A DNA stretch of 34,849 nt from an uncultured delta proteobacterium (GTDB lineage: Bacteria > RBG-13-61-14 > DRUE01): contig CAIUDS010000728.1 in the NCBI GenBank assembly GCA_903897985.1, positions 1 through 34,849 of the forward strand. Reading direction: 5' to 3'. This document shows, piece by piece, positions 1-34,849 of this stretch. The position numbers were made by a program, and so were the translations under genes. The notes below the pieces were generated by a model. The model saw only the letters and a program-made list of their open reading frames with translations, made no database searches and was not told the origin of the DNA. Position 1 is the stretch's first letter, and every line of letters begins with the position of its first letter.

Positions 1-750
1 CACCCCTTTGATCTCGAATAGCTTGGGCATGGGCACCGGCCCGATCTTCTTTTCCGTCTCCTTCCACCATTGGGCCCACTTGCCGTAATCGTCCCCGAAA
101 TTCTTGCCGCTGATCGTTTTCAGGGCAGTCACCGCCTCGGTCCGCTTTTGCGCCGATCCCTCCCGAAGCTTTGCCGCATCCTCCGTCGCGCCCACCTTTT
201 CCAAAGATTTTGCCGTCTTCTCCTGCTCGACCCCGTCCGAGTAATACTTGAGCAGCGCCGGGCACGCCCGCAAATCCTTGATCTGGCCCAGCGCATACAC
301 ATAATAGCTCCGGTATTTCTTGCCCTCGTCTATCACCGCCAGGCGCAACTGGTCCACCGCGGGTTGCCCGATCATGACCAGTTCGTCCGCCCAACGCTGC
401 CGGTTCTGCTCGACCATCAGCGCCTGCCCCGCCGGGCCCTTGGTATCGTCCGGCACCACCTTGTAGTCCTGATTATATTTTCCGTCCGCCGTGACCGGCT
501 TCCAATTCGCGTCCTTCACCACCACCGCGTTCGGATTCACCATCACCAGGTTCGGATCCAGGTTGATCAGGTCAATCAACTCCTTAACCCGCTTCTGGAC
601 CTCCAGCTCGACCCGCGCTTTGACCGCGGCCTCGCTGGTGGACCCGGCCGAGGGCTGGATCGCCGAACCGGCTGGAGCGGACGGCTCCGCGGCCACCAGT
701 TTAAGGCTCAGGAACATCGCGGCAATCAATAACCGTTTGCCGATCTTCAT
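1..750 (-). CDS. Hypothetical secreted protein, C-terminus cut by window edge (250 codons present)
   Basis: Absent from the ORF track because it has no stop in the window. My minus-strand translation from ATG 748-750 reads MKIGKRLLIAAMFLSLKLVAAEPSAP... (signal-peptide-like). It stays open to base 1 (...GKWAQWWKETEKKIGPVPMPKLFEIKGV). A GGGAGG RBS lies ~8 nt upstream. The + strand ORFs listed here are Arg/Leu-rich antisense shadows. Confidence 0.6.
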   Translation of the reverse strand, partial: MKIGKRLLIAAMFLSLKLVAAEPSAPAGSAIQPSAGSTSEAAVKARVELEVQKRVKELIDLINLDPNLVMVNPNAVVVKDANWKPVTADGKYNQDYKVVPDDTKGPAGQALMVEQNRQRWADELVMIGQPAVDQLRLAVIDEGKKYRSYYVYALGQIKDLRACPALLKYYSDGVEQEKTAKSLEKVGATEDAAKLREGSAQKRTEAVTALKTISGKNFGDDYGKWAQWWKETEKKIGPVPMPKLFEIKGV

Positions 751-766
751 CTTGGAAACCTCCCGG

Positions 767-970
767 TTAGATTTCTTTCTCCACCAAAAATCCCCCGGTC
801 CGAGGCTCATAGATCAGCTTATACTTCTGATTCCCCTCCCGGCCCTTGAAATGAGCCGCATTGTCAAAGTTGGTCTTGGCCTCGGTGATCAAATACTTCA
901 GGTAGTCCTTCTTGGACTTCATCATCTCCTTCAGTTCCTCTATGCCTTGTGCGTCGCCGTTAAGCTTCAT
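767..970 (-). CDS. Small hypothetical protein (67 aa)
   Basis: Track ORF with balanced Lys/Glu-rich composition and a GGGAGGG RBS upstream of the ATG. It ends 16 nt before the next minus-strand start. No family recognised. Confidence 0.5.
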   Translation of the reverse strand: MKLNGDAQGIEELKEMMKSKKDYLKYLITEAKTNFDNAAHFKGREGNQKYKLIYEPRTGGFLVEKEI

Positions 971-1072
971 GTTAGCCCTCCCGAGCCTACTTTAATTTAC
1001 CAGATTTCCCGACCTAATTGCAAGTGCAATCATAGTTCGGGGTTCGGAATTCGCAATTTTTACCGCCGCGAC

Positions 1073-1112
1073 GGTAGAGTAGGGAGGGGCTTTCGCCCCT
1101 CCCTACTCTACC
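1073..1112. repeat. Perfect 18-bp stem / 4-nt loop palindrome (REP-like)
   Basis: GGTAGAGTAGGGAGGGGC-TTTC-GCCCCTCCCTACTCTACC read directly. There is no U-run on either strand. It is surrounded by GAATTC(C/G)GA words (about 1041-1056, 1147-1164, 1198-1210). Confidence 0.8.
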
Positions 1113-1212
1113 GGATAAAAAGTTCTTGTTTGCCTAATTCCAAGCTCCGAATTCCGAATTCCGATCCTGTCCTTCCGCTCTGGGCGGATCGACAAGACCG
1201 AATTCCGATTGT

Positions 1213-2373
1213 TTATTTTTGGAGGGCGGCTTTTTTGAGAAAGGGGAAGATGAGGAGCAGGAAAATGAGGAGGGAGGCGGGATAGAGCATGGCCTGGGAG
1301 AAGCCGATTTTTTCCGCGAGGATTCCGACCGGATAGCTGCCGAGGGCCCCGCCCAGGGAGCTGAAGGCCAGGATCAGGCCGAGGCCCATGGAGACCAGGC
1401 GCGGGGGAAAACCCTCGGTATAGGACACGATCAGCGGATAGATGCCGCTCATGCCCAGGCCGAAGGCGAGATAGAGCAGTTCGCATCCGGTGCGGCCGGG
1501 TATGAGCGCGGCCGCGGCGGAACTGCCAAGCGACACCAGGGCCAGGGCGAAGAGCAAAATGCTCCGGTCAATGTGTTTGCTCATCCAGCCGAAGAGGAAT
1601 CTGCCCGCGCTCATGGCGGCCCAGATCCCGGCGAGGAGCAGACTGGCGTGTTCGATGTTTTCAGCAGGGAAGCGCTCAAGCAGGGACTTGGGGAGCCAGA
1701 CGCTGATGCCCTGCTCCGCGGCCACATAGAAGAACTGTCCGAGCAGGAGCAGGAAGAATAAGGCGCCGCTGGATTTTAAAAGCCGGGATATGCCGGCGAA
1801 ATTCATCTTCTCGATCTCGCGGATTTCCGGCGCGGGCTTGAACAGCGACCAGCAAAAAATCGCGGCCGCGCATAGGGCGAGTTGAAACAGGACCGCGGGA
1901 TAGCCGAACCTGCGGATCAGGACTCCGGCCAGGATGGGTCCGAGCGTAACCCCCAGCGAAAAAAATGCGTATAGATAGGTCACCTTCGAGCCGACCTGCT
2001 TCCCGCCCTCGCGGGTGACGATCACGCCCGGGAGCGTGAACAGCATGTTATTGACAAAGCCGGCCAGAAAGAACAGGGGCAGGAGTTGGTAATAGCCGCG
2101 GGAAAAACCGATCAGACCCAGGGCGAGCGCGGCCGCGAGCAGATCGAACAGGAAGGTTTTCCGGGTCCCAAACATCCTCACGATTTCGCTGAGGAACAAC
2201 TGGCCGAGGAATCCGCCGGCGAAAAACAGGAACGGCAAACGACCGGCCATTTCCTGGGTTAGCGAAAATTTTGTGATGAGGGAATCGAGGATGGGCCCGG
2301 GAAAGATGAGGATCATTCCGGAGAGGAACATCACCGGATAAAGCGGGGCTGCGGAAAATTTTTGTTCTGCCAT
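1213..2373 (-). CDS. MFS transporter
   Basis: Track ORF 1213..2586 trimmed to the in-frame ATG at 2371-2373 (MAEQKFSAAPLYPVMFLSGM...). About 12 hydrophobic segments and G/A/L/F-rich helices are typical of the major facilitator superfamily. The upstream 71 codons are Arg/Pro-rich and non-coding-like. Confidence 0.75.
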   Translation of the reverse strand: MAEQKFSAAPLYPVMFLSGMILIFPGPILDSLITKFSLTQEMAGRLPFLFFAGGFLGQLFLSEIVRMFGTRKTFLFDLLAAALALGLIGFSRGYYQLLPLFFLAGFVNNMLFTLPGVIVTREGGKQVGSKVTYLYAFFSLGVTLGPILAGVLIRRFGYPAVLFQLALCAAAIFCWSLFKPAPEIREIEKMNFAGISRLLKSSGALFFLLLLGQFFYVAAEQGISVWLPKSLLERFPAENIEHASLLLAGIWAAMSAGRFLFGWMSKHIDRSILLFALALVSLGSSAAAALIPGRTGCELLYLAFGLGMSGIYPLIVSYTEGFPPRLVSMGLGLILAFSSLGGALGSYPVGILAEKIGFSQAMLYPASLLIFLLLIFPFLKKAALQK

Positions 2374-2460
2374 GTTCAGCGGGCATATTCTACTTGAAAT
2401 CCGCCGCGCCTCCAACGGCCGCGTTTTGAAATCCGGGCATGGTCTGCTAAAATTTGAGGG

Positions 2461-2838
2461 ATGGGATTCCGATTGAAGAATATTGTGGATGGCACCGCGT
2501 ATCCGCTGACCGGCTTGCTCAAGCAGGTGGGGCGGGGCCATGACTGCGACATTGTGCTCTCCGACCTGAAGGTGTCGCGGCTGCATGCGCGGCTGGAAAA
2601 GGCGCAGACGGGCTGGGCGGTGGTTGATTTGGAAAGCACCAACGGCACGATGGTGAATGGAACGCGGGTCAAGGAGAAATTGCTGGCGCCGGGGGATGTG
2701 ATCGGCTGGGGCTCGTTCAGCTTCAAGTTCGAGGAAACCGATGAGAGCGACCCTGCGGACGAGGCGACGCGGGTGGAGGAAAAAGCGGAGAGCACCGGGT
2801 TGTTTGGGAGGCTTAGCTTCTGGAAAAGGAAGCGATGA
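2461..2838 (+). CDS. FHA domain-containing protein
   Basis: The segment VGRGHDCDIVLSDLKVSRLHARLEKAQTGWAVVDLESTNGTMVNG matches the FHA core pattern (G-R ... S-R-x-H ... S-x-N-G-T). The stop overlaps the next start (ATGA). Confidence 0.85.
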   Translation: MGFRLKNIVDGTAYPLTGLLKQVGRGHDCDIVLSDLKVSRLHARLEKAQTGWAVVDLESTNGTMVNGTRVKEKLLAPGDVIGWGSFSFKFEETDESDPADEATRVEEKAESTGLFGRLSFWKRKR

Positions 2839-4919
2839 GAAAAGCCGTTCTTGCTTTGATCCTGTTCCCGTTTTACGCGCTGGCGGCCGAATTCTCGATC
2901 ACGCCGGTCCGTTACCTGGTTTATGAAAAAAACTGGGCCGCGCTCGAACAGAAACTTGCATCCGGTGAAATCGCTTTCCCCACGAAGAACCAGGCTTATT
3001 CGGATTTCCTGCTCGGATACAGCCGGCTCAAACAGGGCAAAAGCCGCGAAGCCTTGAGCCCGCTGAGCAAGGCCGTGGAATCCAGCTTCCCCCTCAACAG
3101 TTACGCGCATTATTATCTGGGAAAAGCGTTAGCGGACATCCAACAAGGCTCTTCGGCCCAGGCGCACTTTGCGCAAGCGGCCCCCTCCGATTACATTTAT
3201 TTCTCGGCCCGGTTGAGCCTGATTGAGAGTTATCTGAAAGCGAAAAAGATCGAAGAGGCCGGAGCGGAAATCTCGCGGCTCCGCTCGAACCAGCTTCCGG
3301 ATGGCTTTTACCCGGATTTCCTGCTCCTGGAATCGAAATTCTACGAACTCCAAAACCAGCCGGAAAACGCCCGGCAAAAACTGGTCGAGTTGTGGGTGAA
3401 TTACCCGGTCAGCTTTGCGGCCCGAAAAATCGAGACGGGACCGGAACTGAGTCCGGAGCTGGTATTGGTCCGGGCGGCCAAGTTGGTGGATTTGGGTCAG
3501 CCGGGATTGGCCAAGCAGGAGTTGAAGGAGCTCAAGGACCCGGCCTTGAAAGGCAATGCGGATTTTCTCGCAAGGTATTACGGCCTGCTGGCCCGCGCGA
3601 GTTTTGGGTCGCGCGACTACTGGGGAGTGCTCGGGTTGGAAGCGGAAGCGGAAAAATACACGCGCGGGAGCGATGAGTTCTGTTTTTATCTGGCGTGGTC
3701 CTGCCACCGGCTGGGAAAGGACGACCGGGCGCGCGAGCTTTATAAGAATTTCCATGAAAAGTTCCGGGATTCCGTTTATGCCCCGCGCGCCATTTACCAA
3801 CTCGCCCGGCTGGAGCAGTCCCAGGGGAATCTGCGCGCGGCTCTGGCTCATTTCCGAGGAGTGGCAAAGCGGTACCCGCTGAACGAGCTGGCAGAGGAAT
3901 CCGCGTTTCAGGCCGGCCTGATTTATTTCCGGGAGGGCAATTTTGACGAGGCCGCGGAAACCTTCAACCAAGCCATCCCCGCGTGCAAGAATCCGGACCA
4001 GTTCCTCTATTGGCTGGCCAAGGCCTGCGAGCGGAACGAGGAACCGGAAAAAGCCGCGCAGTTCCGCAGGCAGCTCCTGGACAATTTCCCGGCCAGCGTT
4101 TACGCCTGGCTGATTGACCCGCAACCCGCGCCATGGGGCAGCTCCAAACTTGTCCGGCCCGCCGGCGCCCCCGAGTTGCCGCCGGAGTTTCAAACCGCTC
4201 TGGCCCTAGCCGATCTGGGGTTGCTCCAACTGGCCGGGGATGAACTGCAATGGCAGCTCGGCAAGAACTCGTATCCGCTCCCGGTCCTGACCGGCCTGGC
4301 TGACCGGCTGATGGAGTTGCAGGCCTATCCCCTGCTCACCAAGCTTTACTACCGGCAACTGCTTCCGGGACTCGCGTCCGAAATGAAAATGTCCTACCTG
4401 ACCTTCCTCTATCCCAAGGCTTTTCCAGAACTGGTCGAGCCCCGCGCGGAAAAATATCACCTTGACCCCGCGCTCGCTTACGCGCTCACGCGCGCCGAAA
4501 GCAATTTCGATCCTTCCGCCATTTCCTCCGCCGGCGCCGTCGGTCTCTCCCAGGTCATGCCTTTCCTTGCCGACGCCACCATGCGCAAAATGGGCCGGGC
4601 CAAGGTTGACCGCGGTCAATACCACAATCCCGAGTTGAACCTCGAAATCGGATTTTATCATCTGGCCGAACTGCAAAGCCGTTATCAGGAATCCGGCCCG
4701 CCGCCCTGGCCCACATTCCTCATGCTCTGCGCTTACAACGCCGGAACCCAGCCGGTGAACCAATGGTTTTCCGACGCCGGCCGATGGGCCATGGAACCGG
4801 ACCTGTGGATGGAAACCTTGGCCTATTCGGAAACCAAGAACTATTTGAAAACAATCATGGGCGGAATCCGCATCTACCGCCTGCTTTATCCCGAGCCGGC
4901 GCCCATGCCGAATTTTTAA
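2835..4919 (+). CDS. Soluble lytic murein transglycosylase (Slt-like, helical-repeat N-terminus + SLT domain)
   Basis: N-terminal signal peptide and a long TPR-like helical region. The C-terminus carries the SLT catalytic motif TRAESNFDPSAISSAGAVGLSQVMP and a later AYNAG. Confidence 0.85.
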   Translation: MRKAVLALILFPFYALAAEFSITPVRYLVYEKNWAALEQKLASGEIAFPTKNQAYSDFLLGYSRLKQGKSREALSPLSKAVESSFPLNSYAHYYLGKALADIQQGSSAQAHFAQAAPSDYIYFSARLSLIESYLKAKKIEEAGAEISRLRSNQLPDGFYPDFLLLESKFYELQNQPENARQKLVELWVNYPVSFAARKIETGPELSPELVLVRAAKLVDLGQPGLAKQELKELKDPALKGNADFLARYYGLLARASFGSRDYWGVLGLEAEAEKYTRGSDEFCFYLAWSCHRLGKDDRARELYKNFHEKFRDSVYAPRAIYQLARLEQSQGNLRAALAHFRGVAKRYPLNELAEESAFQAGLIYFREGNFDEAAETFNQAIPACKNPDQFLYWLAKACERNEEPEKAAQFRRQLLDNFPASVYAWLIDPQPAPWGSSKLVRPAGAPELPPEFQTALALADLGLLQLAGDELQWQLGKNSYPLPVLTGLADRLMELQAYPLLTKLYYRQLLPGLASEMKMSYLTFLYPKAFPELVEPRAEKYHLDPALAYALTRAESNFDPSAISSAGAVGLSQVMPFLADATMRKMGRAKVDRGQYHNPELNLEIGFYHLAELQSRYQESGPPPWPTFLMLCAYNAGTQPVNQWFSDAGRWAMEPDLWMETLAYSETKNYLKTIMGGIRIYRLLYPEPAPMPNF

Positions 4920-4953
4920 TCCAAGTAAAATCTCATCGTAAAAAAAGCCGGGA

Positions 4954-5775
4954 TTATTTCTGGCAGGCAGGACAGAAGAAGCTGCTGCGGTTGCCGATGG
5001 TAATGCGGACGATTTTGCCACCGCATCGCTTGCAGCGCTCCCCTTCCCTGCCATAAACCAGCGGCCGGTAGTCCCCGCGACGGCCGAAGCTCGTCCGGTA
5101 ATCGCTGAAAGTGGTGCCCATGTTTTTGATGGCCTTTTTCAGGACTTGCTTGATCGCGGTTACAAGTTTCTTTATTTCGGCGGGACGGATGCGCCCGGCC
5201 GAACGGCGAGGAGAAATCCGGGCGCGGAAAAGGGCCTCGTCGGAATAGATGTTTCCGACTCCCGCGGCGATGGCTTGGTCCATCAGGACGGATTTGATGG
5301 TGGTTTTGCGGCCGGAGAATTTTTCTTTGAGCCAGGCGTAATTGAAATCCTTGCTCAAAGGCTCCGGCCCCAGGCAGGTCAAGCCCGCGAGCCGGCAAGT
5401 TCCGGCTTCGCGGATCAGCCCCACCCTTCCGAACATGCGAGGATCGCGCAAGGTCAGTTTGAAGCCGCGGAAGAAGATTTCGAGGTGGGTGTGCCGGTCG
5501 CGCTTTTGGTCTTTGGACCGGACCAGAAGAGTGCCGGTCATGCCCAGATGGATTATAAGGACATGGTTGCCGCTCATTTCGAGCAAGAGATATTTGCCCT
5601 TGCGGCTCACCTTCCGGATGGTTTTCTTTGGCAGTAGCGGCAGCAGCCGGTTCTTTTCAGGAAAATCGCGGAAGACCAGGGAATCCCGGTTCCACCAAAT
5701 CTTCTCAATCCTTTTGCCGGCGAGCCGAGACTCGAGTTCCCGACGCACCGTTTCAACTTCAGGCAGTTCCGGCAT
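4954..5775 (-). CDS. mutM: Formamidopyrimidine-DNA glycosylase
   Basis: Track ORF trimmed to ATG 5773-5775. It has the canonical N-terminus MPELPEVETVRRELE and a C-terminal zinc finger CKRCGGKI...FFCPACQ. Confidence 0.9.
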   Translation of the reverse strand: MPELPEVETVRRELESRLAGKRIEKIWWNRDSLVFRDFPEKNRLLPLLPKKTIRKVSRKGKYLLLEMSGNHVLIIHLGMTGTLLVRSKDQKRDRHTHLEIFFRGFKLTLRDPRMFGRVGLIREAGTCRLAGLTCLGPEPLSKDFNYAWLKEKFSGRKTTIKSVLMDQAIAAGVGNIYSDEALFRARISPRRSAGRIRPAEIKKLVTAIKQVLKKAIKNMGTTFSDYRTSFGRRGDYRPLVYGREGERCKRCGGKIVRITIGNRSSFFCPACQK

Positions 5776-6613
5776 GTTGCTCCTTTTCCTGATGATAGAT
5801 ATTCGCCAGCTTGACCAGCCGCTCGAGTTCGATTTCCTCCGCCCGCGAGCGGGGACTGATCCCGGCGCGTTCCAGCAATTCCTCAAGTTTGTCCTTTTCC
5901 AAGGCCAGGCTCGATCCGGTCAACGAATTGATAATCATCTTTCTCCGCTGCCGGAAACAGGCTTTAACCACCTTCTTGAAATGCGCATAATCGGATACGG
6001 CAAAGCGGGGTTGCTCCAGAACCTTGAACTTGACCAAAGCCGAGTCAACCTTGGGCCGGGGCCGGAAGGCCTGCGGACCGATCCGCAAAATAATTTCCGG
6101 CTCGGAATGAAGCTGGGCGATGACCGACAGGATCCCATAATCCCGGGAGTGCGGCTTGGCCACCACCCGCTCGGCAACCTCCTTTTGCAGCATCAGATAA
6201 AGCTCGCTGAAGAATCCCGGACTCTCCAGCACCTTAAAAATTACTTGGGTGGAAATGTTATACGGTAGGTTAGAAATTACTTTAAGTTTTTTGTCTAACA
6301 CTCCAATTTCATTAAAGTTAAACTCCAAGATGTCCACCTCGATCACATCCAGATTTTGAGCCCAGATTTTGTATTTGAGTTGATGAGCCAAGGCTGAATC
6401 CAGTTCCACGGCAAAGACTTTTCTCGCGTTTTTGACCAGGTATTTGGTGAGGTTTCCCAAGCCCGGCCCGATTTCCAGGACTTGGTCGTCGGGTCCGACC
6501 TTTGCCAGGCTGACAATTTTTTGCAGAAGGTTTTCATCAACCAGGAAATTTTGGCCCAGGCTTTTCTTGCTCCGATGTCCGAAGCTTGGGAACGGTTTTC
6601 CGTTTGGATTCAT
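5759..6613 (-). CDS. rsmA: 16S rRNA (adenine1518/1519-N6)-dimethyltransferase
   Basis: KKSLGQNFLVDENLLQKIV and VLEIGPGLGNLT (SAM-binding) motifs. The 3' end overlaps the mutM start by 17 nt. Confidence 0.9.
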   Translation of the reverse strand: MNPNGKPFPSFGHRSKKSLGQNFLVDENLLQKIVSLAKVGPDDQVLEIGPGLGNLTKYLVKNARKVFAVELDSALAHQLKYKIWAQNLDVIEVDILEFNFNEIGVLDKKLKVISNLPYNISTQVIFKVLESPGFFSELYLMLQKEVAERVVAKPHSRDYGILSVIAQLHSEPEIILRIGPQAFRPRPKVDSALVKFKVLEQPRFAVSDYAHFKKVVKACFRQRRKMIINSLTGSSLALEKDKLEELLERAGISPRSRAEEIELERLVKLANIYHQEKEQHAGTA

Positions 6614-7614
6614 TTCCAGTTTTCCAGGGGCAGCACGGCCCGGGCATCCAGGGTCAGGGCATCCTTGAGCCCGCGTTTCAGTTTTTCCTCGCCCACCAGC
6701 GCGATCATTCCGGCATTGTCCGTGCAGAGCCGGAAGGACGGGATGGAAACGGAAATTCCCTTTTTCCGGGCAAGCTCTTCGCAGGCCGAGCGGAGCCGCT
6801 GGTTCGCGGCCACGCCGCCGCTCAAGACCATGCTCTTGATCTTGAATTTGTCAATGGCGAAATCGGTTTTCTGGACCAAAGCTTTGACCACGGCCTCTTG
6901 AAAGCCGGCGGCCAGGTCCGGCAAATGGTCCTTGCTCTCGGGATGTTCCTTGACATAACGGACCAACGCGGTCTTGAGGCCCGAGAAACTCAGGTCCAAC
7001 TCGCTATGCTTGGTGAAGGCGATCGGGAACCGGATGGCCTTGGGATTGCCCTGTTTCGAGACGCGGTCAATTTCCTTGCCGCCCGGGTAGGGCAGTCCGA
7101 GCACCTTGGCGGCCTTGTCCAGGGCCTCGCCCGCGGCATCGTCCAGGGTCTGGCCGAGCATTTTATACCGGCCCCAGTCCTCGGCCAGGCAAAGGATGGT
7201 GTGGCCGCCGCTGGCGATGAGACCGAGGAACGGGAACTGCATCTGCGGGTTCTCAAGAAAAACCGACAACAGATGTCCTTCCAAATGATTCACGCCCGAG
7301 AGCGGTAACTGGCGGCTCCAGGGAAGCGCCTTGGCAAAACCCAATCCGACCAGCAGACACACCACCAGCCCCGGACCCTTGGTAACGGCCACGGCTTCAA
7401 CCTGGTCCATCTTGATTCCGGCCTGGCTAAGGGCTGATTCCACCACGCCGGAAATAACTTCGAGATGCCGCCTGCCTGCCAGTTCCGGCACCACCCCGCC
7501 GAACTTCTTATGGATCTCGTCCTGACTGGCGATGATGTTGGAAAGGAGTTTCCGATCGGAAACCACCGCGGCCGAAGTTTCATCGCAACTGGTCTCTATG
7601 CCCAGGGTCAGCAT
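6610..7614 (-). CDS. tsaD: tRNA N6-adenosine threonylcarbamoyltransferase
   Basis: MLTLGIETSCDETSAAVV N-terminus, HLEGHL and SGGVAANQRLR motifs of the Kae1/TsaD family. 4-nt overlap with rsmA. Confidence 0.9.
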   Translation of the reverse strand: MLTLGIETSCDETSAAVVSDRKLLSNIIASQDEIHKKFGGVVPELAGRRHLEVISGVVESALSQAGIKMDQVEAVAVTKGPGLVVCLLVGLGFAKALPWSRQLPLSGVNHLEGHLLSVFLENPQMQFPFLGLIASGGHTILCLAEDWGRYKMLGQTLDDAAGEALDKAAKVLGLPYPGGKEIDRVSKQGNPKAIRFPIAFTKHSELDLSFSGLKTALVRYVKEHPESKDHLPDLAAGFQEAVVKALVQKTDFAIDKFKIKSMVLSGGVAANQRLRSACEELARKKGISVSIPSFRLCTDNAGMIALVGEEKLKRGLKDALTLDARAVLPLENWK

Positions 7615-7667
7615 TGCAGATAAGATAACAAATCGTGCAGGTTAGTAAAGCCGGCCCCAAGACCTGA

Positions 7668-8093
7668 TTATTTGGCCTTGGTCAATTCTTCCCCGCCCAG
7701 GTTCAGGCGCCGGCCTTTTCTCACGAACTCCATCTCGCGCTCGATGGACAAGCGGGCGAACATGCCCACCAGCCCGCCGCCTTTGGAATTGAGGTTCAGT
7801 TTGTGCCGGGGACTAAGGACGCAATTGATCGTGGTGTCGCAGAGTTTGGTGACCGTATAGTCCCCCTTCATAATCTCCGCGCACCTTTGCGTGTCATTTT
7901 CCATGCCTTCTTTTTCCGATTTCTTGTCCTTGCACATCTCAATCGAAAATTCCTTCAACTCACTGAAATGGAACCGTTTGAACCGGCCGTCCTCGCCCGG
8001 AGCCCCGTCCCAGGTCCCCACGATGTTTCCGCTTACGCAGGAGAAACCTGAAATCGCCAACAATGCCAACGCCAGCAGGATTCTCTTGTTCAT
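7668..8093 (-). CDS. Hypothetical lipoprotein / secreted protein
   Basis: The MNKRILLALALLAISGFSC signal resembles a lipobox. Cys-rich, with no family recognised. It begins 1 nt after the mog stop. Confidence 0.6.
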   Translation of the reverse strand: MNKRILLALALLAISGFSCVSGNIVGTWDGAPGEDGRFKRFHFSELKEFSIEMCKDKKSEKEGMENDTQRCAEIMKGDYTVTKLCDTTINCVLSPRHKLNLNSKGGGLVGMFARLSIEREMEFVRKGRRLNLGGEELTKAK

Positions 8094-8094
8094 T

Positions 8095-8643
8095 TTATTC
8101 CCCTTCCCTTTTCAAAGTTTGATGCTTGCCGGCCGAATCCGCGGCGCACTCGGACGCGGTCCCTCTCAGGATTTCCACCGCGTGCGGCAGCGTTTCCATT
8201 ATGGCTTCGAGGCTTTCGCGCGCGCCCTTTTCGCTGCCGGGCAGGTTGATGATCAGGGTGCATTTGCGGATGCCGGAAACGGCGCGGCTGAGCATGGCCC
8301 GGGGAGTTTTCTTCAGACCGGCCAGGCGGATGGCCTCGCTGATGCCCGGGGTCTCGCGCTCGATCACGGCTTTGGTCGCCTCGGGGGTGTGGTCGCGGGG
8401 ACTGAACCCGGTGCCGCCGGTGGTGAGGATCAGGTCCAGACCGTAATCGCTCCATTCCGTGAGCGCCCGTTTAATATCCTCCGGCTCGTCCGGCGCCACC
8501 CGGTAGGCCGAGACCACGGCGCCGATCCCGCTCAGGAGTTCGCGGATCGCGGCTCCGCTCTTGTCCTCGCGCTCCCCCCGCGAGCCCTTGTCGCTCACAG
8601 TCAGGATTCCAACTTTGATGCCCGCCCCTTCGCTCTCTTTCAT
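8095..8643 (-). CDS. mog: Molybdopterin adenylyltransferase, MogA/MoaB family
   Basis: Track ORF trimmed to ATG 8641-8643 (MKESEGAGIKVGILTVSDKGSRGEREDKSG...). It carries the TTGGTGFSPRD motif typical of the MoaB/Mog fold. Confidence 0.85.
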   Translation of the reverse strand: MKESEGAGIKVGILTVSDKGSRGEREDKSGAAIRELLSGIGAVVSAYRVAPDEPEDIKRALTEWSDYGLDLILTTGGTGFSPRDHTPEATKAVIERETPGISEAIRLAGLKKTPRAMLSRAVSGIRKCTLIINLPGSEKGARESLEAIMETLPHAVEILRGTASECAADSAGKHQTLKREGE

Positions 8644-8644
8644 C

Positions 8645-9616
8645 TCAGCCCCCGATCCGGAACATTTCGCTGGATGCCTCTTGCAGGTCTCCGCGCTCCC
8701 ATCTCGATTTTCTCCCCAGTGCCTCTCTGATAATTTGGTCGAGGCGAGCCTCGTCAGCCTTATTTTCCCGCAATTCCCTGCGCAGATCAATCTCGCCGCG
8801 CTCGAACAGGCAGATGCGGAGCTTGCCCTCGGGCCCGAGCCGGAGCCGCTGGCAGCCGGCACAAAATTTTTCCGAGACCGGCGTGATCAAACCGATGGTC
8901 GCCCCGGACGCGGTTGAATATATTTTCGCCACCCCCGGCTCGTCCGGGGAGCGCGTAAGCGGCCCGAATTCCGCTTCAATTATTTTTCTGATTTCCTCGC
9001 CGCTCACCAGGAGCGACCGGTCCCATTTCCCGATCTCCTTGCAGCCCGGGCTCAAGCCGCTCGTGGGCATGAGCTCGATGAACCGGACCTCGATGCCTTC
9101 GCTTTGCCCGAACCGGACAAAGTCCATGACCTCGTCGTCATTGACTCCCCGGATGATCACGGTATTGATCTTCAAAGGTGTCAGCCCGGCTTTGCGGCTG
9201 CTCTCGAGCGCGCTAAAAACCTGTTCCAGTCCGGGCCGCCGGGTGATCCGCTCGAAGCGCTCCGCCTTCAAGGTATCAAGGCTGATGGTTACTCGTTTCA
9301 AGCCCGCGGCTTTGAGCGCGGAGGCGGACTGCGCAAGCAAAAGACCGTTGGTGGTGAGCGCAAGGTCTTCCGGACCGAGCGCCGCGAGTTTCTCGATCAG
9401 GCCGGTCAAGCCTTTCCTCACCAGGGGCTCGCCGCCGGTGATGCGGAACCTGTTAATCCCGGCCATGAGCGCTCCGGCTGCGACCTGTTCGATTTCCTCG
9501 TAACTCAGCATTTCCTCATGCGGGCAGAGTTTGACCCCGGCCTCGGGCATGCAGTAGATGCAGCGGAGGTTGCACCGGTCGGTGACGGAAATCCTGAGCA
9601 CCTTACGGTTTTTCAA
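8645..9616 (-). CDS. moaA: GTP 3',8-cyclase (radical SAM)
   Basis: LRISVTDRCNLRCIYCMPE radical-SAM cluster motif and a C-terminal ...FRIGG. The start is uncertain. The track ATG at 9697 would overlap the upstream gene by 95 nt. In-frame TTG 9616 or GTG 9601 give a normal-length N-terminus. Confidence 0.85.
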   Translation of the reverse strand: MKNRKVLRISVTDRCNLRCIYCMPEAGVKLCPHEEMLSYEEIEQVAAGALMAGINRFRITGGEPLVRKGLTGLIEKLAALGPEDLALTTNGLLLAQSASALKAAGLKRVTISLDTLKAERFERITRRPGLEQVFSALESSRKAGLTPLKINTVIIRGVNDDEVMDFVRFGQSEGIEVRFIELMPTSGLSPGCKEIGKWDRSLLVSGEEIRKIIEAEFGPLTRSPDEPGVAKIYSTASGATIGLITPVSEKFCAGCQRLRLGPEGKLRICLFERGEIDLRRELRENKADEARLDQIIREALGRKSRWERGDLQEASSEMFRIGG

Positions 9617-10109
9617 TCCGGTCTCCCGCCTTGACCTTGCCGCCTTGCAGCACTTCGCAAAAAATTCCCTGCACCGGCATGATGCAGTCGCCCACAATTT
9701 TGTAGATCGCGCACCGGGTGTGGCATTCCTTTCCGATCTGGCTCACCCGCAGCCGGACAGTTTCACTGACCCGGAGTTCATCCCCGATTTTGAGTGACGC
9801 CAAGTCAATGCCTTTAGTCGTGAAATTCTCCGCAAACACCCCGGGCTCCAGCCCGATTCTTTGATCCTTGACCAGTTCACAGGACTCGATTCCCTTTTCT
9901 TTTAGTTTCTGCTTTTGCTTCTCGATGCTTTCCATCATCAAGAGGCTCACCTGGCGATGCGCAAACCCGGCATGCGCGTCCCCGCGAATGCCGAGGCCCT
10001 TGACCAGCTCGGCGGCTTTTACCGGGGATTTGATAGTGCCCTTTTTCTCGCTGGTATTGATCGAGACGAGCAGGCCAGCCTGCCTCTTATTTATTTTCTT
10101 CTTTCCCAT
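9603..10109 (-). CDS. MOSC domain-containing protein
   Basis: 168 aa with ...GIRGDAHAG...HRQVSLL... and a C-terminal beta-barrel-like segment as in MOSC (Moco sulfurase C-terminal) proteins. It is embedded between moaC and moaA and overlaps both. Confidence 0.65.
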   Translation of the reverse strand: MGKKKINKRQAGLLVSINTSEKKGTIKSPVKAAELVKGLGIRGDAHAGFAHRQVSLLMMESIEKQKQKLKEKGIESCELVKDQRIGLEPGVFAENFTTKGIDLASLKIGDELRVSETVRLRVSQIGKECHTRCAIYKIVGDCIMPVQGIFCEVLQGGKVKAGDRIEKP

Positions 10110-10564
10110 AATCCACTCTTGCCGCCGCTCTTGCTTTCGAGCCGCAAATCCGTTATCACCGCGCCGCGTTTCACCGCCTTGACCATGTCGTAGATGGTAA
10201 GCGCGGCCAGGGCCGCGCCGGTGAGAGCTTCCATTTCCGCGCCGGTGCTGGACCGGGTCTTGACCCGGCAGAAAATTTTCACAGCCGACTTTTGCAGTTC
10301 CAATTCGATCTCCACCTGGTCCAATGGGATCGGGTGCGCCAGCGGGATCAACTCGAAGGCCCGCTTGGCCGCGCCGATGCCGGCGATGCGCGCAGTATTG
10401 AGGACCTCGCCCTTGGCGATTTTATTTTTCCGGATCAGCGTCACGGTTTTGGGGCTGAGCTTGATCAGGCAGGACGCGAGCGCTTCGCGCTGGGTCACCG
10501 GCTTGGCGCTGATGTCCACCATTTTGGCCTTGCCTTCCTCGTCTATATGCGTGAGTCTCTTCAT
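10091..10564 (-). CDS. moaC: Cyclic pyranopterin monophosphate synthase
   Basis: MKRLTHIDEEGKAKMVDISAKPVTQREA... and later GAEMEALTGAALAALTIYDM, the classic MoaC pattern. Confidence 0.9.
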   Translation of the reverse strand: MKRLTHIDEEGKAKMVDISAKPVTQREALASCLIKLSPKTVTLIRKNKIAKGEVLNTARIAGIGAAKRAFELIPLAHPIPLDQVEIELELQKSAVKIFCRVKTRSSTGAEMEALTGAALAALTIYDMVKAVKRGAVITDLRLESKSGGKSGLWERRK

Positions 10565-10566
10565 GG

Positions 10567-11772
10567 CTAATCCAGATAAATGATCCCGACTTCCTCTCCC
10601 CGCTCCACGGCTTCGAGCGTGGGCGGGACCACGATCAGGACATTGCTTTTGACCATTGATTTAAGGACCCCGCTTTTCTGGTCATGGAACGGACGGACCT
10701 GAACCACTACGCCGTCCTGTTCGAGGATGCCGCGCAGGAAATGGGTCCGACCGGGCTTGAGCGACAGGTCTTCAAGCAGGATGGCCCGTCCATATCTAGG
10801 CCCGGTCTGAGTTTTGCCCAGCATTTTATCGAGCGCGGGCCGCACGAACAGATAAAAAGTCACCATGGCGCTGGCCGGATTTCCGGGCAGGCCGAAGACC
10901 AACTGGCTTCGCTTCACCCCGAAGAAGACCGGCTTTCCCGGCTTGATCCGGGCCTGCCAGAAAAAGGGCTTGACCCCGAATTCCTTGAGCTGGTCTTTGA
11001 CCAGGTCATAGTCTCCGACCGAGACGCCCCCGGTCAGGACCAGGACTTCGCAGCCTCTGGACTGGCTGATCTTGGCGCGGAGTTCCGACTTTTTGTCTTT
11101 GGCGATGCCCAGATATTTTACCTCGGCGCCCGCTTCCAGACCCAGCCCAAGAAGCGAGTAACCATTGGAATTTCGGATCTGTCCCGGCCGGATCCTCGAG
11201 CCCGGCTCCACGATTTCATCGCCGGTGGAAATTATGGCCAGAGTCGGCCGTTTAAACACCTTGACTTTGTTAATGCCCAGCGAAGCAAGCATGCCCAGTT
11301 CCGCGGCGCCGATGGCTTGGCCTTTGGGCAACACCAACTCGCCTTTTTTCACATCCTCGCCGATCTGCCCGGTATTTTCCATCGGCCTGACCCGGCGGCC
11401 GATCAGGACCTTCTTGCCGCGTTTTTCCGTATCCTCAACCTTGACCACCGCGTCCGCGTTTTTGGGCAGGGACGCGCCGGTCATGATCCGGATGGCTTTT
11501 CCAGGCTTGAGCATGGTCTTGGTGACCTTGCCCGCGGGCAAGTCCTCGATCACTTCCAACTCGACCCAATCCGCGCCGGCTGAAAAAACCAAATCCTGCG
11601 ACCGCACCGCGTATCCGTCCATCGTGGCCTTTTGAAAGGGCGGGACCGGCTCTCGCGATTTTATGTTTTCAGCAAGGACCCTTCCCAGGGCCTTGGCCAA
11701 AGGCAAGACCTCTTTGGCCATGGGCTTGGCCTGGCTGAGCACTTTTTTCAGCGCGTCATTGTAATCAATCAT
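10567..11772 (-). CDS. moeA: Molybdopterin molybdenum/tungsten transferase
   Basis: Trimmed to ATG 11770-11772 (MIDYNDALKKVL...). MoeA hallmarks are present: MDGYAVRS, STGDEIVEPG, LTGGVSVGDYD, GLPGNPASA. Confidence 0.9.
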   Translation of the reverse strand: MIDYNDALKKVLSQAKPMAKEVLPLAKALGRVLAENIKSREPVPPFQKATMDGYAVRSQDLVFSAGADWVELEVIEDLPAGKVTKTMLKPGKAIRIMTGASLPKNADAVVKVEDTEKRGKKVLIGRRVRPMENTGQIGEDVKKGELVLPKGQAIGAAELGMLASLGINKVKVFKRPTLAIISTGDEIVEPGSRIRPGQIRNSNGYSLLGLGLEAGAEVKYLGIAKDKKSELRAKISQSRGCEVLVLTGGVSVGDYDLVKDQLKEFGVKPFFWQARIKPGKPVFFGVKRSQLVFGLPGNPASAMVTFYLFVRPALDKMLGKTQTGPRYGRAILLEDLSLKPGRTHFLRGILEQDGVVVQVRPFHDQKSGVLKSMVKSNVLIVVPPTLEAVERGEEVGIIYLD

Positions 11773-11788
11773 TCGCCTGCTCCCATGA

Positions 11789-12817
11789 TTAGCGGACCAC
11801 CTCAACCGCTTCCGGCGAGAATCTTAGCAGAACCGAACTGGAAAGTGAAATCCTCTTGTTTTCAAGCTCTTGCATCGTCAAGTTCACGCGGAAATTCAAG
11901 TCCCCGCTCACCCGGACCAGGGCCAAGTTATTCCCGGTCATCTCCAAGCGGGTGACTCTTCCGGAGAACTGGTTCGGAATTTTGGGGTCCGCTTCCCGGC
12001 CCGACAGGACTTCGATTTTTTCCGGGCTGATCAAACAGGTGACATGGCCGGAGAATTTTCCGGGAAAGACAATTTTCGATCCCGGCCGCGGCTCGATCCA
12101 GCTCGAGTTGCCGTCGCTCTCGGCCTTGCCGCTGAAATAATTCTCGTGGCTGTATTCCACGCGCCTGCCGTCCGAGAGATAGATCACCTGGTCGGCAAGC
12201 CGGAAGGCCTGCGAGAAATTATGGGTGGAAAAGACAACGGTTGCGGAAAGGTTCCGGTTGACCTCCGCGATCATGGCCTCGATCCGGCTGATCATGGTCG
12301 CGTCTATGTTGGCAGTGGGCTCGTCCAGCAACAGCACCCGCGGCCGAACCATGATCGCTCGAGCCAGGGCCACCCGCTGGGCCTGTCCCGCGCTCAGCCC
12401 GGCCGCGGGTTTTTCCTCGAAACCGGCCAGCTCCACCATGTCCAAAACTTCCTCCGCCTGGTTTTTCCACGCACTTTCAGGAACGCCCCTGACCTTCAGG
12501 CCGAAGACCAGGTTGTCAAACACCGACCCATGAAAAAGATAGGGATTATGCGTCACCAGCGTGACCTGGCGCCGCTGCTCAAAAACCTGTTCCTTTCCGT
12601 TCCAGGGATTCTTGCCGAAAAATTCCAGCGTTCCTCCCTGCGGCTTTTGCAAAAGGCCCAGCAAATGCAACAAGGTGGTCTTGCCGGCCCCGTTCGGCCC
12701 GACCAGGGCGACGATTTTGCCGACCTCGAGTTCCAGATTATCAAGTTCAAGCTCAAACCTTGATCCCGGCGGACGGTAGCGAAGGTCCTTGAGCGTGTAT
12801 GCTTTTTCCGGCATCAT
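11789..12817 (-). CDS. tupC: Tungstate/molybdate ABC transporter ATP-binding protein with C-terminal TOBE-like domain
   Basis: Walker A GPNGAGKTTLL, signature LSAGQAQRVALAR and Walker B LLLDEP. The ~110-aa C-terminal extension resembles a TOBE/Mop domain. The gene is coupled to the permease and the TupA-like binding protein. Confidence 0.75.
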   Translation of the reverse strand: MMPEKAYTLKDLRYRPPGSRFELELDNLELEVGKIVALVGPNGAGKTTLLHLLGLLQKPQGGTLEFFGKNPWNGKEQVFEQRRQVTLVTHNPYLFHGSVFDNLVFGLKVRGVPESAWKNQAEEVLDMVELAGFEEKPAAGLSAGQAQRVALARAIMVRPRVLLLDEPTANIDATMISRIEAMIAEVNRNLSATVVFSTHNFSQAFRLADQVIYLSDGRRVEYSHENYFSGKAESDGNSSWIEPRPGSKIVFPGKFSGHVTCLISPEKIEVLSGREADPKIPNQFSGRVTRLEMTGNNLALVRVSGDLNFRVNLTMQELENKRISLSSSVLLRFSPEAVEVVR

Positions 12818-13461
12818 GGTTCCCTGTCCTTCAGGCCCAGGTTCACGGCCAAGTTGATCCCGAGGGTGATGCCCAAAAGGATGATCCCCAAAACCACGCC
12901 GTTGAAAAATTCCCCTTTGCTCGATTCGAGCGCGATGGTGGTGGTGATGTTGCGGGTGTCGCCGCGGATGTTCCCGCCCAGCATCATGGAAATGCCGACC
13001 TCCGAAACCGCACGCGCGAACCCAGCCAGCAGCGCGAACAAGAGCGCCAATCTCGCTTCCTTGATCACGATCCAGCCCGCCTGGTTTGCGCTCGCGCCCA
13101 GGCTCAACGCGGTTAGCCGCGCCTTGCGGTCAACCTGCTTGAGCGCGGTATAGGAAAACCCGATGATCAGGGGCAGAATGAGGATGACCTGTCCGACCAT
13201 CATGGCGGTCTGGGTGTAAAGGATTCCAAAAGTCCCGAGCGGCCCGTTGCGGCTCAAAAGGAAATACAGGAGCAGCCCGATCACGACAGTGGGCGCGGCC
13301 ATCCAGGTCTGGTTGAGCAGGAGCACTAATTTCTTGCCGCGGAACTCGGTCCCGGAAAGGAACAGCGCGAGCGGGACCGCCATCACGCATGCGATCAGCG
13401 TGGCCAAGCCGCTCACCTTTAACGATACCCAAATGGCTTTTAGCAGTTCAAGCAGGATCAT
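12814..13461 (-). CDS. tupB: Tungstate ABC transporter permease
   Basis: 215-aa polytopic membrane protein with an ABC permease EAA-like loop (ALSLGASANQAGWIVIKEAR). 4-nt overlaps on both sides. Confidence 0.75.
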   Translation of the reverse strand: MILLELLKAIWVSLKVSGLATLIACVMAVPLALFLSGTEFRGKKLVLLLNQTWMAAPTVVIGLLLYFLLSRNGPLGTFGILYTQTAMMVGQVILILPLIIGFSYTALKQVDRKARLTALSLGASANQAGWIVIKEARLALLFALLAGFARAVSEVGISMMLGGNIRGDTRNITTTIALESSKGEFFNGVVLGIILLGITLGINLAVNLGLKDREP

Positions 13462-14297
13462 TTGCTCAAGTCAATCCCCGGCTTGTCCGCCATCGGCTCA
13501 AACAGCCGGAGGCTGTTCTTTTTATAATTCCCAATCACGGCTTGTCCGACCGGCGAAGTCACCCAGGCCGCGAACTCCATGGCCTCCATGTATTTAGCAG
13601 TCGTGATCTTGAACGGGTTCACCGCGATCACCGCGTAAATATTCTCCAACTCCGGCGCGTTCTCGAACACCGGCTTGAGGCCCTTGACGCCCTCGATGCC
13701 GTAATAGGTCGCGGAATCGGTCAGGGTGTAGCCTTGTTTTTCCATGGCCACGCGCAAGGTCTGGGCCATGCCCTGGCCGGTCTCCATATAATTCTTGTCC
13801 GGCTTCCCGCCGACCAGGTCCCAAAGCTCGAGCTCGCGGATGTTGGTCCCGGACTTGTCTCCCCGGCTCACAAACACCGCGCCGCTATCCTTGAGCTTCT
13901 GCATCGCGGCCTTGACATCCTTCGCGCCCGCGATCTTCGCCGGGTCGCTCTCCGGGCCCACGATCATGAAATAATTCCGCGCGATCACCCGCCGGTTCAC
14001 GCCATAGCCGTCCGCCAAAAACTGGTCTTCCAGTTTCTTCGCGTGCACGATCACCACATCCGCGTTCCCGTCCTGCGCCTGCTTGAGCGCCGCGCCGGTC
14101 CCGACCGCAACCCATTTCAGCGTGATCCCGGTGTCCTTTTTGAACTCGTCCGCAACCACATTCAGCAGTCCGGTGGCGTCCACGCTGGTGGTGGTGGCCA
14201 ACATCAAAGAAGGTTTCTGGTTTTGGGAAAACCCCTGCGCCGATCCCAGCACAGCCGCGGCCAAAACGGCCTGTAACAACAGTTTCTTCATTTTCAT
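13458..14297 (-). CDS. tupA: Tungstate-binding periplasmic protein (TupA-like)
   Basis: Trimmed to ATG 14295-14297 (MKMKKLLLQAVLAAAVLGSAQG signal) with a GGAGGG RBS. The LATTTSVDATGLL motif matches the TupA TTTS-x-x-(S/T)GL signature. Confidence 0.75.
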   Translation of the reverse strand: MKMKKLLLQAVLAAAVLGSAQGFSQNQKPSLMLATTTSVDATGLLNVVADEFKKDTGITLKWVAVGTGAALKQAQDGNADVVIVHAKKLEDQFLADGYGVNRRVIARNYFMIVGPESDPAKIAGAKDVKAAMQKLKDSGAVFVSRGDKSGTNIRELELWDLVGGKPDKNYMETGQGMAQTLRVAMEKQGYTLTDSATYYGIEGVKGLKPVFENAPELENIYAVIAVNPFKITTAKYMEAMEFAAWVTSPVGQAVIGNYKKNSLRLFEPMADKPGIDLSK

Positions 14298-14313
14298 TCC
14301 CTCCCTGTTTTGC

Positions 14314-14352
14314 AATAAAAAAACCAACCCCCGGTTCCGGAAAGTTGGTTCT
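14314..14352 (-). terminator. Intrinsic terminator (riboswitch expression platform)
   Basis: Minus strand reads AACCAAC-tttccggaaccgggg-GTTGGTT followed by TTTTTTTATT. It lies between the aptamer and the tupA RBS. Confidence 0.7.
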
Positions 14353-14365
14353 AAGGTTGGCGCCT

Positions 14366-14464
14366 GATCTCCTTTCCGAATACGGGAGGCCCGGCCGTTT
14401 CCCGCCGGACCCTTTCGGCCTTGCGCCATCGGTCATCCCCTTTAGGCCGCAAGGCTCGGAGACA
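14366..14464 (-). promoter_or_regulatory. Moco/Tuco (molybdenum or tungsten cofactor) riboswitch aptamer
   Basis: Minus strand reads UCUCC-GAGCC-UUGCG...CGCAAGGCCGAAAGG-GUCCGGCGGGAAACGGCCGGGCCUCCCGUAUUCGGAAAGGAGA. P1 (UCUCC/GGAGA) and the conserved GAGCC, GCCUCCC and AAAGGAG blocks match the Moco RNA motif as I remember it. The 5' UTR position ahead of tupA/moa genes is the typical context. Confidence 0.75.
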
Positions 14465-14469
14465 ACTTT

Positions 14470-14497
14470 ACTCTAGCCGATCTCACGGATTTTGCAA
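14470..14497 (-). promoter_or_regulatory. Putative sigma70 promoter of the riboswitch-tup-moa operon
   Basis: Minus strand has TTGCAA, a 16-nt spacer, then TAGAGT. The predicted start falls about 7 nt downstream, at the 5' edge of aptamer P1. Confidence 0.45.
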
Positions 14498-14510
14498 GAA
14501 CCGACCGCCT

Positions 14511-14627
14511 GAATTCGGAACTCAATTCATCCACAGATTACACTGATTAACACAGAGAAATCGGAGTTGGGGGTTGGGAATTCGGAATTCAATTCATCCA
14601 CCGATTACACCGATGACCACAGAGAAT
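14511..14627. repeat. Two direct ~50-nt repeat units (period 67)
   Basis: GAATTCGGAACTCAATTCATCCACAGATTACACTGATTAACACAGAGA (14511-14560) versus GAATTCGGAATTCAATTCATCCACCGATTACACCGATGACCACAGAGA (14578-14627). They differ at only a few positions. Confidence 0.85.
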
Positions 14628-14760
14628 TTTTCCGCTTTTCCCTCCCCCCTTGCGGGGGAGGGTCAGGGAGAGGGGGATTTCTTAAACACGACGACACGGA
14701 CACGCGTGTCCCGGACACGACGGAATTCGGGAACGCGGATCTTACCGCAGACGCGGCTTG

Positions 14761-14794
14761 TCCTCCATAGCTCCATAAGCCGAGCGAAGGAGGA
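14761..14794. repeat. REP-like element ending in GAGCGAAGGAGGA
   Basis: TCCTCCATAGCTCCATAAGCCGAGCGAAGGAGGA, with TCCTCC/GGAGGA termini that can pair. Related copies lie at 23144-23179 (+) and 19008-19040 (palindromic). Confidence 0.75.
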
Positions 14795-14813
14795 AAAGCT
14801 CAGAGAATTTTAT

Positions 14814-14841
14814 CTGTAATTTGTAATGTGTAATCTGTAAT
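14814..14841. repeat. Heptad microsatellite (NTGTAAT)x4
   Basis: CTGTAAT-TTGTAAT-GTGTAAT-CTGTAAT read directly. Confidence 0.8.
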
Positions 14842-14943
14842 CCTATCTGCCTGCAGGATCAGGTCATCTGCCATAAGAACTTTTCCGAACCAGCCGGCAA
14901 ATGGGGGCGAGAAGGTCTAAGGGCTGGGCCTGACCCCTGGAGT

Positions 14944-15774
14944 TCAGTCTTTTCTTTTCGTGCCTCCGCATTGTCGGCAAATTTCATCATGAAACCTTTT
15001 TATATTTATTCGTTTCTTTTCAATATCTGGATAAAGATTTGCCTCCTCAGCCGTTGGATATTCTTTATCTTTAGACCACATGAAATAATTATCATTAGCT
15101 GGGTGAATACCAAGAGTCCAATTTATTGCAAGGGTTTTATTTGCAAAATCGTTAAGTTCATTAACCCGCTTTGCATCTTCTTTTATTGGCACATTATAAG
15201 GAATAACTGGCCATTTAAATTCATCTGCACTGCAAGGTGGAATCATAGGCGGAATTACTTGCTCTGCGGACTTTGTCAGGGCACCCCCAGACCATTCCTG
15301 GGCTTGCTCCATTTTGTATGCTTCTACAATAGCAGGACCTACATAAATCTTATTTTCGTTATCTATATATACATCACCATATGATATTCCTACTCTGATT
15401 CTAATGTGACGGTTAAATACGGTTATGAATAATAGCCATGAAATGGTTTGCAGTAATTCTTGGAGTGACTTTTGGGAGTCATCAATGCTGTATATCAAAA
15501 CAGTATCAGAAAACCATTGAACGCCAACTCGATTTTGTGACTGTAGATTGGCCAAGGCAAGATTTCCGTTTGATGGTAGCTTTTGTTCAATAGCAAAGAG
15601 TAAAGCATTATAAAATTTATTAAGAGGTCCATTAACAACTAGTTCAAGAGGGGTTTCAAATACTGTTTTAGAAAAGCCGAGAATATCGCAAACTGCTACC
15701 ATGCGTTTTTGAATCTTTGATTTCACTGCCTGTTTATCAAATGGCCGTGTAGAATATGTTTGTCTTCTCTCCAT
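14944..15774 (-). CDS. Class III nucleotidyl cyclase-like protein (276 aa) with uncharacterised C-terminal half
   Basis: Ordered matches to the cyclase-homology fold. VAVCDILGFS resembles FaDIvGFT (first metal Asp, D30). WFSDTVLIYS resembles the GDa..a.F strand (second Asp, D90). IRIRVGISYGDVYI resembles lrvRiGihtGpv. IYVGPAIVEAYKMEQ resembles vwGdtVNlAsRle. A GGGAGA RBS is present and the gene starts 16 nt after the helicase stop. AT-rich relative to neighbours. Confidence 0.6.
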   Translation of the reverse strand: MERRQTYSTRPFDKQAVKSKIQKRMVAVCDILGFSKTVFETPLELVVNGPLNKFYNALLFAIEQKLPSNGNLALANLQSQNRVGVQWFSDTVLIYSIDDSQKSLQELLQTISWLLFITVFNRHIRIRVGISYGDVYIDNENKIYVGPAIVEAYKMEQAQEWSGGALTKSAEQVIPPMIPPCSADEFKWPVIPYNVPIKEDAKRVNELNDFANKTLAINWTLGIHPANDNYFMWSKDKEYPTAEEANLYPDIEKKRINIKRFHDEICRQCGGTKRKD

Positions 15775-15790
15775 AATGTCTCCCTTTCAC

Positions 15791-18700
15791 TTACTTGTTT
15801 CTTGCCCTGCTCCACTCAAAACCGATGGAATTGAGATTGGCTATCTTTTCAGGGGATAGACGATCCTTATGGATTCTTAGATTTGAAACCCAATGCCCAA
15901 ATTTCTTATTTTCTTTCCATCTAGCGGGCACATTACAATGGCCATACTTTTTCTTGAAACCTTTCAATCCTTGAAACATCTGGTTCCATCTTGTTTCAAT
16001 GGGATCCCAATCAAATCCGATTGAATCAAGCTTAGCTCGCTTTTCTGGCGGCAGACGATCCTTTTTCACCCTTTGGGTGACCACCCAGGTTCCTAATTCC
16101 TTCTTGCTTTCCCATCCACGAGGCACATTGCAATGGCCATTTTCTTTCTCAAAGGCTGCCAACTTTTCAAACATCTGATTCCATATAGTTTCAAGAGGAT
16201 CCCAGTCAAACCCAATTTCATTGAGCTTGGCAATTTTTGCATTTGGTAGGCGGTTTTTTTTGAATCTTTGATTATTAACCCATGTGCTTAATTGTTTATT
16301 TTCTTTACTTCCCCGAGGTACATTACAATGGCCATGCTTTTTATTGAAAGTCTTCAATTGTTCAAACATCTGGTTCCATTTTGATTCCTCGGGATCCCAA
16401 TCAAATCGAATGGAATTCAGCTTGCCAAGTCTTTTAGGTGATTGGCCATCCTTAGTATTTCTCTGCGTAACAACCCATTGCGCCAGCTGCCTATTTTCCC
16501 ATCCTCGTGGAACATTGCAATAGCCATGCTTCTTCTTAAAAGCTACCAACTGTTCAAACATATGATTCCAAATAGTTTCAAGAGGATCCCAGTCAAATCC
16601 TATGAAATCTAGCTTATATCGCCTTTCAGGTGAGAGGTTATCCTTGGTTCTTCTCTGTACGCAAACCCATTTACCCAGCTGCTTATTTTTACCCCATTTT
16701 TGTGAAACATTGCAATGGCCGTGCTTTTTATTGAAAGCTTCTATCTGTTCAAACATTTGGTTCCATGCGTTTTCATGGGGATCCCAATCAAATCCAATAG
16801 AATCAAGCTTGGCTATCTTTTCAGGTGACATGCCACGCTTTCTAGTTCTCTGCGTGCCTACCCATGACCCCAACTGCTTATTTCCCTTCCATTTGTCAGG
16901 CACATTACAATGTCCGTGCTCTGCCTTGAAATCTAGTAGCTGCTTAAACATCTTGTCCCATAGGTTTTCGTGAGGATCCCAGTCAAAACCAATCGAATCA
17001 AGCTTCAATACTTTTTCAGGTGATATGCGGTCTTTGTTGACTCTTTGCCAAGTGACCCATGTGCCAAACCGTCTATTTTCTTTGCACATGGCCGGCACAT
17101 TACAATGGCCATACTTTTGCTTGTAAACAACAAGTTGCTGGAACATGACTTCCCAGGGTTGGAGTCGTTCGGAGATTCGATCAAAAAGTTCGCGGATTTC
17201 CTTGGTCTCGTCAGTGATATGGAAGCATGGCGCATACTCTTCCAAGCCCAGTTCTTTTCTTGCCCTGGCTTCCTGTTCCCTGGCCTCCTGCAAGTCCCTT
17301 AAAAAATCGTTGGCGCGAATATTCTGGAAGTTGTTGACGAAATCAAATATGATCGGGGTCTGGTCCACTCCTACCTGGATGCAGCGGCCGATTTGCTGGA
17401 AGAAAACAATGGGGCTTTCGGTTGGCCTAAGCAGGATGACCGCGCCCACATCCGGGATGTGAATGCCCTCGTTGAGCATATCAATGGCAAACATGAGATG
17501 GGCGGTATCTTTGGCCTTGGCATCCCGGAACTCCTGAAGGTTCTGGTCGTTGGCCTGATCCCCGGAGAGCAGGCGGTATTTTTGGCGTTTTTTGAAAATG
17601 CCGGCTTTTTGAAACCAGGATTCCACCACCCATTCCATCTGGTCCAGGTGCTCTTTGTCTTTGCAGAAGATGATGAACTTGTTGATCCTGGGGTTAAGGT
17701 GCTTTTTGAGAATTTCCGGGATGCCCTTGGTTTTTTCCCAGGCAATCTTTGATTGCCTGATCTGGGCCTCGATCTGCTTCTTCTCGGCTGCCGGTTTGCT
17801 GCTGTCTTCAAGCTTTTCCTGCAAATCCTTGATTTCTTCATCAAGGGTATAGAGCGCGGCCACATAGTTTGGGGCCGGGAGGATTCTCCTGATGATGGCC
17901 TGGGCCAGTGATAAATCCTCGGCAACCGTTCCGCCGAAAAGTTCATCGCTCATATCCCGGCTTTCATCCAGCCAGCGGATAGGTGTTGCCGTGGTTCCGA
18001 ACACAAAGGCCTTGCTATGTGCCTTTAGGATGCGATCCACGCCTTTGCCCCATTCTTCCGCGCCGCAACGGTGGAACTCGTCCAGCACGATCAATTTGGG
18101 CGCGAGCTTTTTGATTTCTGTTTTTGTGAGATGGATTCCTTTGGCATAGGTCATGAATTTGGTTGACTGGTTTGCCCAGGGGACTCTGCGCTGCTGCTGT
18201 TGGAGAATATATTTTTGAGGAGCCATTACGAGTTTCTTGTCCGCCAGAAAATCCGCCATGACTTTGGCGATCAGGTAGCTTTTTCCGGTGCCGGTGGCCT
18301 GGACCACGGCCACCTGCCTGCTGTCCATCCGGAGTTCGTTCACTCGCTGGTAGGTGGTTTCGTTATGCGCATAAAGGTCAATTTGCGGTTCGGTTAATTT
18401 TTCGGGGTCGTATTTTGCGATCAGGCCATCTAGATGGCCCCCGTCTTTTAACGACAGGTTGAACCGGCTTAGTTTTTGAGCTTCTTTGACGAATCCATTC
18501 AAGGCCACGAGCCGGAATTGCTGGCAGTCGTATTGCTTGGCTGATTGCTCCTCGAACTTAATCAGTTCGATTTTGGTCTGGTCAAAGGTCAGGGGCTTGG
18601 AGTGGTTCTTGGCCTGGATGATGTAGCTGGCTTTGGTCGGGGTCTTGGGATGATACAACAGGATGTCCGCGCCTTGGTCGCCGCGGCCTCCCTTGGTTTC

Positions 18701-18877
18701 CACCAGCCAGCCGTTGCCGTGATAAAGTTCGGCCAGGAATAATTCAAACGCCCGGCCCTTTTCCTTTTCCGGCAACTCGTTGAGTTGGCTTTTAATGGCC
18801 GCTGCATTCCGGCTTTTCAGTAGATCCAGCAGTTTATCGTCTCTCATGATTTTATCTTGCTCAAATTCTATTGCCAT
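15791..18877 (-). CDS. Mrr-type PD-(D/E)XK nuclease + SF2 (ResIII/DEAH-like) helicase + 7 tandem helicase-associated (HA) domains, 1028 aa
   Basis: The N-terminus has FELFLAELYHGNGW...GDQGADILLY...YIIQAKNH (Mrr_cat-like D...D/E-x-K). Helicase motifs are I QATGTGKS, II VLDEFH, III TTATP and VI FFQQIGRCIQ. Seven ~65-aa units follow, of the form W-x-x-MF-x-x-L-x-x-F/Y-K-x-K/E-x-GHCNVP...W-x-x-x-QR...L-x-x-IGFDWDP. Confidence 0.85.
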   Translation of the reverse strand: MAIEFEQDKIMRDDKLLDLLKSRNAAAIKSQLNELPEKEKGRAFELFLAELYHGNGWLVETKGGRGDQGADILLYHPKTPTKASYIIQAKNHSKPLTFDQTKIELIKFEEQSAKQYDCQQFRLVALNGFVKEAQKLSRFNLSLKDGGHLDGLIAKYDPEKLTEPQIDLYAHNETTYQRVNELRMDSRQVAVVQATGTGKSYLIAKVMADFLADKKLVMAPQKYILQQQQRRVPWANQSTKFMTYAKGIHLTKTEIKKLAPKLIVLDEFHRCGAEEWGKGVDRILKAHSKAFVFGTTATPIRWLDESRDMSDELFGGTVAEDLSLAQAIIRRILPAPNYVAALYTLDEEIKDLQEKLEDSSKPAAEKKQIEAQIRQSKIAWEKTKGIPEILKKHLNPRINKFIIFCKDKEHLDQMEWVVESWFQKAGIFKKRQKYRLLSGDQANDQNLQEFRDAKAKDTAHLMFAIDMLNEGIHIPDVGAVILLRPTESPIVFFQQIGRCIQVGVDQTPIIFDFVNNFQNIRANDFLRDLQEAREQEARARKELGLEEYAPCFHITDETKEIRELFDRISERLQPWEVMFQQLVVYKQKYGHCNVPAMCKENRRFGTWVTWQRVNKDRISPEKVLKLDSIGFDWDPHENLWDKMFKQLLDFKAEHGHCNVPDKWKGNKQLGSWVGTQRTRKRGMSPEKIAKLDSIGFDWDPHENAWNQMFEQIEAFNKKHGHCNVSQKWGKNKQLGKWVCVQRRTKDNLSPERRYKLDFIGFDWDPLETIWNHMFEQLVAFKKKHGYCNVPRGWENRQLAQWVVTQRNTKDGQSPKRLGKLNSIRFDWDPEESKWNQMFEQLKTFNKKHGHCNVPRGSKENKQLSTWVNNQRFKKNRLPNAKIAKLNEIGFDWDPLETIWNQMFEKLAAFEKENGHCNVPRGWESKKELGTWVVTQRVKKDRLPPEKRAKLDSIGFDWDPIETRWNQMFQGLKGFKKKYGHCNVPARWKENKKFGHWVSNLRIHKDRLSPEKIANLNSIGFEWSRARNK
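15794..17161 (-). repeat. Intragenic tandem repeat, ~195 bp x 7 (HA-domain array)
   Basis: The protein-level periodicity is visible in DNA as recurring GGATCCCA(A/G)TCAAA(T/A)CC and ACATT(A/G)CAATGGCC words roughly every 195 nt. Confidence 0.8.
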
Positions 18878-18898
18878 CCATTATTAAAAGTCAACTTG

Positions 18899-18930
18899 AT
18901 TTTAGCACAGGTTGATGACAGAAGCGGTCA
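18899..18930 (-). promoter_or_regulatory. Extended -10 (TGCTAAAAT) preceded by conserved 20-nt motif, upstream of the helicase operon
   Basis: Minus strand reads TGACCGCTTCTGTCATCAAC, 6 nt, then TAAAAT with TGC immediately 5' of the hexamer. The ATG at 18877 lies ~20 nt downstream. The 20-mer (18911-18930) is identical to 34358-34377. Confidence 0.45.
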
Positions 18931-19007
18931 ATGGCGTGGAAGAAAGAAAGAATTGTATTCTCTGCGTTCTTTGCGCCTTTGCGGTAAAAGCAAAATCTGT
19001 GTTCATT

Positions 19008-19065
19008 CCTCCTTCGCTCGCCGTAGCGAGCTTCGGAGGACAGGCTGCGTAATCTGTGGATGAAT
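19008..19065. repeat. Palindromic REP-like element plus inverted copy of the ATTCATCCACAGATTAC word
   Basis: TCCTCCTTCGCTCGCCGTAGCGAGCTTCGGAGGA (19008-19040) is self-complementary. GTAATCTGTGGATGAAT (19049-19065) is the exact reverse complement of 14525-14541. Confidence 0.8.
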
Positions 19066-19070
19066 CGGTC

Positions 19071-20243
19071 CTAAAAATTGAAGCGCCAATGCACATACAT
19101 GATCTGGATGGGGACGAGTTCGCGGTCGGAGTCGGAGTCGAGGTTGGGTTGTTGGAAATCAAGTTGGCGATAGTCGAGGCTGGCCTGAACGGAGGAGGAT
19201 ATTTTGTAAACGATGCCGGCCATCCACATGTCCGTGGAATCGTGATTGAATTTGGGGTCCTGATTGGGGTCGTAGAAATCGTAGCGGCCGATCAGATCGA
19301 ATTTATCATTCAAGGTTACCACCAGGTATCCGGCCCAGCCGCCATATTGGATGGTCCGGTCGGAGGTCAGCACCGCTTCCGGGCCTTCAATGATTTTGAG
19401 CGCATCCACTGCTCCAACCGGATATTTTCCCGGGTCCACAAACGGAAACGATGCTTCGGGCATGCCTTTCCACGCCAGAAAATATTCGCCGCCCAGTTTC
19501 ACCTTCCCGGCATTGAGCATGCCGCCCAGGGCCAGCACATCATCGCGCAAATCCATGCCTTCGCTTTGGTCGGTCTTGTGCGTCGAATAGGCCGCCGCCA
19601 CCGAGCCGTTGGTCCCGCCTTTATCGCCAAGATAGAGCGTGACCATGCCCATATATTCCTTGAACCGGTCCAGCTCGATCCCTTTCAGGCCCTCTCCGTT
19701 AAAGATCGCGGCCTGATACTGGAGATGGTCGTCGAGGGTCGAGCCCAGCATACTGAACCCGAAGTCCGAGATCGGGAAAAAACTCCAATAGCAAAACGCC
19801 CCGCGCTCGATCATGTAATAGGTCCAGACCTGCTCGTGGATATAGCTGTTCCAGGGATTGTATTGAAGGCCCATCCGGATTTTGAACTCCGGCGCGAACT
19901 TGTATTCCATGAACGCATAACGCAACGAAAAGCGATAAAGGCCATCCGCGTCCTGCAAGCTGTCTATGGTCACCTGGGTTTTCAGATTGTCATTCGGCTG
20001 GTATTTAAAATAGAGATATGTGCGGGTGATTCGGAAAGCGTTGAACCCGGTCTTGTCGTCGCGGACAAAATCAGCGGGGTCGTCCGGGTTTGGAATGATT
20101 GAATATCTGCCGCCCGGGTTCAGGTATTGCTCGAATTGGAAAAGCATATAGCCGTAAATATTTAATTTTTGCTCGGTCTGCGCGAAGCCCAAATGGGGAA
20201 TCAGCGCGGAAAGCAGAACCAGCCACAGAACTCCTCTTTTCAT
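19071..20243 (-). CDS. Outer-membrane beta-barrel porin-like protein
   Basis: Trimmed to ATG 20241-20243 (MKRGVLWLVLLSALIPHLGFAQ signal). It has alternating aromatic/polar beta-strand patterns, is Y/G/D-rich, and ends ...YVHWRFNF with a terminal Phe. Confidence 0.6.
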   Translation of the reverse strand: MKRGVLWLVLLSALIPHLGFAQTEQKLNIYGYMLFQFEQYLNPGGRYSIIPNPDDPADFVRDDKTGFNAFRITRTYLYFKYQPNDNLKTQVTIDSLQDADGLYRFSLRYAFMEYKFAPEFKIRMGLQYNPWNSYIHEQVWTYYMIERGAFCYWSFFPISDFGFSMLGSTLDDHLQYQAAIFNGEGLKGIELDRFKEYMGMVTLYLGDKGGTNGSVAAAYSTHKTDQSEGMDLRDDVLALGGMLNAGKVKLGGEYFLAWKGMPEASFPFVDPGKYPVGAVDALKIIEGPEAVLTSDRTIQYGGWAGYLVVTLNDKFDLIGRYDFYDPNQDPKFNHDSTDMWMAGIVYKISSSVQASLDYRQLDFQQPNLDSDSDRELVPIQIMYVHWRFNF

Positions 20244-20416
20244 AACCGGGCCACTCCTTGCCAAGCCAATATCCTTTGAACCCGAAACCTCGGCCGCGAA
20301 ACGGCTGGTAGCTTAGATTTAGAAAATGCGGTTGTCAAAGCAAATTGCCGCGGACTTTGATATTCCGGCAAATTTGAATAAACTATAGAGAAGTTGTTGA
20401 ATCAGAGCAGTAAAAA

Positions 20417-21562
20417 ATGACTGAGCAAGCGCAAACGGAACCGAAAAATAACACGGCGCGCAAACGGATCACCGGCATCCTGGCCATCCTGGTTTTGATT
20501 GGGATCGCCTACGGCATCTATTGGCTGGCGGTGGTCCGGGGCACGGTCTATACGGACGACGCGCAGACCCAATCGCTGGTGGTCCCCTGCTCGAGCCGCG
20601 TGGGCGGCCGGGTGGAAGAGATTTTGGTCTGGGAAGGCCAGATGGTGAAGAAGGGCCAGGTGCTGGCGCGGCTGGACGACATGCCCTACCGGGCGCAGAA
20701 GGAGGAAGCCGAAGCCGGGATGGCCGCGGCCCAGGCCCAGCTCCAGTCTGCGATTTTGAATCTCCAGAAAGCGCGTTCGAGTTTGCCCAAGGAAATCGCA
20801 ATCGCGAGCGCGGATCGGCAGGCGGCCTCGACCAAGGCGGCTTTGCTGCTCAAGGAAAAAAATCATCTGGAGAATTTGCCGGGAGTGGCGACCAAGGATC
20901 AGCTTGACCAGGCGCGCACCAACTATGAAGTGGCCGCGAGCGGCTTGCAGGCTTCGCAACAGCGCCTGAATCTTCTGACTTCCCCCAACCCCCAACTCGG
21001 TTCCACCGTGAACCTGCCGCCCCGGTTGCTCGACATCGCCATGCTGCAGAACCAGGTCGAGACGGCCAAAGCCAACCTCGCCCTGGCCCAGGCCCGGCTG
21101 GACCTGGCCCAAGATAATTTTGACGAGATTACCGTGGCGGCTAAATTCGACGGCCAGATTTCGCGGCGCCATGTTGACCCGGGCCAGGTGGTCACGCCGG
21201 GCCAGCGCTTGTTCAGCATCAGCGTGCTCTCGCTGCCGTGGGTGGAGGCGAATTTCGAGGAAGGCGATATCTCCGGGATCAAGCCGGGCGGCAAGGCCTT
21301 CATCAAGGTTGACGCTTACAAGGGCCGCTCCTTCAACGGATATGTTGACAATATCGAGGGCGCGTCCATCTCCCGTTTCTCTTTGCTCCCCTCCGGGGCC
21401 AGCAGCGGCAATTTCATCAAGGTCACCCAGCGCGTGCCGGTGCGGGTGCTTTTCTCCGACCAGGATTTGCCTCCGCTTTACCCCGGCCTGAATGTCGAGG
21501 TCCGGGTGCGGGTGAGCGGCGGGAAGAGCGTGGCGAAACCGAAGCTCGCGCAAACCAAATAG
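20417..21562 (+). CDS. HlyD/EmrA-family membrane fusion protein
   Basis: N-terminal TM anchor, long coiled-coil (AQAQLQSA...LALAQARLDLAQ) and barrel-sandwich motifs (VYTDDAQ, GQMVKKGQVLARLD, ITVAAKFDGQISRRHVDPGQVV). Confidence 0.8.
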   Translation: MTEQAQTEPKNNTARKRITGILAILVLIGIAYGIYWLAVVRGTVYTDDAQTQSLVVPCSSRVGGRVEEILVWEGQMVKKGQVLARLDDMPYRAQKEEAEAGMAAAQAQLQSAILNLQKARSSLPKEIAIASADRQAASTKAALLLKEKNHLENLPGVATKDQLDQARTNYEVAASGLQASQQRLNLLTSPNPQLGSTVNLPPRLLDIAMLQNQVETAKANLALAQARLDLAQDNFDEITVAAKFDGQISRRHVDPGQVVTPGQRLFSISVLSLPWVEANFEEGDISGIKPGGKAFIKVDAYKGRSFNGYVDNIEGASISRFSLLPSGASSGNFIKVTQRVPVRVLFSDQDLPPLYPGLNVEVRVRVSGGKSVAKPKLAQTK

Positions 21563-21569
21563 ACTTTCG

Positions 21570-23121
21570 ATGGCGAATCCCCTGTCCCAGTCCTCCGCCC
21601 ATCCCAAGCCTTCCTGGAACCGCTGGGAAGTTCTGGCGGTGGTAATGACCGGGACCTTCATGGCCATCCTCGATTCGAGCATCGTCAATATCGCGCTTCC
21701 TCACATCATGACCTCGCTGGAGGTCAACCTCTCCCAAGTCCAATGGGTCCTGACCGCGTTCATGCTCGCGGCCGCGGTGGTGATGCCGCTCACCGGCTGG
21801 CTCGGGAACCGGTTCGGGTACGGGAAACTATACCTGGCCGCGCTCGGGCTTTTCACCTTCGGGTCACTCCTTTGCGGGCTGGCCTGGAACATAGATTCGC
21901 TGATCACCTTCCGTGTGCTTCAGGCCCTGGGCGGCGGCATGATGCAGCCCGCGGGCATGGCCATGATCACCCAGGTGTTCGAGCCGCATGAGCGCGGACG
22001 GGCCATCGGCATCTGGGGGATCGGCGCCATGGTCGCTCCCACCATCGGCCCCACCGCCGGCGCCTATCTCACCGAATATTTCGAGTGGCGCTCGATCTTT
22101 ACCATCAACATCCCGGTCGGACTCATCCTGATCATCATCGGCGCCGGGGTCTTTTCCAAACAAGAGCACAAATTCAAGCCGCCCGCATTCGACTGGATGG
22201 GCTTCAGCGCGCTCGGGGTGTTCCTCGTTTGCCTCCTGCTCGGGCTGGACCGCGGGCAGGACCACGGCTGGACTTCAACCCTCATCCTGACCTATTTCGT
22301 GATGGCCGCGGTCGCCTTTGTTCTCTTCATCGTGATCGAGACCAGCACGCCGCACCCGGTAATCCCGCTCAGTATGTTCAAGATCCCCGACTTTACGGCC
22401 GGCCTGGTCCTGGCGGTGGCCCGCTCCACCGCCTTGTTCGGAGCGGTGTTCCTGCTCCCGGTGTTCCTGCAAAGGCTGATGGGGCTTTCCACCATCCAGA
22501 ACGGCATCATCATGATCCCGGGCGCCATCTCGGTCGCCTTCTTCATGCCCATCGCCGGCAGGCTCACCGATTCCTACGGCGCGCGCTGGCCCGCGGCCAT
22601 CGGCGTGATTTGCGCCTCGGCGTCCTTGTATTTTTACAGCACCCTGGATGTGGACTCGTCCCGCTGGGCCATCATCTACCCGCAAATCTTCCGCGGGGCC
22701 GGCATCGCCTTCATGCTCACCCCGGTCGCAACCGCGGCCCTGAACGCGGTCCACCCGCGCCAGGCCGGGATCGCTTCCGGACTGCTCAATGTCGGCCAGC
22801 AGGCCGGCGGGTCGTTCGGCATCGCACTCCTCTCCACCCCTGCTCGCCCGCCGGACCATCATGCACGCCGAACTCCTCGGCGCCGCTCCCGGACTCGCCT
22901 ATGCCGGCTCGCTGTTCAGCTCGGCCACCGGAATGGCCTCCAGCCCGGAAACCACCCAGGCCGCGGTATTGCTGGCCGTGAACAAGGCCGCCGCGGTCCG
23001 CGCCTATGACGATGTCTTCGCCATCGCCGCCCTCATCGTCATCTCCGGCGGCCTCCTCCCCGCGCTGTTTCTTTCCGCCACCCCGGCAAAACGCAAAACT
23101 GCCGAAGCACCCGCAGATTAG
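21570..23121 (+). pseudogene. EmrB/QacA-type (DHA2, 14-TMS) MFS efflux transporter interrupted by a +1 frameshift
   Basis: Frame 1 (21570-) shows FMAILDSSIVNIALPHI and GWLGNRFG motifs, then degenerates into an Arg/Pro-rich tail after ...GIALLST. The proper C-terminus LLARRTIMHAELLG...VFAIAALIVISG continues in the frame of ORF 22789..23121. Removing one C from the CCCC run at 22837-22840 restores STLLARRTIM. Confidence 0.75.
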
Positions 23122-23143
23122 CGCGCGTGAATATCTCCTGCCT

Positions 23144-23179
23144 CATCCGCCATAGCTCCGTATCCGGAGCGAAGGAGGA
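23144..23179. repeat. REP-like element ending in GAGCGAAGGAGGA
   Basis: CATCCGCCATAGCTCCGTATCCGGAGCGAAGGAGGA with internal hairpin GCTCCG-TATC-CGGAGC. Same family as 14761-14794. Confidence 0.75.
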
Positions 23180-23242
23180 TCAGCGCCACGCCCGCCAAAC
23201 GCAAACCCGCCCCTGCCCCAGAATAAGGCCTGCAAAATTGAA

Positions 23243-23270
23243 ATTGACTTTGCTTGGCGTGGGAGTAAAA
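23243..23270 (+). promoter_or_regulatory. Putative sigma70 promoter of the HEPN/MNT pair
   Basis: TTGACT, 16-nt spacer, TAAAAT. The ATG at 23280 is only ~10 nt past the -10, which implies a leaderless or near-leaderless mRNA. Confidence 0.4.
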
Positions 23271-23279
23271 TTGAAAACG

Positions 23280-23702
23280 ATGCAGGATATTCGATGGAAG
23301 CAGCGGTTTCAAAACTTCCTCAAGGCCTTTCAGACCCTTGAGGAGGCCGCGAGTTTGGCCGGCCAGCGGCCATTGACCAAACTCGAACAACAGGGCTTGA
23401 TCCAGAGCTTCGAATTCACCCATGAGCTGGCCTGGAATGTGCTCAAGGATTATCTCGAAAACAAGGGCATTTCCGGCCTGGTCGGATCAAAAGACGCCAC
23501 CCGCGAGGCCTTCAAGAACGGCCTGATCGAGGACGGCGAAGCCTGGATGAAAATGATCGAGACGCGCAATCAAACCTCGCATACCTACGACTCCGGAGTG
23601 GCGGACGCCGTGGCCAATGACATCCTGAGAAAATTCTATCCGGCCTGCAAGAGCATGAAGGATAAATTCTCCGCCTTCTATAACCAGGGAAACCCCGACT
23701 GA
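23280..23702 (+). CDS. HEPN-domain protein, HI0074-type nucleotidyltransferase substrate-binding subunit (toxin)
   Basis: Trimmed to ATG 23280 (MQDIRWKQRFQNFLKAFQTLEEA...). The family-typical SFEFTHELAWNVLKDYL is present, as is the Rx4H HEPN motif in ETRNQTSHTY. Confidence 0.8.
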   Translation: MQDIRWKQRFQNFLKAFQTLEEAASLAGQRPLTKLEQQGLIQSFEFTHELAWNVLKDYLENKGISGLVGSKDATREAFKNGLIEDGEAWMKMIETRNQTSHTYDSGVADAVANDILRKFYPACKSMKDKFSAFYNQGNPD

Positions 23703-24028
23703 TGGAATACGGACTGCCCGATAGCGCCGTCGCCAAAATACGCGCGGCGCTCGCCCGCTTCCCGCAGGTGGAAAAAGCCATCCTCTATGGCTCCCGCGCC
23801 AAGGGCAGCTTCAAGACCGGCTCTGATATTGACCTCACGCTTTGCGGCAAAGAACTCAACCCGGACCTCCGCGCCGACATCGCTTCCGAACTCGATGACC
23901 TGCTCCTCCCCTACACCATTGACCTATCCCTCTTCGCCGAACTCAAGCACCCCGGTCTCCTCGACCACATCCGCCGCGTTGGTGTGCTCTTGTATCAACG
24001 AAACCCTGTCACAACGGAAAAGGGATGA
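23702..24028 (+). CDS. Minimal nucleotidyltransferase (MNT antitoxin)
   Basis: LYGSRAKGSFKTGSDIDL (G-S ... D-x-D pol-beta NTase motif). The start overlaps the HEPN stop by 1 nt. Confidence 0.8.
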   Translation: MEYGLPDSAVAKIRAALARFPQVEKAILYGSRAKGSFKTGSDIDLTLCGKELNPDLRADIASELDDLLLPYTIDLSLFAELKHPGLLDHIRRVGVLLYQRNPVTTEKG

Positions 24029-24137
24029 TGGAAGTGAAGGATGGAATCCGGTGCCGGGAATCCATCCACCAAACCAAGCTCGCCGCATCAGACGAGTTGA
24101 AGGAGTCGTTTTCACACCGAAAATTCAGGAGGGAGTC

Positions 24138-24861
24138 ATGAGCTGCAAAATCAAACTTTATAAATTTAGATCTCTTGGCGATGAAACCGCTTTTGATCGC
24201 GCCAAGAACATATTAGAACAAGGCAAATTTCATTGTGAAGTTTTTTTCAAACTTAATGACCCGATGGAGGGGGTATTTGAAATCCCCGATTCTTCGGACA
24301 AGGAAAGACTCGAGAATAATATCTTATCTATTTTTAGGTCGAAAACCAAATATCATTTGCTCGTTCAGCGGTCAAGAGGGCTTTAAGAATCCGACAATGT
24401 GGGGATATTACGCCAATGGCTTCAAAGGCATCGCCATTGAAATCAATGTTGACGAAAATGCCGTGAAGGAAATAAAATATCTGGACAAAATAAGTGATGT
24501 TGCCGATCTTGCACAAGGATCGGATGATGCAAAAGCTAAGGAATTATTAGCCCGCAAGCTGCGCGCTTGGGAACACGAGCATGAATATCGGTTTTTAGGG
24601 ACATCCGGCCATGAAGACTGCGAAATCGGAAAAATAACAGCCGTATATTTTGGAAATCCGTACGGCGGAATCTATAAGAAAAATCAAGAAGAAATCTACA
24701 ATCATAGCGAAGCTTTACGCTGTTATAACTGCCACAAAAGTGCTCTTATCCAGGTCGCAAACAGATCAGACATTAAGTGTGCTTCGGTTAAAATTGTCAC
24801 AGCAAGGAGCGCTAATGGAGAGGAATCACTAGCGGTCTCCGAAGATGAGCAGTTGACCTGA
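24138..24861 (+). pseudogene. DUF2971-family protein split by a frameshift
   Basis: The N-terminal part (ATG 24138, AGGAGGGA RBS) reads MSCKIKLYKFRSLGDE...FKLNDPMEG and stops at 24386. The C-terminal part, IICSFSGQEGFKNPTMWGYYANGFKGIAIEI...WEHEHEYRF, continues in the frame of ORF 24235..24861. The switch must occur near 24333-24350 (T5/A4 runs). Confidence 0.6.
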
Positions 24862-24886
24862 GAATTCAAAATTCTATTTCAGTTCA

Positions 24887-25714
24887 TCAACTCTTGGGCT
24901 GCATCATGGAGATAAACATTTTCATGGCCTGTTTGCGGGCCATCTGGGCGAAGGCGAAGGAGATGGGCATGAAGCGCGCGGCGAAATTGGTGCCGGCCTG
25001 GAAGATCACCTGGCCCTTCCGTTTCTCGCTGGCGTTGACAATGCAGCGGGCGACATATTCCGGTTCCTGCCCGCCGTGGGTCGCGGCCATGTCGCCGGGA
25101 AATTTGCAGTCCGGGCTGACCAGACTCGCGTGGAAATTGGTTTTGACAAAGCCGGGATAAAACGAGATGACATCAATGTTGTCCCGCTTCAACTCGGCCC
25201 GGGCGCTGTCCGCAAAACCCCAGAGCCCGAACTTGCTCGCGGCATAGGCGGACCAGAACGCAATCCCGAACCTGCCCGAACCGGAATTCATTATCAGGTA
25301 TTGGCCTGATTTCTGTTTTTGAAAAACGGGCAAGGCCGCGTAGAAGCAGTTGAGCACGCCCCAGAAGTTTACCTCGAACTGCTGGCGCCAGAGGTCCAGG
25401 CAGATATTCTCGACCCGGCCGACCAATCCATACCCGGACCCGCAGAACATCACATCCAACTGACCTGTCAGTTCCGCCGCCTTTTCGACCAGCATCTTCA
25501 TGTCCGCTTCCTTGGTCACATCCGCAGGAACAACCCAAGCCTCGCCGCCCTGCCCTTTCACCTTCGCCGCGACCTCTTCCATCGGCTTGACGCTGCGCGC
25601 GCTCAGGATCACCTTGGCCCCGCGTTTCGCGAATTCCATCGCCACCGCCCGGCCGATCCCGCTGGAGGCCCCGGTGATAACCACCGTTTTGCCGTTCAAA
25701 TCAAACCGGCTCAT
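24887..25714 (-). CDS. Short-chain dehydrogenase/reductase (SDR)
   Basis: TGASSGIGRA cofactor motif, NSGSG, catalytic YAASK. Confidence 0.85.
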   Translation of the reverse strand: MSRFDLNGKTVVITGASSGIGRAVAMEFAKRGAKVILSARSVKPMEEVAAKVKGQGGEAWVVPADVTKEADMKMLVEKAAELTGQLDVMFCGSGYGLVGRVENICLDLWRQQFEVNFWGVLNCFYAALPVFQKQKSGQYLIMNSGSGRFGIAFWSAYAASKFGLWGFADSARAELKRDNIDVISFYPGFVKTNFHASLVSPDCKFPGDMAATHGGQEPEYVARCIVNASEKRKGQVIFQAGTNFAARFMPISFAFAQMARKQAMKMFISMMQPKS

Positions 25715-26559
25715 GTGCCGCTCCTTTCCGTGGCCCGCTTGGGCCGCAGGATCCGACGAGCGAAGGTATAGGCCTGTTGCTCAAAGAGCCAGGATAGAAT
25801 GTCGGACATGGGCAAAAACCGCGCCCCGAAATTTCCGTAGAGGGTGCAGATGACCTCGGGCTTGCGATGCGCGCTGGCGTTCACGATGAGCCCGGCGATT
25901 TTTTCCGGCCGGTCGCCGAACCAGCTTTTGCTCAGGCCCTTGGGGACTGTGTAGTCCTGCGTCATCACCCGGTTCTGGAAGGGCGTGTCCACAAAGCTGG
26001 GATAGACGCTGATCAGGTCTATGTTTTTGCCCTTCAGTTCGATCTGCGCGGCCTCGGCAAAACCACGCAGGGCGAACTTGCTGGCGCAATAGTTGGAGGA
26101 CATGGGCATGGCGATCTTGCCCGAGAGCGAGTTGATGATGATGAACTGTCCAAAGCCCTGCTTGATAAAATGCGGCAGGGCCGCGTAGAACCCGTGCAGC
26201 ACGCCCCAAAAGTTGACCTCCATCAGTTTCCGGAAATCCTCCGCCGGCATCCGGCTCGCCTCGCCCACCGCGCCAATGCCCGCGCCCAAAACCATGACAT
26301 CCAAACGGCCGGTCAGCTCGGTGGCCTTGGCCACCAGGTCTTTGACCTCTTCGGGTTTGGTCACATCGGCCGGAACTACCCAAGCCTCGGCGCCGGCCGC
26401 CTGGACCCGCTCCCGGGTCTGCCGCAATAATTCCCGGTTCCGGCCGCTCAGCGCCAGCTTGGCCCCGCGCCGAGCAAAGGCCAGCGCGGTTTCCGCTCCG
26501 ATGCCCCCGCTGGCACCGGTGATCACCACCGTTTTTCCGTTCAAATCAAACCTTGCCAT
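25711..26559 (-). CDS. Short-chain dehydrogenase/reductase (SDR), tandem paralog
   Basis: Trimmed to ATG 26557-26559 (MARFDLNGKTVVITGASGGIG...) with catalytic YCASK. The N-terminus is nearly identical in pattern to the downstream SDR. Confidence 0.85.
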   Translation of the reverse strand: MARFDLNGKTVVITGASGGIGAETALAFARRGAKLALSGRNRELLRQTRERVQAAGAEAWVVPADVTKPEEVKDLVAKATELTGRLDVMVLGAGIGAVGEASRMPAEDFRKLMEVNFWGVLHGFYAALPHFIKQGFGQFIIINSLSGKIAMPMSSNYCASKFALRGFAEAAQIELKGKNIDLISVYPSFVDTPFQNRVMTQDYTVPKGLSKSWFGDRPEKIAGLIVNASAHRKPEVICTLYGNFGARFLPMSDILSWLFEQQAYTFARRILRPKRATERSGT

Positions 26560-26687
26560 GCTCACCTCGTTTATTTTGCTTAAGCGCGCGTCCGCAATCC
26601 GGCCCCACTTTAACCAATCGCTGAGATGTTGCAAACGCGCTTTACATTTCGCCGGAAAGATATTAAAAGTATTCCACGGACAATGCA

Positions 26688-28631
26688 ATGAAACCCCGGG
26701 CGGCAATATATTTTTGCGCGATGTCGGCCTTGATCCTGGCCGGCTGTTTCAAGCCGAGCGACCCAAAGCTCGGGGTCAAGGAAGTGGACGGCGTGCCCAT
26801 CCTTTGGGAATATGGCATTCCCTATTTCACGCGGTTTCCGATCACGGACCATAAGCAACTGGACCTGGCCGGAACCTGGAAGTTCCAGCCCGACCCCAAG
26901 GATCAGGGCGTGGCGGAAAAATGGTTCGATCCGACTTTTGACGACCGGGAATGGTTTGATCATCCGGTTCCGGGTAGCTGGAATGTTCAAAAACCGGAAT
27001 GGCTCAATTATGTGGGCGCGGGCTGGTATCGGAAAAGGTTCACCGCCCCGCGGGATTTTTCCGGCCGCTTCAACCGGCTCATCCTGGACGGCGTTTCCTT
27101 CCAGGGCGATGTTTATCTGAACGGAAAATTCGCGGGCTCGCACTCGGGCGGCTTCACGCGCTGGAACCTGGAGGTTTCCGGGTTGCTGAATTACGGCGGG
27201 GAAAACCTGCTGGCGATCAAGGTGGACAACCGGAGAAGCTGGGACACGCTCCCGCCCATTGTGCATGAGCGCGGGCCGCTGGGCTGGTGGCCGTATGGCG
27301 GCATTCATCGCCTGGCCATGATCGAGAGCGGGCCGATGATAACGGTCTGCAAGTTGGCGGCGTTCACCGACCATCGGGGAGCGCTTACTTTGCAGGGCGG
27401 GGTCTATAACCACTTCGATCGAGACCTGAGACCGATTGTCACGGTTTCCCTTTATGACCTTGCGGGAAATCCAGTTGCCAATTTGCTCTACGAGGAGCCC
27501 CTGATCTATGCCCAAGAAGTCTGGGCGTTCAAGCTGGACCGCGAAATCGAGAACATCCAGCCTTGGTCGCCGGATGCGCCCGGGAACCGCTATCGTCTGC
27601 AAGTCCGGGTGATCTATCCGGATGACCGGGAAGATCAATCGGTTGAAATCGGGTTCCGCAAATTCGAGGTCAAAGGCTCGGCGCTTTATTTGAACGGCCG
27701 GCCTTTTTATATCAAGGGCGTGAACCGTCATGAGGACGACCCGCAAACCGGTCGGGTCCAGACCGATGCGCGGATCGCCGAAGACCTCAAACTGCTGCGC
27801 GAGTTGCATGCCAACCTGGTCCGCACTTCTCATTACCCGAATGATCCGCGTTTCCTCGACGCCTGCGACCGCGAAGGCATCCTGGTCATGGAGGAGATCT
27901 CGCTGCACCAGGTCGGATGGGAATATAAGGGCATCCGCGCGGCCGAGCATGAGCCGCTGTTTCTCAACGCCTCCCGCGAGTTGATGGAAACCATCGAGCG
28001 CGACCGCAATCACCCCGCGCTGGCGATCTATTCGCTCGGCGACGAGAGTTTCACCTTTTTCCCCTCCATCCGCGTCCTGCACCGCCGACTCTATGACCTG
28101 GCCAAGCGCTTTGACAACGACCGGCCCGTGACCATGGCCATCGTCACCGTCCCGCGCAAGGTGACGCCCTGGCTGGAAATGACCGCGGGCATCGGGGACC
28201 TGATCAGCGTGAACGAATACTTCGGATGGTATTACGGCGAATTCAGCCAACTCGGGCCGTTCCTCGATTCGCTCCATAAAAAATGGCCGGACAAGCCCAT
28301 CATCATTTCCGAATTGGGCGCCGAGGGCGTTCCCGGCGCCAAACCGGGCAAGCTCTATCCCATCGGCTATGGCCAATCCCGCGATTTTACACTCGAAGGC
28401 CAAACCAGGTTCTATCAGGAACAATTAAAAATTGTCAAAGGCAAAGCCTTCATCAAAGGCGTCATCCCCTGGGTGCTTGCGGACCACCGCGACGACAAGC
28501 GCCCCAAAAGCGCAGTCCCCCTCATGAACACCAAAGGCCTGCTTACCTATGACCGCCAAAAAAAGCCCGCCTTCGATCTCGTCTCCGAATTCTTCCAGAG
28601 CTGGAACCCTGATTCATCCTCAGAAAAATAG
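26688..28631 (+). CDS. Glycoside hydrolase family 2 lipoprotein (beta-galactosidase/glucuronidase-like)
   Basis: Lipobox ILAGC, GWYRKRF sugar-binding-domain motif, NLVRTSHYPNDPRFLDACDREGILVMEE, NHPALAIYSLGDE and ISELGAEG (candidate acid/base and nucleophile regions). Confidence 0.8.
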   Translation: MKPRAAIYFCAMSALILAGCFKPSDPKLGVKEVDGVPILWEYGIPYFTRFPITDHKQLDLAGTWKFQPDPKDQGVAEKWFDPTFDDREWFDHPVPGSWNVQKPEWLNYVGAGWYRKRFTAPRDFSGRFNRLILDGVSFQGDVYLNGKFAGSHSGGFTRWNLEVSGLLNYGGENLLAIKVDNRRSWDTLPPIVHERGPLGWWPYGGIHRLAMIESGPMITVCKLAAFTDHRGALTLQGGVYNHFDRDLRPIVTVSLYDLAGNPVANLLYEEPLIYAQEVWAFKLDREIENIQPWSPDAPGNRYRLQVRVIYPDDREDQSVEIGFRKFEVKGSALYLNGRPFYIKGVNRHEDDPQTGRVQTDARIAEDLKLLRELHANLVRTSHYPNDPRFLDACDREGILVMEEISLHQVGWEYKGIRAAEHEPLFLNASRELMETIERDRNHPALAIYSLGDESFTFFPSIRVLHRRLYDLAKRFDNDRPVTMAIVTVPRKVTPWLEMTAGIGDLISVNEYFGWYYGEFSQLGPFLDSLHKKWPDKPIIISELGAEGVPGAKPGKLYPIGYGQSRDFTLEGQTRFYQEQLKIVKGKAFIKGVIPWVLADHRDDKRPKSAVPLMNTKGLLTYDRQKKPAFDLVSEFFQSWNPDSSSEK

Positions 28632-28745
28632 AGGCAAGCCAAAGGGTACGGGCTTTCCGGCGGAAAGCCCTTCCTCAAAATCGGCAATAAAAAACCGGCA
28701 TTTGATCTGGTGGCGGAGTTCTTCCGCACCCGGAACCCGGACTGA
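28632..28745 (+). pseudogene. Duplicated GH2 3'-end fragment, in frame behind the TAG stop
   Basis: Codons after TAG 28629-28631 read RQAKGYGLSGGKPFLKIGNKKPAFDLVAEFFRTRNPD*. This parallels the real C-terminus DRQKKPAFDLVSEFFQSWNPDSSSEK*. Confidence 0.6.
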
Positions 28746-28789
28746 CCATTTTGTCTGCTCAATTTTTAGCGTGTTGCTCGCAAGCCCGA

Positions 28790-28889
28790 TTACAGCCTTG
28801 ACTCGCAACACGCTCCTTTTCTTACGAAATATGCGAGGGTGCACGCAGTCTTCGCTGTGGCTTGACGGGAATCGGCGCTTTGATACACT
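28790..28889 (+). CRISPR. Minimal type II array: one intact 36-nt repeat (28854-28889), ~29-nt spacer, possible degenerate repeat (28790-28825)
   Basis: In GCTGTGGCTTGACGGGAATCGGCGCTTTGATACACT, bases 28867-28889 pair 22/23 with tracrRNA 34218-34240. CTGTG (28855-28859) pairs with CACAG (34248-34252). A second (G/C)CTTGAC...CGCT core lies 64 nt upstream, at CRISPR-like spacing, but overall identity is only ~40%. No further copies are in the window. Confidence 0.5.
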
Positions 28890-28894
28890 CTTGC

Positions 28895-28928
28895 GCCCCG
28901 AAATCATTGAATTTCGGGGCTTTTTTTT
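28895..28928 (+). terminator. Intrinsic terminator 5 nt after the solo repeat
   Basis: GCCCCGAAAT-cattga-ATTTCGGGGC followed by T8. The U-run exists only on the + strand, so it ends a transcript running toward cas2. Confidence 0.8.
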
Positions 28929-28939
28929 GGTTTTTGCGC

Positions 28940-29284
28940 CTAGAAAAATGACATTTGCATGGGCGGATCTTCGGTCGGCACGCGGTTTTTTCCGAAGAAG
29001 ACATCCATCTTTCCGAACTGGCGGTCGGTAACCGAGAGCAGTCTGACCCGTCCCTCGGGCGGGATGATCCCCGAGACCTTATGCCGCTGGATGTCCGACT
29101 TTTCCTCGGAAGCGAAGTAGCGGGCATAGACCGAAAACTGGAGCATGGTGAAGCCCTGTTTGAGGATGGATTTGCGGAACTGGGCATATTCCTTGCGGGC
29201 TTCTTTGGTGTCCACCGGTAGGTCGAATAATACGAATAACCACATGGCACGATACTCCGATAGGTTGAGGTTGGTTTCTGGCAT
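28940..29284 (-). CDS. cas2: CRISPR-associated endoribonuclease Cas2 (type II)
   Basis: YRAMWLFVLFDLPVDTKEARKEYAQFRKSILKQGFTMLQFSVYARY matches the type II-A/C Cas2 pattern. Confidence 0.9.
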   Translation of the reverse strand: MPETNLNLSEYRAMWLFVLFDLPVDTKEARKEYAQFRKSILKQGFTMLQFSVYARYFASEEKSDIQRHKVSGIIPPEGRVRLLSVTDRQFGKMDVFFGKNRVPTEDPPMQMSFF

Positions 29285-29308
29285 GGGAATTTAACCGCAA
29301 GAGATTTT

Positions 29309-29407
29309 AACCGCAGATAAACGCAGATGAACGCGGATAATATAATTTAATACTTTTCTTTTTTTTCTCTTGAAAATATCTGCGTCCATCTGCGTTTATC
29401 TGCGGTT
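29309..29407. repeat. Imperfect ~30-bp inverted repeat around an AT-rich loop
   Basis: AACCGCAGATAAACGCAGATGAACGCGGATA (29309-29339) faces TATCTGCGTCCATCTGCGTTTATCTGCGGTT (29377-29407). Confidence 0.8.
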
Positions 29408-29410
29408 CCC

Positions 29411-29800
29411 TCAAAAATTATTGACAATCCTCTTTATCTCCACTTTCGGTTTGCCGAAATTTATGAGCAGGCAGATGGGCAAGCCGGTTGCTTTCAAATA
29501 ATTGAGGCATTGGGCCAGATGGATATCGTCCAGGGCTTTGACGGCCTTGATTTCCACAATCACCTTTTGCTCAACCAGCAAGTCGGCAATGTAATCGCCC
29601 ACGAGAACTCCATCATACTTGACCTGGATGCCGTATTGATGTTCAACCTGCAGCCCTGCCCTGCCGATTTCGTAGGCCAAGGCATTTTCATAAACCTTCT
29701 CCAAAAAGCCGTTTCCCAGCTTATTGCTGACGGTATAGGCGCAACCGATAATTTTATCGGTGATGCTGTTCAAATCGGCTTTTTCCGAATCAGTCAACAT
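29411..29800 (-). CDS. GxxExxY protein (PD-(D/E)XK nuclease superfamily)
   Basis: GNGFLEKVYENAL contains the eponymous G-x-x-E-x-x-Y. DLLVEQKVIVEIKAV supplies the D...E-x-K core. 129 aa, the size typical of the family. Confidence 0.85.
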   Translation of the reverse strand: MLTDSEKADLNSITDKIIGCAYTVSNKLGNGFLEKVYENALAYEIGRAGLQVEHQYGIQVKYDGVLVGDYIADLLVEQKVIVEIKAVKALDDIHLAQCLNYLKATGLPICLLINFGKPKVEIKRIVNNF

Positions 29801-29817
29801 TTTTTACCCCCCCTTTC

Positions 29818-29851
29818 TTATCTGCGTTCATCTGCGTCCATCTGCGGTTCC
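29818..29851. repeat. 10-nt-period tandem repeat (ATCTGCG core x3), direct copy of 29377-29407
   Basis: TTATCTGCG-TTCATCTGCG-TCCATCTGCG-GTTCC ends 2 nt from the cas1 stop. Confidence 0.8.
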
Positions 29852-29852
29852 A

Positions 29853-30740
29853 TCATATTTCCGGCAAAACCAATTCATTGGTTTGCCCTTCAAAAATTTG
29901 GGCGAGGGAAGACGCGGTCCGGCTGATGATGTCGAAAAGGGTCCTTTCCTCCCCTTCCAGAATGAACCTGCCGGTCAAGGCCCCAATAATGACGGCTTTG
30001 GCTTCTTTCTCCAGCGGCGCAGCCGCCCCTTTTCCCTTTACCAGATTCACGACCGCCCGATCAACAATCGGCCGGAACGGTTCCATCAGGTCGTCGGCCA
30101 GGCAATAGGAATCGTAGCGGTTGTGATGGTGAACCCCGAGAGAGGGATGCAGCCCGGCCCCGCAAACTGCTCTCGCAGTAATCGCTCTCAAGACGGTGTA
30201 ACCATAGTTAAGAAATTTATTCTGGTCCTCGGCTTCGCGGTCCCGCAAAAATTCCGCATCCCCAAAAATCTTGGGCCAATACTTCCGGCTGGCCCACCCT
30301 TCCAGGTTCTCCGTGTCGCCGGATTTAACATCTTTAGACATGGCCAGCAAACCTTCATCCTTGCCATAAAGCTCTTGCAGCAGTTTGCCCTGGTTCTTGA
30401 TCTTTTCGCTCACGATCTGCTTCCAGATTTGCTTGCAGGTGGGCTGGGAGGCTTGCGTCTGCTTGAGGAACCGTTCGCCTTGGGTGGAATGACCCACAAT
30501 AGGAAGAAGCATCCCGACCGGGAGGTATTTGTTGTTGCACACAATGAACGCGCCACACGCTTCCATCAATCCGGCCAGGGCCGCGTTGGTATAATGAACC
30601 TGGGGGTGTGAAGAGATGATTACGGCAATATCGCTGAAGGGCATGGTGATCTCCGGCTTATCCTTGCGCTCGATCACCAACAACCCAATCCGGCTGCTCA
30701 AAAATGCCGCCTCCTCCGAAAAGTCCAGAATCCGGTCCAT
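29853..30740 (-). CDS. cas1: CRISPR-associated endonuclease Cas1 (type II)
   Basis: 295 aa with NYGYTVLRAITARAV, GLHPSLGVHHHNRYDSYCLADDLMEPFRPIVD (Cas1 catalytic His/Asp region). Confidence 0.9.
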   Translation of the reverse strand: MDRILDFSEEAAFLSSRIGLLVIERKDKPEITMPFSDIAVIISSHPQVHYTNAALAGLMEACGAFIVCNNKYLPVGMLLPIVGHSTQGERFLKQTQASQPTCKQIWKQIVSEKIKNQGKLLQELYGKDEGLLAMSKDVKSGDTENLEGWASRKYWPKIFGDAEFLRDREAEDQNKFLNYGYTVLRAITARAVCGAGLHPSLGVHHHNRYDSYCLADDLMEPFRPIVDRAVVNLVKGKGAAAPLEKEAKAVIIGALTGRFILEGEERTLFDIISRTASSLAQIFEGQTNELVLPEI

Positions 30741-30834
30741 CCTTCGTAGCCCCTATCTTTTTTCCATAATTACCAGTTCCTGAAGGATACTCAATGAGCC
30801 CAAAAGTTGCGCTGATGCTTTTCGCGAAGAAGGA

Positions 30835-33800
30835 TCAGTCATTGGCCCAGCGAATATTTCCCATTGGATCAATCAATACCTTTTTTGCCTCTGAAACTCT
30901 AAGACTTTCGGGATACCGAGACCTACCTTCTTTGGGAATTTCCGACACAGGCCTAGCATCAGTGTTTTTGACAAAAAACATTTGCTGATTTTGCCCAATT
31001 TTTTGAACTATCCATAATTGCTGAATGCCTTTATCATCCTTCATCAGAACGCTTTCGTTCCTGGCAAGAGAAAAAATAAATTTTGTTCCTTCTCCGTGGT
31101 TCCGTTTTACGATTGGTTCTTTACCCTTGGTTCTCAGCCTGCGCATCGCTTCAAAGGTTGTTACAACATCCGCATCCCAATATGGATTCCCCTTTTTGTC
31201 TTTTGCTTCAAATATTTCTATGTGGTGATTTGAGCTTGTTTCCAAATTGCGAGTAAATTTTTGCGTTCCATCCGGCAGGGTGACTGGTTTTCCAATCGGG
31301 ATGGTTGTATTCGGCTTTTTTATCCGCACTTTATTGATGGGGATTTTTCGACCATCCTTGGTTTCCATAAAAGGATGATTTTCTATATTCTCAAATTTCT
31401 TGATGTCACCCCCAAGGGATTTAAGTTTTTCGATAACCAGCTTCTTGATTACAGGATCAACGATATTCTCCAATTCCTTGTTGGTCAGAGCGGCAATGGG
31501 TTTGCGAATGTGACTATAGGTATTTCCTCTCTCATCCACTTTTTGTGGGCTATAAATATGGTCAGCATGCAAAGGTCCATTCACCTTTTTGGAAACCCGG
31601 TGAGACACAATTGTCTGGTCAATGGCTTCTTTTACTTTTTCATAAAAATTTCCCCAGGGTTCATCCATTTTCCCGAAACGATGACGCTTTTCTTTCTGCG
31701 CATTTTCAGAAGCCTTACTAAGTTGGTTCACAATGGCTCGATCGGTCAAGGCAATGCAGATGGCGTCAATGGCATGGTGGCGATGGTCGGTTCTTGCTTT
31801 GTCGCCGCCCTCCGAAAGAATTCGGTTTAGATCCCAGATTTCTTTCCCACGCAAGTATGATGTAATACCGCCTTTTGTCGTCTGGACTCGACCGAGAGCT
31901 TTCTCGCCATAAAGCAGCCCTAAATAATCCCTGCCCTTGCTTGCCGCATAAGCGGTATCAATGAGTTGTGAATCAACAAAATCGCTTAATTTCTCCAAAC
32001 TATCAATTTGGAACCGCTCCAGCTTAGCTTGAGCAGACGAGGATTTCACCTTTTTGAAGCCTTTGCCATTCTTTCTCTTAACTGAGACGGTCAATAGAGG
32101 TTTGAAATCTTTTACTCGCCTTAGAATATCACTCCACCTTTCTTGGTCGCTGCCATAGGCTTGCCATGGAGATTTTTTGCCTTTGATAGCATTTTCTTCA
32201 TTGGCGCATAATGTTTTATTGATAAATGAATTATCGAGACAAATCTTGAAGGGTATAATGTGTTCAATTTGAAATTGAGGGTTCTTGCCAAAGAGATTGG
32301 CCATACTTATGCCCTTTCCGGTATAAGGACATTTCCAATCGCATTCTTCGGCCAATAAATATTTATCGAGATCATCGCGACTGGGATTCTGTATCCCAAT
32401 CTCCTTCAGTATATTTCTGGCCTTATCCCTTTCAGCCCGGTTTTGTTCATTCATCTTGGAGTGGATTTCCCTGCTTTGCCTGGTCCTTTTTGTGTCCCGA
32501 ACAAGCTCAAGCCTGATTTCCGCCGGCTTGCCATATTCTCTAACAATCGCATTAACCACCTTGCGCAGTTCGGTAAGAACCCGCTTGACCACCGGATTGG
32601 AAAGCTCGGGCAATTCCTCGTGCACCATGGGCAAGCAATCCCGCGCATCGCCTTTGAAGCGGTCGGGATAGGCATTCTTAACCGATTCCATATATTTCAT
32701 TCCATTTTCCATCAAAGGGAGAAGCTTGGATAAGGCCATCCGAGAAAGCCCGCAATAGCCATCTTCAAGCTCGATTGCGCTGAATTTTTCGGCAGTTTTA
32801 TCGTCCAGACCCCATTTTTCCTTGCCTCGCTTAACCAATCCCTTTTCATGTTGAATGCTGATCAAATCCCGAACAATTTCTTCCCGGTCTTGAACAGGTA
32901 AACCCATCCATTTCTCAAATCCAATAACATCAATGATTTGGGCCGCAGTCCGATTGCCACGGAACCCTTTTTCTCCACGACCTTCAAAATTGAATTTAAG
33001 AACCTTCAGGGGCTTCAGCAAAGCCTTAACTTGAGAAAATGTCAGTTCCTCTTTGATGTCCAACTCTTTTAACAACAAAGCCATTTGCTCCTCGGTAAAT
33101 TCCTTTATCTCACCATCGGTGGTTACGACTTTGGTGTTTTGTAGTTGCTGCAAAGTCCGAAAACGCTGAAACGTAAGGCACGCCTTTGGCGCTCTTTTTC
33201 TCCCCTTCTCATATTCGCAGACTCCGATTATTGGCGGCTTTAATGGCCTTTGATGAAATATAGCCTTCTTAATTCTTTCCCTAAATTCCGGATTTAACAT
33301 TTGCGGAAAGTACTCTATTTGTTTTCCCCAAATCTCCTCAAACTCCGCCGAATACATATCGCGACCCGTCCATCTACCCCGAATGCGAATTTGCTCAGGA
33401 TTGAGCTTTGAAAGATATTCACCAAGGGTTCGAACATTTGCTCCTTCAATTTCTCCCGCTAACTTCTCAATATCCGCTTTTACTATTCCGAAGTCTTCAT
33501 CTTTCTTGGAATTGGCCTTGCGGTTGCTTAAGAAGCCCCGGCGCTGCGCAAGATGGAACAAGGCTCGGCCAAATTCATCGGGTTCCAGTTTTTGGTCGAG
33601 GGCTTTGGCGCGGAGGAGATAAGGAAGGACCTCGGAGGCCATTGGCTCTTTGCCCTGCCATTTCTTGATCAACTCCTGGTCAAGCCGGTTGATTATTTCG
33701 TGGCGGGCCTGGGCCTTTAAATGCCGCTCTTCTTTCCTTTGCCGAGAGCTTTTCTTTTTGCCCAGTTTGGTTTGATAGGCTGGATGTTCGGGCAAAAGCC

Positions 33801-34083
33801 CTGCGCTCATTAGCAGATAAAATAAATGGCTTAATCTTCTTGAAGTTCGGTCCAGCCGACGCCGAGTAAGTCGCGCATCCCGCCTAACCACCCCTCTTGA
33901 TTGATCCTTGCCCGAGGCAATGTCTCCGTCCACCCCCGCCTCAAAAATGCGGACCCCGGTTTTTTCAATTGCGAATGGTTTGAGTCGGCCTTCCTTTTCC
34001 GAAGGAACCGCTTTAAGCAAGGCCCAGCCAATGGAATTCGACCCTAAATCCAGCCCCAGAATAAAATGATCCTTTTCCGCCAT
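30835..34083 (-). CDS. cas9: Cas9, type II-C-like, 1082 aa
   Basis: RuvC-I ILGLDLGSNSIGWA. Arg-rich bridge helix RRDARLTRRRLDRTSRR. RuvC-II EIRLELVRD. HNH QIEHIIPFKICLDNSFINKTLCANEENAIKGKKSP. RuvC-III HHAIDAICIA. There is no csn2 or cas4 in the locus. An AAGGAGGG RBS is present. Confidence 0.95.
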   Translation of the reverse strand: MAEKDHFILGLDLGSNSIGWALLKAVPSEKEGRLKPFAIEKTGVRIFEAGVDGDIASGKDQSRGVVRRDARLTRRRLDRTSRRLSHLFYLLMSAGLLPEHPAYQTKLGKKKSSRQRKEERHLKAQARHEIINRLDQELIKKWQGKEPMASEVLPYLLRAKALDQKLEPDEFGRALFHLAQRRGFLSNRKANSKKDEDFGIVKADIEKLAGEIEGANVRTLGEYLSKLNPEQIRIRGRWTGRDMYSAEFEEIWGKQIEYFPQMLNPEFRERIKKAIFHQRPLKPPIIGVCEYEKGRKRAPKACLTFQRFRTLQQLQNTKVVTTDGEIKEFTEEQMALLLKELDIKEELTFSQVKALLKPLKVLKFNFEGRGEKGFRGNRTAAQIIDVIGFEKWMGLPVQDREEIVRDLISIQHEKGLVKRGKEKWGLDDKTAEKFSAIELEDGYCGLSRMALSKLLPLMENGMKYMESVKNAYPDRFKGDARDCLPMVHEELPELSNPVVKRVLTELRKVVNAIVREYGKPAEIRLELVRDTKRTRQSREIHSKMNEQNRAERDKARNILKEIGIQNPSRDDLDKYLLAEECDWKCPYTGKGISMANLFGKNPQFQIEHIIPFKICLDNSFINKTLCANEENAIKGKKSPWQAYGSDQERWSDILRRVKDFKPLLTVSVKRKNGKGFKKVKSSSAQAKLERFQIDSLEKLSDFVDSQLIDTAYAASKGRDYLGLLYGEKALGRVQTTKGGITSYLRGKEIWDLNRILSEGGDKARTDHRHHAIDAICIALTDRAIVNQLSKASENAQKEKRHRFGKMDEPWGNFYEKVKEAIDQTIVSHRVSKKVNGPLHADHIYSPQKVDERGNTYSHIRKPIAALTNKELENIVDPVIKKLVIEKLKSLGGDIKKFENIENHPFMETKDGRKIPINKVRIKKPNTTIPIGKPVTLPDGTQKFTRNLETSSNHHIEIFEAKDKKGNPYWDADVVTTFEAMRRLRTKGKEPIVKRNHGEGTKFIFSLARNESVLMKDDKGIQQLWIVQKIGQNQQMFFVKNTDARPVSEIPKEGRSRYPESLRVSEAKKVLIDPMGNIRWAND

Positions 34084-34123
34084 TTTACCACCCTCCTTTT
34101 ATTCGCCCATTTAACCACTTTTT

Positions 34124-34153
34124 ATACTAGACCACTTTTATTTATAATGTCAA
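34124..34153 (-). promoter_or_regulatory. Putative cas9 promoter
   Basis: Minus strand has TTGACA, an 18-nt spacer, then TAGTAT, about 35-40 nt upstream of the cas9 ATG. Confidence 0.45.
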
Positions 34154-34181
34154 ACATTTTTCGCTTTTTTTCATTTTTCCC

Positions 34182-34209
34182 TTGACAAGCAATTCAAAGT
34201 ATGTATAAT
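34182..34209 (+). promoter_or_regulatory. Near-consensus sigma70 promoter of the tracrRNA
   Basis: TTGACA (34182-34187), 16-nt spacer, TATAAT (34204-34209). It diverges from the cas9 promoter ~30 nt away. Confidence 0.65.
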
Positions 34210-34215
34210 TTTAAT

Positions 34216-34324
34216 CAAGTGTATCAAAGCGGCGATTCCCTTCTTTTCACAGTAAGGAGTTTCGTTCCGCAAGCGCTGCTCCACGGAGCATGCAGAGGCC
34301 CAGTTTACTGGGCCTCGTTTTTTT
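34216..34324 (+). ncRNA. tracrRNA (~108 nt)
   Basis: The predicted start is ~7 nt after the -10. Anti-repeat AGTGTATCAAAGCGGCGATTCCCTTCTTTTCACAG is complementary to the repeat at 28854-28889. UAAGGAG...CCGCAAGCGCUGCUCC follows and resembles the NmeCas9 tracrRNA segment UAAGGCCG...CCGCAACGCUCUGCC (from memory). Then come a GCUCC-ACG-GAGC hairpin and the terminator GAGGCCCAG-TTTA-CTGGGCCTC + T7. Confidence 0.7.
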
Positions 34325-34357
34325 CTCTTGCGGCCATTGCTCGCTATTATAACCCCA

Positions 34358-34377
34358 GTTGATGACAGAAGCGGTCA
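34358..34377. repeat. Second copy of the 20-nt motif GTTGATGACAGAAGCGGTCA
   Basis: Exact 20/20 match to 18911-18930. On the minus strand it is followed after 6 nt by TATAAT (34346-34351), the same spacing as at the first copy. Confidence 0.85.
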
Positions 34378-34693
34378 TTCTACTTCGTCCCGCGGAATAC
34401 GCGGGACTACGAAGAACCAAGCAAGGTCAGAGACCGGCACCACTTTTTTTCGGGATTCGGAGTTCGGGTTTCGGCAAGGGACAGGCACCCATGGGCCTAG
34501 AGACCAAGCGCATCTCCTTACTATCGTGCTTTTGACAGGCTTCAGAATAATCTACCGGACAAGTGCCTGTCCCCTCGCTGTTTGGCCCAGCCAAACAAAA
34601 GTGCGCTTTTGCAACAGTTTTATAAGGCATTGAAAAATAAGGGGAAAAAATATTTTTTCATTTTTTGTTTGGCTGCGCCTGACATTTCTGTTT

Positions 34694-34728
34694 CTGAAGT
34701 CTGAAGTCTAAGGTCTGAAGTCTGATTA
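34694..34728. repeat. Heptad microsatellite (CTGAAGT-like x5)
   Basis: CTGAAGT-CTGAAGT-CTAAGGT-CTGAAGT-CTGATTA read directly. Confidence 0.8.
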
Positions 34729-34800
34729 TGAATTCAAGGACTTAGAGCCGATTTTGGCCTGAAAAAGCGATGTAACGATTGTCCTATATAGAGGGGGACA

Positions 34801-34825
34801 CCGCGTTTTGCCGGGCAAAACGCGG
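34801..34825 (+). other. Perfect 11-bp hairpin just upstream of an AAGGAGGA RBS at the window edge
   Basis: CCGCGTTTTGC-CGG-GCAAAACGCGG followed by AGGTTCAAAGGAGGAAAGG. A gene probably starts just beyond base 34849. Confidence 0.4.
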
Positions 34826-34849
34826 AGGTTCAAAGGAGGAAAGGTTTAA

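Follow-up and report, generated by a model that had tools for sequence, protein, structure and literature searches.

The stretch of DNA analysed here (the window, 34,849 nt) is a complete metagenome contig, and the same strain has been assembled from other samples. Three cas genes, a tracrRNA gene and a lone CRISPR repeat with its flanking elements lie between positions 28768 and 34324:

28768-28823, plus strand: upstream hairpin (28768-28814) followed by a U-rich tract, CCUUUUCUU (28815-28823)
28824-28853, plus strand: constant flank before the first repeat, 30 nt, ACGAAATATGCGAGGGTGCACGCAGTCTTC; the "spacer" of a preliminary description of this DNA
28854-28889, plus strand: lone CRISPR repeat, 36 nt, GCTGTGGCTTGACGGGAATCGGCGCTTTGATACACT; single copy in the window
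28890-28939, plus strand: leader, from the array to cas2, holding an intrinsic terminator; new spacers would enter at its junction with the repeat
28940-29284, minus strand: cas2, 114 aa (TIGR01573, 61.8 bits)
29853-30740, minus strand: cas1, 295 aa, NMENI/type II (TIGR03639, 251 bits, full profile)
30835-34083, minus strand: cas9, 1082 aa, full-length frame (TIGR01865, 657.7 bits, whole profile)
34182-34324, plus strand: tracrRNA gene, with promoter (34182-34209), anti-repeat (34218-34252), conserved hairpin and terminator (34295-34316), then a T-run

Profile searches found the type II-C gene set of cas9, cas1 and cas2, without csn2 or cas4. The Cas9 frame contains the RuvC and HNH motifs (GLDLG with D12, IRLELVRD with E526, QIEHIIPF with H608, NKTLC with N622, and DHRHHAIDA) and is 55-58% identical to its nearest full-length homologues. 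No other full-length Cas9 in the searched protein collection exceeds 58% identity to it, which marks it as a distinct lineage; an exact-sequence look-up of the protein in one index returned no record. The closest solved structures, which score only ∼200 bits, are II-C-type enzymes, among them entry 6jdq, which we take to be Nme1Cas9. The tracrRNA promoter (TTGACA-16-TATAAT, 34182-34209) scores 12/12, and the anti-repeat arm (34218-34252) is 83% complementary to the repeat arm (28855-28889) across 35 nt, the pairing between tracrRNA and repeat that characterizes type II-C systems. The only other match in the window to the 22-nt 3' core of the repeat is the anti-repeat itself (34218-34239, opposite strand).

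The repeat GCTGTGGCTTGACGGGAATCGGCGCTTTGATACACT occurs once in the window at three or fewer mismatches, where none is expected by chance, and no tandem CRISPR array was found anywhere in the 34,849 nt. An array in the usual sense, with at least two repeats separated by spacers, is thus lacking in the window (one repeat); it is present in a contig of the same strain described below (L012; two repeats, one spacer). A promoter is embedded in the repeat, with a -35 element TTGACG (28862-28867), a TG dinucleotide (28881-28882) and a -10 element TACACT (28884-28889) at 16-nt spacing. Its predicted direction is toward cas2 and opposite to the cas operon, and both this orientation and the location of promoters inside repeats are those of type II-C arrays.

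Searching with the 22-nt repeat core identified three related loci (L002, L003 and L004), and L005, L007, L008 and L011 were reached through homologues of Cas9 and Cas2:

L002: 35/36 repeat copy at the edge (1-60) of a 2.1-kb contig from a Thermodesulfobacteriota MAG
L003: orphan array contig, 40 repeats
L004: 295-kb contig, 13 repeats by the 22-nt core, 12 exact over the full 36 nt
L005: at least 18 sister repeats; the array runs off the contig
L007: at least 11 sister repeats; the array runs off the contig, which ends before the tracrRNA side
L008: ∼24 sister repeats
L011: 13 sister repeats

The closest Cas9 relatives, L001 and L006, are uninformative on arrays because both contigs end at cas1. 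The window repeat is identical at 36/36 positions to the repeats of L003 and L004. L004, L005, L007, L008 and L011 each carry cas9-cas1-cas2 with an array transcribed toward cas2, and a divergent tracrRNA is present in L004, L005, L008 and L011, the L007 contig stopping short of that side. Cas2 of the window is 66-82% identical to Cas2 of the related loci, and its Cas9 is 55% identical to that of L004. A sigma-70-like promoter, TTGAC[G/A]-N16-TACACT, directed toward cas2, was called in every repeat of L004, L005, L007 and L008; the extended TG precedes the -10 element in four of five exact-consensus repeat types, L008 being the one without it. In an alignment of seven tracrRNAs (the window and six relatives), 7 of 21 predicted pairs show compensatory changes, and the L004 tracrRNA, which is ∼88% identical to that of the window, has compensatory changes in its terminator stem. 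The preliminary description had recognized a locus of type II-C whose cas genes are full-length and whose tracrRNA is genuine, and the profile matches, motifs and tracrRNA conservation bear this out. Its identification of the 36-nt copy at 28854-28889 as the sole repeat pairing with the anti-repeat is likewise confirmed by the mismatch scan and the complementarity, as are its assignment of an array polarity toward cas2, which the repeat promoters of both the window and its relatives share, and of an extended -10 promoter inside the repeat.

Several further features of the related arrays were observed. The L002 repeat is followed by CTTGC, as in the window; most of that contig consists of two diverged ∼800-nt copies of one sequence with the look, by eye, of an insertion sequence, and the 11 nt ahead of the repeat (TTTTTCCGCTT) recur inside both copies. 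In L003, at ∼1570-1700 of the minus-strand view, the neighbouring spacers GCAAATCCCTTAAGACATTCGGTTTTATTT and TGCAAATCCCTTAAGACATTCGGTTTTATT derive from one protospacer with a shift of 1 nt, which points to repeated acquisition at one site. The otherwise uniform L008 array includes two variant repeats (6500-6640), third and fourth from the cas2 end, one with an altered 5' end and the other with an A to C change in GGAATC; this position is unusual if the newest units sit at the cas2 end.

The leader begins with a strong intrinsic terminator. Five nucleotides past the repeat, a 10-bp stem with six G-C pairs (28895-28920) is followed by T8 (28921-28928), and the hairpin folds at -17.2 kcal/mol (z -3.6). 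Hairpins were likewise found 0-5 nt past the last repeat in L004, L005, L007, L008 and L011, all but L011 having a U-tract, and folding z-scores were -3.3 for L004, -2.1 for L005, -2.4 for L007 and -1.9 for L011. A simple terminator scan past the last repeat made no call in L004, L005 or L007, where the hairpins were recognized by folding. A terminator after the repeat thus appears from these sequences to be a standard component of the leader in this Cas9 family. The preliminary description was right to place a strong terminator 5 nt past the repeat, but the element is no anomaly, as it had supposed, because five loci with normal arrays have an equivalent hairpin after the last repeat.

On the other side of the repeat, the hairpin at 28768-28814 folds at -19.1 kcal/mol (z -4.4). 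The order of elements in L004 is that of the window: a hairpin, AGCGTGTTGC...GCAACACGCT, with a U-tract (-25.3 kcal/mol, z -5.2), 13 nt, the first repeat, 30-nt spacers and the last repeat, and beyond it the terminator hairpin, cas2 on the opposite strand, cas1, cas9 and the tracrRNA divergent from cas9. The upstream hairpin resembles a Rho-independent terminator and would shield the array from read-through out of the GH2 glycosidase gene, as had been suggested earlier and as its fold z-score, its U-tract and its presence in L004 make plausible; we regard it, on the strength of the shared sequence arrangement, as a boundary element common to the window and L004. The degenerate repeat copy previously described 64 nt upstream was rejected. 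It has 12/36 identities in register, and local alignment gives it at best a score of 6, below the null mean of 6.85 and equalled or exceeded by 89% of random window segments; it also overlaps the 3' arm of the shared hairpin. The similarity is at chance level.

Assemblies from other samples of the same strain differ from the window at the array. Contig L012 (ERZ18627939) is 99.9% identical to window positions 28853-29972 apart from a 66-nt insertion consisting of CATTTTGATAAATCTCGGAAGCCATTGCCC and a repeat, and reads GTGCACGCAGTCTTC / repeat / CATTTTGATAAATCTCGGAAGCCATTGCCC / repeat / CTTGCGCCCC, followed by the terminator and cas2. L013 (ERZ27313107) is 100% identical to the window, its first base being the start of the spacer CATTTTGATAAATCTCGGAAGCCATTGCCC. 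The additional 30-nt spacer and repeat in these two contigs are on the cas2 (leader) side, and at 100% identity both contigs match the window in repeat and leader. Two more assemblies were compared through gene coordinates. In ERZ1426824 the gap between GH2 and cas2 is 309 nt, as in the window, and the contig carries the exact 95-aa product of a spurious window ORF at 28620-28907; because both the gap and this product are shared, the lone-repeat join is reproduced in a second assembly. The ERZ1426813 contig ends 259 nt past the GH2 stop, which corresponds to window position 28890 (the repeat plus "c"), and 28890 is the position at which the zero-spacer (c|ttgcg) and one-spacer (c|attttg) forms diverge. 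A break at this point is what a mixed population of the two forms would predict. Because sister assemblies differ by exactly one spacer and repeat, we conclude that the array is polymorphic in this population; as read from these assemblies, it varies between zero and one spacer, and the window represents the zero-spacer form. The preliminary suggestion of a freshly acquired or collapsed array fits this difference of exactly one unit, which, being on the leader side, accords with acquisition but also with loss. Searches for targets of the spacer CATTTTGATAAATCTCGGAAGCCATTGCCC found none in the window, IMG/VR, phages or plasmids, the best matches in the last two both having E = 2; because no protospacer was found, no PAM could be derived.

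In ERZ1426824, the sample of the second lone-repeat contig, cas9 is split into 362 aa and 690 aa (window ∼33008-33011, codon ∼359). The 362-aa product ends in KALLKPPEGS*, as would result from one extra C in a CCCC run, and this +1 frameshift could be genuine and inactivating, or else an error of assembly.

The 30 nt ahead of the repeat were previously taken to encode at most one fixed guide of ∼29 nt. However, the last 15 nt of this segment, all that the L012 contig covers, are identical in L012 and still lie upstream of its first repeat. Because L012 keeps the flank upstream of repeat 1 and has its real spacer downstream, 28824-28853 is not a spacer; the comparison of sequences identifies it as a constant flank, neither acquired nor fixed as a guide. 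Relative to L004 it falls within a 26-nt insertion of the window, between the hairpin U-tract and the first repeat. The earlier remark that the unit formed by flank and repeat has no convincing promoter agrees with our scan, which found none upstream of it. The target search proposed earlier returned no match to the flank in IMG/VR viral contigs or phage records and no seed of at least 8 nt near the cas9 or tracrRNA promoters. The sole match in the window is to a 10-nt 3' seed at 24613 on the minus strand, and it falls within a long ORF (24235-24861). About 0.07 such matches would be expected by chance; the candidate self-targeting or regulatory seed was judged to be fortuitous and rejected. 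In the minimum free energy fold of 28824-28930 (z -3.1 for the whole segment), GCGAGGGUG of the flank (28833-28841) pairs with CACUCUUGC (28885-28893), which comprises the repeat end and the first bases of the leader; should the flank ever be expressed as RNA, it could be hidden by this pairing.

The locus stands out from its surroundings in base composition. GC content falls from 0.58-0.61 in the GH2 region to 0.41-0.48 over cas9 and the tracrRNA, with ∼0.53-0.54 over cas1 and cas2 (28400-34849), which suggests a horizontally acquired and possibly mosaic island. The GH2 glycosidase ends ...KKPAFDLVSEFFQSWNPDSSSEK at 28631, and positions 28680-28745 (plus strand) encode GNKKPAFDLVAEFFRTRNPD, a second, diverged copy of its C-terminus that is probably a relic of the rearrangement that put the CRISPR island here. 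Among the ORFs of at least 100 aa between cas9 and cas2, the only family match besides the cas genes was to a GxxExxY gene of the PD-(D/E)XK-like kind (29411-29800, minus strand, 129 aa; TIGR04256, 150 bits), which separates cas1 from cas2. Tandem 10-nt repeats of the ATCTGCG type flank it (region 29300-29865) and form inverted repeats of 31-32 nt (29309-29339 with 29377-29407, and 29309-29340 with 29818-29849); an Rfam search gave only spurious miRNA-type matches, within the long inverted repeat (29309-29407). L012 carries this GxxExxY insertion too, and cas1 and cas2 are adjacent in L004, L005, L007, L008 and L011. The cassette looks like a small mobile or selfish element, and its insertion may affect cas2 expression. 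Intergenic heptamer tandem repeats (TCCGAAT, ATCTGTA, TTTCGGG and TCTGAAG), which resemble those around the GxxExxY gene, are found at 1146-1164, 14812-14842, 34448-34474 and 34693-34725. Elsewhere in the window, 15791-18877 (minus strand) encodes a 1028-aa protein with an Mrr-type restriction endonuclease domain, a ResIII/DEAD helicase core and seven "helicase-associated" (HA) domains, the latter encoded by tandem DNA repeats of 192-195 nt (16316-17025). For TsaD, taken as a marker of the host lineage, the nearest named matches are only ∼53-55% identical.

Taken together, these observations make it probable that the low-GC island of the window contains a standard CRISPR-Cas9 locus of type II-C, whose array is at its minimum of one repeat and no spacer. 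The array is bounded upstream by the terminator-like hairpin, which would also shield the 30-nt flank from GH2 read-through, and a leader starting with a terminator separates the last repeat from cas2. In type II-C systems, promoters within the repeats initiate transcripts near nucleotide 6 of the spacer that follows, and the last repeat is where new spacers are added (PMC12080349). If the Neisseria pattern applies, each repeat promoter here would start ∼6 nt into the adjoining spacer, and with a single repeat the start would be at ∼28895, where the terminator stem begins. The lone repeat would then give rise only to the terminator hairpin, because its promoter fires downstream, and this hairpin RNA would be ∼30 nt long. 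The geometry of promoter and terminator, together with the Neisseria precedent, predicts that the locus makes no crRNA because no spacer-repeat unit is transcribed, which would leave Cas9 guide-free or in complex with tracrRNA alone. The repeat-leader junction and the cas1 and cas2 genes are unbroken, and the same analogy indicates that spacer acquisition should still be possible. The zero-spacer form would either precede a first acquisition or follow the loss of spacers by recombination between repeats. It is possible, though we hold this only tentatively, that the contigs have captured natural array neogenesis, with a recently transferred II-C island that came with a bare repeat, or was cut back to one, and has just gained its first spacer in sister populations.

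Because the window is a metagenome contig, in fact the whole of one, the main rival to a real zero-spacer array is assembler collapse: the strain would carry at least one spacer (R-S-R or longer), and the assembler would have dropped one or more 66-nt units. Assemblers can collapse or pop repeat-spacer units (PMC3664793), other assemblies of this strain do hold a spacer, and that of ERZ1426813 breaks exactly at the end of the repeat. The same break, however, is predicted by a real mixture of zero- and one-spacer forms, and the identical lone-repeat join appears in two separate assemblies; a de Bruijn assembler with k above ∼40 should need spanning reads to join flank, repeat and leader. We consider collapse unlikely, if not negligibly so, and even if it had occurred the array would still be tiny and the readings of the flank and terminator would be unchanged. 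The lone repeat could also be all that is left of a collapsed array, in a locus that is being lost after selection has gone. This seems to us doubtful at best: the window cas ORFs, the tracrRNA and its promoter, the repeat and the leader are all complete, the repeat matches those of active-looking arrays elsewhere at 36/36 positions, and sister populations have gained or kept a spacer. Hints of decay are seen in the ERZ1426824 frameshift that truncates cas9 to 362 aa, in the GxxExxY element with long inverted repeats that splits cas1 from cas2, and in the GH2 C-terminus relic that marks a rearrangement at the island border, but the frameshift could be an assembly error.

The preliminary description had also raised a hard-wired regulatory guide, in which flank and repeat would be transcribed, pair with the tracrRNA and steer Cas9 to a partly matching chromosomal site. 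The arrangement of a spacer-length sequence and a perfect repeat allows this idea, CRISPR loci can harbour mini-arrays and single-repeat units with regulatory roles (Shmakov et al., 10.1101/2023.03.03.530964), Neisseria II-C is reported to have a scaRNA (PMC13431127), and the 24613 match supplies a 10-nt 3' seed. Yet that match is in a long ORF and was judged fortuitous, a terminator-like hairpin lies between GH2 and a unit that has no upstream promoter, and the equivalent Neisseria allele makes no crRNA-like RNA (PMC12477760). Whereas a regulatory unit would be additional to a normal array, the window repeat holds the array position itself, as in L004, and would accept new spacers; and whereas such a unit would have its own promoter and a guide conserved in relatives, 26-30 nt of the flank are absent from L004. 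The analogy with scaRNA and tracr-L is unsupported because there is no promoter, no seed match at the cas9 or tracrRNA promoter and no flank in L004, and we regard a hard-wired guide as very improbable. A variant in which flank and repeat are expressed by read-through and act as a fixed guide is also less likely than array neogenesis.

The window locus shares its basic plan with the II-C systems of N. meningitidis and C. jejuni: cas9-cas1-cas2 without csn2 or cas4 and a tracrRNA adjoining cas9; 36-nt repeats, 30-nt spacers and an extended -10 element at the repeat 3' end, which are features of the window's family; and a polarity opposite to the cas operon with the new spacer on the cas2 side, as seen in the window's strain (PMC12080349). 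It differs from them in that no named or solved orthologue is close to its Cas9, its repeat adds a good -35 element (TTGACG), its leader starts with a strong terminator and its array holds no spacer. The first repeat of II-C arrays is an "extra" one, so that the upstream flank takes the place of a would-be extraneous crRNA guide (PMC12080349), and II-C systems suppress this RNA by upstream terminators, hairpins or repeat mutations (PMC12080349, PMC12477760). By this analogy the window flank occupies the extraneous-crRNA guide position, and its sequence arrangement, a non-spacer flank before the first repeat and a terminator-like hairpin with a U-tract upstream, is that of the ecrRNA systems (Feussner et al. 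2025, PMC12080349); unlike in those arrays, the extra repeat of the window is also the only one. Francisella scaRNA, S. pyogenes tracr-L, mini-arrays and single repeat units likewise place a solitary repeat beside a spacer-length sequence in a cas locus, but they accompany a normal array, are driven by a promoter of their own and are partly complementary to a target promoter (Shmakov et al. 2023), none of which was found in the window. In this Cas9 family, a single repeat followed by a terminator would accordingly signify a normal II-C array emptied of spacers and not a regulatory device.

The closest parallel is provided by R26, an engineered single-repeat allele of N. meningitidis that yields no crRNA on northern blots and, aided by apoCas9, takes up spacers at an increased rate (PMC12477760), and by array-collapsed escapers (Zhou et al. 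2025, PMC12477760). As in these, the window has one complete leader-adjacent repeat, a leader, complete cas genes including cas1-cas2, and a tracrRNA. Like R26, it is predicted to be free of crRNA and able to acquire spacers, a state of array neogenesis or contraction, both of which have been named as natural scenarios (PMC12477760). Unlike R26, the window state is natural and belongs to an uncultured bacterium, and stimulation by apoCas9 is assumed here. If the neogenesis reading is true, these contigs would represent a wild counterpart of the apoCas9 "super-adaptation" state of Neisseria. The near-identical populations that differ by zero versus one spacer provide a natural example of such arrays, by which the claim that guide-free Cas9 refills short arrays could be tested outside the laboratory.
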